From positions 32,001-96,000 of the IMG/VR virus record IMGVR_UViG_3300023184_000033: a DNA stretch of 64,000 nt. One strand, given 5' to 3'. The translations under genes and the position numbers were made by a program. The stretch comes from a virus. How positions within the stretch are numbered: position 1 is the stretch's first letter; every line of letters starts with the position of its first letter. Below the pieces are notes generated by a model that did no database searches, was not told the origin of the DNA, and saw only the letters and a list, made by a program, of their open reading frames with translations. Shown piece by piece: positions 1 to 64,000 of this stretch.

Positions 1-765
1 ATAAAGGTCTTTTGGAATTTCCATCAAACTATCAATAGTTATATCCAATAAGTTTGCATCAATACGTTCAGCAATCTTTTCTTCTGCCATTTCCATCGTA
101 ATGTACAAAACATTTTTACCTTGTACCATGGCACCAGCAGCAACGTGACACATGAATAATGATTTACCAACACCAGTTCCTGCCAAGGCAATGTTTAGTG
201 TCTTTTTAGGTAAACCACCTTTGGTTATCTTATTGAAGAATTCAAGATCAAAAGGAATTCTCTCTTCTTTCTTGTGATAGAATTCATAACGTTCATCGGA
301 GTTTTCGAGGTAATCATGACCAACGGAGTTATCAAAACTTATCGCCAAGGCGTTCGATAATAGAGTGGGAATCGCACCTTTGTCTTGGGTTTTATCTTTT
401 CCATCGAGAATAGAAATAGACCCCAATACTGCATTGTAGATGGCTTTCTCTTGACAAAACTTTTCTGTCTTATCAACAAGCCATTGAATTTTGGATTCTT
501 CGCTTTTAGTTTTCTCAATCTCTTGTAGATAACTTTCACAGTTCTCCACTTCTTCATTTGTGAGATTTCGCCTCTCTTTGACGGCCAAACCAAGTGCTTC
601 AATCGTTGGTGTAGAATTATAAGTTTCCGTGAATGATGTAATCTCATTATATAATGTTCTATCGGTTCTATCGAAAAAATAGTCTTCTTTTAAGAATGGT
701 AATACTTTGCGTAAGTAATCTTCATTGTAAATCAGATTCTTTAGAATCGTCTGTTCCAGTTTCAT
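1..765 (-). CDS. 41: T4 gp41-like replicative DNA helicase (5' part; runs off the window)
   Basis: Hand translation MKLEQTILKNLIYNEDYLRKVLPF...; Walker A TLNIALAGTGVGKS near 160-200; follows uvsX and gp40; not in the ORF track. Confidence 0.93.
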   Translation of the reverse strand, partial: MKLEQTILKNLIYNEDYLRKVLPFLKEDYFFDRTDRTLYNEITSFTETYNSTPTIEALGLAVKERRNLTNEEVENCESYLQEIEKTKSEESKIQWLVDKTEKFCQEKAIYNAVLGSISILDGKDKTQDKGAIPTLLSNALAISFDNSVGHDYLENSDERYEFYHKKEERIPFDLEFFNKITKGGLPKKTLNIALAGTGVGKSLFMCHVAAGAMVQGKNVLYITMEMAEEKIAERIDANLLDITIDSLMEIPKDLY

Positions 766-1045
766 CAATAATATCTCCATCAAGGTCGGTAAGCATAAGT
801 TCTACCAACAAGTCACCAGCATACCGTTGGAAGTCTGGATCTTTTTCCATCTTCTTCGGTTTCATAACTGGTGATTCTAACACATAATAAGCAAAAAGTA
901 AACGAGTTTGAAAGCCTTCATCGGCAAACTTAACTTTTCCGTATTTAAATACCGTATCTTTATATTTGCCATCTAATAATTTAATATGTACTGATTCTTT
1001 ATCATCTTTCGGATAAATGAAACAATAATCAAGGCCTTCAATCAT
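722..1045 (-). CDS. Probable gp40-like head vertex assembly chaperone
   Basis: 107 aa between uvsX and gp41; VHIKLLDGKYKDTVFKYGKV motif; synteny. Confidence 0.6.
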   Translation of the reverse strand: MIEGLDYCFIYPKDDKESVHIKLLDGKYKDTVFKYGKVKFADEGFQTRLLFAYYVLESPVMKPKKMEKDPDFQRYAGDLLVELMLTDLDGDIIDETGTDDSKESDLQ

Positions 1046-1280
1046 AATTTATCTCATCAAACTTCTTTTCTTGAATTGTTTTTTCACCAAACACTTTTCT
1101 AGGATTTGCACACATAACACAATTTGGATTACCACAATTCATTACATGTCGTTTATTCAATTTATGTGGTTCTGTTACTGGAATACCATATGCTTTCGCT
1201 ATCTTAATTTGTTTCTTAATATGTGTTTCATCATCATGTAAACGCTTGCTGTGTTTGATTTTTGCGTCTTCGTGGCTCAT
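1038..1280 (-). CDS. Hypothetical protein with CxxxxCxxC motif
   Basis: 80 aa ORF packed between neighbours; NCGNPNCVMC. Confidence 0.7.
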   Translation of the reverse strand: MSHEDAKIKHSKRLHDDETHIKKQIKIAKAYGIPVTEPHKLNKRHVMNCGNPNCVMCANPRKVFGEKTIQEKKFDEINYD

Positions 1281-1281
1281 A

Positions 1282-2355
1282 TTAAACTCCGTTCATTGTT
1301 TCCAATTCAAATGCTTCTTCAATGTCTTCTTTTTTCATAATATCAGTTGAGGCAACTTTATATTTACCTTCAACGAAATCTCGAAATGTTTTTTGTTTCA
1401 ATATAGGCATCCAAAATTCTTTGGTGTCTGTTTCTTTGATTCGATATTTTTTATCTTCTATCTCACCAGTATCTCTATTAACTTTAGAGTACCATCCGTT
1501 TGATGGTTTAACCACATGGCCGGATTCCAGAGCAATATCAAGAAGACCAGACCACTTGCTAATGCCACCGTCAAAAGATACAGTAACAGGGATTTTAGAT
1601 TTCTCTTTAACATAACGACTCTTCTCTACATTAATAATAAAATTGTAACCAACAACTTCGGTGCCTTCTTTTTCTTGTTGGCGACCAATGATAAAGATGT
1701 TGTCTGCTGAATAGTAAGAACCCGTTCCGCCGCCGACGATTGCTTTCGGGAACATTCCAATTTCCATGTACGTATGATTAACTACAATCATTGGAATATC
1801 TTTTAAGTTCAAATGTGGTGTTACCATTCTGAACAAAGATTTAACTTGTTTGGCACGTGACATATCAGCCACAGATTTTTCGGCCAAAGCATCTTCGACT
1901 TCTTTTTTGGATGCTAAGTTACCAATAGAATCAATAATGATAATCAACTTATCACCACGTTCCAGTTGTGTTAACTGTTGCATGATATCGAATTTTAATT
2001 GTTCTATGTCGGTAAGTGGTGTATGAAGAACACGACTGGTATCAATACCAAAGGAGTCGAAATAACTTTGAGGAGTACCAAACTCGGAATCATAAAACAA
2101 AAGCGCTGCATCTTTATATTTGTCGAGGTACGATTTAGCCATCAAAAGAGAAAATGCAGTCTTAAAGTGTTTTGATGGGCCGGCCCACATTGTAAGTCCT
2201 GGAGTTAGTCCGCCATCTAGTTTGCCTGACAGTGCTACATTGATAATAGGTACTGCGGTTGGAATCATGTCCTTGTCTGTAAAGAATTTGGACTTAGATA
2301 GAATAGCAGAATCTTTGATGCTACTGTTCTTTTTAATTTTGTCAAGAATACTCAT
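1282..2355 (-). CDS. uvsX: UvsX RecA-like recombinase
   Basis: AGPSKHFKT Walker A, YDSEFG, IIIDSIGNLAS. Confidence 0.97.
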   Translation of the reverse strand: MSILDKIKKNSSIKDSAILSKSKFFTDKDMIPTAVPIINVALSGKLDGGLTPGLTMWAGPSKHFKTAFSLLMAKSYLDKYKDAALLFYDSEFGTPQSYFDSFGIDTSRVLHTPLTDIEQLKFDIMQQLTQLERGDKLIIIIDSIGNLASKKEVEDALAEKSVADMSRAKQVKSLFRMVTPHLNLKDIPMIVVNHTYMEIGMFPKAIVGGGTGSYYSADNIFIIGRQQEKEGTEVVGYNFIINVEKSRYVKEKSKIPVTVSFDGGISKWSGLLDIALESGHVVKPSNGWYSKVNRDTGEIEDKKYRIKETDTKEFWMPILKQKTFRDFVEGKYKVASTDIMKKEDIEEAFELETMNGV

Positions 2356-3444
2356 TTATTTTCCTTTTTCACGAAATGCATATGGATCATCATAATCATA
2401 CTTAGGTTCCAATTTTTTGACTGGAACGTTGTGTTCTTCATAAAAGCCTGGAGCAAGATGCACAGCAACTTGTTCGTGCTCATTACTAATATTTGGATAA
2501 GTTGGTGTTGTTACTTCAAACGTTGGACCAGTTTGAATCCATTCTTCACCAGGATTTCTCACGCCTTCAAAATCAACTGTTGTTTTATTTACAACAGGAA
2601 CCACACTCTCTTTAATTTGTTCGAACTGATTTGTAGTCAAAGGCCCATCATCCTGTTTATAGTTAATTATAACATCATCTTCTTCTTTTGGCAAGACTTT
2701 TTCTGGCTTTTTCATACTCATATTTGCTGCTATCAATAATAACACAGCTAACGGGTCAAACACAAGCATAATTAACATAATTACCAAACGAACTGCTTTG
2801 TCTATTAAATCCTTTTCACCAGATCCATAAATTAATTCGGCAACATATTTTATTGGTCCAAAATCCGATTCTACCTTCTGAAGTTCGGTTGAGAGTGGGG
2901 CCACTTCATCACTAAGAGTTGCCACTTTACGTTGGGATTCTTGTGTCTCTGCCAAAAGGCGTGTGCGTTCTTTCTGTTGGGTTTTACGTAACGCAACTGC
3001 TTTATCGGCACCCTTTTCATCTGTTGAGCGACCCATAACTTGGTCCACAGATTCATCAAGTTGTTTGATTGCTTTGCGATTGGCATCTATATTTTCCTTC
3101 TCAACTTTAATCTTTTCATTATATAATCCAACTTTGTTGGCCAAAGGTGCCATTGATGCTGATTGTTCTAAGTGTGCTTTGGACAAATAACCAAATATAC
3201 CCATCGATGTAATTAACATCAATATTACAACAGCAATTGTTAAATATGTTTTTAATAGAAATGGTGCTTTGTCCCAATTTCGATATAACCAAGATGTTGT
3301 AACAACTTTTGCAAACTCAAGAGAAGAACCCATAAAAACAACTGGCCAAAAAGCACCAACAAAAATTGATGCTAATCCAATTACTGAATAGTATGCGGCA
3401 ATACCCGATAGGAGTAAAGCGGCCAGTAGTGTTAAAAATGTCAT
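2356..3444 (-). CDS. Membrane protein with coiled-coil domain
   Basis: Three N-terminal TM helices, coiled coil, one further TM (FDPLAVLLLIAA), acidic tail. Confidence 0.75.
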   Translation of the reverse strand: MTFLTLLAALLLSGIAAYYSVIGLASIFVGAFWPVVFMGSSLEFAKVVTTSWLYRNWDKAPFLLKTYLTIAVVILMLITSMGIFGYLSKAHLEQSASMAPLANKVGLYNEKIKVEKENIDANRKAIKQLDESVDQVMGRSTDEKGADKAVALRKTQQKERTRLLAETQESQRKVATLSDEVAPLSTELQKVESDFGPIKYVAELIYGSGEKDLIDKAVRLVIMLIMLVFDPLAVLLLIAANMSMKKPEKVLPKEEDDVIINYKQDDGPLTTNQFEQIKESVVPVVNKTTVDFEGVRNPGEEWIQTGPTFEVTTPTYPNISNEHEQVAVHLAPGFYEEHNVPVKKLEPKYDYDDPYAFREKGK

Positions 3445-5987
3445 GCAAAAAAGTCCTCTAGTGAGCTAACTTTCTCAGTTTTCCATCCCATGCAATCCAA
3501 AACAACTTTAATTGGTTCAAGAAAAGCTTTCGAAAATTGTGTATCATAATCAATATAATTCTGTAATTCAAATTCTTTTGGCAGTCTGCCGGGATAAGAC
3601 ACGACCATATCCTTGAAAGGATTAGGCATTTTGAGATAAGTAAATTTAACTTTCTCACCTTCTTGTATCAAAGGATACTTTTTATCCAAACCTTTTTGTT
3701 TAAGATAGTGGTTATGAAGAATTGCACCTTTTACGTGAATAGGTGTACCCTTCTTATAAAGAGAAAGTGAGTCTGAATAGGTATTTAGCCCATTAAGACC
3801 TCTAGGAAAAGAAATTTCTTCCACAGGAAGTTGATTAAAACTATCTCTAAACTCTTTAATGAATTTATGAATATCATCTTCAGTACCATTTACCATCAAC
3901 TTAACAGCTTCAACCATTTTTACACGAATAATGGAAGGAGTTGAGGATTTAATCATCTCAAGTCCCATGATCTTCATGTGTGGTTCGTTGTACTGTACAC
4001 CTTCGTTGTTATGCACATTTAAGATATAACGTTTCTTGGCAGTCCAGATACCTTTGTCAGATAATCCTTCACGCTTCATTTCCATCTTTTGTTGATATGC
4101 GTGGACATACGTAGCAAGTTCTTGATAACTCTTGTCGATGTATGGTTGTATTTTATCTTCACAGACACGGTCCATGAAGGATATAATTTGTTTAACATCT
4201 GTCTTCGATGAATACACTTTATTAACAAGTGGACCAAGCTTGAGATAAATCGAATCTGTGTCTGAGGCGATAACATAATCTTCGTTTTCTGTTTTCAATA
4301 GTGTATTCAAATATACATTTAATTTATTTTCAATCCAACGAATACTTAATTGACCAGCAGTGGTGACACCCAAGGCCATACGCAAATCATAGAAACGGAA
4401 GTATTGTGAACCAAGAGCACCATAAGCAGAGTTAAGTGATACTTTCTTTGCTAGTTGAATGTTATTGAATTTTGCAATTCGTTTTTCGATTTCATACTTT
4501 TTGGATTCATCGGTTTCATTTTCAAGTTCCTGTGTTGCGTTCAACATCATCTTCTTAAACTTCTTACGATCCTGATACATTTCTTCCATCATTGCAGGTA
4601 AAAAACCTTGAATGTCTGTACGAAAGAATTGTCCGTTTGGGGTAATAGTTGCACCTTCCAAACTTGAAAGGTCAATTTGTTTTTTAAGTAACTTATCAAC
4701 CGATACAACCTGTGACAAAATGTCACGCATTTCATCTGTATAGTCTTCTGGTTTAATAAGAGTCTCTGGTGAAATATTGTATTGCATCATTAGATGAGGA
4801 TACAAAGAGTTCAAGTCAAAACTGGCAACATAGTGATGCAGACCAACTTGTGGATCTTTTACATAAGCACCTTCAAACGCTTCAGTCTTTTCCTGTACAT
4901 CACGTGGAGGAACAACAATACTCTTTTCCAACAGGTAAGAGTATGTCAAAGAATCCCACATACGTGTCTGTGCAAACACATCTTCATAGTTACATTTGGT
5001 ATCATATGCAAGAGTCAAAGCCAACTCAACCAATTTTAACTTGTCTTCAAGTTTCAGGATCAGTTTAACGTCTTTGATGTTGTACTCAATAAACTTCTGA
5101 TAGTTCAATCGGTAAAGAGCATGAAGGTTATCATATTCATCATAGGAAATTTTACCTTCACCAAGTTCAACTTGTGCAATGTTATCCAAACGATATGATT
5201 CCTGTGACTTACCACCTGGCGCATACCATTTGTATAACTCAATATAGTCGAGTGATTCGATACCGACAAGACCATAAGCAATCAACTTACGACCATTGAT
5301 ATTGGTTTGACGTTCAGAGATGTATCTCCAAGGCGACAGATTTCTTGTTTCTTCTTCGCCAAGAATCTTACGGAAACGATTGACAAGATAAGGAATATCA
5401 AAGAACTTGGTATTCCATCCAGTAATCACATCAGGACACTTGGCTTGCCACAGTTGAATAAATTTCTTGCAAAGAGTCCACTCATCTTTACACTTGATAT
5501 AGTTTTCATCACCTTGAACCACATAGTCACCACAACCGAACACATACGTTTCACCATTCAAGTATGTAACAGCAATAGCCGTGATAGGTTCGTTTGCAAG
5601 ATAAGGGTCGGGGAAACCATTTTCAGAACCAACCTCAATATCGATAACAGCAACGGAGACTTTATCTTGATCCCAATCAACCATGCCTTTGTGTTGGTCT
5701 GCAATAAATGCATATTCATATCTGGTGTTACCATAAATCTTTGGTGCACCAGGAAGTCCATCGAATTGTTTTACGAATTCTCTAGCTTCACGAATTGTTT
5801 CAAATTCTTTACGTTCTAGTGGAAGACCATCTAGACTTTTAAAAGACTCACCAGTATTTTTCCTACGGGCAGGCAAATACAAAGACGGCGAGTAATCAAT
5901 TTTAAGTTTGATTCGCTGGCCGTCTTTAACACCTCGATACAGAATACTGCCGCCGAGGTTTTGTACATTCGTATAGAAGTTACTCAA
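3441..5987 (-). CDS. 43: Family B DNA polymerase gp43 (unsplit)
   Basis: DIEV exonuclease, SFDLNSLYP, KVSLNSAYG, SDTDS, KKRY motifs. Confidence 0.98.
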   Translation of the reverse strand: MSNFYTNVQNLGGSILYRGVKDGQRIKLKIDYSPSLYLPARRKNTGESFKSLDGLPLERKEFETIREAREFVKQFDGLPGAPKIYGNTRYEYAFIADQHKGMVDWDQDKVSVAVIDIEVGSENGFPDPYLANEPITAIAVTYLNGETYVFGCGDYVVQGDENYIKCKDEWTLCKKFIQLWQAKCPDVITGWNTKFFDIPYLVNRFRKILGEEETRNLSPWRYISERQTNINGRKLIAYGLVGIESLDYIELYKWYAPGGKSQESYRLDNIAQVELGEGKISYDEYDNLHALYRLNYQKFIEYNIKDVKLILKLEDKLKLVELALTLAYDTKCNYEDVFAQTRMWDSLTYSYLLEKSIVVPPRDVQEKTEAFEGAYVKDPQVGLHHYVASFDLNSLYPHLMMQYNISPETLIKPEDYTDEMRDILSQVVSVDKLLKKQIDLSSLEGATITPNGQFFRTDIQGFLPAMMEEMYQDRKKFKKMMLNATQELENETDESKKYEIEKRIAKFNNIQLAKKVSLNSAYGALGSQYFRFYDLRMALGVTTAGQLSIRWIENKLNVYLNTLLKTENEDYVIASDTDSIYLKLGPLVNKVYSSKTDVKQIISFMDRVCEDKIQPYIDKSYQELATYVHAYQQKMEMKREGLSDKGIWTAKKRYILNVHNNEGVQYNEPHMKIMGLEMIKSSTPSIIRVKMVEAVKLMVNGTEDDIHKFIKEFRDSFNQLPVEEISFPRGLNGLNTYSDSLSLYKKGTPIHVKGAILHNHYLKQKGLDKKYPLIQEGEKVKFTYLKMPNPFKDMVVSYPGRLPKEFELQNYIDYDTQFSKAFLEPIKVVLDCMGWKTEKVSSLEDFFA

Positions 5988-5988
5988 G

Positions 5989-6312
5989 TTAACCTTTTGT
6001 CAAAATCGATTTTTGTGATGGAATTACGATACCGGATCCAAAGACTTGGTTATAGTTGTTAAGAAAGTCTTGTGCAGGTGTATAATAGTACACCACGAAC
6101 TTTTTGGCAATGGTTATTGTGGCATTCTTCGACTTTTGTACCGATTCAGCGTACATTGGAAAGTTTCCAAGACCAATTCCTGGTTGTCCGTTTGGACCGT
6201 TTAGTACCGCAATCGATACAGGATTATTGATAACATATTCGGTTTCCGATTCGATTTCCAAGTCACCCATAACGTCTTCACCGGTAATCAATTTCAATGC
6301 AATGATGTTCAT
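5989..6312 (-). CDS. Conserved hypothetical protein (Sm-like LKLITGEDV type)
   Basis: Start reassigned to MNIIALK after AGGA SD. Confidence 0.75.
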   Translation of the reverse strand: MNIIALKLITGEDVMGDLEIESETEYVINNPVSIAVLNGPNGQPGIGLGNFPMYAESVQKSKNATITIAKKFVVYYYTPAQDFLNNYNQVFGSGIVIPSQKSILTKG

Positions 6313-6350
6313 AAAAGTCCTTAATAAAGTTAACACATAAATATATGTAC

Positions 6351-6379
6351 ATTATATATGATTTCGTCTGGACATGCAA
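6351..6379 (-). promoter_or_regulatory. sigma70-like promoter for the gp43 operon
   Basis: TTGCAT-17 bp-TATAAT on - strand. Confidence 0.65.
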
Positions 6380-6513
6380 GGTGTCCGTGTATTGTTTACC
6401 ACAGCAATATCGATTTTAGGAAATCAAAATGGCAGAAGAACAAAACCCCCCCTGATAACTGCCAAAAACTAGGTTTACCATAAATATGAATGAACTATTA
6501 TACGGAGACTTGC

Positions 6514-6681
6514 ATGGTAACAAAGAAAGTTACTTCTAGAAGAAAATCGGTAGTGCCAGCCGCACCGACACCAACAAAAAACTTTCCAACGGCCGCTTTA
6601 GGGTTGGCTATGGTTGTTCTTACCAACTATCAAGCCGAAGTAAAACAAGCATTATCATTAATATTAAAAACGCTAACATGA
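6514..6681 (+). CDS. Small membrane protein
   Basis: GGAG SD before MVTKK; one hydrophobic segment; CATAAATA late-type element at about 6479. Confidence 0.6.
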   Translation: MVTKKVTSRRKSVVPAAPTPTKNFPTAALGLAMVVLTNYQAEVKQALSLILKTLT

Positions 6682-7463
6682 TTATATTAGACAAATTCTT
6701 AGAATTCAAAAAACTACCTTACGTTCTTGCAGGAGTTATATTTCTTTGCAGTCTGGCTGTACTTAGTTGTTTTAAAAGTGCTGAAACTCAATTGAACACA
6801 CTCAATCAAGCTGTTTCGTTTAGTCGAATGATGACAAAATCATCCGATGATTTAACTAATTATGCAAGATATTACGTCACAACAAAAAACGAACAATGGA
6901 AAACTGAATTCAACAATGTGCTTAAAGTACGAAATGGTGAATTAGCTGATGAAAAAGGTATTGTCAAATCATTCAAAGATAGGCTCAAAGAAGTGCCGTT
7001 TTTACAGAGTGAATTAGATACACTTTTAAAAGCGGAGCAGTTAAGCAACAATTTGGCAAAGCTAGAGGTTGAAGCATTTGATTGGACTCAAAAGGGTAAA
7101 ATTGAATTGATTGCTGATGTACAAACTCATCACCACATGGCCGCACAATTATTGATGTTTGGTGATGACTATAAGAAACATAAAAATCAAATCATTCAAA
7201 CAACAAATGAATTTTATTCGGCAGTTGTGAATAGACTGCAATCACAATATTTGTTCTACATGACAACTGCATGGACAATGATAATTATTATTAATATAAG
7301 TTTAATACTTTTAATAGTCTCTATCAAGCACAAAGAAAACGTGGTGGTTGCTAGACCTAAACGAATAATAAAAAAAACACCAGTAAAAAAAGCACCAGTA
7401 AAAAAAGCACCAGTAAAAAAGATAATAAGGAATAAAAATGGCAGAAGTAATATTGCAAAATAA
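6678..7463 (+). CDS. Two-TM protein with chemoreceptor-like periplasmic four-helix sensor domain and KKAPV tail
   Basis: SSDDLTNYARYYVTT...VRNG and KAEQLSNNLAKLEVEAF resemble MCP/histidine-kinase sensor domains; no signalling domain. Confidence 0.6.
   Translation: MIILDKFLEFKKLPYVLAGVIFLCSLAVLSCFKSAETQLNTLNQAVSFSRMMTKSSDDLTNYARYYVTTKNEQWKTEFNNVLKVRNGELADEKGIVKSFKDRLKEVPFLQSELDTLLKAEQLSNNLAKLEVEAFDWTQKGKIELIADVQTHHHMAAQLLMFGDDYKKHKNQIIQTTNEFYSAVVNRLQSQYLFYMTTAWTMIIIINISLILLIVSIKHKENVVVARPKRIIKKTPVKKAPVKKAPVKKIIRNKNGRSNIAK
7371..7421 (+). repeat. 15-bp tandem repeat (about 3 copies) encoding KKTPV/KKAPV
   Basis: aaaaaa(a/g)caccagta repeated. Confidence 0.85.
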
Positions 7464-7995
7464 ACCATTGTCACGTAGTGAACGTGAAGCAAATATCAAA
7501 GACAAAGCAGGATGGTTGATTACTGTTCTAGCCGCTTTACTTGCAATCAATACATACATTTCAAGTGGCAACAGCAGTAAAGTATTGAACAATACAATTA
7601 GTGCAAACAATACTTGGGCATTCTATCAAGCAAAATCGGTTAAACAAACTCTTGCTGAGATGGCTAGAGATGATGCTATCGATAGAAAACAATTTGACAA
7701 AGCAGAAAAGTTAACCGCAAAAATTGATAGATATGAATCTGATCCTGCTACAGGCGAAGGTAAAAAAGAACTAATGGCAAAAGCACGTTCATTAGAAGCC
7801 GAACGTGACCAGATTCGTAAGTCTGGTCCTTGGTTAACATTTGCTGGTTCTGCATTTCAAATTGCAATTGTTTTATTGACTGCAAGTATTCTAGCAGTTA
7901 GCATGTCATTGTATTGGGGTAGTATTCTAGTTGGACTCGGTGCGGCATTACTTATGAGTCAGGGTCTGTGGCTGTGGCTGCCAATAATTTTATAA
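7438..7995 (+). CDS. DUF4337-like membrane protein
   Basis: NTWAFYQAKSVKQ and AFQIAIVLLTASIL motifs. Confidence 0.75.
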   Translation: MAEVILQNKPLSRSEREANIKDKAGWLITVLAALLAINTYISSGNSSKVLNNTISANNTWAFYQAKSVKQTLAEMARDDAIDRKQFDKAEKLTAKIDRYESDPATGEGKKELMAKARSLEAERDQIRKSGPWLTFAGSAFQIAIVLLTASILAVSMSLYWGSILVGLGAALLMSQGLWLWLPIIL

Positions 7996-8198
7996 AATGT
8001 ATTGTCTTTTTATTATTATTTGTAACAATAGCAAACGCTGAAAATTCAAAAGACAAACTTAAACCCAATGAAGCAAGAGTCTGTGCTCGGTGGATGTGGA
8101 CGGGTGATGTATTTGACCGTAAAGTTTATTGTGTTGAATGGGTAATAAAAGATTGCTCGAATAGACTGTATATAGACATATGTAAGCGTGGTAATTAA
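7968..8198 (+). CDS. Small secreted Cys-containing protein
   Basis: Signal-peptide-like N-terminus; CARWMWTGDVFDRKVYCVEW; true start uncertain. Confidence 0.55.
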   Translation: MAVAANNFIKCIVFLLLFVTIANAENSKDKLKPNEARVCARWMWTGDVFDRKVYCVEWVIKDCSNRLYIDICKRGN

Positions 8199-8200
8199 TT

Positions 8201-8815
8201 ATGGATCCAATTACCATCGGACTTGCATTTACAGCTGCTCAAAGCGCAGTGGGTTATATAAAACAAGCTATTGCACTGGGCAAAGATGTTCACAGTCTTA
8301 CCGGTCAGTTCAACAAATTTTTTGAATCCTCAGATGCAATACATCGTGAGCGAGCAAAGATAAAGGCTAAAGGTAGCCGTCTAGGAAAAACTGACGCTGA
8401 ACTTGGCCACGAAGCACTTCAAATTGCCATGCATAGTGATGCTCTACGTACATATGAGCGTGAACTTAAAGACATGATTCTTTGGCAATTAGGTAAGCCT
8501 GAAATGTGGGAACACATGATTAAGGAGCGTACCAGATTATTCAAAGAGCGTGCAGAAGCTGAACAGGCTGAAGCGGAGCGTCTATTAGCACACAAGAAAA
8601 AAATGGCAGATATGTTTATCTTTGCCATGTATTTTATAGCAGGGTCTGTTATTTTATTTGCAATAGCTATGGGTGGTGTTGCAGTATACGGTGCGGCTGA
8701 AGAGAAAAGAATTTATGAAGAAAAAGTAGCGGCAAGAGCCGCAGTCATAAGAAGACAGGCAAAAGAAAGAGAAGCAGCAGAGAAAAAAGAAATAGATAAC
8801 TACACAAAAAATTAA
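8201..8815 (+). CDS. Hypothetical coiled-coil protein with C-terminal TM (paralog A)
   Basis: MDPITIGLAF start; architecture shared with 8940..9710. Confidence 0.75.
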   Translation: MDPITIGLAFTAAQSAVGYIKQAIALGKDVHSLTGQFNKFFESSDAIHRERAKIKAKGSRLGKTDAELGHEALQIAMHSDALRTYERELKDMILWQLGKPEMWEHMIKERTRLFKERAEAEQAEAERLLAHKKKMADMFIFAMYFIAGSVILFAIAMGGVAVYGAAEEKRIYEEKVAARAAVIRRQAKEREAAEKKEIDNYTKN

Positions 8816-8816
8816 C

Positions 8817-8939
8817 ATGTACTTTAATATAATAATTACTTTTAACGATATGCTTTTCATGTTATGCATGATACCCTTGGTCGCAGTATTCTGTGTAATG
8901 TTTTCAGACTGGTTGAAAGATAAAGACCGATACAAGTAA
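8817..8939 (+). CDS. 40-aa membrane peptide
   Basis: MYFNIIITFNDMLFMLCMIPLVAVFCVMFSDWLKDKDRYK fills the gap exactly. Confidence 0.6.
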   Translation: MYFNIIITFNDMLFMLCMIPLVAVFCVMFSDWLKDKDRYK

Positions 8940-9710
8940 ATGGATCCATTAACATTATTTGCTTTAGCCAATGGAGCTGTATCCGCAGTTAAAGCCGGAT
9001 GTAAACTTTACAAGGATATTAAAGGTGCTGCAGGTGATGTAAGAGATGTGTTAAAGGATCTTGATGACCAATTTCATAAATTATATCCATCGGGCGCTAC
9101 TACATCACAGCGTAACGCTTACGTAACTGAAAAGAATCGTGTTATAGAGCTTAACAAAAAAGGTGGAGATACTGCGGGTATCTATACTGAAATTGGAAAT
9201 CATCTAGGTACGTACTATGATAACTTAAACAAGTGTATAGCCGTCTTTGAAGAAGAAGAACGTAAAAGCAAAAAAGAATTATATGAAGGTGATGACAGTT
9301 TAGGTAAACGTGCGCTGCAGCGTGTTCTAATGAAAAAACAATTAGAACAAATGGGAGTTGAATTACGTGAATTGATGATATATCAGAGTCCACCTGAGTT
9401 GGGTGCTTTGTATACTGAAGTAGAAGAGATGATGAAAGAGATGGGTAAAGAACAAAAAGTTCTTTTGGTAAATAAAATAAGGCGAGAAGAAGTGCAAGCA
9501 AAAAGAAGAGCTGCACGTATGAGACAATTAAAACAAGAGGCTATAATAGGAATTGTAATTTTAATTATTGTTTTTGTTTTTGGATTCACTATGATGTGGG
9601 TTGCACATGATAGACAACAAAAATATCCTCAATACGGCAATGAACTATTTCCGAAGAATGAAGAAACCCGCCGTAGAGAATCCGAAACACAAATATACAT
9701 TGGCCGTTAA
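8940..9710 (+). CDS. Hypothetical coiled-coil protein with C-terminal TM (paralog B)
   Basis: MDPLTLFALA start; ELRELMIYQ versus ELKDMILWQ in paralog A. Confidence 0.75.
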   Translation: MDPLTLFALANGAVSAVKAGCKLYKDIKGAAGDVRDVLKDLDDQFHKLYPSGATTSQRNAYVTEKNRVIELNKKGGDTAGIYTEIGNHLGTYYDNLNKCIAVFEEEERKSKKELYEGDDSLGKRALQRVLMKKQLEQMGVELRELMIYQSPPELGALYTEVEEMMKEMGKEQKVLLVNKIRREEVQAKRRAARMRQLKQEAIIGIVILIIVFVFGFTMMWVAHDRQQKYPQYGNELFPKNEETRRRESETQIYIGR

Positions 9711-9745
9711 TGATTACGACATAAATAATAGAAAAGGAGATAATT

Positions 9746-9862
9746 ATGTTAGATATTTTACTTTGGGTAGCAGTAGGGGCATTTATTGGTTGGAATTTAC
9801 CTCAACCATTTTGGGCTAAAATGATGCAAGAAAAAATACAAGCAATGATAGCAAAGAAATAA
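9746..9862 (+). CDS. 38-aa membrane peptide
   Basis: Strong AAGGAG SD; MLDILLWVAVGAFIGWNLPQPFWAK...; CATAAATA upstream. Confidence 0.7.
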   Translation: MLDILLWVAVGAFIGWNLPQPFWAKMMQEKIQAMIAKK

Positions 9863-10041
9863 TGTCATACTCGCAACAGGTTATTGACCATTATGAAAAC
9901 CCCAGAAATGTGGGTAGTTTTGCTAATGGTGATAATACCGTTGGTACTGGCATGGTTGGTGCACCTGCTTGCGGTGATGTTATGAAGCTTCAAATTAAAG
10001 CAGCTATCCACGACTATCAATTAAAGTGTTTATGCTCATGA
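9862..10041 (+). pseudogene. iscU: IscU Fe-S scaffold with large in-frame internal deletion (59 aa)
   Basis: MSYSQQVIDHYENPRNVGSF...[14 protein letters not shown] joined directly to the C-terminal AAIHDY. Confidence 0.88.
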
Positions 10042-10349
10042 TTAATGTAACAGAAGCCGCAAAGAAACAACTTGATGAAATCCTTATGGATGATGTATCA
10101 ATGAAATATGTAAGAGCATTTATCTCTGGTGGTGGGTGTTCTGGTTTTAACTATGGATTTACACTCGAAGCCGATAAAGAAGAAGATGACTTTGTTATTG
10201 ACAATCTTTTAGTTGATGCTTTAAGTATGCAGTATTTTGATACTGCTACTATTGATTTCACCAGTGATAAACTAAAAGGTTCACAGTTTGTCATATCAAA
10301 CCCTAATGCAAAATCGACTTGCGGTTGTGGTAGTTCATTTAGTGTATGA
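10038..10349 (+). CDS. iscA: A-type Fe-S carrier (IscA/ErpA/HesB family)
   Basis: GGGCSGFNY and [14 protein letters not shown]; ATGA overlap with iscU. Confidence 0.93.
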
Positions 10350-11104
10350 AATACCGCACAATATTCATAAGTGATGTTCACTTAGGAACTAACGATTGCC
10401 AAGCAGCCAAGTTAAACAACTTTCTCAAACACAACACCTGTGAAACCTTATATCTTGTGGGTGATATCATTGATGCTTGGAAAATTCAACAGAACAAATG
10501 GCGTTGGAAACAATCTCATACTAATGTAGTTCGTAGAATTCTCGGTCACGCCAAGCGTGGCACCAAAGTTGTTTATGTTGCGGGAAATCATGATGAGTTT
10601 TTGAGGCCTATGATACCATACGATTTTAGTTTTGGTTTGATTGAAATTAAGAATCAAACAGAACATATTGGTGCCGATGGTAAACATTATCTAGTTGTTC
10701 ATGGAGACTTGTTCGATGGCATTACTAGACTTGCGCCATGGATATCATTCTTAGGAGACAAAGCATATGACTTTGTACTATCACTAAATGCTAAATTTAA
10801 TTGGGTTCGACACAAGTTTGGATTTGGTTATTGGTCATTAAGCCAGTATCTTAAATATAGAGTAAAGAAAGCTGTAGACTTTGTGTTTAAGTTTGAAGAG
10901 AATCTAGCCAACTACTGTAAGAAGCGTGGCTTTGATGGTGTTATATGTGGACACATACATCACGCAGAGATAAAAGAAATCAACGGTGTTACATATATGA
11001 ATGATGGTGATTGGGTTGAGAGTTGTACAGCATTGGTAGAACATCATGATGGCCATTGGGAAATTGTAACATGGACTCAGGAGAACGACAATCATGTTGA
11101 GTGA
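10346..11104 (+). CDS. UDP-2,3-diacylglucosamine diphosphatase-like metallophosphoesterase (LpxH/YbbF family)
   Basis: [32 protein letters not shown]. Confidence 0.88.
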
Positions 11105-11801
11105 TAAAATTACTATCGTAGTACCTTGTAAAAATGAAGAAAATTATATTCATCATTTATTGGAACACTTGAAGAATCAAAACATCGGCAATACAAGAGT
11201 AATTATTGCTGATTGTTCCACCGATAATACTAGACAAGTCATAAAGAATAATAGTTCTACAATGAATGTTGAAATTATTGATGGTGGTCCAGTTTCTATT
11301 GCCAAAAACAATGGCGCCAGATTAGTAACCACTCCATACATATTATTCATAGATGCAGATGTTCGTTTCTTTAAACAGAATGTGATTCATGATGCAGTCA
11401 ATACAATTGAATCTAAGAACTTAGACCTTATTGGTTTAAACATCAAGTGTTATGATAATGACAAACGTGCATCTATTGGATTTGCGTTATTTAATGTCAT
11501 GAACCATATTCTAAAATTCTTTTCTCCGTTTGCAGTTGGTGCATTTATGTTAACACGTAGAGATAAGTTTGAAGAATATGGTGGATTCCCCGAAAAGTTT
11601 TCAACATCTGAAGACTACTTCTTATCAAGAATGTATAGTCCTAAAAAGTTTAGAATCATCAATCACCATTTTGGCCAAGATTCACGTAGACTCAAAAAGA
11701 TGGGTTACTTTGGCATGACTGCATACCTAATTAAGAACTTTATCAAGCGTAACGACAAAGCGTATTGGGACAAGCTCGATCCAACCAAATATTGGAACTA
11801 A
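11094..11801 (+). CDS. Glycosyltransferase family 2
   Basis: IVVPCKNEE, DCSTDNT, FIDAD, SED motifs. Confidence 0.92.
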   Translation: MLSDKITIVVPCKNEENYIHHLLEHLKNQNIGNTRVIIADCSTDNTRQVIKNNSSTMNVEIIDGGPVSIAKNNGARLVTTPYILFIDADVRFFKQNVIHDAVNTIESKNLDLIGLNIKCYDNDKRASIGFALFNVMNHILKFFSPFAVGAFMLTRRDKFEEYGGFPEKFSTSEDYFLSRMYSPKKFRIINHHFGQDSRRLKKMGYFGMTAYLIKNFIKRNDKAYWDKLDPTKYWN

Positions 11802-11823
11802 AATAACCCATGGAGATTTTTGA

Positions 11824-12513
11824 TTGTTACGTTTACTATTATCTTTATCTTTGGTACTTTCCGTACTTTGCAATCCATTATATGTCTCAGCAAAAGAAAT
11901 AACTGCTGAGAGCTGGTTAATATCAGACAATGGAAATGTTACATCAAGTAAAAACTCAAATCAAGTAAGGTCTATTGCCAGTATAACCAAGTTGATTACT
12001 GTAATGGTCTTCTTGGATATGAATCCTTATCCTTCTGAGAAACACAGAGAGCTTATAAGAAGAAGCTTAATATCTTCAGATAATACAGCAGCTAAAACCT
12101 TATGTAATGATTTTACAGGGGGACATAGAGATTGTATCTTTATGATGAACCTAAAGGCAAGCCAGCTAGGGCTCAAAAATACCAGATTTCTTGAACCAAC
12201 CGGACTATCGATGTTCAACGTCAGTACTGCGGAAGAATTAGTTAAGATTGTGGAAGAAGCGAGTAAGTATCCTCTGATTGTGGAATCGAGCAATACAAAG
12301 AGCTTAAAGATAAAGAAACACGTTTATACTAACACAAATCCGCACGTTAACATGTACAATGTTATGGTGAGTAAAACAGGTTACATTAGAATGTCTGGTG
12401 GTTGTATTGTAATGATGATTAAGACGGCAGAAGGTCTTAAAACTGCCATATTGCTTGGCAGCAAGAATACACATACACGTATTCAAGAAATTGATAGACT
12501 GTTAAAGTCTTAA
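11824..12513 (+). CDS. D-Ala-D-Ala peptidase, S11 family (PBP7/DacA-like)
   Basis: Signal peptide; SxxK (ASITK), SxN (SDN), KTG. Confidence 0.9.
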   Translation: MLRLLLSLSLVLSVLCNPLYVSAKEITAESWLISDNGNVTSSKNSNQVRSIASITKLITVMVFLDMNPYPSEKHRELIRRSLISSDNTAAKTLCNDFTGGHRDCIFMMNLKASQLGLKNTRFLEPTGLSMFNVSTAEELVKIVEEASKYPLIVESSNTKSLKIKKHVYTNTNPHVNMYNVMVSKTGYIRMSGGCIVMMIKTAEGLKTAILLGSKNTHTRIQEIDRLLKS

Positions 12514-12587
12514 TGGTTGCAGAGCCTGGAGTCGCACCAAGAACTGAGGATTATGAGTCCTCTGTGATACTGTTTCACCACCCTGCG
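12514..12587 (-). tRNA. tRNA-Met(CAT), initiator-like
   Basis: C1:A72 mismatch, CT-CAT-AA loop, encoded CCA. Confidence 0.85.
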
Positions 12588-12594
12588 ATATCAG

Positions 12595-12668
12595 TGGAGC
12601 GGGATGGGAGAATCGAACTCCCGACTTTAGCTTGGAAGGCTAAGGTAATACCATTTTACGAATCCCGC
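12595..12668 (-). tRNA. tRNA-Gly(TCC)
   Basis: Cloverleaf; GCG/CGC acceptor, U73, CCA. Confidence 0.93.
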
Positions 12669-12675
12669 AAAAAAC

Positions 12676-12740
12676 TGGAGCGGCCGCTACGATTCTCACG
12701 TAGACATTAGGTGGACCCCAATGTTGTTGAAAACGACCGC
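12676..12740 (-). ncRNA. D-armless tRNA-Gly(TCC)-like RNA (65 nt)
   Basis: GCGGTCG/CGGCCGC-TCCA acceptor, 7-bp stem with GG-TCC-AC loop, 5-bp T-arm, no D-arm. Confidence 0.75.
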
Positions 12741-12747
12741 ATAAACT

Positions 12748-12822
12748 TGGAGCGGGCAGAGAGAATCGAACTCTCAACTAAACCTTGGCAAGGTCTTGTG
12801 TTACCACTAGCACCATGCCCGC
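12748..12822 (-). tRNA. tRNA-Gly(GCC)
   Basis: Cloverleaf; TT-GCC-AA loop. Confidence 0.93.
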
Positions 12823-12833
12823 ATCTAAATTAG

Positions 12834-12862
12834 ATTGTATCTTATATATGCTTGTTTGTCAA
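12834..12862 (-). promoter_or_regulatory. sigma70 promoter for the Gly/Gly-like/Gly/fMet tRNA subcluster
   Basis: TTGACA-17 bp-TACAAT, 11 bp before tRNA-Gly(GCC). Confidence 0.8.
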
Positions 12863-12880
12863 GCGTTTCCGTGGTATACT

Positions 12881-12955
12881 TGGTGGGCCAACTTGGAATT
12901 GAACCAAGACTCAACCGATTATGAGTCGGACGCTTTACCATTAAGCTATTGGCCC
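12881..12955 (-). tRNA. tRNA-Ile2(CAT), lysidine type likely
   Basis: GGGCC acceptor and CCGAC-TCATAA-TCGG arm typical of Ile2. Confidence 0.8.
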
Positions 12956-12961
12956 ATAAAT

Positions 12962-13132
12962 TTAACGTTTAGAATTTTCTCTTTCTATTCGTTCAAATTC
13001 TGCATTTTCATTCTCAGAATCCTGAACTTGTTTTGGATCAGGTTTCCGAAAAATTGCATCGTAATTGTTTGCAAAAGTTTTCTGGTCCACACTAAATGGT
13101 CTTGGACTACTTCCTTTACCACCATCACTCAT
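12962..13132 (-). CDS. 56-aa hypothetical protein (GKGSSPRP motif)
   Basis: Hand translation MSDGGKGSSPRPFSVDQKTF...; GGAG SD. Confidence 0.7.
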   Translation of the reverse strand: MSDGGKGSSPRPFSVDQKTFANNYDAIFRKPDPKQVQDSENENAEFERIERENSKR

Positions 13133-13136
13133 TTTG

Positions 13137-13385
13137 TTACTCTCCGTAAATAAAAACTATATCATCAATTGAGATGACATAACAATCGTTTAATGTTTTA
13201 GTTGCTGCATTCCAGTTTAAAAGAACTACGTCATCAACGGCAACTGCATCGACTTCAGAACCAATAGCAATTACTTTTGCTTTATCGGCTTCTTCTGAAC
13301 GTGTGAGAATAATTCCTCCAGAAGTGGTCTTATTATTCTCTAAACGTTCAACGATTACTTTTTTTCCTAATGGTTTTAAATTCAT
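13137..13385 (-). CDS. groES: GroES-like co-chaperonin
   Basis: LKPLGKKVIV...TTSGGIIL...KVIAIG. Confidence 0.88.
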   Translation of the reverse strand: MNLKPLGKKVIVERLENNKTTSGGIILTRSEEADKAKVIAIGSEVDAVAVDDVVLLNWNAATKTLNDCYVISIDDIVFIYGE

Positions 13386-13421
13386 AATATCCTCAAAATG
13401 TTTATATGTCTTTTATATAGT

Positions 13422-13508
13422 TGGTGCGACTGGCCGGAATCGAACCGGCATGCCCTTGCGAGCGAGAGATTTTAAGTCTCTTGTGTCTACCTATTTCACC
13501 ACAGTCGC
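13422..13508 (-). tRNA. tRNA-Leu(TAA)
   Basis: Long variable arm; CT-TAA-AA loop. Confidence 0.93.
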
Positions 13509-13510
13509 TT

Positions 13511-14074
13511 CTACATTGTTGGTCCGTTGCCGTTCCTAAATCCAACTTCACCGCCTTCAGCGGTAATTCTTTTAATAACATCTTCAAAAAGAATTGGTGT
13601 AAAATCTGTTTGTTCAACACAAACACAATGATATCTAGTATCAATTTCATTGCCATTCATTACACGACCTGTATGCAGGTGTCCGTGGATGTTAACTCCA
13701 AATCGGCCAAGACTATCACTATGAATAGGAATATGTGAAAGAATCATTCCGTTCATTACATGATAAGCACGTAGTTCACGAAAATATTTCCGATATTCAT
13801 CATCACGAAAAATGTCATGGTTGCCTCGAATGAGAACTTTATCACCGTTAAGTCTACTCATAATAGGAAGAGCTTTGCGGTTGATAACTACATCACCAAG
13901 ATGATATACTTTATCGTTTGGCCGAACAGTTTCGTTCCAACGTTTAACCATTTCTTCATCCATTTCATCTGGATTGGTCCATGGTCTAATCTTTTCGTTT
14001 GTTTTAGAGTCGGTGAATCTACATACTCCAGCATGACCAAAGTGTGTGTCACTTACAAGAAATACTGCTGGCAT
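13511..14074 (-). CDS. Calcineurin-like metallophosphoesterase
   Basis: SDTHFGH, HLGD, GNHD, HGHLH. Confidence 0.9.
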   Translation of the reverse strand: MPAVFLVSDTHFGHAGVCRFTDSKTNEKIRPWTNPDEMDEEMVKRWNETVRPNDKVYHLGDVVINRKALPIMSRLNGDKVLIRGNHDIFRDDEYRKYFRELRAYHVMNGMILSHIPIHSDSLGRFGVNIHGHLHTGRVMNGNEIDTRYHCVCVEQTDFTPILFEDVIKRITAEGGEVGFRNGNGPTM

Positions 14075-14090
14075 ATAAAATCCTTTAAAA

Positions 14091-14165
14091 TGGTCCGGCC
14101 TACAGGAATCGAACCCATATTCACGGTGTAGAAGACCGCTGTATTATCCATTATACTAAGGCCGG
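14091..14165 (-). tRNA. tRNA-Arg(TCT)
   Basis: Cloverleaf; CT-TCT-AC loop. Confidence 0.9.
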
Positions 14166-14170
14166 TTGTT

Positions 14171-14247
14171 TGGTGCCCCAGAGGAGACTCGAACTCCTAA
14201 AATCTTGCTTCTAAGGCAAGCACGTATACCAATTCCGTCACCGGGGC
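14171..14247 (-). tRNA. tRNA-Leu(TAG), short variable loop
   Basis: 77 nt; CT-TAG-AA loop; A73. Confidence 0.88.
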
Positions 14248-14266
14248 AATTTGGAATAAATTGTAA

Positions 14267-14425
14267 TTATCTTGTAATTTTTCTTATCAATAATATTAAA
14301 TAATATTTTAATCCACGAAAAGGAAAAAAATCAAAGTTCATATTTGGCCACATTTCAATATGACCAACTTCATTTGGTATTCCACCATATGCTTTGTCTA
14401 GTGTTTCTTTAGTAGTATTTTTCAT
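14267..14425 (-). CDS. 52-aa hypothetical protein
   Basis: Hand translation MKNTTKETLDKAYGGIPNEVG...RKITR fills the inter-tRNA gap. Confidence 0.6.
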   Translation of the reverse strand: MKNTTKETLDKAYGGIPNEVGHIEMWPNMNFDFFPFRGLKYYLILLIRKITR

Positions 14426-14446
14426 TTCTTAATCTTTCAATAATAT

Positions 14447-14525
14447 TGGTACCCTCGCTCAGATTCGAACTGAGAGAACTCTTCTTTTTGAGAGAAGCGA
14501 CTTTACCAGATTTGTCCACGGGGGC
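14447..14525 (-). tRNA. tRNA-Leu(CAA), short variable loop
   Basis: 79 nt; CT-CAA-AA loop. Confidence 0.88.
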
Positions 14526-14529
14526 AATT

Positions 14530-14605
14530 TGGTGCAACCTAGAGGAATCGAACCTCTTTCAATGGCTCTTCAGACCACCGCTATGACCACATCAGCTAAG
14601 GTTGC
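14530..14605 (-). tRNA. tRNA-Phe(GAA)
   Basis: Cloverleaf; CT-GAA-GA loop. Confidence 0.9.
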
Positions 14606-14612
14606 ATATTCA

Positions 14613-14686
14613 TGGTACCTCGTTGGAGAATCGAACTCCCGTATGCACCGTGTAAGGATGCCGTTCTACCATTAAACTACCGAGGC
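14613..14686 (-). tRNA. tRNA-Val(TAC)
   Basis: Cloverleaf; CT-TAC-AC loop. Confidence 0.92.
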
Positions 14687-14696
14687 AAATTTACTT

Positions 14697-14770
14697 TGGG
14701 GTGACTAATGGGAGTTGAACCCATACGATCAGAATCACAATCTGAGATGCTACCGCTACATCATAGTCAC
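14697..14770 (-). tRNA. tRNA-His(GTG)
   Basis: TT-GTG-AT loop, C73; encoded -1 base is T. Confidence 0.9.
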
Positions 14771-14799
14771 ACCAAAGTAAACTTAATTACTTTGGGATT

Positions 14800-15288
14800 T
14801 TAAACTCCTACCAACTCTTGTTCAGCAAGAATACGTTTCAATCTATCTGCACAGAACGAAGCTGCAGGTGCATCTGGTTTAACCATTGGTGTCACATTAC
14901 ATGTACCTTTGATATAACCAATTGCTTGTTGTACAACACAAGAACTTCCGTGTTCTTCTGACTTGTTAAGGTCTAGATGAACTTCTACATGAAAGTCTTC
15001 TAATGTTTCTGCAAGAGATTGGAATAATTCTGAAACTTTATAAACTTCATTCATAAGCCTCATTGCAGGTTTACTTTTCTTATGGTCATAATCTAATTCA
15101 CGGTCAACAAAACCGAAAATCTTACAACCATGGCGGCCATCAATATGAACAACAACAGCTAAAGCATAGTCGGCATACCACACACCATCCACTCTAACTC
15201 TTTCTGAGTCAGCACCAAGATACACTTTAGTATCTGGTCCTTGATTAGCGAGAAATGACCTAACTTCTTCTATATCGAACTTTCTCAT
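14800..15288 (-). CDS. RNase H-like YkuK (DUF458) family protein
   Basis: VYLGADS, RLMNEV, EVHLDLN, KPDAPAASFCAD. Confidence 0.8.
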   Translation of the reverse strand: MRKFDIEEVRSFLANQGPDTKVYLGADSERVRVDGVWYADYALAVVVHIDGRHGCKIFGFVDRELDYDHKKSKPAMRLMNEVYKVSELFQSLAETLEDFHVEVHLDLNKSEEHGSSCVVQQAIGYIKGTCNVTPMVKPDAPAASFCADRLKRILAEQELVGV

Positions 15289-15311
15289 ATTGACCACCTT
15301 TTTTTAAAACT

Positions 15312-15385
15312 TGGCATCCCGCTAGGGACTCGAACCCCAACCAACGGTTTTGGAGACCGCTATGCTGCCATTACACCAGCGAGAT
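15312..15385 (-). tRNA. tRNA-Trp(CCA)
   Basis: CT-CCA-AA loop, G73. Confidence 0.92.
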
Positions 15386-15391
15386 ATATAT

Positions 15392-15465
15392 TGGTTCTCT
15401 GTAGAAGAATCGAACTTCTGTCTATCGGTTATCAGCCGATTGCTCTACCATTGAGCTAACGGAGA
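15392..15465 (-). tRNA. tRNA-Ile(GAT)
   Basis: CT-GAT-AA loop; one C-A acceptor mismatch. Confidence 0.9.
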
Positions 15466-15734
15466 AAAATGCTCTGCGAACCTCGGCGGTAATTGTAGTG
15501 CATCAGCTCTTCTCCTTTGTATCAGAGTCACATCTCACGCACCTTCCACCCGCTTCCCGACAGGTTCCGTTCTCGTATTGCCAACGCCAGTTCGGTTTAA
15601 CTGCTACATTTGACTGTAGGGACAGATTCTTTCACCAATGTTACTAAAGGTGAACCCTTGTCCGAACCACCCGTGATTAATTATTTCACTTCTCATCCTG
15701 CGGGTCACAGTAGCCACTATCACATGGCACGGTC
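15466..15734 (-). ncRNA. Unidentified multi-stem structured RNA (about 270 nt)
   Basis: GC-rich, ORF-less; nested stems CTGTGA/TCGCAG, CCCGCAGG/CCTGTCGGG, GTTCGG/CCGAAC and a GCAA tetraloop. Confidence 0.7.
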
Positions 15735-15810
15735 TGGAGGGTCATAGAGGACTCAAACCCCTAACTCAAACTTCGTAGGATTGTGTGATATTCAGTTTCA
15801 CCAACGACCC
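15735..15810 (-). tRNA. tRNA-Arg(ACG)
   Basis: CT-ACG-AA loop; overlapped by the HNH ORF 3' end. Confidence 0.82.
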
Positions 15811-16215
15811 AAATAATTTTCCTGCATGATGTTTTCTGTGACAATTTGCACACAAACAAGCACACTTATTAATTTCTTCAACAATTTGTTTTTTACTTGC
15901 TTCCGATTTATTAGAGATATTAAAATCTTTTTCATTACTGTTCATATGATGAAAATCTAAACAAGAAGTTTCAGACTCACCACATATACAACAACTTAAT
16001 GTTTCTTTTAATTTAAAAAACCATTCTTTATTTTCTTTTTTATATTTTTTTGCTCTTGTTAAATTTGTTGAATGGTGTTTGTAATAAGATTCTTTACTTT
16101 TTACCTTACGACATTCATCACAAAATGTTACTCTTTTTCCTTTTTCCTTGTTTTTAAAGGCAAACTTCTCTATTGGAAATTCTACCTCACAACAATTACA
16201 TTTTTTCTTTTCCAT
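15766..16215 (-). mobile_element. Free-standing HNH homing endonuclease-like gene
   Basis: CxxC pairs, CLDFHH...K...KCACLCANCHRKHH; own TATAAATA late promoter at 16237-16244. Confidence 0.8.
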
Positions 16216-16262
16216 ATATTCTCCTAGATATAAACTTATTTATAAAGTTCGTATCTTTGATA

Positions 16263-16338
16263 TGGTAGTGACGGAGGGAACCGAGCCCCCAACCTTTTCC
16301 GTATGAAGGAACTGCTCTGCCGGTTGAGCTACGTCACT
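16263..16338 (-). tRNA. tRNA-Met(CAT), elongator
   Basis: TT-CAT-AC loop; paired 1:72. Confidence 0.82.
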
Positions 16339-16364
16339 ATAATCGACTATAATCGACTATAATT
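16336..16364. repeat. 10-bp tandem repeat ACTATAATCG, about 3 copies
   Basis: actataatcg actataatcg actataatt spacer between tRNA-Ala and tRNA-Met. Confidence 0.85.
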
Positions 16365-16437
16365 GGTGGAGGATGGGAGAATCGAACTCCCGTAAACAGC
16401 TTGCAAAGCTGCCGTAATCCCATTATACTAATCCCCC
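16364..16437 (-). tRNA. tRNA-Ala(TGC)
   Basis: G3:U70; TT-TGC-AA loop. Confidence 0.93.
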
Positions 16438-16443
16438 ATAACT

Positions 16444-16517
16444 TGGTCTCGGTAGAAGGAATCGAACCTTCGTCACGTGGTCCCAAACCACGAATTCTGC
16501 CATTAAACTACACCGAG
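16444..16517 (-). tRNA. tRNA-Pro(TGG)
   Basis: TT-TGG-GA loop. Confidence 0.92.
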
Positions 16518-16523
16518 AAAAAC

Positions 16524-16594
16524 TGGCTCCAGTGGAAGGAATCGAACCTTCATTGGTTGTATACGGACCATGTTACCATTACATTACAACTGGA
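16524..16594 (-). ncRNA. tRNA-like RNA with aberrant anticodon arm (undetermined or pseudo-tRNA)
   Basis: Normal D-arm, T-arm and GCCA end; 3-4 bp anticodon stem with 9-nt loop CCGTATACA; bulged acceptor stem. Confidence 0.7.
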
Positions 16595-16601
16595 ATAAAC
16601 T

Positions 16602-16676
16602 TGGTGCCCCAGGAGAGAATCGAACTCCCACACCCGGATTACAAAACCGGACCTCTACCACTAAGGATACAAGGGC
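16602..16676 (-). tRNA. tRNA-Thr(TGT)
   Basis: TT-TGT-AA loop. Confidence 0.9.
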
Positions 16677-16681
16677 TATAT

Positions 16682-16760
16682 TGGCTCCGCATTAGAGAAT
16701 CGAACTCTACTAACCAGTGATTAACAGTCACGCCCATGCACCTTGCTCGGGTTCTGCGGA
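16682..16760 (-). tRNA. tRNA-Asn(GTT)
   Basis: CT-GTT-AA loop; TCC/GGA-G73. Confidence 0.9.
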
Positions 16761-16768
16761 ATAAAACT

Positions 16769-16843
16769 TGGCGGTTCTAAGGGGTAACGATCCCCTTCTT
16801 CAAGCGTGACAGGCTTGTGTGCGTCCATGAACACTTTAGAACC
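16769..16843 (-). tRNA. tRNA-Asp(GTC)
   Basis: CT-GTC-AC loop. Confidence 0.9.
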
Positions 16844-16849
16844 TAAATT

Positions 16850-16933
16850 TGGTGGATGCGGTTGGATTCGAACCAACGTGTTGTTACAACCGGATTTACA
16901 GTCCGGCACCTTCGGCCTCTCGGTCACACATCC
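16850..16933 (-). tRNA. tRNA-Tyr(GTA)
   Basis: CT-GTA-AA loop; long variable arm. Confidence 0.93.
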
Positions 16934-16939
16934 AATTTT

Positions 16940-17013
16940 TGGTAGGGGCACAGAGAATTGAACTCTGGTTAATAGGTTAAAAGCCTACTACTTTACCACT
17001 AAGTTATACCCCC
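16940..17013 (-). tRNA. tRNA-Lys(TTT)
   Basis: CT-TTT-AA loop. Confidence 0.92.
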
Positions 17014-17138
17014 ATCATTTGTTTTGCTGACGCACTATTTGCTATGCTCAACGGATTCATTTGCAAATTTACCGTTTCTGTACATAGTTACTTAGAGTTG
17101 ACGTTTACTCAATGGCTTACATCAACAAAACAAATGAT
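17014..17138 (-). ncRNA. Unidentified structured RNA (125 nt) with 21-bp closing stem
   Basis: ATCATTTGTTTTGTTGATGTA/TGCGTCAGCAAAACAAATGAT; G-U pairs work only on the - strand. Confidence 0.7.
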
Positions 17139-17139
17139 A

Positions 17140-17353
17140 CCATATTAAAATACATTAGGATGCGATTGTCGTTCCAGAACTTCATCTGGCTTCTCACGGC
17201 TTCGTCTGCCGATAAGACAATCTACACATTACGATTCAACTAATTCCAGCGCAGTCGGATTGCTTCATGTAACTTATAAGGTTCACAGCGGCCTGTGATA
17301 CGTGCCAAATAAGTCACCTACTGGAGTTGGTAACCTAATGTATTTTAATATGG
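17140..17353 (-). ncRNA. Unidentified structured RNA (about 214 nt) with 20-bp closing stem
   Basis: Perfect IR CCATATTAAAATACATTAGG; internal stems GATTGTC/GACAATC, CGGC/GCCG, CCAGA/TCTGG. Confidence 0.7.
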
Positions 17354-17426
17354 CGTCCCGTAGGGGATTCGAACCCCTGTGAATAGCGTGAAAGGCTACT
17401 ATCCTAGGCCTCTAGATGAACGGGAC
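17351..17426 (-). tRNA. tRNA-Glu(TTC)
   Basis: CT-TTC-AC loop. Confidence 0.93.
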
Positions 17427-17432
17427 AATATT

Positions 17433-17458
17433 AAATACAATCTAATTTTTAAAGAACA
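17433..17458 (-). promoter_or_regulatory. rrn-type boxA-like element, copy 2
   Basis: TGTTCTTTAAAAATTAGATTGTATTT just before tRNA-Glu; near-identical copy at 18543-18569. Confidence 0.7.
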
Positions 17459-17604
17459 TTTGCTAGTAATTTTTCAACTAGCGGCCTCGGGGATTCGATC
17501 CCTCTGCATTGCAATCAAGCACCAATGTTCCTCATTGGTTTTTGTGTTACCTGTGTTCCTCACAGGACTTGGTTGGATCAACTAATTTCTCAATCGATAC
17601 ACGT

Positions 17605-17632
17605 ATTATATACGAACCGGTTGGTTTGTCAA
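17605..17632 (-). promoter_or_regulatory. Internal sigma70 promoter of the tRNA array
   Basis: TTGACA-16 bp-TATAAT. Confidence 0.8.
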
Positions 17633-17679
17633 CCACTTTCTTGTTGTATTTTTACAACGTTGTTTTTATACAACATATA

Positions 17680-17757
17680 TGGAGGTGCAGGTGAGATTTG
17701 AACTCACGATTTTACAGTTTTGCAGGCTGTTGCCTTGGACCGCTCGGCCACTGCACC
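17680..17757 (-). tRNA. tRNA-Cys(GCA)
   Basis: CT-GCA-AA loop; U73. Confidence 0.92.
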
Positions 17758-17764
17758 ATATTTT

Positions 17765-17852
17765 TGGCAGAGAGTATGAGATTCGAACTCATGCACCGCT
17801 TTCGCAATGACGGTTTAGCAAACCGCTCCTTTAACCACTCAGGCAACTCTCT
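17765..17852 (-). tRNA. tRNA-Ser(GCT)
   Basis: TT-GCT-AA loop; long variable arm; G73. Confidence 0.92.
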
Positions 17853-17857
17853 AAACT

Positions 17858-18226
17858 TTATCCTTCTTTATTCAATGAAACACTTTCGGAATAGTAGCCG
17901 TTAGACTCACCATACCAACGAATGTCAACATAACCTTTGATAGTTGCTAGCTTGTAGAATGTCCATGTGAACGAATCTTGGTATTCTGATACTTCAGCAC
18001 CTTCTGGATTTTCATTGCTTGAAGATTCTTCAGCAACAAGCAATGGAACACCAATCAAGTCTTGAACATCACCAACAACGGACTCAACCGAAACAGATTC
18101 GCAACAATCTTGGTAATGGTACATGTTGTACACTTCACCATCAACAGTAACAAACTTAATGTTGTCACTGCCAACATCAACTTCTTTTAAAACTTTTCCT
18201 AGCAGAGATTCAAAATTTACGTACAT
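17858..18226 (-). CDS. Conserved phage hypothetical protein (QDCCESV / WYGESNGYYSE motifs)
   Basis: Start moved to MYVNF after AAGGA SD; the track start lies inside tRNA-Ser. Confidence 0.8.
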   Translation of the reverse strand: MYVNFESLLGKVLKEVDVGSDNIKFVTVDGEVYNMYHYQDCCESVSVESVVGDVQDLIGVPLLVAEESSSNENPEGAEVSEYQDSFTWTFYKLATIKGYVDIRWYGESNGYYSESVSLNKEG

Positions 18227-18245
18227 ATAATATCCTTTATAAAAA

Positions 18246-18337
18246 TGGCGGAAGACAGAGGAGTCGAACCCCATCCCATTTCTGAGAACCTGGTTTTCAA
18301 GGCCAGTCGCAGGACCATCCCCGCTGCATTATCTTCC
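18246..18337 (-). tRNA. tRNA-Ser(TGA)
   Basis: CT-TGA-AA loop; long variable arm; enlarged D-arm. Confidence 0.88.
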
Positions 18338-18339
18338 GT

Positions 18340-18470
18340 TGCCATATAGAAACTCTCTGTAGGATTTGCACCTAATTGTAACCTTATCTTCCTTGCAGGT
18401 TCTTGTATTGGTCGACTTTTACAAGTTTACTGTTTTCAAGTGTAGTTACACAGAGAGTTTTTATATGGCA
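18340..18470 (-). ncRNA. Unidentified structured RNA (about 130 nt) with a T-arm-like hairpin
   Basis: About 21-bp closing stem TGCCATATAAAAACTCTCTGT/ACAGAGAGTTTCTATATGGCA; TAGG-TGCAAAT-CCTA. Confidence 0.7.
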
Positions 18471-18539
18471 GGGGATACAAGAATCGAACTTGTACTAACA
18501 GATTCAAAGTCTGCTGTGCTACCACTACACAAATCCCCA
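18466..18539 (-). tRNA. tRNA-Gln(TTG), first tRNA of the array
   Basis: CT-TTG-AA loop. Confidence 0.92.
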
Positions 18540-18542
18540 ACA

Positions 18543-18569
18543 AAATACAATCTAATTTTTTAAAGAACA
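18543..18569 (-). promoter_or_regulatory. rrn-type boxA-like element, copy 1
   Basis: TGTTCTTTAAAAAATTAGATTGTATTT just before tRNA-Gln. Confidence 0.7.
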
Positions 18570-18576
18570 ATTTTGT

Positions 18577-18605
18577 ATTGTAACAGACACGATGGTCTTC
18601 GGCAA
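18577..18605 (-). promoter_or_regulatory. Weaker sigma70-like promoter downstream of the attenuator
   Basis: TTGCCG-17 bp-TACAAT. Confidence 0.55.
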
Positions 18606-18632
18606 TACATGGTGTTGTTTTTATGAAACACC

Positions 18633-18666
18633 AAACAAAAAACCCTTAGATGTTTAGTCTAAGGGT
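18633..18666 (-). terminator. Intrinsic terminator of the leader (attenuator)
   Basis: ACCCTTAGA-CTAAACA-TCTAAGGGT followed by TTTTTGTTT. Confidence 0.85.
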
Positions 18667-18721
18667 CTTGTGTTTAGAATCTTTTTAGAACTTTTTAGTT
18701 CATCCTCTCCACACAAAACCC
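18663..18721 (-). promoter_or_regulatory. Antiterminator stem, mutually exclusive with the terminator
   Basis: GGGTTTTGTGT (18711-18721) pairs 11/11 (one G-U) with ACACAAGACCC (18663-18673), which shares ACCC with the terminator. Confidence 0.75.
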
Positions 18722-18805
18722 GGCTGGCCATGGCATATCGGCACAATTAATACTTGTGCGATACTCTGACTGTAACGTAAAGGGTTTATGGGATATGAGA
18801 GACAC
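18695..18805 (-). CDS. Putative attenuator leader peptide (36 aa, all 20 amino acids)
   Basis: GTG start after GAAAG; MSLISHKPFTLQSEYRTSINCADMPWPAGFCVERMN. Confidence 0.7.
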   Translation of the reverse strand: MSLISHKPFTLQSEYRTSINCADMPWPAGFCVERMN

Positions 18806-18838
18806 TTTTTTCTTTCGATTAATTTAATTTATGTATGT

Positions 18839-18867
18839 ATTATATATGTATATATGAGGATTGGCAA
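18839..18867 (-). promoter_or_regulatory. sigma70 promoter of the leader/tRNA operon
   Basis: TTGCCA-17 bp-TATAAT. Confidence 0.8.
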
Positions 18868-18921
18868 GAGGTTTTATGGTTTTTTTGTAACTATTTGAAA
18901 TATGTTGTAAAAAAACAACAA

Positions 18922-19431
18922 TTACGGGTACTCTTTCCATCCTAGAGGTTCAATTTCCAACACAGGTGCATCTATGTTGTAGATTTCTTGGAACACTTCC
19001 CACAGTTTTTCTTTAATAGCAAACTTTGCAAAAAGGCCTGTCTCCATGCCGTGTGCTTCAACTTCCCAAGGACACAACCAGTAGTCTTCACCGGTTTGTC
19101 TTTGTCCTTTCCAGCGAGTCAAAGATTCGTTTGTTTCTCCGTAAGCAAACTGTTTGATGTGTACCATTTCATGTGCAATGGTCTTTAGAATATCCTTTGC
19201 GTTCATAAGAGAGTACACTTCAATTTCAAATTCTCTTGGTTTGTTGCTTTCGTTGCAATCAACTACATGAGCATAACCCATAGCATCCATAGTGTCGTTG
19301 AATTTGATTTTAATTGTCAGATTTTCTGCCATTTTATCAGACAACAATTCCTTAGCGTAAAACATGGTGGCACGCTTCACATAGGGGCGAAATCGTTCTT
19401 TGTCTGGACAACCAACAATACTTAGTTTCAT
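18922..19431 (-). CDS. Putative zinc metallopeptidase (HExxH)
   Basis: TIAHEMVHIKQ and PWEVEA. Confidence 0.78.
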   Translation of the reverse strand: MKLSIVGCPDKERFRPYVKRATMFYAKELLSDKMAENLTIKIKFNDTMDAMGYAHVVDCNESNKPREFEIEVYSLMNAKDILKTIAHEMVHIKQFAYGETNESLTRWKGQRQTGEDYWLCPWEVEAHGMETGLFAKFAIKEKLWEVFQEIYNIDAPVLEIEPLGWKEYP

Positions 19432-19497
19432 TTGGCACCTAAAATAGTAGTTAATTATATTTATTTACTATCGAGTTTGTGTGCTAATAATTTCACC

Positions 19498-19938
19498 TTA
19501 TGAAACGTGTACTATCTCTACTCCACACTTCCCTAAGAAGGTTAAACCATCTTCATTTCGATAATGTTCACCAAAGTATACTTTTTTAATTCCGGATGTA
19601 AAGATTTGTTTTGCACAATCAATACATGGTGCATGAGTTAAAAACATGTCTGCACCATCACCAGACTCCGTTGACTTGGCTAATTTTGCAATTGCATTGG
19701 CTTCCGCATGAATGACTTCTGGTTTAGTTTTATATTCGTAACGACCAAATTCATCATCACCAATACGAACTAGATTTTCACATTCATTTGTCCAACCAGG
19801 AGGCATTCCATTATAACCAATACTCAATACTCTATTGTCTTTAACAACAATTGCACCAACTTTGAGTCTTATAGCTGTAGACAGAGATGCATAAATCTGA
19901 GCCACCTTCATGTGTGCATCAATAAACTTTTGTTTCAC
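19498..19938 (-). CDS. cd: dCMP deaminase
   Basis: GYNG, HAEANA, PCIDC. Confidence 0.93.
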   Translation of the reverse strand: MKQKFIDAHMKVAQIYASLSTAIRLKVGAIVVKDNRVLSIGYNGMPPGWTNECENLVRIGDDEFGRYEYKTKPEVIHAEANAIAKLAKSTESGDGADMFLTHAPCIDCAKQIFTSGIKKVYFGEHYRNEDGLTFLGKCGVEIVHVS

Positions 19939-20710
19939 CTAAAGCCTCTTTTGTTTTTGTCATGTCTGCCCGTGTATATTTTTGATACGAATTCTTCAAT
20001 TCTTCCGGCATTGGAGTATAATTCACAACAGATGGATATTTTTTACCGATCTCTGTAGCAACTTCTAAGAAACTCTTAGTGGTTCCTGTACCTAAATTAA
20101 AAAGTCCACTCTGTTCAGTTTTCATGAACATTAAATGATATTGAACAATCTCACTCACATGAATAAAGTCTCTGTAATATAAATTTGACATGTCAAATAT
20201 TTTTATTTTTCCGTTAAGTTTAGCTTGTTGTGTAAACTTGTGATATGGACTTGCTTGGTCACCTTTGTGTTCTTCACCTTCTGGTCCATACACATTAAAA
20301 TACCTGAATATCTGTGTTCTGGCACCCATTGGATGACGTTCAATATATCTTTCACTAAGATACTTAGACCACGCATAAGGTGTTCTTGGATCAACCAAGG
20401 CATCTTCTCTAAATGAACTTACTAATCCATAAACACTCGCAGAACTAGAGAATTGAAAGTTTACACCATAAGTTTTGCAAGAACCATAGAGTTGTCTAGT
20501 AAAATCATAATTTTGTCTCATTACTTTTTCAACATCACGTTCGGTTGTAGAACTAATGGCACCCATATGAATAACCCAATCTTGTTCCATAACACTAGGC
20601 ATGTTGCCATCATCCCAATCAAAAGTAGAAACGTTATGTCCTTCTTTCTCTAAGGCAACCAACATGTGTTGGCCAATAAAGCCTTTGTGACCAGTTAATA
20701 GTATGTTCAT
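19919..20710 (-). CDS. hldD: ADP-L-glycero-D-manno-heptose 6-epimerase
   Basis: TGHKGFIG, HMGAISSTT, YAWSK, RYFNVYGP..EHKG, YQKYTRAD. Confidence 0.88.
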   Translation of the reverse strand: MNILLTGHKGFIGQHMLVALEKEGHNVSTFDWDDGNMPSVMEQDWVIHMGAISSTTERDVEKVMRQNYDFTRQLYGSCKTYGVNFQFSSSASVYGLVSSFREDALVDPRTPYAWSKYLSERYIERHPMGARTQIFRYFNVYGPEGEEHKGDQASPYHKFTQQAKLNGKIKIFDMSNLYYRDFIHVSEIVQYHLMFMKTEQSGLFNLGTGTTKSFLEVATEIGKKYPSVVNYTPMPEELKNSYQKYTRADMTKTKEALGETKVY

Positions 20711-21261
20711 TTCCACATCCAAATCCATTGATAACCATCATAGATTCTTTCGTTACCGATAAGATCCATATATTGTTTGATATAGTAACCTTTGCCTTTA
20801 TTTCCAAAGTTATCATCAACAACGACCATAGTCTTTTCTGTTAACGAAGGACAAATTGCTAGCAATTCAAAAATGTGATGTAAAGAACTTTCGTGTTCTA
20901 TACCTTCATAGAAATCATAACTATCCAAATACAACAAATCAATTTTTTCATCTTTGTTAAATTGTTTGAGAAAAGCAACAGAATCTGATAATACAATATT
21001 TGTATTTGTATTTGTTACTTGTGTTTTAGCAAATATAACATTTGTTGGTGAGTTGTCAACTGAATAGAATCTTCCACCATTTTCATTCAAGTATTGGTCA
21101 AAAATTTCTGTGCTACAACCAGCACCATAATCTTCAGCTTCTCTAATGCAACCAGTTTCTACAATCAAAGGATTATGAATACCCTTTAAATGATTTACCA
21201 TCAGTTGAAAAGATGGTGTTCGTTGCCTTGTTAATTCTAAATGTTGTTCTACTGTTTTCAT
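20707..21261 (-). CDS. Class I SAM-dependent methyltransferase-like protein
   Basis: IVETG, IDLLYLDS, VVDD..GKG. Confidence 0.7.
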   Translation of the reverse strand: MKTVEQHLELTRQRTPSFQLMVNHLKGIHNPLIVETGCIREAEDYGAGCSTEIFDQYLNENGGRFYSVDNSPTNVIFAKTQVTNTNTNIVLSDSVAFLKQFNKDEKIDLLYLDSYDFYEGIEHESSLHHIFELLAICPSLTEKTMVVVDDNFGNKGKGYYIKQYMDLIGNERIYDGYQWIWMWK

Positions 21262-21617
21262 TTTTGACTATCACCTTTCATAACACGATAATTATCTTCA
21301 ACAGAATCTGGTGTAGAAACTTCAATAATAGTTCCTGTTTCATCACAGATGATTTGATGTGGTAATAGTGGTGGATTATGCCACACATCACCACGTTTTA
21401 ATTTAACTTCATCCATCTCAGCATTTTTTGTATTGATTACTTTAACAGTAAATTCACCATCAAGTACATACCACGTTTCATCTTTCTCTGCATGGAAATG
21501 CATGGAGAATTTTGCACCTTTACGGAAGTTCAATAACTTGCCGCAGTATTTGTCAGTTGAGGCCCAAATCAATTCATTGCCCCAACCTTTTTCAACGAAA
21601 CCATTTAATCTAGTCAT
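21258..21617 (-). CDS. Cupin-fold sugar isomerase-like protein
   Basis: KGWG.E, SMHFHAEKDETW, EVSTPD. Confidence 0.8.
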   Translation of the reverse strand: MTRLNGFVEKGWGNELIWASTDKYCGKLLNFRKGAKFSMHFHAEKDETWYVLDGEFTVKVINTKNAEMDEVKLKRGDVWHNPPLLPHQIICDETGTIIEVSTPDSVEDNYRVMKGDSQK

Positions 21618-22375
21618 AGAATTTCCTCTAACTTTGGTGCATAGACACCCATATGTTGTACTGTCAATGATGAAGCTTTCATTGCTAGTTTAATTGCTTC
21701 TTCAATGTTATTATATTTTAGATAACCAAAAGTTAGTGCAGATAGAAATGTATCACCAGCACCAGTCACATCAACTACCTCAACAAGGTGAGAACCAAAA
21801 ATACAGTTGTCATATCTGACACCTTTATCACCCAATGTAACAATCAATTTATGTGCAAATGTATTACTAGTTACCTTGCTAAATTCTAACTCATTTATTT
21901 TAACAAAGCAACCATCAAAACGCTTTAAATCGGTTTTCTTTGTATCAACAAAAATAGGACCTTTAAATTCTTTACGAATTTCTTCTACCACTTCGTAAGA
22001 GATTGTGCCTTTGTTGTAATCTGAAACAACAATTGCATCATATAATTTTGGAATTTCGGTGGCGAATACCAATGGGTCACATTGAACATCATCATCAATA
22101 CGAACGATGTGTTGTTTACTTTTTAAATCTATCAATCTTGTTTTGCACGAAATACCATTACTCAGAAATGTAACTTTACATCCAAGTGCTTCAAGGTTTT
22201 CTTTAACGTTTGCAGCCATTCCAGGTTTTGTTTCCTCATGTGAGAACTTGAAAACTGGAACTGGTGCTTCGGGACTGATACGTTCAACTGTACCGTATTG
22301 ATACACATCTAGGCAATCATCGCCTATCAGTAATATGTTGAATGATTTTTGTGGTTGAGTGTTTGGTATGTTCAT
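21614..22375 (-). CDS. hldA: HldE-type heptose-7-phosphate kinase domain (PfkB family)
   Basis: RISPEAPVPV, SDYNKG, DVTGAGDTF. Confidence 0.88.
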   Translation of the reverse strand: MNIPNTQPQKSFNILLIGDDCLDVYQYGTVERISPEAPVPVFKFSHEETKPGMAANVKENLEALGCKVTFLSNGISCKTRLIDLKSKQHIVRIDDDVQCDPLVFATEIPKLYDAIVVSDYNKGTISYEVVEEIRKEFKGPIFVDTKKTDLKRFDGCFVKINELEFSKVTSNTFAHKLIVTLGDKGVRYDNCIFGSHLVEVVDVTGAGDTFLSALTFGYLKYNNIEEAIKLAMKASSLTVQHMGVYAPKLEEIL

Positions 22376-22718
22376 AAAATATTATTTCACCGCAATGTTC
22401 TTCACCAATTATTGGCTTGTTACGATAGTCACTTCCTTTTACCATAATATCAGGTTCATATAATTGAATCATGAGTTCCAAATCTTCATCGGTACCGAAC
22501 AGTTTAACTTCATCGACACCTTTTAATCTAGATAACATGAATCTTCTATCTTCTTGATTATTTATTGGCCGTGTAGGACCTTTTAATCGACCAACTCTAA
22601 GGTCTGTATCTATTGCCACCAAAAGATAATCACCTAGACTTGCCGCATATTCGAGCATTTCTAGGTGACCACGATGTAAAATATCGAAAGTGCCATTAAC
22701 GAATATTTTTTTAGACAT
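22317..22718 (-). CDS. hldC: HldE-type heptose-1-phosphate adenylyltransferase domain
   Basis: NGTFDILHRGH, LKGPTRPIN, VKGSDY, STTKII. Confidence 0.88.
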   Translation of the reverse strand: MSKKIFVNGTFDILHRGHLEMLEYAASLGDYLLVAIDTDLRVGRLKGPTRPINNQEDRRFMLSRLKGVDEVKLFGTDEDLELMIQLYEPDIMVKGSDYRNKPIIGEEHCGEIIFYEHTKHSTTKIIQHITDRR

Positions 22719-22719
22719 T

Positions 22720-22926
22720 TCAAGTTTTATTCAGAATATTCCGGACAACTTTATCTTTTACCATATCAGGAATAGTTAGATATGGCCACTCTAAAAAGAA
22801 TGGACAAATATTTTGCCATCGGTTGTTCTTCAAAAAATATCCAAATTCTTTAAGGTCTTTTTTAGAATTAGGATCAAAACTCCTGCGTCTAGTTAAAATC
22901 TCTTGGTTAATTTTATTCAATATCAT
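22720..22926 (-). CDS. Hypothetical protein
   Basis: 68 aa, coupled to neighbours; CPFFLEWPY. Confidence 0.7.
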   Translation of the reverse strand: MILNKINQEILTRRRSFDPNSKKDLKEFGYFLKNNRWQNICPFFLEWPYLTIPDMVKDKVVRNILNKT

Positions 22927-23132
22927 TTCACGGCCTCTAAAGAATCTTTACGCAAATAATGTAATTGTTGAGTTCTATCTTGTGATGGCATAAATTTTGT
23001 CACAGGAAGAAAAGTCACACCATCAATCTCATTGGGTTCCCAATGTGTATAGGTGTAGAAAACCTCTCCTGAGCCATTACGCACACGATACTTCTTCAAT
23101 ACGGGTTTGAATTGTGGTTTAGAATTTTTCAT
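22923..23132 (-). CDS. Hypothetical protein
   Basis: 69 aa directly after a consensus promoter. Confidence 0.7.
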   Translation of the reverse strand: MKNSKPQFKPVLKKYRVRNGSGEVFYTYTHWEPNEIDGVTFLPVTKFMPSQDRTQQLHYLRKDSLEAVK

Positions 23133-23141
23133 AATGTATAT

Positions 23142-23176
23142 ATTATATCAAATAAAAAGGGCTCTGTCAAGAGCCC
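23142..23176 (-). promoter_or_regulatory. Fused terminator and sigma70 promoter
   Basis: GGGCTC-TTGACA-GAGCCC-TTTTT hairpin whose loop is the -35 box; TATAAT 17 bp downstream. Confidence 0.82.
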
Positions 23177-23182
23177 CTAAGG

Positions 23183-23263
23183 TTATTTGCCTTTTGTTTG
23201 GAAACGTTCCGGATGATTGAGGCGTTCCCACTCCTCATCGGATACGGGCCACCAGTACATCAT
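23183..23263 (-). CDS. 26-aa peptide coupled to hsp20
   Basis: MMYWWPVSDEEWERLNHPERFQTKGK; ATGA overlap with the hsp20 stop; ends at the terminator. Confidence 0.55.
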   Translation of the reverse strand: MMYWWPVSDEEWERLNHPERFQTKGK

Positions 23264-23697
23264 TCACCGCCTTTGATACCAATTTTCTTGATAGCGTCTT
23301 GGGTTTTGACAATGTTTTCCAACCAAACTTTAAGCATACCATTAACCATTTCGGCATCTTTGATTTCTACCTTATCGTTCAAGGTAAAAACACGTTCAAA
23401 TGCACGATTGGCAATTCCTTGGAACAAGAAGGTTTCATCTTCAGAGTCCTTAGTTGTGCCTTTGATAGAGAGTTTGTTGCCATCCATGGTAACTTCAATA
23501 TCAGATTTTGCAAAACCTGCAACAGCCATTTCGATAACGTATTTGTTATCTTTGACTTGTTTGATATTGTATGGAGGATAGCCCATTGCTTTAGAAGCAG
23601 TTTCTGTGGCTTTACGTAGTGTATTGATGGTATCTTCATAACCAATAAATTGGCTAAAAATATCTTTACCTAAAAAATCTTTCATTAAATATGTCAT
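23260..23697 (-). CDS. hsp20: Small heat-shock protein (Hsp20/IbpA-like)
   Basis: YPPYNI, EMAVAGF, GIANRAFERVFTL, NGML. Confidence 0.95.
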   Translation of the reverse strand: MTYLMKDFLGKDIFSQFIGYEDTINTLRKATETASKAMGYPPYNIKQVKDNKYVIEMAVAGFAKSDIEVTMDGNKLSIKGTTKDSEDETFLFQGIANRAFERVFTLNDKVEIKDAEMVNGMLKVWLENIVKTQDAIKKIGIKGGE

Positions 23698-23707
23698 TTT
23701 TCACCCC

Positions 23708-23917
23708 TCACTTAGTAAATAATTTAGAAACAACAGTTTGTGCGGCCAAACCAGAAACTTCCCAGGCAGATTTTGCAATCTGTTTGGTGAATACTGTTTG
23801 TGCTTCAACAAATTGTTGTAGTGGTGCTTTGACAGCTTTGTCTTGAATGAAAGTGTCCAACCAAGTAGTTTTATTTGATTGAATGGCGTCAATAGCCATG
23901 TTTGCATAGAATAGCAT
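23708..23917 (-). CDS. Hypothetical amphipathic helical protein
   Basis: 69 aa with AAGGAG SD; first gene of the hsp20 unit. Confidence 0.7.
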   Translation of the reverse strand: MLFYANMAIDAIQSNKTTWLDTFIQDKAVKAPLQQFVEAQTVFTKQIAKSAWEVSGLAAQTVVSKLFTK

Positions 23918-23923
23918 AGTTTG

Positions 23924-23940
23924 CTCCTTAATTAAGCGAG
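23924..23940 (-). promoter_or_regulatory. ROSE-like RNA thermometer hairpin
   Basis: CTCGCTT-AATT-AAGGAG: U(U/C)GCU motif paired with the SD, bulged G. Confidence 0.6.
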
Positions 23941-23975
23941 TTAAAATTTGTCACCCCGAAGGCATGACGGTATTT

Positions 23976-24067
23976 CCAGGTTACCTTATCTGGTCCAAAT
24001 TATCGTATTGGAGGTGTAATTACACGGACGCCTTTTACCGTAGCATCAAACAGCCCTAAGGTGGGCC
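23976..24067 (-). ncRNA. Structured RNA with potential kissing loops
   Basis: Hairpin loops ACCTTA and TAAGGT are complementary; three more hairpins between them; TATAAATA at 24079-24086. Confidence 0.6.
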
Positions 24068-24093
24068 TATCATATCATTATTTATATTGGTTG

Positions 24094-24504
24094 TCAACCA
24101 TTTTGTGGTCTTTTACCACCAATATTATATTTCGGTACTAATTGCCATTCACTTTTCTCTTTATGTGAAATGATTTTTATCTGAGATAAAAAGATTGGTT
24201 CCGGTACCTCAATCTGTTGTTTTCGTACCACATCTAATAGACCCCAATCCTGAAGAAGCTTTACGATAGCGTTTCTTCTGGCTAAGTCATTTTCTGTAAT
24301 ATCTGTAGGTTTACCATCTAATGCAAATAATTCTTTAAAGTGTACAATATAGTATTGTCCTCTCTTATGCAGAATATGGCAAGATTGGTAAAGTGTTTGT
24401 TCTTTTTTTGATGCCACACCAATACGAGTTAAAGTTTCTCTTACTTTTAAGAAGTCATCAACTTCCTTTAGTGTAACCTCCACCAAATCTGTGATATTAA
24501 TCAT
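24094..24504 (-). CDS. regA: RegA translational repressor
   Basis: DDFLKVRETLTRIG, LYQSCHILHK.G.YYIVHFKE. Confidence 0.97.
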   Translation of the reverse strand: MINITDLVEVTLKEVDDFLKVRETLTRIGVASKKEQTLYQSCHILHKRGQYYIVHFKELFALDGKPTDITENDLARRNAIVKLLQDWGLLDVVRKQQIEVPEPIFLSQIKIISHKEKSEWQLVPKYNIGGKRPQNG

Positions 24505-24893
24505 TATTTTTTCACTCCGCCTTTGTCTGTTCTTATTCTTATTTCAGCGATTTGTTCATCGGTAAGAATAGTCAAAGCTTCTTTGGCCTTGTTATCAGAA
24601 TAACCAAAGTAGACTTTCACACATTCTAAATCTTTTTGGGCCTCGGCTTTTTGCCATGGTTGAAACTTTCGTTTCATAGACCTTACAGTATTTAGAAGAT
24701 AGGCATATTGAAGGTCCTTGTCGAGACCTGGACACTTATTCATCTCATTTGCATAGTATACACAGTCAATATGATAGGACAAGGCCTTGTTTATAATGTA
24801 TGGATTGTAGTCCTTCAAATCGATATCATCATGAATGACAGACTTTTTAGTCTGAAGAATCGATGGAATGATTTCTTTGAATAGATCCGGCAT
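24504..24893 (-). CDS. 62: Clamp loader small subunit gp62
   Basis: YNPYIINKALS, YFGYSDNKAKEAL; synteny. Confidence 0.92.
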   Translation of the reverse strand: MPDLFKEIIPSILQTKKSVIHDDIDLKDYNPYIINKALSYHIDCVYYANEMNKCPGLDKDLQYAYLLNTVRSMKRKFQPWQKAEAQKDLECVKVYFGYSDNKAKEALTILTDEQIAEIRIRTDKGGVKK

Positions 24894-25828
24894 TACTTAA
24901 ACTCACAATCTGCCATGATTTCTGTCAGGCAGGCCATAAGATTAATTTCATGGTCTGCAACAAAGGCGGCCTGATATTGGTATCTAGCAAGGTGAATAAC
25001 TAATTGTGGTACCGAGTTTGATGTGAGTGCTTCTGATAGTGTGTCATACAACTTACGGTACAAACGTGTTGGATCGTTATCCAAGTTGTTGGTGACCCAT
25101 TTACGACAGGCAGAAAAGTCTTTGTCACGTAGGGACTTGGTCAGTTCACCCATCTGAACATCCGTCACAGATGCCAAAATACCTTTATCGATACAACCAG
25201 ATACGGAATATCGTTGCAATTCATTTAGAACACGGCGATTGTCTGGAAAGTACTTGGTAATAATGGCAGCCACAACTTCTTTGTCGTAGGTGATTTCTTC
25301 TTCTTTGAGAATCCACTCCACACGTTTGAAGAATTGTGAAGCCATCTTTGCTTTGCTGCCATTGATTTTGAAGTCAATGACCGAGCAACGAGAATGAATC
25401 GGATCAATAATACGATTCTTAAAGTTACAGGTGAAGATAAACGAACAGTTACTAGAGAACTCCTCGATTGCACCACGCAATGCAGGTTGCGTTGAATTTG
25501 GATTTAGATAGTCTGCCTCATCGATGATGATGACCTTACGGCCACCAGTCAAAGACATAGACGAAGCATAGTTCTTAATTTTGTTACGAAGAACGTCAAT
25601 ACCAGACTCATCAGAACCGTTGATGATAATATAGTCACAACCCACTTCATTGCAAAGTGCTTTGGCGATTGTGGTTTTACCAACACCTGCTGTACCAGAC
25701 AATAACAGGTTTGGAATCTCTTTACGGTTTACATATTCCTGAAACGTAGTTTTAATGTTTTCAGGAAGGATACAGTCTTCAACTCTACTTGGGCGATACT
25801 TCTCCACCCACAAGATATCGTGATTCAT
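24893..25828 (-). CDS. 44: Clamp loader large subunit gp44
   Basis: WVEKYRP, GTAGVGKT, DEAD, SRC. Confidence 0.97.
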   Translation of the reverse strand: MNHDILWVEKYRPSRVEDCILPENIKTTFQEYVNRKEIPNLLLSGTAGVGKTTIAKALCNEVGCDYIIINGSDESGIDVLRNKIKNYASSMSLTGGRKVIIIDEADYLNPNSTQPALRGAIEEFSSNCSFIFTCNFKNRIIDPIHSRCSVIDFKINGSKAKMASQFFKRVEWILKEEEITYDKEVVAAIITKYFPDNRRVLNELQRYSVSGCIDKGILASVTDVQMGELTKSLRDKDFSACRKWVTNNLDNDPTRLYRKLYDTLSEALTSNSVPQLVIHLARYQYQAAFVADHEINLMACLTEIMADCEFK

Positions 25829-25858
25829 TCAAAAACTCCATAATATAAAAAATTAACA

Positions 25859-26137
25859 TTACTTAATAGAAGTAATACTTTCAATGAGGGATTCAAGTTC
25901 TTTGAACTCTGCAACCTCAGTTTGTAATGACTGCTTGTGCTGTGTTTTGGCAATGCGTTTAATAATCTTTTTAGGGATTTTTAATTCGTCATGTCCAATT
26001 TCAATGATATCTTTGATTGCTTGATTGTTTGCTTCATTTTTTTGAATGTGTAAAACAATCTCATCGATATAACCTTTGAGAGATTTTAATTGTTTCTCAT
26101 CAAAGGTTCCATATAATGTGGTAACTTGATTAACCAT
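25859..26137 (-). CDS. T4 DsbA-like double-stranded DNA-binding protein
   Basis: IKDII...ELKIPKKIIKRIAKTQHKQ pattern. Confidence 0.6.
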   Translation of the reverse strand: MVNQVTTLYGTFDEKQLKSLKGYIDEIVLHIQKNEANNQAIKDIIEIGHDELKIPKKIIKRIAKTQHKQSLQTEVAEFKELESLIESITSIK

Positions 26138-26339
26138 TGCTATTCAATGCGCCTACAATTTCTAGATAAACTGCTTTGACAATCACTTGGCGACCTGATG
26201 TAAAAATTACACAACGTTCCGGTCCAACCTCAGCAACGCCTTCAATTTTATCTTTGGCAATTGCAATGCTGCGTTCAACAACTTGTTGTTGTTCACCATC
26301 ACCGGTAATTTCTAACATTTGAAAATGCATAAAATTCAT
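26130..26339 (-). CDS. Hypothetical protein
   Basis: 69 aa coupled ORF. Confidence 0.65.
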   Translation of the reverse strand: MNFMHFQMLEITGDGEQQQVVERSIAIAKDKIEGVAEVGPERCVIFTSGRQVIVKAVYLEIVGALNSNG

Positions 26340-26340
26340 A

Positions 26341-27009
26341 TTATTCTACCTTAGAGTCTTTCGCTTCAAAAGCGATAAAATATTCAATATCAACGTTGAC
26401 ATTTTTAAAGAAACAGAATCCTTTAAAAGAAATCTGTACGTCATATGTACCAGCAATCAACTTCAGGTTTTCAACTAAGAAAATAACCTTGAATTTGTTT
26501 CCGTTACCTGTTCCAACTTCAACTGAGTTTGTGTGTGCTGAGTCATCTTTAGCATTACAGGCTGTCAACTTAATGGTTTCGCCATCAGATTCAACTGCAA
26601 TATGTGGTGATTGTAAGACCTTTGCGGCATCTATAATGGATGCATAGTCTTCTTGTGTCAACTGGAAAGTAGAATCAATACTGGGAAGCGTCAATACTTT
26701 TTCTGGCGGAGTAACAATCATGTGTTTGGCAGTCTTACGATATGTTGTACGACTACGACCATTTTTGAAAATGACATTTGAGTCATCAAAATCCATCTCA
26801 GGGTCTTTGTTCAAGAAATATACAGACAAGAATTGATTCAAGTCATATACACAAAAATCTTGCGGAAAGTTATCCTTGAGGGTAGCCTTAGCAAGTACTG
26901 TTTTACTGGATGAGATTGTAGAAATCTTATTGCCAGTTTTAAACTCAATGCCGGGGTTAATGCTTGCAAAGTTTTTCAATACATCAACGGTTTCTTTCGA
27001 AAGTTTCAT
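26341..27009 (-). CDS. 45: Sliding clamp gp45
   Basis: MKLSKETVDVLKNFASIN, YDLNQFLS. Confidence 0.96.
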   Translation of the reverse strand: MKLSKETVDVLKNFASINPGIEFKTGNKISTISSSKTVLAKATLKDNFPQDFCVYDLNQFLSVYFLNKDPEMDFDDSNVIFKNGRSRTTYRKTAKHMIVTPPEKVLTLPSIDSTFQLTQEDYASIIDAAKVLQSPHIAVESDGETIKLTACNAKDDSAHTNSVEVGTGNGNKFKVIFLVENLKLIAGTYDVQISFKGFCFFKNVNVDIEYFIAFEAKDSKVE

Positions 27010-27407
27010 TTCACTTCTCCATCATTTAAAGAATACATTATATCATGTTCATATAAAAACATCAAGCAGCACATAGCATGTGCCAAGTGATGTATACCAG
27101 ATTCTGGATCCATCTGTTCGCCTTTTTTGTAGGCCCAAATGTGCCGTTCCATTGCATCGAAATATCTACGCTTCGAATCTGGTACTTTTTTCCAATTATC
27201 ACGTTCATACTTCTGAGCACCAAAAGTTAGAACCTTTACTGTTTCCTCTAATGCAAGAGGTGGTAGTAAACCATATTCCAATTTTCCACCATCGAACTTG
27301 CGGCCTGTATTGGGCATTTCGGCCAAAATTGGCCGATTATTATTAAACTCTATTTTGCCGATTGAAAAATCATGAGCAATTGGCGGCAAAGGTCTTATTG
27401 TCATCAC
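27006..27407 (-). CDS. DUF5664 dATP/dGTP diphosphohydrolase-like protein
   Basis: KFDGGK, FGAQKYERDNW, DPESGIHHLAHA. Confidence 0.85.
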   Translation of the reverse strand: MMTIRPLPPIAHDFSIGKIEFNNNRPILAEMPNTGRKFDGGKLEYGLLPPLALEETVKVLTFGAQKYERDNWKKVPDSKRRYFDAMERHIWAYKKGEQMDPESGIHHLAHAMCCLMFLYEHDIMYSLNDGEVK

Positions 27408-28201
27408 ATCTCTCCAACAAAGTTAGCCACTGCTGGCATGTCTCCCTTGAAGTGATATGTACCAATGTGGTCTGTTTTCATCCATGGACACAGGAAGATT
27501 TTACCACCAATGTTTCTCCACCACTGACAGAACATATAATCTTCTGAAAGATAACGTTGAGAATCTTTATCAATAACTGTATCAAAATAGGCATGAATGT
27601 ATCGTGTGCCATCAAAGTGAGCTTGACCAACGTGGTCTGGTTTATAACGAAATTCAGGATATGCTTTTTCCCAAACACTAAACACTTCACGTTTTACCAT
27701 CATAAATCCTGTACCAATTTCAAGTACTTCTAATGGTTCAGACACATTGAATTGTGCAGTACCTTTAACAGGATTAAAAACATAATCACCAGTAATATTT
27801 GCCAAATCGTTTGGTTCAATTTCTGGATTCTTTAGGATAGCAGTCTTCACAGACTTCCATTTAATTGCTTTCTTAGGATACGGGCCACCAATAACATCTT
27901 TATCCAAAGCAAGTAATGCAATCACATCACGTGGATCAAAATGAATATCTGAATCCAAGAATAATAGGTGTGTGCAATCTGAACGATTCAAGAATTCATC
28001 AACAAGATAATTTCTTGCACGTGTAATTAATGATTCATTGAAGAGAAAAGAAAACTTTATTTGAATTCCATATTGAATACAAAGTGCTTGCAAATCAAGA
28101 CAAGCTTTACAGTACAGACCGTGATTCATACCGCCATACATTGGTGTGGCCACAAAGATTTTTTTCTTTTGCAAATCTTCTTTTTTAATTGAAATTTCCA
28201 T
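27404..28201 (-). CDS. GT-A-fold glycosyltransferase-like protein
   Basis: VATPMYGG, ESLITRARN, FLDSDI, GTGFM, LSEDYMFC. Confidence 0.7.
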   Translation of the reverse strand: MEISIKKEDLQKKKIFVATPMYGGMNHGLYCKACLDLQALCIQYGIQIKFSFLFNESLITRARNYLVDEFLNRSDCTHLLFLDSDIHFDPRDVIALLALDKDVIGGPYPKKAIKWKSVKTAILKNPEIEPNDLANITGDYVFNPVKGTAQFNVSEPLEVLEIGTGFMMVKREVFSVWEKAYPEFRYKPDHVGQAHFDGTRYIHAYFDTVIDKDSQRYLSEDYMFCQWWRNIGGKIFLCPWMKTDHIGTYHFKGDMPAVANFVGEM

Positions 28202-28215
28202 CTTTTCTCCGAAAT

Positions 28216-28251
28216 AAAAAAAAAGGGGTAAGCCAAAGATGGCTTAACCCC
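28216..28251 (-). terminator. Intrinsic terminator
   Basis: GGGGTTAAGCC/GGCTTACCCC stem plus T9. Confidence 0.8.
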
Positions 28252-28266
28252 CATACTAACGCTTGA

Positions 28267-28527
28267 TTAGAATCCTGCAGCGTATGCAGCACGAATCATT
28301 GCTTTAGTTGGTTTACCTGTACGATAAACTTGAACTTTGCTACCATCACCACGGCGTTTTGTGTTCGTGTAGATTACGTTGCCTTCTTGACGGAGTTCGT
28401 CAATACGAGCAGCAACATTAGAGATACCAAAACGAGCACGTGCTTGTGCAACGCTTAGTGTGTTGTAACCCTCAGACTTGTTCAAGAAGTTGAGAATCTT
28501 TTGTTTTGCTGAAATAACTTTTGCCAT
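28267..28527 (-). CDS. Small basic winged-helix-like protein
   Basis: AQARARFGISNVAARIDELRQEG; promoter TTGACA-17-TATGAT at 28584-28612. Confidence 0.7.
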   Translation of the reverse strand: MAKVISAKQKILNFLNKSEGYNTLSVAQARARFGISNVAARIDELRQEGNVIYTNTKRRGDGSKVQVYRTGKPTKAMIRAAYAAGF

Positions 28528-28634
28528 AATATAGCTCCTAAAATAATAAAAAATAACGAAATCTTGTTTGCACAAGAACACATATCATAACATTATATAT
28601 GTGTATTGTCAAGCGTTTTACTGGTACACTTAAC

Positions 28635-29900
28635 TTATCTGCCGACCTGGGGCAAATATTTCTTCTTGGTTTCTTCCCAAGAAAGCATAATCAAGTCATC
28701 ATAGAAAAGTGTTTCATATGAAACATTGTTTTTCTTTTTTAACATTGATATGCGACCTTTGGCATATTTGGTTTTCCAAATAGTTGCCAGAGTTTTCTCA
28801 CTAGTGTCAAATGACTTTACCAGTTGGTCATCTGAAATCTGTTTACACAAATATTCATTCGTGTTGTTGTACAGAGGTGAGAAATATATACCACGTTGAT
28901 GTTCGGTTCTAATCAATTCTTTTGGAATCTTTAGTTTAGAATACGCAAAGTTCAACGAACGGTTTTTGTGGTCACGTTTAAGTGGAAGTCCTTGAGTGTT
29001 CTTGGCTTCCCACCATTCAAAGTATTTACGTGTATGGTTTTCTTTAATCCATTCGAATACCATATGCATGGTTTTTCTCTTTGGTTCAAATGCAACCGAA
29101 CCAGAGGAGAATCCCATTTTGTTCCAGTGTTCTAGTCCATCATATTGAGAAAGACCACCAGACTTAGTATTCCCATAAAGAGAAGTAGTTGTAACTCCCA
29201 CCAGGACATCTCCATATCTTTCCTTCCAGTCTTTTTGTACAGTATCGGAAAGACACAACAAGGCCAGTAGTTTACCACCCATATAATTAAACCCTAGTGG
29301 CTGTAAAGGTACTATGGTTGATCCGATGGCTGTATGATTAATCATACCTTGTTGTGTCTTAACATCTCTTGACCAACCAATTGCATTATCTCTTGGAGTC
29401 AAGTCTAGGAAATCGGATGATATACAAATAACACCCAAGTACTTACCTGTTTTATTATCCTTAACTGTATAAAACAAGTTACGACCAATATTAGAGTTGT
29501 TCTTCATTGTAGAAGAAAAGGTGCGAATGGCATTCCATGTTTCTGCCAAGTCACCATTCGACAATTCTAAAACTGGTTCTAAATTCTCATAGTCATCTGG
29601 ATTCTGTGGCATCCAGAAATTACTTTTTACTTTATCAACAATCTTCTTTTGGTCAGGATTCAACATCTGAAGTTCATCACCAAAAAGTGTATTGACTTCT
29701 CTTGTAGGATAACGTTCTTTCACTTCACACCATTTTTGGTATAAGGTATATTCACGTACATCCATTTTAGATGCATATGTCAAATCTTCTGTGAGAGTTT
29801 TCTTGAGTTGTTCTTCATCAATGTGTTCAAAATATTCAGGAGAATTTTTCTCTTGCCATTCAGACCATTGTTTATCAACGTACTCTACTGGAGTTGCCAT
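28635..29900 (-). CDS. DUF4338 / Druantia DruA-like protein
   Basis: GRNL, PRDNAIGW, LGFNYMGGKLLALL, TTSLYG motifs; family assigned from memory. Confidence 0.55.
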   Translation of the reverse strand: MATPVEYVDKQWSEWQEKNSPEYFEHIDEEQLKKTLTEDLTYASKMDVREYTLYQKWCEVKERYPTREVNTLFGDELQMLNPDQKKIVDKVKSNFWMPQNPDDYENLEPVLELSNGDLAETWNAIRTFSSTMKNNSNIGRNLFYTVKDNKTGKYLGVICISSDFLDLTPRDNAIGWSRDVKTQQGMINHTAIGSTIVPLQPLGFNYMGGKLLALLCLSDTVQKDWKERYGDVLVGVTTTSLYGNTKSGGLSQYDGLEHWNKMGFSSGSVAFEPKRKTMHMVFEWIKENHTRKYFEWWEAKNTQGLPLKRDHKNRSLNFAYSKLKIPKELIRTEHQRGIYFSPLYNNTNEYLCKQISDDQLVKSFDTSEKTLATIWKTKYAKGRISMLKKKNNVSYETLFYDDLIMLSWEETKKKYLPQVGR

Positions 29901-30495
29901 GTTTTAATTTACTCGCATTTTTCTGCAAACGGGATGCCATTGTTAGAAGTTTATCTTTTTTCTTCATACCTTGTTTCAAGGCTAAAGGTTTTACACGACT
30001 AGTGTAACACACTCCGTTCAGATGGTCAAGCTCATGGAGAAAACATCTTGCACTTATACCAGTTAAGTTTTCTTTTTTTAGTTCTCCTAGATGGTTGTGG
30101 AACTCTACCACAATACCAGCAGAACGTTCAATATGCAGGCCTAACAATGGAAATGAAAGGCAACCTTCCGTCATCATTACTTTATCATTGGATTCAGCAA
30201 TCAACTTGGGATTAAAAAATGCCACATATTCATCACCAGCACCCATTACAAATACACGATGTTTAAATCCACATTGATTGGCAGATAATGATACACCACG
30301 ATGGTGTTTACATGTCTCAACCAAACGTGATGCCAATAAAACCGGATCTGTTGGTGGTTTTTTAAAATCAAATTCTGGTAGTACCTCTTTCAAAACCAGA
30401 TCAGTTTCTGGAACCAAATCAAAGAGTTGTACATGCATCATCCGATTCGGTTCAGCCAAATCGTTTGTATTAAATCTAATAATCTCTTCACTCAT
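29875..30495 (-). CDS. def: Peptide deformylase
   Basis: GVSLSANQCG, EGCLS, HELDH. Confidence 0.93.
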   Translation of the reverse strand: MSEEIIRFNTNDLAEPNRMMHVQLFDLVPETDLVLKEVLPEFDFKKPPTDPVLLASRLVETCKHHRGVSLSANQCGFKHRVFVMGAGDEYVAFFNPKLIAESNDKVMMTEGCLSFPLLGLHIERSAGIVVEFHNHLGELKKENLTGISARCFLHELDHLNGVCYTSRVKPLALKQGMKKKDKLLTMASRLQKNASKLKHGNSSRVR

Positions 30496-32207
30496 TTTTC
30501 AATCCTACTAAAATTGTTTTTCTTGCCAAACTTAATTACACTACGGAACTTATCAAATAGTTGGTCACCCTTATGAGAGATAACAAACACATTTGTATCA
30601 ATACCAATTTCGTGTATCAGCTTTAAAAATTCTTCAGTGCCTACAGTATCCAAAGAAGAATCAAACACTTCATCCAAAATCAATAGATTGGTATTGGTAC
30701 TATTCTTTAGTTTTGCAATCTGTCTCCATGTAAACAATAGAGCCAGATCGATACGCATCTTTTCACCCTCGGAGAAGTTTGCATAAGAGAAATCATCACG
30801 GTGTCTACTCTTAATTGTTTCTTCAAAATTCTCATTGATGTTAAAGTTAACAAAGAAGTCCATTGCAGTTAGGTACTTGTTAATTAACTTGTTCATAACT
30901 GGCAAATACTGTTTGATGATTCTGGTTTTGATACCCGTATCTTTCAACAGATTACTTGCAAATTCGTTGTATTGTTTTTCAATTAATAGTTCTTTGTATG
31001 TTTGATTGTATCCATCCAGTTCAACTTTCAAGTCTTTTAACTTTTGGTTTTCTTCTTCAAGGTTGTCTTTGCGTATGGATAACTCGCCAACTTCTGCTTG
31101 AATTTTGGCAATATATTTGTTTACTGCCGAGATGGTAGAATTGTGTTTTACAATCTCATTGTTATGTTCTTGGACATGTTTAACTATTTTTTGGATTTCT
31201 TCGATTCTTGCATTTGCTTTTTGGATTTGTCCCTCGATATCTTTAACTGCAAGGCTAACCGTTCCCTTTGTTTGATTGATTCCACTAAGCTGGCTATGTC
31301 TGAAGGTGTCAGCGATATCCTGCTTACAGGTTGGACAGGAGTGATTTTCATCGTAGAACTTTTCCTCTTTATCAAGTTTTTTAAGTTTAGATTCCAGTTT
31401 AGATTCTAATTGTAATAATTTAGAACTTTTCTTTTCGATTAATAATTTGTCCGAAATCTTATTTTGCAGTATATCAATGTGTTTATTGATTAATACAATC
31501 TCTTTATTTAATTTATCAATCTGTTGTTCAGACTCAATGATTTCATTTTTCTTTTTATCAATTTCGGCATCATTGTGTTTCTTATGTTCGTCAATATTAT
31601 GTTTTTGCAGTTCAATTTTTTCACCTGCAAGCACCATATCGTATTTGCTTTTGGTAAGATTTTCTTTTACAATAGACATACGTTCCTTCACAAGATTATT
31701 CATCGAGGAAAAGATTTGAATGTCTAGAAGGTCCTCAATGATTGTTCTTCGGTCTGATGAAGACAATTGCATGAACGGAGTGAATGATGCTGAACCAAGA
31801 ATAACAACCTGCGTAAAAGACTTATAGTTTAGTTTAAGAATTGAATTCTCTAATATGTCTTGATAGTCTTTAGCAGCTGCATCTTGATTCAGCAAAACAG
31901 AATCGCAGTAAATCTCAAACACGTTAGGTTTAATACCACGAACAATTTTATAGTTCTTTTGACCAATCTTTAATTCAATTTCAACAATACAATCACGTTG
32001 ATTAATTGAGTTCAACAGTTGTGGTTTATTAATTTTACGGAAAGGTTTTCCAAAAAGACCAAAACATAAGGCATCCAGAATTGTGGATTTGCCTGCACCA
32101 TTATGTCCAATCACAAGAGTGTTTGGAGATTTGGTTAAACTAATTTCGGTAAAGGCGGCACCTGTACTTAAAAAATTACGCCATCTAACTTTTTCAAATA
32201 AAATCAT
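30492..32207 (-). CDS. 46: gp46 recombination ATPase (Rad50-like)
   Basis: GHNGAGKS, CPTC hook, FSEGE, LILDE. Confidence 0.97.
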   Translation of the reverse strand: MILFEKVRWRNFLSTGAAFTEISLTKSPNTLVIGHNGAGKSTILDALCFGLFGKPFRKINKPQLLNSINQRDCIVEIELKIGQKNYKIVRGIKPNVFEIYCDSVLLNQDAAAKDYQDILENSILKLNYKSFTQVVILGSASFTPFMQLSSSDRRTIIEDLLDIQIFSSMNNLVKERMSIVKENLTKSKYDMVLAGEKIELQKHNIDEHKKHNDAEIDKKKNEIIESEQQIDKLNKEIVLINKHIDILQNKISDKLLIEKKSSKLLQLESKLESKLKKLDKEEKFYDENHSCPTCKQDIADTFRHSQLSGINQTKGTVSLAVKDIEGQIQKANARIEEIQKIVKHVQEHNNEIVKHNSTISAVNKYIAKIQAEVGELSIRKDNLEEENQKLKDLKVELDGYNQTYKELLIEKQYNEFASNLLKDTGIKTRIIKQYLPVMNKLINKYLTAMDFFVNFNINENFEETIKSRHRDDFSYANFSEGEKMRIDLALLFTWRQIAKLKNSTNTNLLILDEVFDSSLDTVGTEEFLKLIHEIGIDTNVFVISHKGDQLFDKFRSVIKFGKKNNFSRIEK

Positions 32208-33286
32208 GCTTGATTAGTGTTCAATGCTTCAACATAAAGTTCACGTAATATTGTTTTCAACTTGGCGTTGTCAATATTTTCTTCTTGAATAGAATCCACA
32301 TACTTGTTCAAAATAGTCAATGTGTCTTCCGCTTGGTCAATCATATCATCTTCTAGACCTTCTGTCAAGTCCATAAAGTCTTCGGCAATGGTAATATCGA
32401 TTGGATTAATTCCATAAAGTTTGTTCATAAACTGGTCAAACAGATATGGATTAGTCTTGTTTATAACCACCACTTTAACATATGTGTTGGTATATAATGA
32501 AAAGTCTTTGTGTAGAATATTGTTTATTGAATCAGATTTATCATCATAGGTGATTCTATGAAACATGATATTAGGATTCTGTACAAATACCAAGTTGCGG
32601 GAATCCAAGTCAAAGATATGAAAACCCCGACCATCAGAATAATCCTGCCAGGTAAGTTCGTATGGATTACCAAGGTAATAAATATTATCCCTATCAGACT
32701 TATGATGATAGTGGCCGCTAAAAGTATACTCAAAACGTTTAAAAATATCACGACTCAATCCTTCCAAAGATGGCATTCCACGGTGCATTGCAAAACCGGC
32801 AATTTCAAAGTGACCCATGCAAAGTGTAGCTGATGTGTTTTTAATTTCAGCCATGCATTGTTCATAATTCTCAGGACAAATCCAAGGAACCATACAAACA
32901 TCGTATTCGGCATTCGCATACTGCAAATGAATTGTCTGAGGCGTATCAATCACATTGATATTGTCATACTCACGTAGTAACAAATCAACAGAGTTTACAT
33001 CATTGGTATTTTTAAAGTAGGTGTCGTGATTACCGGCCAACATGTGTACTTTGATACCCAAGTTTTGAAGTCTATCAAAGAACATTTCTTTGGTTCGTTT
33101 GAGTGAAAAGAAGTTAACGTATTTTCTTCGGTCAAATGTATCACCAAGAATTAAAACGGTATCAATTTTTTCCTCATCGATTTTTGGAAAGAATGTTTCT
33201 TTGTAAAACTTTTCATAATAGTCCAGAAAGTGAACAGAATCATTACGAGCACCAAAGTGTTGGTCAGTTATTATCGCTACTTTCAT
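32204..33286 (-). CDS. 47: gp47 recombination nuclease (Mre11-like)
   Basis: TDQHFG, GDTFD, GNHD, SGHYH. Confidence 0.97.
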   Translation of the reverse strand: MKVAIITDQHFGARNDSVHFLDYYEKFYKETFFPKIDEEKIDTVLILGDTFDRRKYVNFFSLKRTKEMFFDRLQNLGIKVHMLAGNHDTYFKNTNDVNSVDLLLREYDNINVIDTPQTIHLQYANAEYDVCMVPWICPENYEQCMAEIKNTSATLCMGHFEIAGFAMHRGMPSLEGLSRDIFKRFEYTFSGHYHHKSDRDNIYYLGNPYELTWQDYSDGRGFHIFDLDSRNLVFVQNPNIMFHRITYDDKSDSINNILHKDFSLYTNTYVKVVVINKTNPYLFDQFMNKLYGINPIDITIAEDFMDLTEGLEDDMIDQAEDTLTILNKYVDSIQEENIDNAKLKTILRELYVEALNTNQA

Positions 33287-33705
33287 TACCATTTATTTTT
33301 CAGTGTTTCTTTCTCATAAACCATCCTGCGTAGATTGGTTGTGGAAAAACTATGTTTACGACTATTGAAATGGAGTTCAATTGGCAAGTCACAACCAGTG
33401 AATTGCGTATCTTTGTACTCCTCTCCAATGATTCTAACACTAATTGGATAAGAAAGCAATAGGTCCATCAACTCTTTTTCCGTTTCATATGGTATAATTT
33501 CATCAACATACTTACAGGCATCAAGTTGGATGTATCGTTCAAAGAGTGTTTGTACCGGTTTGTTTTTAGTTTCCGGTCTATCAATGGTTGGATCAGACTG
33601 TAATCCAACAATCAAATAATCACATTGAGTCTTTGCCTCTTTCAACATCATTACATGACCTGCGTGGAACAAATCAAAAGTGGAACAAGTAAAACCAATT
33701 TTCAT
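33286..33705 (-). CDS. Cytidylyltransferase (TagD-like)
   Basis: TFDLFHAGH, HSFSTT. Confidence 0.88.
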   Translation of the reverse strand: MKIGFTCSTFDLFHAGHVMMLKEAKTQCDYLIVGLQSDPTIDRPETKNKPVQTLFERYIQLDACKYVDEIIPYETEKELMDLLLSYPISVRIIGEEYKDTQFTGCDLPIELHFNSRKHSFSTTNLRRMVYEKETLKNKW

Positions 33706-34271
33706 AGTGGTTTCTCCTCTGTTACCTCATCATCATCAAAAAACTTTTCCAAAGCTTTCAACTTCATTTTAGTTGCCGCTTCTTTCTTCAACTCTCTGGC
33801 ATCTTCATAGTTGCCAATAAATTCAGAAATGTTGTCGTATAATTCAAATTGTTTTGAATGTCCATCTTCACCTTCCATCATTTCAAATTCATCTAAAATA
33901 CCAAACATTTCGGTAGCTTTGTATTTTACATAAAGCTGTTTTTTCTCTTTTTGAATCCTACGTAAAAAAGCAAAGTAAATCACTTGTGTGAAATATGCGA
34001 ATGGATTTTTGGACTTCTCAGGATCAAAGTTGTTGAAGTACTGTAGGCAGTTTTCGATACCATCTGACATCATCTCATCTCGGTATGAGTAATTGATAAA
34101 GTTTGGTTTATGTGACAGGCCCTCAGCAATTTTCATGAAACATTCCCCAATGTAATTGGGTATTGCAGGTTCAGGTGTGTTGTTCTTTTTTGCCTCTAGA
34201 CTTTTGGTCTTGTATTCAACCAAAGCCTCAAGGAAATCGGCGTTATTAATATAGTGTTTAATTTTACTCAT
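33702..34271 (-). CDS. 55: gp55 late-transcription sigma factor
   Basis: HYINNADF, KIAEGLSHKPNF, NPFAYFTQ. Confidence 0.97.
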   Translation of the reverse strand: MSKIKHYINNADFLEALVEYKTKSLEAKKNNTPEPAIPNYIGECFMKIAEGLSHKPNFINYSYRDEMMSDGIENCLQYFNNFDPEKSKNPFAYFTQVIYFAFLRRIQKEKKQLYVKYKATEMFGILDEFEMMEGEDGHSKQFELYDNISEFIGNYEDARELKKEAATKMKLKALEKFFDDDEVTEEKPL

Positions 34272-34364
34272 AGTTCTTTCATTTCAAATGTACCATCAAA
34301 AGCTGTTGACAAAGGGCTTGACAACCTGTATATTTCTCTATGTCCCCCCTTTAAGTTTGCTGAT

Positions 34365-34736
34365 TCAATGCATAACCACATTATTAGCTGTTTCCAGTTC
34401 TATCAATGCTGCTAACATATCTTTCATACTTTCCTCATCACGGGGTTCATCTTTTTCTCGGCTTAACGCACGTTTCAACTTACGGATCGTTTCCACATAA
34501 TATTCTGCAAAGTCTGAGTTTGGACACATCTCGCAAAGTATTTCTTTGGATTCAATAGTTACTGTATCACCTTCCATTACAGACAAAGGTAACCATTGTT
34601 CCAACACCAAATGAGAATTGCGAACTTCAAACATCATTGGATTATCCAATTCAACCAAGTCTTTTGTTAATAATGTTCTTGTTGTGATAACATCCACACC
34701 ATCTCTGAACCTAACAATTTTTACTAAGTCAAGCAT
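34365..34736 (-). CDS. Conserved hypothetical protein between uvsW and gp55
   Basis: 123 aa coupled ORF. Confidence 0.75.
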   Translation of the reverse strand: MLDLVKIVRFRDGVDVITTRTLLTKDLVELDNPMMFEVRNSHLVLEQWLPLSVMEGDTVTIESKEILCEMCPNSDFAEYYVETIRKLKRALSREKDEPRDEESMKDMLAALIELETANNVVMH

Positions 34737-36255
34737 TTTTAATTCCTATTTTATAAATCTTAAAAGAGAACTTCTCTTCATTATATATTTTAACTCTTTC
34801 CACGAAATGTTTTAAAGTGAAATTCATATGTTTCTTATATCTCAAGTCATCAGCTATGTCATAAAGAGTTGCTTTAATTTTGCCTTCAGCTTGTCGTAAT
34901 CCTCTTCCAATCGATTGCAAATTTCGCACTCTTGATTTAGATGGTGACGCAAATATAATGTTATGCAAATTCCTAATGTTAATTCCAGTAGAAAAAGTCC
35001 CAAAAGAAGCCACAACAATAGCATCATTTTCTTTCTCCATTATTCGTCTAATTTCCTCACGTGCATCAGTATCTGTATTACCAGAAACAAAAAAGACTTT
35101 GCGGTCAACAGCTTTGTCCTTAATCATATTATACAGTATTTTACCATGTTTTTCAACCATTTGATACAAAACTAATGTATTCGTACCTAATGATATAGTA
35201 AGGTTTCTTATAAACTTATTGCGTTGTTCATTAGAAATTAAAAACTCTATTTCTTCTTGGTATGTTTTATCTTTTATTTGTTGGCAGATATCATCATTAT
35301 ATTTAAGAACCAAACATTTAATTTCAAAATCAGAAACTTGTTTATTGTCGATTAACTCTCTGGTCGTGGTTACTTGTTTAACCTTACCAAATAATCCCTC
35401 TAACACCAGTTTATGTGTCTTAGTACCATCTAATGTACCAGTTAGACCAATACGATACTTGGCATTCGTGCAAGATGTTAGAATAGACGTAAGTGATTGT
35501 GCCTTGAATAGGTGTGCCTCATCACCAATCACATAGTCAAATTGTTCAAAGTATTCTTTTGGCATGTTATATAGAGACTGCCACGTAGAAATAGTAATTG
35601 CTTTATCTGTGGTCTTCTCTTTGCCTTGATATATTCGGTGTACATGCATATAGTTTTTAAAAGTAGATTCACTGGCATAGTCACCAAAATCGCCATATAA
35701 TTGTTCAACCAAAGATGTTGTTGGAACAATAATCAAACCTTTGAGGCCTTGATAGTCAAGTAATTGCCTACAAATTAAATATATGATTAGTGACTTACCA
35801 GATGCAGTTGGAGATAATAACAAAGCTCTACGTCTTTGCATTGCATGAATAAATGCATCTAGTTGATAGTCTCTAACATCAACTGGTTGGCCCCGTGAAT
35901 GTAGATTTAAATCTTCTGCAAACTTCTTGGCCAAATAAATTGAGAAGTCATCTTCTACATCTGCTCTAGTATCATCATATTCAAATGTGTACTCACGTTC
36001 ACGGAAGAAGTCTTCCACGTAAGGAAGAAGGCCAAGATATATCTGACTAGTCTGTAGATTGAATAGTCTTATCCGGCCGTCCCAAATCTTGTTACGGAAC
36101 GCTGGAACAAATTGGTGTCCAGGTACAAAGAAGGTAAAGTATTCTGAAAGTTCTTTTGCAATATGCCGTTCACACGTAATTTTTGCAAAGACTTCATTTA
36201 CTTTGGATATAATGTTATTGTCCGCCAACGAATTTTTCCCATGATATAAAGTCAC
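34729..36255 (-). CDS. uvsW: UvsW SF2 helicase (true start may be TTG at 36228)
   Basis: SPTASGKS, GDEAH, LQSIGRGLR. Confidence 0.96.
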   Translation of the reverse strand: MTLYHGKNSLADNNIISKVNEVFAKITCERHIAKELSEYFTFFVPGHQFVPAFRNKIWDGRIRLFNLQTSQIYLGLLPYVEDFFREREYTFEYDDTRADVEDDFSIYLAKKFAEDLNLHSRGQPVDVRDYQLDAFIHAMQRRRALLLSPTASGKSLIIYLICRQLLDYQGLKGLIIVPTTSLVEQLYGDFGDYASESTFKNYMHVHRIYQGKEKTTDKAITISTWQSLYNMPKEYFEQFDYVIGDEAHLFKAQSLTSILTSCTNAKYRIGLTGTLDGTKTHKLVLEGLFGKVKQVTTTRELIDNKQVSDFEIKCLVLKYNDDICQQIKDKTYQEEIEFLISNEQRNKFIRNLTISLGTNTLVLYQMVEKHGKILYNMIKDKAVDRKVFFVSGNTDTDAREEIRRIMEKENDAIVVASFGTFSTGINIRNLHNIIFASPSKSRVRNLQSIGRGLRQAEGKIKATLYDIADDLRYKKHMNFTLKHFVERVKIYNEEKFSFKIYKIGIKNA

Positions 36256-36649
36256 GTAGTTGCCATGTTCTTTGTTTCAATTCACTCATGATTGATTCAA
36301 TAACAGACACCACTTCCTCATGATACACTTTCTTTTCCAATAACTTAATCAAGTCATTGTCTGCTTCCAAATATGTAGTAATGTCGGCTTTGAGTGTAAA
36401 TTGAAAGGGTTGCCAACCATAGTCTTGCAGGTCTTCTTGAGACATTTTACCCGTAAAGTATTCCCATTTGACCTTACGCATACGTAGATAGTCAAAGTGT
36501 GCCTTCTTGGAAGCAATCTTGTGTTTGGTTAAGATTGAAAGATACTTATTGTGTAGAGTCGGAATCTTCAACAATTCTTTGCCAGGTTCTGTCTGGTCTA
36601 TCTCAGTATCTTGTTGCCAATATTTAAGTACTTGTTCTAAATTTTCCAT
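36215..36649 (-). CDS. uvsY: UvsY recombination mediator
   Basis: KIPTLHNKYL, YLEAD; promoter TTGACA-17-TATGAT at 36674-36702. Confidence 0.93.
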   Translation of the reverse strand: MENLEQVLKYWQQDTEIDQTEPGKELLKIPTLHNKYLSILTKHKIASKKAHFDYLRMRKVKWEYFTGKMSQEDLQDYGWQPFQFTLKADITTYLEADNDLIKLLEKKVYHEEVVSVIESIMSELKQRTWQLRDFISWEKFVGGQ

Positions 36650-36698
36650 AATAAAGTGGTTGGTAAAAATACCATCATATCATATAATATAATAAATG

Positions 36699-37214
36699 TC
36701 AAGCGTTTAGTGGTAATATATCAAAGTGTGTGTATTTAAAAGTAACTGAGGCCGTTAGAATATCATCAGCAGAAGTTTTGGTGTCAAACTGTACATCAGA
36801 TAAAGAAACTGGATACATGTCTGCAAATTGAATACGAAATAATGGATTGTTTAAAGATGATAATACAGTTAATATTCCATCAGATACTAATTTGCCACCA
36901 TATTGTTCCACCAAATCTTTTTTAATATTTTGGTCATGATATGCCATAGTGCGGAACCAATCATACATTTGTTTCCAACTTTCCATTGCTTCATCAATGG
37001 TGAAAGTAATCTGCAAATCTTCATAATTAATCTTATTACTTGGATAACTTGTTTCCAAAGTTGGTGTAGAACGTGTAATAGGATCGACAGATACACCAGG
37101 AAGATTAACACTTTGACAAAAGTATTGTGTTGCAGGTGAACGATTAAACACCAACAAGAACTTGGTTGGTTGTAGATAATTGGTATTCTGTGGTGCTCTT
37201 GTAATGGCCGTCAT
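36699..37214 (-). CDS. 3: gp3 tail tube terminator / tail completion protein
   Basis: YFCQSVNLPG, F.IDE, YPVSLS. Confidence 0.88.
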   Translation of the reverse strand: MTAITRAPQNTNYLQPTKFLLVFNRSPATQYFCQSVNLPGVSVDPITRSTPTLETSYPSNKINYEDLQITFTIDEAMESWKQMYDWFRTMAYHDQNIKKDLVEQYGGKLVSDGILTVLSSLNNPLFRIQFADMYPVSLSDVQFDTKTSADDILTASVTFKYTHFDILPLNA

Positions 37215-37243
37215 TTAATTCTCCTCTGTAGTATTTAGGAGCC

Positions 37244-37270
37244 AAAAAAAAGACCACCCGAAGGTGGTCT
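37244..37270 (-). terminator. Terminator after gp23
   Basis: AGACCACC-TTCG-GGTGGTCT plus T7. Confidence 0.9.
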
Positions 37271-37314
37271 TTGAAGTGTCACTCTTAATGGTGACTTCCC
37301 ATCCCGAGGGATGA

Positions 37315-38652
37315 TTACATCAAGTTCTTTACACCGAAAATGCGATAGTAAACGTTTGAACGTGGTGTCAACTGACCATTTGAAGGTGTAATACCTTGTG
37401 AGAATGGGTTTGCAACCATGCCGTAACGAGTCTTGAATCCAATTTTTGGTTGGAATGTGAACTGGTCAACTGCACGAACCATTTGTAGAGGAACGTATGG
37501 GCAGTAGAACAAACCAGCGTCATAAGGAGAAGAACCCTTATAACCAACTGTTACCAATTCTTGGTTAGATGCATATCCACCAAAATATGGGTCAATGTAA
37601 ACTTTGATACGACCGTGTAACAAACCAGCAAATGTATTGCCTGTGTCATCAACTTGTAGGTCAGCAGATAGTGCAGGTGTGTAAGAAAGAACACCAGCCA
37701 TTGCCATAGCAGAAGCAACGTCTGAAGAAACAATCAATACGTTACCTTTACCACGACGAGTTTGTTTTGCAATAACGTTAGCATCACGTTCGATTTGGAA
37801 AATCAAACCTTTGAAACGCTCTACAGACCAACGACCGTTAGAGTCAGTATCTAAGTCGAAGTAACCAGCAGTTGTTGTACCATACTGAGCACCTGTTACA
37901 GCAGTTGCGTAGATTGTACGGATAACTTCACGGTTGATTTCAGAAAGAATCTCAGTAGACAGAATGTTAGACAATTCTGTTTCTGCGTCAAGACCGTGAA
38001 CAGCTTTCAAGTCTTGTGCAAGTTCTAGTGAGTATTCAGCCTTCAAAGCACGTGATTGAGCAGTTACGGTAACTTTCTCAATGCTGAATGCCATTTGTTG
38101 GAATACGTTAGCACCTGTACCGTAGTCAGCAGCGCCTAAGAATTCAGCGTTAACTGTTGGAACACCAATACCAGTTGTGTACTGATTGTTAGCCAAGTTG
38201 CTAACTGGGTTAGTACCTGTATCAGTAGTTGTTGTACCTTGGAAACCGTATGGGTTTGCAGCAGAGTTACCACCAGAGAATACTGTGTTGGCTTCATTGA
38301 AGAAGGCCTCAGCACCATTGTTGGTAGCGTAACGAGCACGCATTGCAAAAATCAAACCTGTTGGTCCTGTCATTGGCTGAACGCCAGCAACATCATAAGC
38401 AATCAAGTTTGGTAGTGAACGGCGAACTAACGAAATCAAGATAGGGTCAAAGTTAGACACACCACCTGTTACGTTTGTAGGACCAGTTGCTGAAACTTCG
38501 TTCAACTGGCGTGAGCTTTCAGCCATTTCACGTTGTTGGTTTTCCAAAACAAGGGCAGTAACTGCACGCTTGTATGGGTCTTTAATAGACTCTAGTTCTG
38601 GATGGTCCAAAACTGGTGCCCATTTTTTTTGTAATTCTTCTGTTAGATACAT
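37315..38652 (-). CDS. 23: Major capsid protein gp23
   Basis: GVQPMTGPTGLIFAMR, ELAQDLKAVHGLDAE, FQPKIGFKTRYG. Confidence 0.99.
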   Translation of the reverse strand: MYLTEELQKKWAPVLDHPELESIKDPYKRAVTALVLENQQREMAESSRQLNEVSATGPTNVTGGVSNFDPILISLVRRSLPNLIAYDVAGVQPMTGPTGLIFAMRARYATNNGAEAFFNEANTVFSGGNSAANPYGFQGTTTTDTGTNPVSNLANNQYTTGIGVPTVNAEFLGAADYGTGANVFQQMAFSIEKVTVTAQSRALKAEYSLELAQDLKAVHGLDAETELSNILSTEILSEINREVIRTIYATAVTGAQYGTTTAGYFDLDTDSNGRWSVERFKGLIFQIERDANVIAKQTRRGKGNVLIVSSDVASAMAMAGVLSYTPALSADLQVDDTGNTFAGLLHGRIKVYIDPYFGGYASNQELVTVGYKGSSPYDAGLFYCPYVPLQMVRAVDQFTFQPKIGFKTRYGMVANPFSQGITPSNGQLTPRSNVYYRIFGVKNLM

Positions 38653-38703
38653 TATGGTTTCTCCTTATGAGTATCTTTGATGGTAAGTTTATTTATAAAA
38701 ATT

Positions 38704-39954
38704 TTATTTTACCAATGTCTGAGAAATTGTCTTTGCGTAAGATTCAATTAAAGAATCAGAAGAACCTTTTGATTTCTTCACTTCTTCTTCAATATGAACT
38801 TCGTCATCCAATGCAGAATTATTAGCAAATTTTACTGAACTCTGGAAATATGAATCCTTGAGTGTTTCTAATTTGTTAGAAAATTCGGTCTCAGTAGTGT
38901 ATTCAATACTCTCTGCGAGTGATTTCATTTTTTCTACTTGAGTTTGAGTTAGGCCTTCACAAACTGTATGTACGGCCTCAATTTTTTTGTGTTCGTTAAG
39001 TTCTTTCTTCAATTCAATTGAAGTTCTAACTTGTGCGTTGTATTGTTCTTCAAGTTCATCTACCTTAGCAGATAATTCTTCAACAACATCAACTTTTTCT
39101 TCTGGAATGTCGATATAGTGTTCAGCAAATAACTTGTGTAGACCACCAATGAATTCTTCCACCACTTCAGCACGTAGGCCTTTGTCGATAGCGATTTGGT
39201 TTTCTTTTACCCATTCTTCAGTCATGTAAGTTAGGTAGTCATCAACTTTAGATGCCAAGTCTTCTTTGATTTCATCAACGGCAACTTGAAACTGTTCGAC
39301 CAATTCGTTTTCCATTTCTTCAACAATTTCTTCTACACGTGTAGTAACGGCAGCTTCAAAAATTGTTGTTGCTTTAGTAGCAAATTCTTCTGAAAGATTT
39401 TCACCTGAAAGAAGAGCATCGATATCTTCTTTCATTCTCATTTTCATTTTTGCATGTCTTGCTTCTTTACGTTCGTGAGCAGCAGACTCTTTGTCTTCTT
39501 TATCTTCTTCTTCGATAACATTTTCGTCATCAACTTCAGATTCTTCACCATAAGACTGGAATGTTGCACCAGGATTCTTAGCTAATTTTTGTTGTGGTGT
39601 TGCACTACCTTTGCGGTCAACATAAGCAGGATCGTTTTGAACGAACGCTTCTTTGTCGCCACCTAAGTCTGAACGACCTTGTGATTGACCAGGTTGTGGA
39701 GCCAATTTTTTCATTGGTTCTGAACCTACTGGTGGAGTTGCTCCAGGTGGTGTTGCCGTTGGCACACCTTTAGTTGCTTGTACGCCTTGGTTGCTAGTGA
39801 TACCACCAACTTCTTTAGTGCCATAAGCAACTTCGCCAGAAAGCTTACCGCCTTTGTCGCCTGAACCACGCTTAGAAGCAACGCTGGCTTCCAAGTTTTC
39901 TTTTGCGCCTTCTAAAATGTTTTTAGCGGCTTCTGACAAATTGAATTTTGACAT
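38704..39954 (-). CDS. 22: Prohead scaffold gp22
   Basis: LSEEFATKATTIFEAAV, VDDYL.Y..EEW; late promoter at about 39983-39990. Confidence 0.93.
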   Translation of the reverse strand: MSKFNLSEAAKNILEGAKENLEASVASKRGSGDKGGKLSGEVAYGTKEVGGITSNQGVQATKGVPTATPPGATPPVGSEPMKKLAPQPGQSQGRSDLGGDKEAFVQNDPAYVDRKGSATPQQKLAKNPGATFQSYGEESEVDDENVIEEEDKEDKESAAHERKEARHAKMKMRMKEDIDALLSGENLSEEFATKATTIFEAAVTTRVEEIVEEMENELVEQFQVAVDEIKEDLASKVDDYLTYMTEEWVKENQIAIDKGLRAEVVEEFIGGLHKLFAEHYIDIPEEKVDVVEELSAKVDELEEQYNAQVRTSIELKKELNEHKKIEAVHTVCEGLTQTQVEKMKSLAESIEYTTETEFSNKLETLKDSYFQSSVKFANNSALDDEVHIEEEVKKSKGSSDSLIESYAKTISQTLVK

Positions 39955-39991
39955 TTTTAAAATCTCCTTGATTTAGTATGGATATTTATAA

Positions 39992-40636
39992 TTAAAGTTT
40001 TTTAAGGAATGTTTCGAATATGCGTAGACTTACTTCTTCAATCTCTCGACCACTTGCTTTTTTAATCGCACGTATTGCTTGAGTTTGTTCAACTTCCGTC
40101 CAACGACCATCCACCATCATCCATTGTTTGCCTTCCATAATACCTTGAACAAAGGCACCAGGTGCAGACGGGTCTGCTACAATATCTGCCGCTGTGGCTA
40201 GATGAAAGTCATCTTGAACAATGTTAACACCATTGATGCATTTTATAGAACCTAAACCTCTAGATGAAACTCCTAATTGAGCTCCTCCTTCGATAAGGTT
40301 TCTTGCAATGTTACCCATTGGAGTTTCAAGAATCTTTGCTTTGCCAATCCAAACAGAACCTTCTTTGCGTAATGCCACGTTTAAGTGAGATACACGGTCA
40401 AGATTGATGGAAGGTGTTTCAGGATGTCCCAATTCACCAAAAGCACGGTTTTTATTAATATATTCTTCTGTGTATCGTTCAACCTCTTTATGCATGATAT
40501 CTTCTTTATACATGCGGTTGTTACGATTTACCTTTTCTGCTACGAGGAAAGGTCCTTCGATGTACAAGAATTTCTTGCCATCTTTTTCTTCAGTTATATA
40601 ATTAACGGTTTCATTAATTTCTTTAATAAGTTTCAT
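39992..40636 (-). CDS. 21: Prohead protease gp21
   Basis: Start at MKLIKE; GELGHP, GVSSRG, DIVADPSAP. Confidence 0.96.
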   Translation of the reverse strand: MKLIKEINETVNYITEEKDGKKFLYIEGPFLVAEKVNRNNRMYKEDIMHKEVERYTEEYINKNRAFGELGHPETPSINLDRVSHLNVALRKEGSVWIGKAKILETPMGNIARNLIEGGAQLGVSSRGLGSIKCINGVNIVQDDFHLATAADIVADPSAPGAFVQGIMEGKQWMMVDGRWTEVEQTQAIRAIKKASGREIEEVSLRIFETFLKKL

Positions 40637-40637
40637 A

Positions 40638-41165
40638 TTAATGTGGTTCCAAATTATATGGTTTGTAATTAAACGCAGCAGGATCATTAAGTTGGCCACG
40701 TTGATAATGAGAATTGTCTTTACGTAATTCCATAACAATAGTGTATGAATCATTTGCTGACATACCACGTGTTACTATACCAATATCACCTATGCAACCA
40801 GCAGTTCCTGCAGCATTATTTGGAATTGTAATCCAATTGCCATGGCCATTATATTCTCCATTGGCGTTCATGATAAACATTGGTATTTTACTACTCGCAT
40901 TCCAAAATAATTGAACATCTCCATTAGAAGAACAATCATACCATAATCTTGAAGTGGCCAATCCATAGTAAGAAAGTGCGCCAGTATTTGCTGATGATGA
41001 TAACAAATTTCCTTTTGAACTATCTAGAGCACCAGATAGTGTATTTGCTTGTACACGAGCAACGTTTGATTCTTGGCCTGATGCACCATCGAAAGAACCA
41101 GTCAATTTAATAACAGCATGTTCTGTTGTATCTTTCAATACTTGATATGTGAATGAATTTGCCAT
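40638..41165 (-). CDS. Hypothetical virion/prohead protein (gp68 position)
   Basis: 175 aa between the gp67-like gene and gp21. Confidence 0.65.
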   Translation of the reverse strand: MANSFTYQVLKDTTEHAVIKLTGSFDGASGQESNVARVQANTLSGALDSSKGNLLSSSANTGALSYYGLATSRLWYDCSSNGDVQLFWNASSKIPMFIMNANGEYNGHGNWITIPNNAAGTAGCIGDIGIVTRGMSANDSYTIVMELRKDNSHYQRGQLNDPAAFNYKPYNLEPH

Positions 41166-41176
41166 TTTTTATTCCG

Positions 41177-41389
41177 TTATTCTTGTGTTTGTTCTTCGGA
41201 TTCTTCGTCTTCAGATTCAAACGATTCTTCTGATTGTGTATCTTTAATCAAATTCTGTGCAATCGACTGTTTGTGTGCAGCCAAATGAGCAGAAACTTTA
41301 TCGTGAATTGCTCCATATAATGCATTTCGCATTTCACTTGCATTATCGTCATATGCGTAATCTACAACTGCTCTAGTATTATCTGTCAT
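41177..41389 (-). CDS. gp67-like prohead core protein
   Basis: Small, acidic tail, follows the portal gene. Confidence 0.6.
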   Translation of the reverse strand: MTDNTRAVVDYAYDDNASEMRNALYGAIHDKVSAHLAAHKQSIAQNLIKDTQSEESFESEDEESEEQTQE

Positions 41390-43073
41390 TTTTATTCTCC
41401 ATGATTAGTTTATTTATATCACTATTGGCTTCTTCTTTTTTATTGGAAGTTTTTGTATTAGTTTTTTGTTCTGGTACATCAGTTTCGGTGTCCAATGGTG
41501 CACCGTCTGGTGATAATCCTAATGAACGATTAATATCTGGCATCATTATTTGATTTTGAATATCTGTAGGAAGACCACGGCCATCTTTCTTTTCTTTCTC
41601 AATCTCTTTACGCATAGATTTGATTTCATCATCAGACAACCGCAAAACATTACGTTGAATCCATGCTTGTGAAAAGTAATTACCAGTATATGGATCAACA
41701 GAAGACAACAACTGTAGTCTGTTGGTCATCAATTCAGCATCTTTTAATTCTGTAAAGTTATTATCTTTAATAAAGTCATAATGAATATTTTCTTTAAATT
41801 CATTCCACTCTTCATTAGTACAAATACCTTTAAGTACACACTGTACACGCAATGTTTGGTCAAAAACATCAGAGAACTTTATTCTCATACGTTCAACAAA
41901 CTTACTAAACTTTAATTCATCACGTGTTACCTCAGCAGAACGACCAAGTGAAAATCCTTGGTCTGGTTCTAGTCTAGAGATAGGCACACTTAATGAACCA
42001 TACAATTTTCTTTGGAAATACTTAATGTCTTCAAGTTCACCTAAGTTTTGTCCACCAGGTAAAGTTGTAATTTCTGTTCCTTTTCCACCTTCTCTACGTG
42101 GCAACCAGTAATCTTCCATCATCGACAAGTATTTACGGTCATCACGTACTTCACCAGTATTGGCATCATACACAACCTTGTTCTTATACTTGACCATAAT
42201 GTCCCGAAGGTATTGTTCCGCCTTTAGTTTAGGCAAGTTACCAACGTCAATGTAGAAAATTCTACGTTCTGGTGCTCTAGAGATACGATAGATAACAATC
42301 GCATCTTCAATCATTCTCAACTGATTAAGTGGTTTGATTGCTTTGTGCAGATACGACAACACCACTGCTCGGCGAGAATCCATCAAACCAGAAACAACGG
42401 AGATGATAGAATCAGTAGTAATGCGTACACCAACTGGTCCAAAATTTGCAGATGAACCTGTAACAACCTTGTCATTATAGATGTAGTATTCATTTACTGT
42501 ATCTACAATATCAACACCTGTACGCTCATCTTTTTTCTTCTTTAACTCACGAACTTTGCGAAGCTTCCGTGGATCGATATATCTTAATTCTTTAATACCT
42601 TCTACCGGATTTTCTCTGTCAATTACTATGTGGTAATACATTCTTCCGTCAATATAGTATCTGCGGAATATATCTTGTGCCATTTTGTTGTAATTAAACA
42701 ACCGAAGGACATTTTGAAATTCTTTCTTGATAGAATCTTTAATCTTATCTGGTTGTTTTAAATTGTCCAGTACAATTTCAATTGTTTTCCCGTCATCGTC
42801 TTGACAAATTGCTTCGTTAACGATATCATCAATTGCTGATTCAATTTCTGGCTGCATAGCCATCTCACGATATCGGGAAATCAACTCTACTTCATTTTTT
42901 GCAGTTCCATCTAAATCAACATATGTACCATAATATGCTGCTGATTGAATTGTTAATGCACCATCATCGTTTGTTTGGGGTGCGAACGATTTCTGCACAG
43001 CCGAGTCTTCTTCAGACTTTTGGCGTGAGATTGTAAATCCAAAAAGAGAGAATTTATTGTTTATATCTGCCAT
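41379..43073 (-). CDS. 20: Portal protein gp20
   Basis: YRISRAPERRIFYIDVGN, EDYWLPRREGGKGTEI. Confidence 0.99.
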   Translation of the reverse strand: MADINNKFSLFGFTISRQKSEEDSAVQKSFAPQTNDDGALTIQSAAYYGTYVDLDGTAKNEVELISRYREMAMQPEIESAIDDIVNEAICQDDDGKTIEIVLDNLKQPDKIKDSIKKEFQNVLRLFNYNKMAQDIFRRYYIDGRMYYHIVIDRENPVEGIKELRYIDPRKLRKVRELKKKKDERTGVDIVDTVNEYYIYNDKVVTGSSANFGPVGVRITTDSIISVVSGLMDSRRAVVLSYLHKAIKPLNQLRMIEDAIVIYRISRAPERRIFYIDVGNLPKLKAEQYLRDIMVKYKNKVVYDANTGEVRDDRKYLSMMEDYWLPRREGGKGTEITTLPGGQNLGELEDIKYFQRKLYGSLSVPISRLEPDQGFSLGRSAEVTRDELKFSKFVERMRIKFSDVFDQTLRVQCVLKGICTNEEWNEFKENIHYDFIKDNNFTELKDAELMTNRLQLLSSVDPYTGNYFSQAWIQRNVLRLSDDEIKSMRKEIEKEKKDGRGLPTDIQNQIMMPDINRSLGLSPDGAPLDTETDVPEQKTNTKTSNKKEEANSDINKLIMENKNDR

Positions 43074-43141
43074 GTTACCTTCATATTAAAGTCAAAAAAA
43101 CATAAGAAAGGGAGAATGAACTCCCTTTCCATATAATAAAA

Positions 43142-43684
43142 TTAAGAAGTACTTGCTGCTTCCCACCATTGATAGGCAAAAGTGATGCCATATTCTTCTA
43201 TGGAGTCATTTGTTCCCCAATCTAAACCAATTGGTTCAATATCGGTTGGGAATAAACCCACGAACCTATAAGTTTTAATTGCATCACCATTCTTAGCATA
43301 TTGAGTCACAGTAGCATCTGCTGTATAAGATGTTGGACTTTGTGCATCGTCGTTTCTTTTATTACCCACATGACTATTTATTGCGTTCATCCATGATTCC
43401 ATGGCGTTACGAATTGTAAAATCTTCATCGTTGATGATTTGTACGGACCAATCTGGAAAAGTTCTATTTCCAGCAAACTTCAACTCACGACCAAAGTAAA
43501 ACACTGGGACTGTGCCGAGTGTTGAACCTGGAAGTTGTGAAGCTTTAGCCATAAAGGTTGTTTTTGAACTGGCAACTGCATTGCCGGTCACGATAGTTGG
43601 GAAGTTTAACGCTACTGAAAATAGATTGGGACGGGCACCGTCTCCAATCATGTTTGAACGAAACTCTGTTACATTGAAAGCCAT
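43142..43684 (-). CDS. 19: Tail tube gp19
   Basis: GARPNLF, GRELKFAGNRTF. Confidence 0.96.
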   Translation of the reverse strand: MAFNVTEFRSNMIGDGARPNLFSVALNFPTIVTGNAVASSKTTFMAKASQLPGSTLGTVPVFYFGRELKFAGNRTFPDWSVQIINDEDFTIRNAMESWMNAINSHVGNKRNDDAQSPTSYTADATVTQYAKNGDAIKTYRFVGLFPTDIEPIGLDWGTNDSIEEYGITFAYQWWEAASTS

Positions 43685-43712
43685 TGTTTTCTCCTAATTT
43701 CTTTTTTATTTA

Positions 43713-45425
43713 TTAGACTGAACCAACAACTGTAGCGAAATTAACACCTGTTGCAACTGCAACGAAGTTCAACTGAATGAAGTTAATTGAACGTGCAGGT
43801 TTAACGTAAATATCACCAACAAATTGGTTGCTATCAATTACTTGTGGAGTGTTATTAGTTGTATCGCAAACTACTTTGAAGGCTGTAATACCACGGCGGC
43901 CTTGTATATCACGTAAGAACGGATTAACAATTGAAACGAATTGAGCACGTGTAAATTCATCATTAAATTCGAACATTGAATATTGTGCGGCTTTTGCAAT
44001 TGCTTTTTCTAGTGTAATAAACAATCTACGAACGTTGATTCTATCAAAAGCTGAAGGTTTAGACTGCAATGTTTTGTCACCAAACAGAACTGTACCTGAA
44101 CCAGGTATAGAAATAACAGGATTGATACCAAGTGAATATAGTGTATCACGGTATGTCTTGTTAGGATTCCATGCCAACTTAATAGCATTCTTAATTGAAC
44201 CACGATTTAGACCAGCTGGAGAGAACCATGGATCACGAATACTATCTGTATATACACATAGACCAGCAGTGTCACCATTTAATGGAATCCAACGATATAC
44301 GTTATTATATCTGTCAAATTGGTATTTCCATCCTGAATCTGCAACAGCATATGAAGAAGAACGTGATAGTGATGTTAACCATGTAGAGATTAAGTTCATC
44401 TCGCCACCTGGATTGTTAACAACCGCAGTAATTGGAGGAGAAACGAAAGTTACACAATCACGGCGAGAACCAACGGCAGGATTAATATCAACACCACTAA
44501 TGTTATCGATAACATATTGTTGCACAGTAACGTTTCCGTCACCAGTCATAACCAAGTCTACGTTAACGGCTTCTTTGTTTTGAAATTCAGCAAAACCAGC
44601 AACTGTGTTTGCTGTTGTACCAAGGTCATCATTACCTATTACAAACTGCACCGTATATGGAGTTGGTAGATTTGCAAAGTTGTTGTTCAATGCGGGTCTG
44701 TTCCAAGTTGTATTGGTAGTGGCATAGTTTGGAGGATCCATTGCATAAACATAACGTGACTGGTCAAATAATACTTGTTTCCAGAAATTAGATTTGCCGT
44801 TCAATGCAGCATCGGATGCCTTAGACATGAATGGGAATGTTTCTAGCACTGTACCTTTTGTACCAGTGAAAGCTCCGCCAGCATCGATAACAATCATGTG
44901 GATTTCATCGTTTGCACCACCGGCTGTAGAAGTAAATACTGATGTGCTTGGAGCAGAACTGAAGTAACCTGAATAAGCCCAACCAGAATAATTGTTCGAA
45001 TCTGCAATAGAAACTTGCAATGAGTTACCCATAGCACCAGGATATCTTGCGATAACTGGACCATAAACGTTATTGTTATTCTGGTTCAAGAAAGTGTACT
45101 GGAAGGTATCAGGATTCTTGATTTGTAAGTTAATAGTTGACGCAACAGCCGCATTATTTGCGGATTGACCAACAGTACGTACAATGTTTAGATTATTACC
45201 ATAAGACAAAAAGTTGGCAGCTGTAAAGAATGAAACTGCTGAGTTCGAATCAGGAGTACCAAAACGTTGAGCCAAAATAATTTCATCCGAAATTAAAGTA
45301 ATTTTATTGACTGGACCCCAACGGAAGTAACCAGCATAAGCACCAGCGGTAGTAGATACGGAAGGAACGATTGTTGTTAAATCAACTTCCGAAATAGCTA
45401 CGCCTGGAGAGAGTTGAAACGCCAT
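43713..45425 (-). CDS. 18: Tail sheath gp18
   Basis: LSPGV, PWFSPAG..RG, FDRINVRRLF. Confidence 0.98.
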   Translation of the reverse strand: MAFQLSPGVAISEVDLTTIVPSVSTTAGAYAGYFRWGPVNKITLISDEIILAQRFGTPDSNSAVSFFTAANFLSYGNNLNIVRTVGQSANNAAVASTINLQIKNPDTFQYTFLNQNNNNVYGPVIARYPGAMGNSLQVSIADSNNYSGWAYSGYFSSAPSTSVFTSTAGGANDEIHMIVIDAGGAFTGTKGTVLETFPFMSKASDAALNGKSNFWKQVLFDQSRYVYAMDPPNYATTNTTWNRPALNNNFANLPTPYTVQFVIGNDDLGTTANTVAGFAEFQNKEAVNVDLVMTGDGNVTVQQYVIDNISGVDINPAVGSRRDCVTFVSPPITAVVNNPGGEMNLISTWLTSLSRSSSYAVADSGWKYQFDRYNNVYRWIPLNGDTAGLCVYTDSIRDPWFSPAGLNRGSIKNAIKLAWNPNKTYRDTLYSLGINPVISIPGSGTVLFGDKTLQSKPSAFDRINVRRLFITLEKAIAKAAQYSMFEFNDEFTRAQFVSIVNPFLRDIQGRRGITAFKVVCDTTNNTPQVIDSNQFVGDIYVKPARSINFIQLNFVAVATGVNFATVVGSV

Positions 45426-45495
45426 TTTATTCTCCTTGAATTATTATAAGTGTGGTCGTTTAAAATACCATCATAATATTTATGAAACACCAAAT

Positions 45496-47178
45496 TTACA
45501 AATTATTTTTAAAATTTCCCATAAACGAAGAATATGTGGAACTACCGCTACCGGTCTCCCATAAATCACCATCAATGAGTTCTAAATCTGAATATGAAGT
45601 CATTGTGTCATCCATGATTGGTGCCGGCACCATTTCCTCATCAAATTGATTCATATTTTCAGCCTGAATTTGTTTTCTCAGATCATGATTAACAATTTCT
45701 CTAAAATATTTTTGAGTGGTTACCCATCCAAATAACACCAAAGACATAACCAAATCATCATTAGCATCGTCTTCTGCTGCAAAAGAGTTTTTCTTTGCAA
45801 CAAAAGTAGTTAACTCTGAATATGTATCAAAATCGTTAATTATAAGTTTGTCACCTTCAATCAAAGCTTTGAGGTTTGAACAACCAATGCGTTTGACTTG
45901 AGGAGACATTTTCAGTCCCATTTGTATACCTCTGGCAAAACCAGCCGATAACTGTTGAGGTTTTTTATTACCAGTAAACACTTTCCACAGATTTTCATAT
46001 TCTAAGTCAGAATGTAATGTTTCTGCCACCTGTGGTGTGTTGTTTATTTCCACCAACACATATGCATCATTATACAATCTGGCTGCATTATAGATTATGG
46101 TTGGAAATAATATTGGTGAAATGGTTGAAGACTTGTATGCTGCAACTTGTTTGTATGGTGTTTTGGATATGTCTATGATTGTAAATGAAGAACAATCTAA
46201 ACCTTTACCTTCAGAAACATCAACACACATGGCATACAGATGGTCTTTCATATTGACTTCATCTGATTTAATTGGTGCTTCATATATCCTCAACATATCA
46301 TGTTCGGTGATAGGATTGATATAAGTAATTTCTTGTAATTTTTTGGCAGAGATTAAAGTATTTGATGAACCTAAAAACTCAGTTTCAAACTCTTGACTAA
46401 ATTGTCGTTCAGAAGTGTTACGAATTGTTTCTTCTTTCCAGGCATCATCTCGACCTGGAACCATAGACCAATGAATCTCAAATGGTTTATAGTTACTACG
46501 TTTCTCAACGGCATCCATCCACATCTTGTAGAACAGATTCATACCATTTGGCGTAGACACCATCAAAATCTTTGTTTTAGTACCAGATGTAATAACAGGA
46601 TAAACTGAAGTAATGAAGTCGTATGCAACATTTCCTGGAACGAAAGCAAATTCATCTAAGAAAACAATGTTGTATGCGCCTGAACGTGCTGCTGAAGATG
46701 AAGTAGAGTTTGCAACAATAACGGAAGAATTTTCTAGTTCAATGCGACCCTTGTTCCATTCTACCACGCCTTGTTGTAACCACATTGGTAAGTTTTCATA
46801 TGCCAACTGTAACTTACCTAGAATGTCACGTGCTGTTTGGCCTTTGTTGGCCAACACGGCGATGTTCTGAGAATCTTTGAATAATATAGTCCAAAGAAGA
46901 TATGCAACCGCAGTTGTGGTTTTACCAACCTGTCGAGGGCACTTAACGATAACAAAACGATTATCATTAAAAGTTCTCATCATGTCTTTTTGGAAATCAT
47001 ACATTTCAAAAGGAACAAGACCACGGTCCAATGATATGATGCTGATGTATTTTGCAAAGTATATGGGATCAGCTGCACACTTCAGGTATTCTTCAACCTG
47101 TTCCTTAGTAAACTTATACTCAATGCCAACACGTTTTAATTTGGGATTGTCCCGGTACGATTCTTTAAGTGTTGCCAT
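45496..47178 (-). CDS. 17: Terminase large subunit gp17
   Basis: PRQVGKTT, FLDEFAF, STPNG, DDLVMSL. Confidence 0.98.
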   Translation of the reverse strand: MATLKESYRDNPKLKRVGIEYKFTKEQVEEYLKCAADPIYFAKYISIISLDRGLVPFEMYDFQKDMMRTFNDNRFVIVKCPRQVGKTTTAVAYLLWTILFKDSQNIAVLANKGQTARDILGKLQLAYENLPMWLQQGVVEWNKGRIELENSSVIVANSTSSSAARSGAYNIVFLDEFAFVPGNVAYDFITSVYPVITSGTKTKILMVSTPNGMNLFYKMWMDAVEKRSNYKPFEIHWSMVPGRDDAWKEETIRNTSERQFSQEFETEFLGSSNTLISAKKLQEITYINPITEHDMLRIYEAPIKSDEVNMKDHLYAMCVDVSEGKGLDCSSFTIIDISKTPYKQVAAYKSSTISPILFPTIIYNAARLYNDAYVLVEINNTPQVAETLHSDLEYENLWKVFTGNKKPQQLSAGFARGIQMGLKMSPQVKRIGCSNLKALIEGDKLIINDFDTYSELTTFVAKKNSFAAEDDANDDLVMSLVLFGWVTTQKYFREIVNHDLRKQIQAENMNQFDEEMVPAPIMDDTMTSYSDLELIDGDLWETGSGSSTYSSFMGNFKNNL

Positions 47179-47594
47179 TATTCTTTATTCTTTAATAATT
47201 TCTGCAACTCAGTAGTAGAACCAACAAAGATTGCTTTATCAATATTTGTTTGTGGTTTATTATCTTTTTTGGAATCATCCATGGTGCGAATTTGTTTCTG
47301 TATAGCCAAGAGTTCTTTATTGGCATCTACCATATTTTTGAGTATACCACCATAAACTTCAAATGCTCTTGGGTGTTGACCTGCTTTAGCAATCTGTAGA
47401 ATTTCTTCCATTGCATCTTTGCCAGAATCAATAATAGATTGCAAGTTTTCTTTTGACTGTTGGTATGCATCAGTCAAATCCTCATCCATGTTTGCTTCGT
47501 TGTAGTGGGTAGTTACAACTTCGGTTTTTGGTTTCTTTTCGTCAATTGGCATGACGTTAAAAATATCTGAAAGATTTTTATTCAATTCGTTCAT
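47178..47594 (-). CDS. 16: Terminase small subunit gp16
   Basis: HPRAFEV, FVGSTTELQKLL. Confidence 0.93.
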   Translation of the reverse strand: MNELNKNLSDIFNVMPIDEKKPKTEVVTTHYNEANMDEDLTDAYQQSKENLQSIIDSGKDAMEEILQIAKAGQHPRAFEVYGGILKNMVDANKELLAIQKQIRTMDDSKKDNKPQTNIDKAIFVGSTTELQKLLKNKE

Positions 47595-47609
47595 TTTAAA
47601 TCACTTTTA

Positions 47610-48605
47610 TTAATAATTTGCACTATACGTATTAGCTATTTCGGTAATAACAGTATTGGCCGTCCAATTTGAGGCATTCATTGTTGAAACACTTGGCGTA
47701 ATATCAATTTTGGCCAATCTTTGAGTTACCATATTATATGATGTGAATGAATAATTTGAATGTGTTTGTGTTCCAATAATTGGCATCGTAGAAACAAAAT
47801 GTCCTTTGATATTTTTTAAAGTTAAATTATTATATTTCCAAACAACAACTTTTGCTGTGGCCGTAGCGGTTGCAAGAGAATAACCTTGATACACAACTTC
47901 ATCCCGCAAATAAGTTCCATTGCCAGCAGGATTCATTGTAAACAAAATTTGGTCACCATCTGTAATCATATTATATACATTTGTAATTGAATGTGTAATT
48001 ACATTAGTTTGTGATACTGGACCAAAGATGAATCCTTTAACGGTAAAGTTGAGCGTCCAAATAATCATTCTGGTATCAGAATCACGACCACCTTCATATT
48101 TAATATCTTGGTTGGTTGAATTTAATACAATAGGAACTTCTTTAATAATACCCATCTCAGGTATCATATTAATCTTTACAGTATAATCTGGTGTAAAGTA
48201 TGACAAAACATGTTCTATAACTTGTGATGCATCTTCAATGTTACGAACATACAAATATAGATTGAAGTCAAAATTATATGGTACTGGATTGTATTGTCCC
48301 ACAGTACCTGTTGTTGTCTGTGAGAAATTTCTTATGTTGGTATTCTGTTTACGTGATGGATCATATGTGAATCCTGTCATCTCATAAGAAAATCTTGGTA
48401 AAGTAATTTGTACTTTTTTATCTAAGTCATAATCAGCTTCAAGTCTTTGCACATACAGTTCTTTGTTTGCATATGTGATAGGAATGATAAATCTTTCCGA
48501 TTCAGTTAAATCAGGATTGTAACGCACCAAAGTAATATTATCGAAAAGATTACCAAAGGCAACCGTTAATTTTCGAATGCTTCTATTGTAGAATGTATTT
48601 GCCAT
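47610..48605 (-). CDS. 15: gp15 tail sheath stabiliser, with C-terminal extension
   Basis: AFGNLF, LPRFSYE, PVPYN, YFTP. Confidence 0.93.
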   Translation of the reverse strand: MANTFYNRSIRKLTVAFGNLFDNITLVRYNPDLTESERFIIPITYANKELYVQRLEADYDLDKKVQITLPRFSYEMTGFTYDPSRKQNTNIRNFSQTTTGTVGQYNPVPYNFDFNLYLYVRNIEDASQVIEHVLSYFTPDYTVKINMIPEMGIIKEVPIVLNSTNQDIKYEGGRDSDTRMIIWTLNFTVKGFIFGPVSQTNVITHSITNVYNMITDGDQILFTMNPAGNGTYLRDEVVYQGYSLATATATAKVVVWKYNNLTLKNIKGHFVSTMPIIGTQTHSNYSFTSYNMVTQRLAKIDITPSVSTMNASNWTANTVITEIANTYSANY

Positions 48606-49489
48606 TAGATTGAACCAAACGGATTAATTTCCGCTGTGCTGATTATATTATTTGCTTGGGTGTTTATATATGAGTTATCATACTGTTCATTTTTAACTGT
48701 TGGTGTTAAAACATCATAGTTTCCAACAGTTCTTGTTGTATTGCTATTGTTACCACGAACAGTAACTGCGTTTCTGAACTCGCCTTGAATATTTGAAACA
48801 ATCAATTCCTTACTTACAAAATCCCAAGACTGTACGATAGCTGATGTGTATGAATTGGCCAGCGTTGCATCGTTTGACTGGAACACAATTTCACCTAAAG
48901 TAAAGTCACCAGTACCATTGCCAAGGTTGAGTGTAATGTTGTACGCTGAATTTGTAGCAGCTTCATCAATAACTGGAATACCAGTAGTAATTTCTTCTTG
49001 TGAGTATTTAAATTTCTCTAGTTCTAGTTCATAGAAAAATGGCACTTGTCGACCTAACATCATCATGTCTTTGTTTTGATTGGTGAATTTAATTTCATAT
49101 AGTTCACCAGTTCCGTTTGCGAATGGAATATAAATCAAGTCGCCTTCACGTGGTCTTGTAAATGTGTTCTGTGGAATTCTTTGTGCAAATGACCGTTTGG
49201 ATAATATTACTGATACTTGATTTCTAATCTCAAGTCCAAACTTGGAGAAGAATTCTCTTTCTCCGTTGTAATTCAATGCATTGGACAAATACATTTCAAG
49301 TGGAAATGCAGTTGAAAATTTCTTAACTGGATCTTCACCATACAATAAGTCACGTGCCTCATCATTATTATTAGGCAAATAGAAAGCATCAAACCCCATC
49401 AACTTGATGGATTCAACGAGCAAGTCTTCAATTAACCTTTGGTCAGTATACTTGGCGTTGTAACTATTGTAATAGGGATTCGTTGCCAT
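48605..49489 (-). CDS. 14: Neck protein gp14
   Basis: FFSKFGLEI, RPREGDLIY, NPFG. Confidence 0.94.
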   Translation of the reverse strand: MATNPYYNSYNAKYTDQRLIEDLLVESIKLMGFDAFYLPNNNDEARDLLYGEDPVKKFSTAFPLEMYLSNALNYNGEREFFSKFGLEIRNQVSVILSKRSFAQRIPQNTFTRPREGDLIYIPFANGTGELYEIKFTNQNKDMMMLGRQVPFFYELELEKFKYSQEEITTGIPVIDEAATNSAYNITLNLGNGTGDFTLGEIVFQSNDATLANSYTSAIVQSWDFVSKELIVSNIQGEFRNAVTVRGNNSNTTRTVGNYDVLTPTVKNEQYDNSYINTQANNIISTAEINPFGSI

Positions 49490-49490
49490 A

Positions 49491-50261
49491 TTAGTTCATG
49501 AACCATTCTAATGGAGCTCCATAATTGGATTCCATTTCTTTTTCTAATCGTTCGATTTCAATTGCAGCTTCTTCATAGATTTTTGTACCATTCAATGTAA
49601 CACCACCAGGCAACTGAATGTTATCAAACTTCTTCATATTATTACCCCAACTTCTCTTAATCAGAGCTGTTGCATATTCTTTTAACCATCTGTCATTCCA
49701 GACCAAGGTGAATTGTGTTGGATCAATAACTGCATAAGCTTCTGCAACAACAACTTGGCCAACTGGTGCTTGATATTTACCCCAAGCCCAATCAATGTAA
49801 AGTCTTTGAATGTGTCTTTGGAATCTAATTGGAACCTCACCAGCAAACATCAGTTCAAGTGAACGTAGATGTTGCATAGTGAGTGTGTAATTGATATAGG
49901 ACGCAGAGGTGAAGTCATACAACTCATTCAGGCGCAGCTGATAACGTAAGTCAAACATGCTTACACTAGCTTGCGAGTCCGTTAACGGAAAGATTCGTGT
50001 AATACCAGCAATCTCAATATGTGAGTTGCTTCTATCTAAAGCCTGTGAAGCATCGATGTATTTGTTATCCACATTTTGTTGTGTTAACTTATGAATCCAG
50101 TAAACTTTTTGCAAACCATCAAAATGATAGTCTTGCCAATATTGCAATGCATCGTCAATCCTATCTTGGATTTGTTCTTCATCGATGTTGATATCGATAA
50201 CCGGTGCACCAAGGCGGCGTAAGCAGTAATCGGTAAAATCTTTTCTTGTTGTAATTGCCAT
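49491..50261 (-). CDS. 13: Neck protein gp13
   Basis: YCLRRLGAPVI, WLKEYATALIK, LPGGVTLNG. Confidence 0.96.
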   Translation of the reverse strand: MAITTRKDFTDYCLRRLGAPVIDINIDEEQIQDRIDDALQYWQDYHFDGLQKVYWIHKLTQQNVDNKYIDASQALDRSNSHIEIAGITRIFPLTDSQASVSMFDLRYQLRLNELYDFTSASYINYTLTMQHLRSLELMFAGEVPIRFQRHIQRLYIDWAWGKYQAPVGQVVVAEAYAVIDPTQFTLVWNDRWLKEYATALIKRSWGNNMKKFDNIQLPGGVTLNGTKIYEEAAIEIERLEKEMESNYGAPLEWFMN

Positions 50262-50290
50262 GTTTTTTTACCCCGAATGTATCTCGGTAT

Positions 50291-50959
50291 TTAGTTATTC
50301 TCTGGAAACAAACAATCCTGAATGAACATCTTTACTGTATTCGCATCTAGTCCTAAACTTTCCATAACCCTCGGTGTATGTGGATTCTGTTTTTGATTTT
50401 GACAATAGTAGTTCTGTTGTTCTCTGATACTACCATGATATGAAAGTGGTACATGTGTGGTACCAACATGCCAAAGATAGTAATCTGTAGTTTCATTAGC
50501 CAATGAAATTAATGTTTCTAGTTCTTTTTCGTCCTGTATATTACCTGCAGCAACCATAGACGATGAAAATATATTTTTGGCCCAATCTGGTAAATTTCTA
50601 GGCTTAGACCACTCAAAATCTTTAACACGATTCTGAAACCACTTTGACATAAAATGTTCACTATTCATACTGAAATCGTGAAAGGCACCAGTGATTTTAT
50701 TTGGTCCCGCAATTAAGTCCAAACCAAAAATTGGTGACGGGTCATTATAATGTGGAAATATACACAGATGCATCATATACAATTTTTTTGTATCACGTGC
50801 ATCTATAATATCCAAGTGTGCTCTACGAAAATTATCGGATGAATACACATAGTTTGGCCAATCAAAAGAATGTCCCTCATCAACCACAACAGAACCTTCT
50901 TTGATTTTGTTATGTACAGACTCCGATAGTTCCACCAAACGATTAAAGATGGTACTCAT
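50291..50959 (-). CDS. Ferredoxin-dependent bilin reductase (PcyA/PcyX-like)
   Basis: FRRAHL, MHLCIFP, PIFGLD, LPDWAKNIFS, YCQNQKQNPHT. Confidence 0.88.
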   Translation of the reverse strand: MSTIFNRLVELSESVHNKIKEGSVVVDEGHSFDWPNYVYSSDNFRRAHLDIIDARDTKKLYMMHLCIFPHYNDPSPIFGLDLIAGPNKITGAFHDFSMNSEHFMSKWFQNRVKDFEWSKPRNLPDWAKNIFSSSMVAAGNIQDEKELETLISLANETTDYYLWHVGTTHVPLSYHGSIREQQNYYCQNQKQNPHTPRVMESLGLDANTVKMFIQDCLFPENN

Positions 50960-51467
50960 GTTCTAGTTCACCAAATAGTCTGATGACAAAATCGAAACAT
51001 TTGTTTGCTTCGGTACCCAGGTTCTCTGTTAACATTGGTCGAATCTTATCAATCATCTCTTTACGATTTTCGAAATCATACATTCTACCACTTGAAGGTG
51101 CCACTTTTTTAATCATCTGGCCACCATACATATCACCAAAGTGTCTGACATAAATGTGTGCCAAAAAATTAATTGGTTCTGAAGTAACATAATTCATATA
51201 ATCGATTGTAGAATTGTGTGGTACAAAATCAACTTCTGCCAATTCATCCAAGTCTTCTTTCATTTTATCGGCCCGCCACAGTTCTGGCATATCAGAGAGT
51301 ATACCTTGTTCCTGAGCTTTTTCTTCTAGTGTTCTATAACATAGATACTGGTTATACAGATATTCTGCATACATTCTTTTTGTTATTTTACCATTCAAAA
51401 GAAATTCTACAAATTTTGTTTTTTCTGCCGCTTCATGTTTGTCTGCAATTTGTTCACGCAATGTCAT
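50943..51467 (-). CDS. Heme oxygenase
   Basis: KHEAAE proximal His; HIYVRHFGDMYGGQ. Confidence 0.92.
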   Translation of the reverse strand: MTLREQIADKHEAAEKTKFVEFLLNGKITKRMYAEYLYNQYLCYRTLEEKAQEQGILSDMPELWRADKMKEDLDELAEVDFVPHNSTIDYMNYVTSEPINFLAHIYVRHFGDMYGGQMIKKVAPSSGRMYDFENRKEMIDKIRPMLTENLGTEANKCFDFVIRLFGELEHEYHL

Positions 51468-51477
51468 AATTTTTATC

Positions 51478-52524
51478 CTATAGAGTATAAGTGATGGTGT
51501 TTATTAAATTGTTAGCAAAATATGTTATATTATATTTACGAGTTCCAATATTTGATATTGCTGAATTAATAGTTTCTTTAAATGATGTTACAAATCCATT
51601 GGAATTATAAGTCATTCCATCAATCGTTATAATACTATCTGTGTAAGACGATAGGTTTGTATTTGCATAAAAAATTATACCATTATTAGAATTGAATGCT
51701 GGTGAGTGAATTGATGATGCAAGACTTGTTGTGACATTGGATATTTTTGTATTTGTTGATACATTTATATCATATAGATTTTGAAATCTTGTATTTGATG
51801 TGTCTGATAAATTTTGAATTCTTGTATTTGATGTGGTCGATATATCAAATAAATTTTGAACTTTTACATTGATTGTATTAGACCAAAATAAGTAATTGTT
51901 TGCGTTTGCTGTTAATACTGTTCCGTCCGCACCAGCCGGCAAAGATATGTAGACACCGTTTGCACCCTGATATTGTATGTCACCAAGATTTGCCGTGACT
52001 ACTGCATTTTTCCAATATACTTGGCCATTTGCGGCAAGAGATAAGAATTGGTTTGCATTTCCTGTTGGTATGGTATCTGTTAAATTTAACCAACCTGGAG
52101 TTCCGTCTCCTGTGATTGCAAGTATTCGGTTAACGTTTCCTACGGGCAATCTTTGTGGTGAAGTATTACCTTGATATTGTATGTCACCTGGTTGGTTTGT
52201 TACAACATTCTTATAATCATCATTAAAAGTTCTCCAAAAATCTGGTGATGTATTTGGTTGTCTATTAATGTTGTTGCTAGATACCGCTATAAAACTTACG
52301 TTATTATATTTAATAGTATCAGATACTACATAGTAGGTGTTAGATGACCATTGATTATTCCATTGGAATCCATTTGAAATTAAAGACCAAGAAGTTAAAT
52401 TGAATGGTGAAATGGCCTTGGATGGTATAACTGCTTGATACAGTTTTCCACCATAAATTACAAAATCACCAGTTTTGTAAGATGTTGTGACGGAATATGG
52501 ACCAGTGAAAGAAGTATTTAACAT
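51478..52524 (-). CDS. Tail-fibre-like structural protein
   Basis: Y..GDFV.YGG repeats, GDIQYQG..RLPVG repeats; C-terminal domain shared with 58613..62164. Confidence 0.65.
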   Translation of the reverse strand: MLNTSFTGPYSVTTSYKTGDFVIYGGKLYQAVIPSKAISPFNLTSWSLISNGFQWNNQWSSNTYYVVSDTIKYNNVSFIAVSSNNINRQPNTSPDFWRTFNDDYKNVVTNQPGDIQYQGNTSPQRLPVGNVNRILAITGDGTPGWLNLTDTIPTGNANQFLSLAANGQVYWKNAVVTANLGDIQYQGANGVYISLPAGADGTVLTANANNYLFWSNTINVKVQNLFDISTTSNTRIQNLSDTSNTRFQNLYDINVSTNTKISNVTTSLASSIHSPAFNSNNGIIFYANTNLSSYTDSIITIDGMTYNSNGFVTSFKETINSAISNIGTRKYNITYFANNLINTITYTL

Positions 52525-52584
52525 TTTTTAGGAGTACTTTGACATACTCATATTTATCTAATCACCGCCACAACAAATTTAAAT

Positions 52585-54402
52585 TTATTCAGATGAGAAT
52601 TTAATTACATTTTTGTTTTTAACGGTAATTAGTTTGTTGTATTCTGGTAAATATAGATATTCTATTTGACTCTTTGATAGAGTATCAATAGCATCATCGA
52701 GTGTTTCCACTAAAGGATCACCACCTAAATTAAAACTGGTGTTGAAAACAATTGGTACTCCAGTACGGTTTTTAAACTCTGAAATTAATCTGTGATAAAG
52801 AGGATTATCTTCTTTTGTAACCGTCTGAATTCTGCAAGTGTGGTCAACGTGAATAATGGAAGGTATCTTTTCTTCTACACCAGGTTGACAGTTCACAGCA
52901 TACATCATGTGTGGAGAACTCTCCATACCACGCAAATCAAACCATTCATGCACATCTTCTTGTAGAATTGATCCAGCAAAAGGTCTAAAGTATTCTCGGT
53001 GTTTTACACTGTTAACAAAGTCTTTACCATCTTCAAATGTAGGATCAAAAAGTATACTACGATTTCCTAAAGCCCTAGGACCATTTTCACTACGACCTTG
53101 GAATATAGCAACAATATTTTTATTGACCATCAATTCAACGATATCAGCATCTGTAGCATCTTTGATTTCGGCTTGATTGTTGTAAATAATTTCAGACAAT
53201 TCTTCTGGTGTATAATTGTAAACTGGTCCAAGATATACGTCAGATTTACGTTTCATCATAGATTGTTCGGCCGAATGGTAGAACAATAATGCCACACCAA
53301 TTGCTGTTCCACCATCATTTGAAATCGGTTCAACATATAAATTAATACCTAATTCTTTTAATTTTGTCAAATAGTGGTAATTAGCAACACAGTTTAGTCC
53401 ATAACCACCACTCAAAACAATGTTTTTCTTACCTGTTTTTTCACTGGCTCGAATAATTAGATTCAATACTTGTTCTTGAGTTTGTGTTTGAACTGCATAG
53501 GCCAAATCTCTACGATTCTGTAATTTTGTAATGTCATCTTCTTCACCTATATCTTGCAACTCTTGTATCATACCAGCATTGATAAAAGCAGAACCTGGAT
53601 ATGTTGGTGTGATAAAGTTTCTATCAGATAATGTGTATTCACTAGATCCATTTACATTACTGAATAATTTTGGTATATTGGTATTTTCTTTACCATAAGG
53701 AAAAAGTCCCATTGTTTTTCCCGCTTCAATGCCGGAGAAACCACAAAACTCGGTTGCTGCCTCATATGTTTTTGTGATGCCAGCTCTATCCGAAAATATT
53801 GCTTCATATGTTCCTTCTTCATTCAGATACTGTGCATCAATATTTTGTTTCGAAAATGGTATACCATCTTTGTTACCATAGTGTTTATAAACAGTTTTGA
53901 AGTTTGCTGGATAAGAACATTCTAAGATTGTTTCTACTTCCCAAAAATAGATAGGTTGTCCTCTGCTTTCGGCAACCATGCAAGAACCAGCACCGTCAAC
54001 AATCAATGCTGCTGCATCATCAAAACCGGAACGATAAAATGCACAAGCAGCATGAATTTTATGGTGTTGATGACTTAAATCAATCACCTGTGGATGGTTG
54101 TACAAGTCTGCTTTTCTATCAATCAGACCTATTTTTCTTGCCAAACCGGTATACACATTATCACCTGTGAAGTCTACTGTACCGGCAGTTTCTTTTAATG
54201 GTTGTGTATGTGATACTACAATGTAATCAACTTTATTTGTATATTCTTTTACTTTCAATATACCAGCATATGGTCCACCATCGTATTTGTGTCGGCTTAA
54301 TCTTTCTTCTTCAAGACTAAAAACTATTTCACCATCTTTAAGTAAGCAAACACCTGCATTGTGACCACGACTAATTCCTAAAATATAACCAGTTTTATTC
54401 AT
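52585..54402 (-). CDS. Carbamoyltransferase (NodU/CmcH/TobZ family)
   Basis: EEERLSR, HH..HA, GKTMGL, GPRALGNRS, RPFA, NTSFN. Confidence 0.94.
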   Translation of the reverse strand: MNKTGYILGISRGHNAGVCLLKDGEIVFSLEEERLSRHKYDGGPYAGILKVKEYTNKVDYIVVSHTQPLKETAGTVDFTGDNVYTGLARKIGLIDRKADLYNHPQVIDLSHQHHKIHAACAFYRSGFDDAAALIVDGAGSCMVAESRGQPIYFWEVETILECSYPANFKTVYKHYGNKDGIPFSKQNIDAQYLNEEGTYEAIFSDRAGITKTYEAATEFCGFSGIEAGKTMGLFPYGKENTNIPKLFSNVNGSSEYTLSDRNFITPTYPGSAFINAGMIQELQDIGEEDDITKLQNRRDLAYAVQTQTQEQVLNLIIRASEKTGKKNIVLSGGYGLNCVANYHYLTKLKELGINLYVEPISNDGGTAIGVALLFYHSAEQSMMKRKSDVYLGPVYNYTPEELSEIIYNNQAEIKDATDADIVELMVNKNIVAIFQGRSENGPRALGNRSILFDPTFEDGKDFVNSVKHREYFRPFAGSILQEDVHEWFDLRGMESSPHMMYAVNCQPGVEEKIPSIIHVDHTCRIQTVTKEDNPLYHRLISEFKNRTGVPIVFNTSFNLGGDPLVETLDDAIDTLSKSQIEYLYLPEYNKLITVKNKNVIKFSSE

Positions 54403-54405
54403 AAT

Positions 54406-55473
54406 TTATACTTTCTTACTTTCTAAAGAGTTTGCGATAATCGATTTTGAAAATGGCAGATCATTTGATACTTGAACTGGTGGGCAACAAGAATTTGTTG
54501 TTTCGGGAATTGTAGGACTATATGTGGAATTTTTCTGTGTAGATTTTCCTAATTTGTCTGTAATGCTTTTAATAATTCTTTTAAAACTATCTTCACTCAA
54601 TACCATTAATTCTTCATTTGATCGTTCAATGAAGTAGTCCATAGAAATGCGGATTGGAGAATATGTTCTCTTACCTTTACCACCGTCAATAATGGTAAAA
54701 TCTTTATTGTTTGGATAACTAATGTTTTCTGGAAATGTGGCACCGATTACAACCGTAGCTGGTTTTTTGAGTGCGTTAGCAAAGTGTTGGCCAACAGAAT
54801 CACATCCTAAGAAATAATCTGAAGCTTTAATGATTGCCATCCATTGCAATAAATTAATATTTTCAGGCAGAGCAACCGATAATTGTTTGTTTCCTGGTGG
54901 TGGAGGTATCTTTAAATCGGTCATCAAAATCACGGCATAATGTTTTCCTAATTCTTCAATAATTTTCATTACATCGGATAGTTCAAAACTTCTACCAGTT
55001 TCATCGATGATAAAATTACCTTGCATTTTGGCACCAGAACCAAAAGGCTGAAACACCACCACTTTTTGTTTCTTTAAGTTAGTTTTAATTTCATTGGTAA
55101 AATTGTAACCGAATACTTGGTCACCTTTGCCAATATTTAAATTAAATTCTTTACTTTTTGGAATCTCATCGGTTGTTTCATTAATCAACATATCGAATGC
55201 TTGAATCAGATTTACTTTCTGATTGAAATAAGCATTTAACCGGTAAGGTTCAGGAGAAATAATTTCTCTGTCAAGGAGTTTATCCTCAAAAATATTTTTG
55301 TGGTTCATTGGATACACATTGTTTGCCAAGCTTGGACTGGTTAAGAATAACTCCATCCAAGCTTCTGCAACAATTATTGCCGTGGGATCCACATTTTTTA
55401 CATAGTGTTCTAATGCTGGTATTGCACAAAAAACTCGACCCGAACCACCATTTAGAAAAAACGCTTTCTTCAT
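54406..55473 (-). CDS. GT-B glycosyltransferase, GT9/heptosyltransferase-like
   Basis: VFQPFG; ASDYFLGCDSVGQHFANALKKPATVVIG resembles the GT9 DSG..H.A.A...P motif. Confidence 0.65.
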   Translation of the reverse strand: MKKAFFLNGGSGRVFCAIPALEHYVKNVDPTAIIVAEAWMELFLTSPSLANNVYPMNHKNIFEDKLLDREIISPEPYRLNAYFNQKVNLIQAFDMLINETTDEIPKSKEFNLNIGKGDQVFGYNFTNEIKTNLKKQKVVVFQPFGSGAKMQGNFIIDETGRSFELSDVMKIIEELGKHYAVILMTDLKIPPPPGNKQLSVALPENINLLQWMAIIKASDYFLGCDSVGQHFANALKKPATVVIGATFPENISYPNNKDFTIIDGGKGKRTYSPIRISMDYFIERSNEELMVLSEDSFKRIIKSITDKLGKSTQKNSTYSPTIPETTNSCCPPVQVSNDLPFSKSIIANSLESKKV

Positions 55474-55504
55474 AATATCTCCATTTTATAAAGCTAAAAA
55501 ATCA

Positions 55505-55533
55505 ATTATAACATACTACACATATATAGTCAA
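55505..55533 (-). promoter_or_regulatory. sigma70 promoter for the GT/carbamoyltransferase pair
   Basis: TTGACT-17 bp-TATAAT. Confidence 0.75.
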
Positions 55534-55548
55534 TGAATAAAACTCAAT

Positions 55549-56760
55549 TTAGAACCAAGTCACGCACACTTGACCTGCACGACCAAGGTCACCACCACAA
55601 CAACCAGAATTTGGATCACAAATGGCTGTACAACCACCAAACATTATAGCAGCTGTTCCGCCGGCACCAGGTATTCTGCGGTAACCGGTATAACAATTAT
55701 TACAACACATGCCACCAAGGGTGCTGCCTTGCATACAGAGTACGCAGATAGAAGCAGCTTCGTATCCGTAGGTTGCTGGAGCTCGAGTATGGCCATAAAA
55801 GTTTGTATCGAAACACCAACATGCATTTAATCCTGGTATACCAACAACTTGTGCTCCATACGAAAAACACATATTTTTTAACGATGAATATACAGAACCA
55901 GTGTAACTTCCATAGAAGTTTGTGATTGTACTTCTACTATATGGTATGATTCCACATGAAGAACAGCTGTTGGAGAAGCAAAAATCTGCTGACCCGTTGC
56001 AAATACATGCACCGGAAGTAAAACAATCTGCCGATGACCATCTGCAACAACCGGTGCTCCAAGCATACATATCTTGATCGTAATACAAGGTGCACCAATG
56101 TGCTTTTGCACACGCACCTTCAGCACAGAAATTGGATAAACCATATCCTGTTACATATGACGCACAACTTCTACCTCCTTGTGCCGCCCATAAACAAACG
56201 TTTTGGTTTCTATTGCCAGCACATAAGTTATATGTACATCCAGGAATGACAGGAATTATTACTGAAGCATAAGCTCCAGACGTTCCCCAATCCGCACCAC
56301 CACAACAACAACCCTGGCCAGTTTTTCCGCCCGCACCCCAAATTTGAAACCTAGCAAATGTTGTACCAGCAGGAACAACCCAAGCGCAAGCTGCATCACA
56401 AGTGTAACAGCCGTTTCCTCGGACGGTAAGACCAGAATATTCAATTCCTGTTACCGGATTAGTACCGGCTGAACTTGTGTCTGGCGATCCAGGCATCCTT
56501 GGAATTGAAGATGCCCAGTTTGAATAACACCAAGGCAAATTCTCAGAATCACTGCACCATTGGCCACATTTTTGTGAACAAACATAGAGTGCTGAATTCG
56601 TGGCCCAAGCCGTAGCGTCATTTGCTGAACCGGCCGCCGCAATTCCGGCAGTGTTGCCAGCAGCTGCACCAGCAACGTTCGCAGCAGTATTTGCGCCGCC
56701 TTGTATACAAACAGTAGCATCAGATATAGCACGTACTGCTGAATATTTTAAAATGTCCAT
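55549..56760 (-). CDS. Cys/Gly-rich putative tail-tip protein (paralog 1)
   Basis: CAWVVPAGTTFARFQIWGAGG; G..G.VCVTW end. Confidence 0.7.
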   Translation of the reverse strand: MDILKYSAVRAISDATVCIQGGANTAANVAGAAAGNTAGIAAAGSANDATAWATNSALYVCSQKCGQWCSDSENLPWCYSNWASSIPRMPGSPDTSSAGTNPVTGIEYSGLTVRGNGCYTCDAACAWVVPAGTTFARFQIWGAGGKTGQGCCCGGADWGTSGAYASVIIPVIPGCTYNLCAGNRNQNVCLWAAQGGRSCASYVTGYGLSNFCAEGACAKAHWCTLYYDQDMYAWSTGCCRWSSADCFTSGACICNGSADFCFSNSCSSCGIIPYSRSTITNFYGSYTGSVYSSLKNMCFSYGAQVVGIPGLNACWCFDTNFYGHTRAPATYGYEAASICVLCMQGSTLGGMCCNNCYTGYRRIPGAGGTAAIMFGGCTAICDPNSGCCGGDLGRAGQVCVTWF

Positions 56761-56778
56761 AAGACTAACCTTTTTTTA

Positions 56779-57417
56779 TTATGGTAATACATCAAAAGCA
56801 AGAATCAAATCTTGTGGAATAGCCGGTACTTCTGAAAGTTTTGGTACAGCAATAATTTTCCAAGAAGGTATACTTCCTTTGCCTGTTGTTTCAAACGTAT
56901 CGAGTGTTTGTAAATATGTATTTGCGATTTGCATTAAATCTGTATTACTGGAAATTGTAGAAATATGTGCGTTCACATAATCTCTATTTCTTTGAGCCAT
57001 ATCATTTAGTCGGCCTTTTGGATTTCTTGTTATGAATGTCCATTTCCATGTGTCGGTTTGCAAATCATAATTTATATGGTACATGTCACGTAACGTTGGA
57101 TTCGTTATTTGTTCATAAGTTGTTCCATCAACTAAAGTTTCTGTTGCAAAAATCCTATCGGGAGTAGTTGTATTTGTTACATAATACGCAACATCAGGAT
57201 TTATTCTGGCATTAATTATTACTTGTTTACTAATATCTGGATTATAATTGAAATTTAAGTCCTCATGCACATCTTGTATTCCACCTTCAGGAATATCAAC
57301 GGCAACATATAGTAAAGTGTTTCCACTATAAACATAAGATTGTGTGTTTCCATTTGTGAATGAATCGATATACAATTCATTAGGAACCGGTTTTGTAAAA
57401 TTAACTTGAATATCCAT
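56779..57417 (-). CDS. Hypothetical protein (possible fibre chaperone)
   Basis: 212 aa between the two Cys-rich paralogs. Confidence 0.65.
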   Translation of the reverse strand: MDIQVNFTKPVPNELYIDSFTNGNTQSYVYSGNTLLYVAVDIPEGGIQDVHEDLNFNYNPDISKQVIINARINPDVAYYVTNTTTPDRIFATETLVDGTTYEQITNPTLRDMYHINYDLQTDTWKWTFITRNPKGRLNDMAQRNRDYVNAHISTISSNTDLMQIANTYLQTLDTFETTGKGSIPSWKIIAVPKLSEVPAIPQDLILAFDVLP

Positions 57418-57455
57418 TTAAAGTCCTTTTATTAACTATTATTTATAATGTTTTA

Positions 57456-58601
57456 TCAGATCCATGTAACACAAACAGCGCCACCGGCACCAGGGAGTCC
57501 GGAAGACATGTTGCCAGCGCAAACGTTTCCGCCTATACCACCTCTACTAGGAAATTGGTAAGTTCCGGATGAATAAGGTGAACATCCACCCATAGTTGTA
57601 AACAGGTAACAGCTGGAGCAAGTGGTTGTAGTTATATCAACAATTGGTGGGGAAACAAAAAATCTATATACGTCCCATGTTGATCCCACTGAAGTTTTGT
57701 TGAACATTCCTGGAGCGCCAATAACATAATGACAAGATTTAGTTGCTATACCAGGATTTAGTGAACCGTAAGCAATTCGGCAAGACGTAGAATATGGCAA
57801 CTGGTCATGACCAGTACACTGATTATTCCAGCAAAAACCGCCCCAGTTGCACATACAATATCCATAAGCGGTACCTCTACAAACTTTGCTAAAACCACCT
57901 CCGTTATTTTGAAGTACACAATATCCATTGATACCGCCGGGGGCAGCTCCACCAACTCTGGCTAACCAACACGCTGGACTTGGTTCACCACCATCAGCAC
58001 AGAAATTGGTTAAACCATATCCCGTTACAAATGACGCACACCCTTGGCCAGTATTGTAATTACCTTGTGTACAATAATAACAACAACATTCAGCACAACC
58101 AGCACAAAGAGTATATACGCATCCAGGAACAACAGGCATTATTACTGAACCATAAGCTCCAGAACCACCAAACATTGTAATTCCACAACAGACGTTACCT
58201 TTTGAAGCAGCGCCTGCACCCCAAACTCGGAACCTAGCAAATGTTGCACCAGCTGGAACAGTCCACGCACAACATATACCACATCGACCTTCAACTGTAT
58301 CAAAAACCGTAAGAGCTCCTGTAGGACTAGGTAGTGTTGGAATATTAGCCCAAGTATCATTACACCAAGGCCTTGTCCACAAAGAACAACCAGCCAAGTA
58401 TCCAAAATTAGATGCTTTTTCTGCTTGTTTTAATGATCCAACAAATGCTGCGGCGATGCCATTATCAAAACCAGTAGTATATGCACAAGTATATGCAGCC
58501 GGATACAACGTGTTGGTTGCATAAGTCTGTGCAACATTTAAAGCCGGAGCTAAAGCATTATAATCGGCCGCCAGTTTATTATATTCTAAAACATCTAACA
58601 T
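57456..58601 (-). CDS. Cys/Gly-rich putative tail-tip protein (paralog 2)
   Basis: CAWTVPAGATFARFRVWGAGA; GAVCVTWI end. Confidence 0.7.
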   Translation of the reverse strand: MLDVLEYNKLAADYNALAPALNVAQTYATNTLYPAAYTCAYTTGFDNGIAAAFVGSLKQAEKASNFGYLAGCSLWTRPWCNDTWANIPTLPSPTGALTVFDTVEGRCGICCAWTVPAGATFARFRVWGAGAASKGNVCCGITMFGGSGAYGSVIMPVVPGCVYTLCAGCAECCCYYCTQGNYNTGQGCASFVTGYGLTNFCADGGEPSPACWLARVGGAAPGGINGYCVLQNNGGGFSKVCRGTAYGYCMCNWGGFCWNNQCTGHDQLPYSTSCRIAYGSLNPGIATKSCHYVIGAPGMFNKTSVGSTWDVYRFFVSPPIVDITTTTCSSCYLFTTMGGCSPYSSGTYQFPSRGGIGGNVCAGNMSSGLPGAGGAVCVTWI

Positions 58602-58612
58602 TTTTTATCCTT

Positions 58613-61600
58613 TTATACTACTGTCCGTGTGATGGTGTTTATAATATTATTTGCATAATATGCTATAGTATATCTATAATTTGTGCCGCCACCACCAATT
58701 GCTGTGTTTACTTTTTGGTTGAAGTTCGTTACAAAACCATTTGCATTGAATACTGTGTTTGACACTTCAATAGTACTATCTTTGTAGAAAGCAATATTGG
58801 TATTAGCATAATATATAGTATTTGCCGAATTATATGTTGCATCATAAATGGCATCTGAAACTCTAACTTGTGATATAGAAGTGTTAGTGGATGTTGCAAA
58901 TGATGCTAAATTAGCGGTGACACTACTTATTGCACTATCAACATATGATTTAACCGCAGCCTGTGTTGGCACTTTTACGTTTGAGTTTTGTGAGAATGTG
59001 GAGTCAGTAGAGAACTCATTAATCTGAGCACCAATCTGAGCACCAATAGAACCAAGTCTCAATGATGACAATCCAGACAAGTTGAAAGCAGAAGCATTCA
59101 ATGTTGCAGAACCAGTCGCCTGATTAACAGCAAAATAAGGACCAACTGAGAAGTTACCGCCTTGGTCAGTTGTCACATAGTACACACGACCAGGATAGTT
59201 TTGAATTGTCTGATTGGATGGTATATTTTGTGTAACAGAAGTATTTGGATAATTTGTATTTGCTATGCCACCAGTACCAATTGACAAGAAATCGTGGCCA
59301 GTTAAACGAATGTTACTAAAGTTTTGACGGATAATAACCTGTTGGCCATCGAAAGCTGGATTACTTGCAGGTTTTGCACTTGCTAGTGTTACGATTGCAG
59401 TATTTGCATTGCTACTCCAGTTAGAAACGGATGCAACAACATATGAATAAGGATCATAACCAGTATTTGCGGCGCCAGTTGTAAACTGAAAACTGCATCC
59501 AGGTAAGATATTTGTATTAGCTGATAGATTATTAATTGTTACAATAATACCATTTTGACCAGTTATTGCACTAGCCGTTTGCGTGTTTGCATAAAAACCT
59601 GTTGGTGTCGTAAATGTTGCATCAGTATATTCAACAAGTCTTTCATTATTTGCAAAAGTATTTGCATTTTGACCAGTATACTGAAAGTATACTTGTTGAT
59701 TCGTTGTTTGAAATGTTAGAACCAAAGCTCTTGCATTTGATGTTACACCCAACATGTAGTTGTTAGATGTGAAAATTGAACCAGATGGATATACTGTGTT
59801 TGCAACGTATTGAATCATACTACCATAAACGTTGGCAGTGATTGGATTTTCACTCAGTAAATAACCAGTTGCAACAGCACCAAATGTTCCGTAAGAGTTG
59901 TTGCCGTTCAATGCACGAATAACACCGCCATTGTTTGCAACATAACCAAAGTAACAGAAGTATGTGAAACAAGAAACAATCTCAGCCCGACCACCGTTAG
60001 TTACATAGTAACCAACACCATTATCACCAAGAATGGTGAATGAGTGGAACAACATCGATTTGTTACCAGATGTATGAACTGCACCATCAATCATCGCAGC
60101 AATACCACCAGTTGAAATGGCGGTCATGTCATTGATGTATGGAGATTTATTGATAATTGGACTTGCAGGATTCAAACGTAAGAATACACCACCAATCGTG
60201 TGTGTATTAATATCTGAACCAGCTTGATATGCTGTGTTTGCAGAAATCGCCAGATTTGGTATATAACCAGTCATACCTCTTAATGTCATACGACCCATGC
60301 CGGTTGAGTCGCTCAGGAAGAACATCGTACTATTTGCATTTGGAGTCAAACCATCTGAGGATAATCCGGCTGCAGGTTCAATAATTGTTGTACGTGTTGT
60401 GTCACCGAATATTGAACATCCTGGCGGCAATGTAATTGGCAATTTCTCCTTATATACACCACCTCTTAACATAATCGTTGCAAGATTTTGACCTGGTGAG
60501 TTTGCTGCATCAAGTCTTTGTGTTGCATATTGAATTGATTGCCAAGGTCTTTGAGCACTTACACCGTGATATGGATTATCTATACCCGAATCAACGCAAA
60601 CATAATAAACGTTTGCATCTGGTGCTGGATTTTCCCATTGTGGAAGACCAGTATTTGAAACAACTAAAATTTGTCCGTTAGCACCGACCGGCAATCTTGC
60701 CATACCACCAGATGTTTGTATTAACAAGTCACCTGGAGATGTTAATGTACCCTCTAAAGAACCTTGTGCAAGAACTGACCAGTATGCACCATTATTAGCA
60801 GGCACAATATTTGTGTTATTGATTGTTGCATTTACATAAGTTGTATTTGCATAGAATACTGATTCACCAAGTTGATAGGTTGTTGCATTACTCCACGTAC
60901 CTCTACTCCGTATACCTTCAGAATATACTGCCCATTGTGTTGTATTTGAAGTAGTTGGTGAGATATTCGTAGAAGATGTTAACGCAATGTATGTATTACC
61001 ACCAAATCTTGATAAGTCACCAGCATTATACTGTTGGCCTGGATTATAGTAATTTGTGTAATTCGTGCCTGTATTATGTGTAACCCATTGAGCAGAATTT
61101 GATAGGGTTGGCGTAATATTTGCGGATGTTATTAGTGCAATATATGTATTACCACCAAATCTAACAACGTCACCAGCATTATACTGTTGACCATTAACAT
61201 ACATGTCTCTAAAATTGCTACCTGTATTGTATGTAGTCCATTGAGTAGAATTTGCTACGGTAGGTGTAATATTTGCGGATGATATTAGTGCAACGTATGT
61301 ATTACCACCAAATCTAACAACGTCACCAGAATCATATTGTTGACCATTAACATATGTATTTCTAAAATTGCTACCTGTTGTTAATGTTATCCAGCTGTTT
61401 GAATTTGCAACAGTTGGCATAATAGCTACAGTTTCAGTTTGAGCAATGTATGTATTACCACCAAATCTAACAACATCACCTTTAACATAATTTGTATTCG
61501 CAACGTAAGTACCCAAATATTGTGTACCTTTACTTACTAGGTCCCAATTTGATGCCAGTGACGGCAAAACGCCTGTAGATTCTAATTTGTTGACGTAAGT

Positions 61601-62164
61601 GTAAGCACCATAGTTGACAACTTCACCTGGTTCATATTTTCTTGAGTAACTATAATTACCAACAGCAATATATCCTGTTGTCATTATATCCCATGCAGCG
61701 GTATTAATGTTTGGATATTGGTTGATGTTGTTTAACGCAGCAACATAAGAATAACCACCATACGTTATAACGTCACCAACTGAATAGTTTACTGTGTTTG
61801 CATAGTTATCTAAGAATTGAAGACCACCAGCAAACAGTTGGAAGTTTCCAGTATTGGCTGCAAAACTATTTACGTTACCGGATCTATGTTGGGTTGTTAC
61901 AATATATGCATCAGCACCATAACGAACAACATCGTTTAGGTTATATTGTGTGTTTGCTGTCCATGGACCAGTCCAATTAAAACCTGGAGCAATTTTAGTC
62001 CAGTTTGAAATGTCGGTATAGAAGAATGAACTCGCTGTATGATTTCCCGTACAAGCGTAGGCAATACCACCATATGTGATGATGTCATCTTTGATATATG
62101 ATGTTGCGGCCACCCATGGACCAAGAAAAGTAAATTTTAATCTACCTAGTACAAAATCTGCCAT
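58613..62164 (-). CDS. Large tail fibre/spike-like protein with carbohydrate-binding-like repeats and a beta-helix-like region
   Basis: About 9 W/Y..GDVV.(Y/F)GG..Y repeats; PWQSIQYA...GVYKE pectin-lyase-like entry motif. Confidence 0.75.
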   Translation of the reverse strand: MADFVLGRLKFTFLGPWVAATSYIKDDIITYGGIAYACTGNHTASSFFYTDISNWTKIAPGFNWTGPWTANTQYNLNDVVRYGADAYIVTTQHRSGNVNSFAANTGNFQLFAGGLQFLDNYANTVNYSVGDVITYGGYSYVAALNNINQYPNINTAAWDIMTTGYIAVGNYSYSRKYEPGEVVNYGAYTYVNKLESTGVLPSLASNWDLVSKGTQYLGTYVANTNYVKGDVVRFGGNTYIAQTETVAIMPTVANSNSWITLTTGSNFRNTYVNGQQYDSGDVVRFGGNTYVALISSANITPTVANSTQWTTYNTGSNFRDMYVNGQQYNAGDVVRFGGNTYIALITSANITPTLSNSAQWVTHNTGTNYTNYYNPGQQYNAGDLSRFGGNTYIALTSSTNISPTTSNTTQWAVYSEGIRSRGTWSNATTYQLGESVFYANTTYVNATINNTNIVPANNGAYWSVLAQGSLEGTLTSPGDLLIQTSGGMARLPVGANGQILVVSNTGLPQWENPAPDANVYYVCVDSGIDNPYHGVSAQRPWQSIQYATQRLDAANSPGQNLATIMLRGGVYKEKLPITLPPGCSIFGDTTRTTIIEPAAGLSSDGLTPNANSTMFFLSDSTGMGRMTLRGMTGYIPNLAISANTAYQAGSDINTHTIGGVFLRLNPASPIINKSPYINDMTAISTGGIAAMIDGAVHTSGNKSMLFHSFTILGDNGVGYYVTNGGRAEIVSCFTYFCYFGYVANNGGVIRALNGNNSYGTFGAVATGYLLSENPITANVYGSMIQYVANTVYPSGSIFTSNNYMLGVTSNARALVLTFQTTNQQVYFQYTGQNANTFANNERLVEYTDATFTTPTGFYANTQTASAITGQNGIIVTINNLSANTNILPGCSFQFTTGAANTGYDPYSYVVASVSNWSSNANTAIVTLASAKPASNPAFDGQQVIIRQNFSNIRLTGHDFLSIGTGGIANTNYPNTSVTQNIPSNQTIQNYPGRVYYVTTDQGGNFSVGPYFAVNQATGSATLNASAFNLSGLSSLRLGSIGAQIGAQINEFSTDSTFSQNSNVKVPTQAAVKSYVDSAISSVTANLASFATSTNTSISQVRVSDAIYDATYNSANTIYYANTNIAFYKDSTIEVSNTVFNANGFVTNFNQKVNTAIGGGGTNYRYTIAYYANNIINTITRTVV
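60930..61530 (-). repeat. 153-bp (51-aa) intragenic tandem repeats, 4 copies
   Basis: atgtattaccaccaaatct at 60991, 61144, 61297 and 61450. Confidence 0.88.
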
Positions 62165-62209
62165 TTTAAAAAGCTCCCGAGGATTCTATTTTATATTTAT
62201 GTATTATCA

Positions 62210-63004
62210 TTATGCGGGTCCAACTGAATAATCGTATTCATTTAGATATCTTGCAACCAAGAATCCTCTATTATTGATATAGTATGATAGTTGCACACCA
62301 TCAAAACGTACTTGTTCGTGTTTTCTGTGGTTTAGATTTGCATTTTCTCTACGAATTCTCATCACTCCATAAACGTTTGAGTGATTACCACTTGCATAAT
62401 AAAGTACATTTGGCGCATCTGCTGGTATTGTAAACGATAATGGACCAACACTTTGAGTGTTTAGGTCACCATTACTTCCACCATAAGCAGAACGTGAGTT
62501 TACAACACCAATCAAATATTCATTTGCATAATTTGCACCAGAAGGTTGTGTTGAAATGTACAAAGGATAACCTTGTGTACTTGGATCGGTCATGATAAAT
62601 GTATATGTTGCGCCACGTGTTACTTGCAATTCAATATTTGTGTTGCCGGTTCCAACTGTTGCTGGGTTACCGGAAATATCAAAATCGTAACCACCATTAT
62701 TAACACGAACATAAATGGTTTGACTTACAGCGACCTTATCACTAACTTCTGATTGTGTAATTGGTGTGTTATTGTGTGATACACCAGAATCGGTTGTACC
62801 ACGCAGAACTTCTTCTAGGCCCATGTATGCGAAACCTTGACCATCAGTCAATTCGATAGTCTCTGCTGTATTTGCAAACAAAGATTTTGTGTACGTTAAT
62901 TTACCATCGTTATCTCTACGTAATCCATGAAACGCAAACTGAGATGACGGTGTTTGTTGCGCTAAAGCACTTGCGCTATTAATATAGTCTGTAACTTTAA
63001 GCAT
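62210..63004 (-). CDS. Hypothetical virion protein with cupredoxin-like middle domain
   Basis: RGATYTF...PLYIST...PADAPNVLYY pattern; copper-ligand Cys absent. Confidence 0.6.
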   Translation of the reverse strand: MLKVTDYINSASALAQQTPSSQFAFHGLRRDNDGKLTYTKSLFANTAETIELTDGQGFAYMGLEEVLRGTTDSGVSHNNTPITQSEVSDKVAVSQTIYVRVNNGGYDFDISGNPATVGTGNTNIELQVTRGATYTFIMTDPSTQGYPLYISTQPSGANYANEYLIGVVNSRSAYGGSNGDLNTQSVGPLSFTIPADAPNVLYYASGNHSNVYGVMRIRRENANLNHRKHEQVRFDGVQLSYYINNRGFLVARYLNEYDYSVGPA

Positions 63005-63680
63005 TTATTAATGTTCTCCAGGTTCCTAATGAATATACCATTGTAAAAGCAACTCCGTTCGAATTAAACAATAATGTATCCATAACCCCATTAATTTTAT
63101 TGGTAGCCCCGTTAATATAAACAGGATTTATGTCTTTATTTCCACCACCATCACCAATCATAATCGAAAAACCTTCAAAAATATTTGTAGGTAATGTTAT
63201 ATTTATGGCACCATTTACCGTATTTGCCAAAACATTAAACTGACTTGGTGTTAATACTGTATTTGAACTTATTGTTGTCCAAATTTGTGCAGCTCCGCCT
63301 CCGCCACCACCAATGTTCGCAGCTTGAAAAGCAGCTTCAGCATGTGCCCTAGCTGAATTAGCTAAATTCCATGCAACATTTGCGGATGATAGTGTGATTA
63401 TTTTATTTCCAACGTCTGTAGTTATTCTAACATCAAAACCTGAAGCCAGAGATATGATATCGTTATTTGAAGACGATAAAACTAAAGAAGAATTTGAATT
63501 AACAGTTGCAAAAGAGTTAGTTATACCTGCCGCAAAATAATTAATTGTATTTTGAGCATTCTTATAGTATAACTTACCGTCAAAAAAGTTAAGTGCTAGT
63601 TCACCGCTTGATAAAGAAACGGGAACATTACCTGCAACATTTGACTTCTTTAACTGAATTGTTGTATTTGCAATCGGCAT
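62997..63680 (-). CDS. Tail-fibre-like protein
   Basis: IQLKKS....P..LSSGELALNFFDGKLYYKN N-terminus. Confidence 0.65.
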   Translation of the reverse strand: MPIANTTIQLKKSNVAGNVPVSLSSGELALNFFDGKLYYKNAQNTINYFAAGITNSFATVNSNSSLVLSSSNNDIISLASGFDVRITTDVGNKIITLSSANVAWNLANSARAHAEAAFQAANIGGGGGGAAQIWTTISSNTVLTPSQFNVLANTVNGAINITLPTNIFEGFSIMIGDGGGNKDINPVYINGATNKINGVMDTLLFNSNGVAFTMVYSLGTWRTLINA

Positions 63681-63685
63681 CTAAT

Positions 63686-64000
63686 TTATTTCTTAAAGAT
63701 ATCTTTTGTTGACATAATAACTTTAGGTGTTGCAGGTACTGCTGGTTCAACTTTAATTTCTTCAACCACAATCACTTCTTCAACATTTGTTGCAGTTGTT
63801 TTTGTTTTTTTACCACTCTTCAACTTTGTTTGCAAGTCATTGAGTTGTTTTTTCAAATCTATATTTTCTGCAGCAGTTGCAGCTAATTGATTTTTAAAAG
63901 TTTCGAGGTGTTGTAGTTGATGACGCATACTCTCAACATCACTTCTCTCTGATTTAAATATTTCAATTCTATTGTTTAAAGCAATAGTTTGAGCATTTAA
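63686..64000 (-). CDS. Coiled-coil hypothetical protein (start lies outside the window)
   Basis: Frame stays open to position 64000. Confidence 0.65.
   Translation of the reverse strand, partial: LNAQTIALNNRIEIFKSERSDVESMRHQLQHLETFKNQLAATAAENIDLKKQLNDLQTKLKSGKKTKTTATNVEEVIVVEEIKVEPAVPATPKVIMSTKDIFKK

Follow-up and report, generated by a model that had tools for sequence, protein, structure and literature searches.

A structured RNA gene within a phage tRNA array

What is encoded by a stretch of 269 bp that lies, without any spacer, between two tRNA genes of an uncultured phage? We addressed this question in a window of 64,000 nt (positions 32,001–96,000 of the IMG/VR virus record IMGVR_UViG_3300023184_000033), where a first-pass annotation had placed a large and possibly unclassified non-coding RNA. 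The source record has a length of 163.8 kb, is 98%-complete and contains the T4-like myovirus genes for DNA polymerase, major head, portal, sheath and terminase. An array of 25 tRNA genes, all on the minus strand, was revealed in the window by ARAGORN at positions 12514–18539.

The RNA gene (15466–15734, minus strand, 269 nt) fills exactly the slot between the upstream tRNA-Arg(ACG) with its encoded CCA (15735–15810, minus) and the downstream tRNA-Ile(GAT) (15392–15465, minus). Both tRNAs were detected by ARAGORN and by the Rfam tRNA model, the latter giving 69.6 bits for tRNA-Ile. The spacing is 0 nt on either side, and the 3' end of tRNA-Arg sets the 5' end of the RNA; thus, the limits originally proposed, directly after the CCA of tRNA-Arg and up to tRNA-Ile, proved to be exact. 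Since both spacer-free tRNA neighbors are on the minus strand, the RNA is to be read on this strand too.

Two other properties ascribed to this stretch, a high GC content and the lack of ORFs, were also borne out. Its G+C content (0.45–0.49) is like that of the tRNAs, as compared with 0.23–0.41 in the flanking coding DNA. No ORF of at least 40 aa is present on the RNA strand of 15466–15734, and the sole ORFs, two of 45–49 aa, are located on the opposite strand.

It should be mentioned that a cysteine-rich ORF of 149 aa without a Pfam family was found at 15766–16215 (minus), between tRNA-Met and tRNA-Arg, and that the last 45 nt of this ORF lie within tRNA-Arg. Such an ORF might represent an insert of the homing-endonuclease type; alternatively, its stop codon may have been called wrongly.

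Distribution of the RNA family

Eighty related phage loci were fetched with the neighboring RNaseH-like (DUF458) gene as a handle, and a homolog of the RNA was present in 36 of them (nhmmer). The invariant 18-nt strand of the RNA (nt 174–191) served as the search pattern in contig scans. A search with an invariant 19-mer revealed at least 119 IMG/VR contigs carrying the RNA, some of them 200–520 kb in length, and a more specific two-part pattern revealed at least 120 metagenome contigs. In total, the family comprises at least 200 distinct sequences from IMG/VR and metagenome contigs, forming 156 clusters at 95% identity. The length varies from 182 to 286 nt in 111 viral-contig sequences and is usually about 205 nt, versus 269 nt in the window. 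All members originate from a single broad assemblage of uncultured phages known from metagenomes, and they are related to one another.

A covariance model of the family, R1, matches the window copy with 195 bits and an E-value of about 5e-62 (E-values of this model are rough), with model positions 1–213 all covered. An R1 search revealed a single copy in the phage's own 164-kb genome. The window copy combines the features by which the family is defined, namely a full-length R1 match, the invariant junction of the 3' domain and three covarying tertiary helices.

Among cultured phages, no match was found in 50,697 records (blastn with the window copy and a short-form copy as queries), and R1 detected no copy in the whole genomes of phages T4, Stenotrophomonas DLP_6, Synechococcus BUCT-ZZ01, Rhizobium RHph_I1_18 and Xanthomonas X1. 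When 185,579 bacterial and archaeal genomes were scanned with the invariant 19-mer, at least 120 matches were obtained. We rejected these as RNA copies and consider them chance matches, because the flanks are not shared (about 70 sites inspected, all in unrelated G+C-rich DNA) and because in each of the 120 matches listed the family profile matches at the motif only. Eighteen of these sites were compared with Rfam and no family was found there. Thus, no bacterial copy of the RNA is present among the matches listed, which is weak evidence of absence.

Comparative evidence for the fold

The folding energy of the window sequence alone is not above chance (z = -1.04 against dinucleotide shuffles). 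The evidence for the structure is comparative and comes from a MAFFT alignment of 107 distinct sequences (A1). RNAalifold predicted 40 pairs on this alignment, 27 of them with compensatory changes. The structure that we propose consists of seven nested helices, three loop-mediated tertiary helices and one isolated tertiary pair.

On A1, 97.5% of the cells of this structure are paired, as against 34–49% when the partners are slid by 1–3 columns. Compensatory (double) changes were found in 32 of the 41 pairs, the covariation score is 0.514 versus 0.06–0.10 for slid partners, and none of 500 shuffles reached the observed pairing and covariation values; kinship among the sequences inflates the shuffle test, while the slid controls are unaffected by it. 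When the tertiary pairs are counted alone, 95.8% of the cells are paired against 25–59% for slid partners. A second alignment, fitted to the nested helices of R1 only and composed mostly of metagenome sequences outside A1, gave 93.3% against 26–59% for the same tertiary pairs.

The tertiary helices PK1 and PK2 had been proposed from A1. In the second alignment PK1 changes from A-U to G-C in five sequences and from C-G to A-U in eight. In A1, L178 and L083, the two members that diverge most, have exchanged complete strands of PK1 and PK2 while preserving the pairing. Mutual information, used without any prior assumption, recovered the kissing pairs between hairpins H1 and H2 (PK3), a tertiary pair at hairpin H4 and an extension of helix H5 by two pairs. 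About 49 alignment columns, mostly in the junctions, are invariant in A1. Helix P6 and the junctions are invariant too, and the pairing of P6 and the junction contacts give no covariation signal either way.

The helix map of the first-pass annotation was confirmed in part, much of it being wrong. Three of its helices, GGACA/TGTCC, TTCACC/GGTGAA and CTACA/TGTAG, belong to a peripheral insertion and are kept by compensatory changes in the relatives that bear it, and hairpin H4 is real too. The long-range helices CTGTGA/TCGCAG, CCCGCAGG/CCTGTCGGG and GTTCGG/CCGAAC did not stand: their covariation score of 0.058 equals the mean of the shuffles (0.056), pairing is as good in 375 of 500 shuffles and single pairs are broken in up to 95 of the 107 sequences. 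The strands assigned to these three helices actually belong to Hb, H5, PK2 and H3. Pairing between CGGGTGG and ACCGCC is possible, with both strands invariant in the family.

The comparative data also bear on the idea that the stretch represents decayed tRNA genes or a small protein gene and has no function at the RNA level. The RNA does occupy tRNA slots, its core is close to three tRNA lengths and short ORFs exist on the opposite strand. However, neither ARAGORN nor the Rfam tRNA model detects a tRNA within it, its conservation is far above neutral, and the opposite-strand ORFs of 45–49 aa are broken by hairpin indels. Since whole hairpins are gained or lost and the stems change by compensation, the RNA is not coding, and decay or a protein gene is almost certainly the wrong explanation. 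Taken together, sequence comparison indicates that 15466–15734 is a real gene of a tightly folded, multiply knotted non-coding RNA.

Structural elements of the RNA

The whole gene (15466–15734) is composed of a core of about 205 nt and a lineage-specific insertion of 62 nt, as judged from R1 and nhmmer. All elements described below are on the minus strand and are numbered from the 5' end of the RNA. The 5' domain consists of four hairpins locked together by three tertiary helices, in which the loops of H1 and H2 kiss and GGGUGGU, a single strand, connects the Hb loop with that of H3.

Hairpin H1 (nt 7–22; 15713–15728) shows compensatory changes in all five stem pairs. Its loop nucleotides 14–16 kiss the loop of H2, forming PK3 (G14-U56, A15-U55 and U16-A54 in the window), the first pair of which is G-C in 43 cases and A-U in 40. 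Hairpin Hb (nt 25–37; 15698–15710) has three covarying stem pairs with 99.3% of cells paired and carries an ACC loop. This loop pairs with GGGU at nt 63–66 to form PK1 (A30-U66, C31-G65 and C32-G64 in the window), which is paired in 99.7% of cells and in which A-U is replaced by G-C and C-G by A-U or U-A. The purine-rich junction between Hb and H2 (nt 38–46; 15689–15697) has conserved ends and a middle of variable length in A1. All four stem pairs covary in H2 (nt 47–61; 15674–15688), the loop of which is the partner of the H1 loop. The bridging strand GGGUGGU (nt 63–69; 15666–15672) follows; its GGGU is bound to the Hb loop (PK1) and its GGU to the H3 loop (PK2; G67-C141, G68-C140 and U69-A139 in the window), each of the two helices being paired in at least 99% of cells.

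Between the bridging strand and H3 the window copy contains the peripheral insertion of 62 nt with two hairpins (nt 70–131; 15604–15665), which was delimited by comparison of the insertion-bearing relatives. Insertions at this point were found in about 30 of 200 members and have at least four architectures, and most members lack any. Compensatory changes preserve these hairpins, and a GNRA loop often caps the second one. A fixed core with a variable periphery is typical of large functional RNAs. Hairpin H3 (nt 132–147; 15588–15603) presents the ACC of PK2 at 15594–15596 in its loop, and four of its five stem pairs covary.

The 3' domain is built of a T-loop-like hairpin and a long-range helix around an invariant purine-rich junction and a variable hairpin. 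The T-loop-like hairpin is H4 (15574–15586), composed of a 3-bp stem, in which C-G changes to U-A in 31 of the 107 sequences, and a 7-nt loop, UGGCAAU. It had been reported as a hairpin with a GCAA tetraloop; the helix exists and the loop is of seven nucleotides. The final loop base is bound to an A seven bases further downstream (15570); this is the isolated tertiary pair U158-A165 of the window. This pair is U-A in 98 and C-G in nine sequences of A1, with no exceptions, and U-A in 87 and C-G in 13 on the second alignment.

The long-range helix H5 is formed by a 5' strand (nt 166–173; 15562–15569) and a 3' strand (nt 252–261; 15474–15483), with five of six pairs covarying; the two further pairs of its extension covary as well. 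H5 encloses the invariant purine-rich strand, P6, the variable hairpin Hv and an invariant A/U-rich junction. The invariant strand of 18 nt (nt 174–191; 15544–15561) contains the 5' half of P6 together with junction bases rich in purines; within the family, conservation is highest here, as judged from the 107 sequences of A1. Hv (nt 192–238; 15497–15543) has a 6-bp closing stem, five pairs of which covary, with 98.9% of cells paired, and its length in A1 ranges from about 18 to about 100 nt. The A/U-rich junction and the 3' half of P6 (nt 239–251; 15484–15496) are invariant in A1, and RNAalifold pairs them with nt 176–185. The gene ends with a single-stranded tail (15466–15473), which terminates in a run of U and is at the same time the 5' leader of tRNA-Ile.

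The RNA behaves as an optional cassette of tRNA slots

We next consider the position of the RNA in other phages. All flanking tRNAs found by ARAGORN are on the strand of the RNA. At the 5' end, a tRNA is at most 15 nt away in 99 of 120 cases, and at the 3' end this holds for 76 of 111; about a third of the members have no adjacent downstream tRNA. Across the family, the RNA is found between more than 35 different pairs of tRNAs, and the slots fully filled by it among the related loci include Arg/Ile, Asn/Thr, Asn/Ala and Ala/Met. In a minority of members no tRNA is present within 500 nt, and some of these copies are at contig ends.

The Arg(ACG)/Ile(GAT) junction itself was compared in 63 related loci and proved to be bimodal: 4–8 nt in 45 of them, 204–245 nt in 17 and 132 nt in one. 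A 100%-complete relative of 172 kb has the same gene order, an identical tRNA-Arg and a junction of 5 nt, with no copy of the RNA elsewhere. The RNA is therefore dispensable for the tRNA array. Other relatives hold it in a different slot, so that it behaves as a cassette moving between tRNA slots. Thus, the RNA is an accessory, optional cassette in a tRNA slot.

It could also be imagined that the RNA acts only in cis, as a spacer that insulates the precursor against misfolding or orders its cleavage and has no function after release. It is indeed found almost only inside tRNA arrays, co-oriented with them. A mere spacer is nevertheless quite unlikely: most array junctions, among them this very Arg/Ile junction in 45 relatives, measure only 4–8 nt; a spacer would not call for about 49 invariant bases or for as many as three tertiary helices; a genome has one copy however many tRNA junctions it contains; and some members have no tRNA within 500 nt.

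The RNA has no fixed protein neighbor, the commonest protein family being present in 36 of 110 loci. The commonest neighbors are RNaseH-like DUF458, metallophosphoesterase, GroES, dCMP deaminase, RpoZ and Hsp20, each in a third of the loci at most, and they are residents of tRNA arrays, not companions of the RNA.

As a separate observation, comparison of locus L058 (9746–9900), which comes from the complete relative devoid of the RNA, with the window (15392–15810) revealed 100% identical tRNA-Arg(ACG) genes and, across the junction, clearly different tRNA-Ile(GAT) genes. In these two sequences, such a contrast would fit recombination break-points at tRNA boundaries.

Comparison with known RNA families

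None of the 4227 models of Rfam 15 matched the RNA of the window at the gathering threshold, nor at E ≤ 10 with permissive filters. The same search of ten relatives, including the two most divergent ones, gave only tRNAs and noise at E ≤ 10. At the sensitivity of the models, this covers RNase P, tmRNA, group I and II introns, GOLLD, ROOL, raiA, YrlA and self-cleaving ribozymes, in agreement with the first-pass annotation, which had seen no hallmarks of RNase P, tmRNA or introns. No tmRNA (tRNA-like domain and tag frame) was found by ARAGORN, and matches of the permuted-tmRNA model were all sub-threshold and spanned the neighboring tRNAs. We found no description of the family in the literature, nor in the text of a catalog of 10,006 phage RNA candidates (PMC10690425). 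Thus, the family matches no catalogued RNA family. The suggestion of a large, possibly unclassified RNA within the tRNA array was well founded: homologs fill tRNA slots in hundreds of phage contigs, the fold covaries, and no family of Rfam 15 matches.

The closest analogs by position are rnaC (species 1, 139 nt) and rnaD (species 2, 119 nt) of phage T4, which are likewise non-coding RNAs of unknown function in a T4-type tRNA cluster. They directly follow a tRNA (tRNA-Arg in T4), on the tRNA strand and with spacers of a few bases, as does the RNA described here. Since the T4 RNAs and our RNA share this same-strand, near-abutting position, all of them are presumably released by tRNA processing. 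They differ in other respects: rnaC carries a tRNA-like T-arm close to the 3' end and rnaD a terminal CCA, whereas the RNA studied here has neither, ends in a U-rich tail, has about double the length and contains several pseudoknots. R1 gave nothing at E ≤ 10 at rnaC or rnaD, and in the whole T4 genome there was one chance match elsewhere (6.5 bits, E 2.8). The comparison with the T4 RNAs, GOLLD and ROOL made at the outset is thus an apt analogy of position and does not extend to homology.

GOLLD and ROOL are large ornate pseudoknotted RNAs of phages and prophages that are often located by tRNA islands and form multimeric cages (PMC12286853). They measure 500–800 nt or more, versus about 205–270 nt in our family, which neither model matches, and they are found in cultured bacteria and prophages, whereas our family was seen in uncultured phage contigs only. 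By analogy with them the RNA might form an RNA-only homo-oligomer, in which some of the loop-loop pairs, e.g., H1-H2, would be intermolecular; the three covarying loop-mediated helices would suit such a state, since covariation is blind to the difference between intra- and intermolecular pairs. We consider this unlikely, as ROOL and GOLLD exceed the RNA three- to fourfold in size and all three tertiary helices fit one molecule without topological conflict.

Bacterial RNase P (RF00010) is likewise a tRNA-associated structured RNA with variable peripheral hairpins. An invariant purine-rich word of 9 nt beside Hv, the fifth base of which varies between A and G, resembles the J12/13 consensus of RF00010, which belongs to the specificity-domain module (J11/12-P12-J12/13) docking the tRNA elbow. 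In our RNA, however, it is located 5' of the variable hairpin, while in RNase P it lies 3' of P12, and the topology of the helices differs. The P4 core and the catalytic-core words (CR-I and CR-V) of the RF00010 consensus are absent from our RNA, and none of the RNase P models (class A, class B, archaeal and type T) matched the window copy or the ten relatives at E ≤ 10. The J12/13 likeness, noticed by comparison of sequences, is treated here as no more than a resemblance.

These data are relevant to the possibility that the RNA is a ribozyme acting on the tRNA precursor, either a miniature RNase-P-like molecule that docks tRNAs or a self-cleaver liberating itself and its neighbors, which would make maturation of the phage tRNAs less dependent on host enzymes. 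Its size, its many invariant junction bases and its variable peripheral hairpins are typical of ribozymes, it directly abuts tRNAs, and the J12/13-like word could be read in the same way. On the other hand, no self-cleaving family matched the window copy or the ten relatives at E ≤ 10, the likeness is on the opposite side of the variable hairpin as compared with RNase P, about a third of the members lack an adjacent downstream tRNA, and the complete relative with the same tRNAs manages without the RNA. Catalysis of this kind is in our opinion very unlikely. The label "ribozyme-sized", given in the first-pass annotation, is correct as to length, and none of these results shows catalysis.

Several candidate motifs were considered by eye and rejected. 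A hammerhead core at the word GAUGAG was dismissed because this junction varies in sequence and length across the family, a kink-turn at Hb/H1 because the partner G is not conserved, and a sarcin-ricin-like word after H4 because it is variable. A tRNA with an intron was rejected too, since both flanking tRNAs are complete.

Probable biogenesis and function

In the region 14600–16500 promoter-like sites are not above chance and terminator-like sites are absent, and the ends of the RNA leave no room for either. Co-transcription with the tRNAs and release by processing of tRNA ends is for this reason the simplest reading. A TATAAT-like invariant word was rejected as an internal promoter: it has no -35 element, there is no excess of promoter sites, and it sits in an RNA junction between covarying helices. 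According to the proposed scheme, the RNA would be transcribed within the polycistronic tRNA precursor, maturation of the 3' end of tRNA-Arg would create its 5' end, and the RNase P cut at the 5' end of tRNA-Ile, with U at position -1, would create its 3' end. Here we infer transcription, processing and stability of the RNA from the arrangement of the genes.

An essential role in tRNA maturation is disfavored by the fact that the RNA is single-copy, accessory and missing from a complete relative, and an optional trans-acting RNA with a specific partner is therefore favored. The about 49 invariant bases, mostly junctional, may form a specific binding site or an active site. Most likely, the RNA would bind a host or phage factor and thereby support or protect translation or the tRNA supply during infection, an accessory role that it would share with the tRNA array. 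The link to translation or tRNA metabolism is plausibly suggested by the neighboring genes. Overall, we consider it likely that the gene encodes a stand-alone, trans-acting structured RNA of an uncatalogued phage family, with the biogenesis, fold and accessory role outlined above.

A bolder reading, to which we give a small chance, is that the RNA is a functional machine of its own, such as a small ribozyme, an oligomer built of RNA only, or a scaffold or decoy on which tRNAs dock. Phages would trade it between slots as an optional module that protects or re-tools translation against host defenses directed at tRNAs.

Other elements of the array

Some other elements came to light in the course of the analysis. 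The segment 17014–17350 (minus, 337 nt), located between tRNA-Glu and tRNA-Lys, has no ORF of at least 40 aa on the tRNA strand and is conserved in 72 nhmmer matches among the fetched phage loci. RNAalifold predicts two domains in it, each closed by a long stem, and no Rfam family matches it at the gathering threshold; the segment probably represents another orphan structured RNA, the second in this array.

A conserved non-coding element of about 150–240 nt was found directly downstream of the knotted RNA in L117 (5666–5903), L084 and eight other contigs. It precedes tRNA-Cys, tRNA-Asp or tRNA-Lys, has an A/U-rich closing stem of 16 bp and is absent from the window. The inter-tRNA gaps at 16677–16768, 12669–12747 and 18275–18465 are conserved in 17–53 other loci, and some of them may be tRNAs missed by ARAGORN.

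The gene of the RNaseH-like protein (PF04308/DUF458) is located at 14800–15297 (minus) and is also found in the tRNA arrays of the cultured phages DLP_6 and X1. In Rhizobium phage RHph_I1_18 a DUF458 gene lies beside the genes of a CCA-adding enzyme, a tRNA-His guanylyltransferase and an RNA ligase. This suggests that the DUF458 protein is an uncharacterised factor of tRNA maturation or repair.

Implications for phage tRNA arrays

Orphan structured RNAs located by phage tRNAs, such as T4 species 1 and 2, GOLLD and ROOL, have been unexplained for decades. The family described here adds to them a compact example of about 205 nt, which is easily synthesised and has a tertiary fold densely backed by covariation and a sharply bounded invariant core. 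Near-identical phages with and without the RNA represent a natural polymorphism, suited both to structural work and to a clean genetic test. The family also indicates that phages exploit the tRNA slots of their arrays for the expression and processing of cargo RNAs besides tRNAs. If the RNA binds tRNAs, ribosomes or a defense nuclease, it would represent a new layer of the conflict between phage and host over translation. If it is a machine of its own, tRNA arrays would carry, beyond their stores of tRNAs, a hidden repertoire of RNAs that are catalytic or counter host defenses.

Follow-up and report, generated by a model that had tools for sequence, protein, structure and literature searches.

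A predicted leader-peptide attenuator with a complete amino-acid set at the head of a phage tRNA array

In an uncultured T4-like phage, whose cultured relatives are only distant, we identified ahead of a large tRNA array a short translated leader, probably a ribosome-mediated attenuator, at which transcriptional read-through into the tRNA genes would rise when almost any amino acid is decoded slowly. The phage is known from a 163.8 kb IMG/VR virus record (98% complete by CheckV estimate), and the window analysed here is a 64,000-nucleotide part of it. Both the attenuator architecture and the selection for all amino acids are supported, because the diversity of the leader ORF, the covariation of its helices and its position at the head of a tRNA array hold in the relatives. 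The usual explanations for tRNA genes in phages are codon usage or the replacement of tRNAs cut by host defences, and to our knowledge little has been described of the control of their expression.

All the features described below are on the minus strand. A gene of 169 amino acids (19431-18922), which has a weak SprT-like match, ends before the leader promoter P1 (18839-18867), in which TTGCCA (18867-18862) and TATAAT (18844-18839) are separated by a 17-nt spacer and match the sigma-70 consensus at 11 of 12 positions. The relatives retain a promoter at the position of P1. A Shine-Dalgarno-like GAAAG (18812-18816) lies 6 nt, all of them A, ahead of the GTG start codon at 18805, and the leader ORF (18695-18805) runs for 36 codons plus TAA and encodes all 20 amino acids. 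The promoter, the GAAAG and the GTG-started ORF had all been claimed from the letters of the window in an earlier note, called here the original prediction, and all of them are present. The hairpin claimed for the middle of the ORF (18736-18763) also appears in the minimum free energy (MFE) fold, with arms 18763-18754 and 18746-18736, and is a candidate RNA polymerase pause hairpin.

Codons 29-32 (18711-18721), the first of which is an in-frame GGG, form the 5' strand of the putative antiterminator. This strand (18721-18711) pairs with the 3' strand (18673-18663) over 11 positions; the original prediction of 11 matched positions stands, although one of them is a G-U pair and only the other 10 are Watson-Crick. 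The final CCC of the 3' strand (18665-18663) doubles as the base of the terminator 5' arm. Within the antiterminator loop there is a small hairpin, GAACU/AGUUC (18688-18701), with the stop codon in its loop region, and it is retained in the window-like subfamily. The intrinsic terminator (18633-18665) consists of an 8-bp stem, in which CCCTTAGA (18665-18658) pairs with TCTAAGGG (18650-18643), a 7-nt loop and a T6-G-T3 tract with the T6 run at 18642-18637. Its stem had been predicted as 9 bp, which was the sole listed detail that did not match; the terminator scan tool extends the stem to 12 pairs by recruiting the T tract. No other strong minus-strand intrinsic terminator was found in 12300-19500.

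The second promoter P2 (18577-18605; TTGCCG, 17-nt spacer, TACAAT, with TG) lies 3' of the terminator. Between P2 and the first tRNA gene we found a boxA-like motif, TGTTCTTTAAAAA... (18543-18569), which presumably resembles the boxA of E. coli rrn operons. The tRNA-Gln(UUG) gene (18466-18539) is the first of an array reaching 12514. The array contains the 27 tRNAs that had been predicted, 25 by ARAGORN and two by Rfam only (18250-18337, anticodon UGA, Ser; and 16528-16593). Further promoters are present inside the array at 17632-17605 and 12862-12834. The first of these and P2 had been proposed as possible bypasses of the attenuator and the last as a separate promoter, and all three exist.

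The composition of the leader peptide is far from what could be expected by chance. The first 26 codons occur without any repeat and 29 of the 36 codons are distinct, as had been predicted; in 20,000 random 36-codon windows taken from the phage's own genes, the run before a codon repeat was 7.3 on average and never reached 26. Under the composition of the phage's own proteome, the probability that 36 residues include all 20 amino acids is 0.0019, and only 5 of 14,303 windows of 36 residues in its proteins do so. When all frames of the window were considered, the leader ORF was the sole one of 235 short ORFs (31-41 aa) to contain all 20 amino acids. Its codon adaptation is low, 0.48 against a gene mean of 0.71 (P = 0.002).

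Relatives were collected by using the 169-aa gene as anchor, followed by a DNA pattern scan of IMG/VR. The pattern joined 12 conserved bases to the terminator end across a gap, and did not require an ORF. The scan gave 116 related stretches with 77 unique cores. Each of the 67 unique CDS had frame 0 open between a start that lay 11-15 codons 5' of the anchor motif and the stop ahead of the terminator, and frames +1 and +2 contained stops in 62 and 66 of the 67, respectively. Indels between subfamilies were in frame. The start codon was ATG in 36, GTG in 24 and TTG in 7 of these CDS; it was preceded by GAAAG or GGAG at ribosome-site spacing or was leaderless, and in the leaderless layout the ATG stood exactly 6 nt past the -10 box in 20 unique sequences. 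Together these data are strong comparative evidence that the leader frame is translated. In other relatives of the phage the genes follow the same order, but the place of the leader is taken by a plain promoter or by another structured RNA.

The relatives retain the short ORF with its high amino-acid and codon diversity and low sequence conservation, which the original prediction had proposed as a check. Among 63 distinct homologous peptides (31-41 aa), 43 contain all 20 amino acids and 17 contain 19, with a minimum of 17, and the null probability of an all-20 peptide is 0.0003-0.004. Several homologues of just 31 residues are complete with 20 amino acids (null 0.0003), and none of 14,548 real 31-residue windows is complete. 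The peptides form seven clusters with less than 55% identity between them (down to 19%), and every cluster has a 20-amino-acid member; when 45-60% of positions were replaced at random, the full set survived in just 1-3% of trials. The rare residues His, Cys, Gln and Phe occupy different positions from lineage to lineage. The pooled composition is flattened, with Cys at 4.3% and Trp at 3.1% against 1.2% each in the proteome. Where an amino acid is repeated, identical codons are used in 22% of pairs against 38% expected; on average 8.9 amino-acid types are used exactly once per leader, and codon runs are absent. The idea that the leader is under selection for completeness of all amino acids, while its sequence drifts, is supported by these comparisons.

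A peptide motif, Glu-Tyr-Arg-Thr followed further downstream by Ser/Pro-Trp, recurs in the family. The sole strongly conserved peptide stretch corresponds to the stem of the mid-ORF hairpin, whose basal UAUCG/CGAUA stem is present in all variants while the apical part varies, and outside of it peptide identity drops to 19-50%. Non-synonymous changes in this stem are compensated on the opposite arm, as in the relatives L078 and L066. Because the conserved stretch is the hairpin stem and its changes are compensated, the constraint appears to be on RNA structure and composition and not on a peptide fold. No Pfam match was found for the leader peptide. The hairpin is placed like the pause hairpin of trp, and from this analogy it may synchronise polymerase and ribosome in the same way.

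The whole leader RNA of the window folds with z = -4.1 compared with shuffled sequences. For covariation, a covariance model was built from 13 window-like sequences and 50 family members were aligned to it (alignment A3); A3 replaced a MAFFT alignment (A1) because of register shifts in the helices of A1. The pair counts from A3 lean towards structure, because related sequences were fitted to a model. Read in this way, 8 of 8 antiterminator pairs carried compensatory changes and 92% of the cells in this helix were paired; for the terminator the figures were 6 of 7 pairs and 97.6% of cells. The covariation of both stems, which had been proposed as a second check on relatives, is therefore present. 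Values as high as those observed never arose in 500 shuffles, and scores were 3 to 9 times lower when the partners were displaced by 1-3 columns. In a check free of alignment, the best duplex of the antiterminator strands was better than shuffles (z < -2) in 32 of 36 representatives.

The geometry of the two helices is also conserved. The antiterminator 3' strand always reaches into the 3-4 C's with which the 5' arm of the terminator begins, and the helices share 3-4 G-C pairs; with an overlap of this size the antiterminator and terminator could partly coexist, and their exclusion may be partial at equilibrium. The antiterminator 5' strand has a conserved GGG start (in frame where read by eye) located 0-6 codons before the stop, and the stop codon is 25-37 nt ahead of the terminator across the family. 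Because of this spacing, a terminating ribosome would mask the antiterminator strand and not the terminator. The MFE fold of the window pairs the ORF start (codons 2-8) with codons 29-34 in the manner of an anti-antiterminator. Across 36 representatives this duplex was no better than shuffles (mean z = -0.65), and we make no claim that the pairing is conserved.

We modelled the ribosome as a 30-nt unpaired footprint and calculated the pair probability of the terminator at equilibrium, with kinetics ignored. With the ribosome near the stop or at late codons the median terminator probability was 0.98, and at earlier positions it was 0.5. In the window leader, a ribosome placed on codons 18-23 lowered it to about 0.1. 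Folding of both conformers had been suggested in the original prediction, and in this equilibrium model a clear switch (terminator probability below 0.3 at some position) was seen in 19 of 35 representatives, and in 12 at half or more of the early codons, but about 16 of the 35 showed no switch. The model gives moderate support for switching.

A scan of 12000-19500 against Rfam with cmscan at E <= 1 detected tRNAs and matches at chance level, and neither a leader-family nor a T-box match. The single Rfam match inside the leader was psRNA14 (E = 0.41), over the terminator.

The element is closely associated with tRNA genes. All 72 elements with enough flank have a co-oriented tRNA within 133 nt, which heads an array; this first tRNA is Gln in 66, Pro in 5 and Ser in 1. 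The arrays have up to 29 tRNAs and cover 19-20 amino acids where they are fully captured. A promoter-like site lies between terminator and tRNA in 57 of the 72 elements and is absent in 15. Because a promoter follows the terminator, the array is independent of read-through in the 57, this phage included. In at least 8 of the 72 elements the tRNA starts 5-11 nt past the T tract, a gap that leaves no room for another promoter, so that transcription from the leader promoter must cross the terminator to reach the tRNA.

In this long group, the amino acids absent from a leader do not match the tRNAs absent from its array, in a comparison limited by arrays that frequently run off their contig and by tRNAs that ARAGORN overlooks; L189, for example, has a 19-amino-acid leader and only 8 tRNAs downstream. 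A shorter sister group has leaders of 22-25 codons with a leaderless ATG and 14-17 amino-acid types, and shares the antiterminator/terminator design. Its tRNA lies 7-10 nt past the T tract in most members with flank (5 nt in L197 and 87 nt in L204), and its arrays are small, with 5-14 tRNAs. Leaders of the short group with Ser-Pro-Ala before the Trp codon go together with arrays headed Ala-Ser-Ser-Trp-Pro, and leaders without Ala and Pro with arrays without those tRNAs. The exception is L051, with a Ser-Pro-Ala leader, yet an array in which ARAGORN found no Ala or Pro tRNA. Few evolutionary events underlie this match between leader and array, and it is suggestive at most.

We propose that the element may work as follows. 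Host RNA polymerase would start at P1 and a ribosome would translate the 36-codon leader. A ribosome that reaches the end of the ORF would cover the GGG-started strand (codons 29-32), which would leave the 3' partner free and let the terminator form, and transcription would then end 100 nt short of tRNA-Gln. A ribosome delayed at roughly codons 2-24 by a shortage of any of the charged tRNAs would let the antiterminator strands pair and take three C's of the terminator base, and the polymerase would continue into the array. As nearly every amino acid has about one codon in the leader, slow decoding of almost any of them would raise tRNA transcription. In this way the phage would place its own nearly complete set of tRNAs under negative feedback. 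In some relatives the leader promoter is the sole nearby promoter. In this phage, P2 and the two array promoters add constitutive input, so the element would be a modulator and not an on/off gate. We infer both the direction of the switch and the naturally sensed stress.

The original prediction described an OR-gate for the loss of almost any tRNA. This would hold in part: with a conservative footprint, about 15-18 of the 19 elongator amino acids lie where a held ribosome is predicted to be sensed, but Trp, Val, Ala, His or Gly often occur only among the final codons, and stalling there should favour termination. Some of the late codons are fixed by the RNA helix itself.

It is possible, though we hold it as a doubtful extension, that the leader is an alarm for attack on the tRNA pool by anticodon nucleases such as PrrC/RloC or by other tRNA-cleaving effectors of host defence, with ribosomes stalling at the leader codon that matches the lost tRNA and replacement tRNAs switched up as an inducible counter-defence. 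The link to anticodon nucleases is speculation. If true, this reading would mean an inducible response, beyond housekeeping feedback.

Three other explanations were weighed against sensing of individual amino acids. The same attenuator hardware might read overall translation capacity and not individual tRNAs, so that the even use of amino acids only avoids bias; the input could be how readily ribosomes or initiation are available, shut-off of the host, or toxins or antibiotics that target ribosomes. The geometry indeed needs just a late or absent ribosome, the leaderless starts of 20 unique members would be sensitive to initiation conditions, and codon-specific sensing fails to explain the late-lying residues. 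We regard this explanation as unlikely, however, since a pure rate sensor needs no full amino-acid set, no shifting rare residues and no synonymous diversity, and the short leaders roughly track their small arrays.

The unit might also be a small gene in its own right, with a separate promoter and terminator, which merely adjoins the tRNA array and produces a functional peptide of 31-41 residues, possibly from a dual-function RNA. A conserved ORF with good start signals, the recurrence of Glu-Tyr-Arg-Thr and of the downstream Ser/Pro-Trp, and a post-terminator promoter in most members, which makes the unit look self-contained, would fit such a gene. But the conserved peptide motif is the hairpin stem, where non-synonymous changes are compensated in the RNA; identity elsewhere is 19-50% without a Pfam match; in at least 8 lineages of the long group and in most of the short group the tRNA directly adjoins the terminator; and an all-20 composition has no obvious use in a folded or signalling peptide. 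This makes the small gene quite improbable. A single frame open in 67 of 67 CDS with the other two closed, in-frame indels, starts positioned relative to the ribosome site or the -10 box, and the lack of an Rfam match leave very little room for a non-coding structured RNA (an sRNA or a processing element of the tRNA unit) with an incidental ORF, even if the strong fold (z = -4.1) and the covarying helices would agree with it. Ribosome-mediated attenuation that responds to almost any amino acid remains our preferred explanation.

The family was also sought beyond the related stretches. A blastn search with the window element and a second subfamily against 50,697 phage records gave nothing beyond tRNA-Gln. 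For the flanking 169-aa gene, the homologues in Cr30, Melnitz and DLP_6 are all distant and show no synteny to tRNAs. A covariance-model search around the DLP_6 tRNA array and the Cr30 and Melnitz loci found no family member; the head of the DLP_6 array has a permuted tmRNA and a 56-codon ORF, and the terminator is absent. In bacterial MAG contigs the pattern had 8 matches, about the chance expectation, and these had neither the leader ORF nor tRNAs. Because they are at chance level and lack ORF and tRNAs, they serve as a negative control only and give no clue to the host.

If the proposed mechanism is true, it would mean that these phages measure decoding capacity and adjust their tRNA supply, and that attenuation of the trp style extends from amino-acid synthesis to the tRNA pool. 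Completeness amid drift, with 20 residues in as few as 31 codons, is a rare and clean signature of selection on composition. As the element is small and has sigma-70 signals, it could serve as a compact general reporter of translational stress.

The leader resembles the classical attenuators trpL, hisL, pheL, leuL, thrL and ilvL in having a promoter-proximal short ORF with a hairpin inside it, and an antiterminator 5' strand at the ORF end that competes with an intrinsic terminator. By analogy the logic would also be alike, with full translation leading to termination and stalling to read-through. The classical attenuators, including the multivalent ilvL and thrL, have runs of regulatory codons, whereas the phage leader has about one of each amino acid. 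They control biosynthetic enzymes, whereas the phage element sits in a phage and precedes tRNAs. In addition, the overlap between antiterminator and terminator is just 3-4 bp in the phage element, and a conserved anti-antiterminator is unsupported.

T-box riboswitches likewise couple tRNA charging to terminator read-through before translation-related genes. A T-box binds one uncharged tRNA directly and without translation, whereas the phage element has a conserved translated ORF and no T-box match. Leader ORFs that sense antibiotics offer a general idea for the sensing of translation stress. Thus ermCL/ermBL, bmrB of bmrCD and the msrD leader are similar in that the position of the ribosome on a short leader ORF sets an RNA switch ahead of the gene under control, but they require a ribosome with bound drug and a particular nascent peptide, and in several of them translation and not transcription is affected.

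In a full-text literature search covering journals outside subscription, we found no account of leader-peptide attenuation of tRNA genes. The original prediction, which knew of no description of such a system, holds in this respect for phage tRNA genes, but not for sensing of many amino acids by a uORF, which is already published for whiB7. Attenuator control of tRNA genes, in a phage and with a leader kept complete by selection, appears to be new.

The whiB7 (WblC) uORF of mycobacteria and streptomycetes is, by analogy, the closest functional precedent. It stalls for many amino acids, tRNAs and synthetases, which leads to antitermination, and for 18 of 20 amino acids whiB7 is induced when the biosynthetic genes, the tRNAs or the synthetases are knocked down (bioRxiv 10.1101/2023.06.02.543512). 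Cysteine is the only amino acid missing from the M. smegmatis uORF, and removal of the Trp or His codons abolishes the matching response, so that composition sets what is sensed (bioRxiv 10.1101/2023.06.02.543512). With its 19-20 amino acids, the phage leader would by composition belong with uORFs of the whiB7 type. The two differ in their upkeep and in their targets: the whiB7 uORF is alanine-enriched, variable and not kept complete, and controls a bacterial transcription factor for a stress and resistance regulon, whereas the phage leader is kept complete and precedes tRNA genes.

In the relative L066, an ORF was inserted at 4820-5190, downstream of the terminator of the proposed attenuator leader and ahead of the second promoter, and it carries Cys/His motifs which are typical of HNH homing endonucleases. 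The insertion shows that leader and tRNA units are separable, by about 400 nt in this locus. The IMG/VR locus L189 has a leader covering 19 amino acids, yet just 8 co-oriented tRNAs were found within 11 kb downstream. L189 is thus an exception to the pairing of complete leader with complete array, and its small array may come from array loss.

Within the leader itself, a small hairpin (GAACU/AGUUC) at 18688-18701 on the minus strand of the window overlaps the stop codon, which reaches from the 5' arm into the loop. The hairpin is conserved across the subfamily of leaders closest to that of the window, and it might influence how the ribosome is released or when the proposed switch acts.

Some relatives do not have the leader, and the first 130 nt past the 169-aa gene contained a different element, a structured RNA of about 90 nt. 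In these loci (L003, L012, L017, L019, L026 and others), a consensus promoter lies directly 5' of the RNA, which begins with ATGCGGT and ends with CACCGCTCCA. This 3' end resembles a closing helix of the acceptor-stem type, with CCA. The next feature is often an ORF of about 55 codons that is rich in lysine, and then comes tRNA-Thr.

Two tRNA-like genes on the minus strand of the window were detected by Rfam and missed by ARAGORN. One (18250-18337) has a long variable arm and the anticodon UGA (Ser). The other (16528-16593) matches tRNA weakly (33 bits), and its anticodon could not be read with confidence. In Stenotrophomonas phage DLP_6, ARAGORN called a permuted tmRNA with the tag peptide ANDDSFAPMAIAA directly upstream of the 37-tRNA array. 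This predicted gene is located at 11-354 of locus L224, corresponding to 102807-103150 of the DLP_6 record, and the examined stretch of that record carries no annotation for it.

On the minus strand of the window, 18543-18605 holds a promoter and, downstream of it, a boxA-like motif, both upstream of tRNA-Gln; 17433-17458 is a second candidate site of the motif. Because relatives retain the boxA-like motif ahead of their first tRNA, its conservation suggests that the tRNA transcription units could be under antitermination of the rrn type. We take the motif before tRNA-Gln to be similar to the boxA of E. coli rrn operons, TGCTCTTTAACAA.
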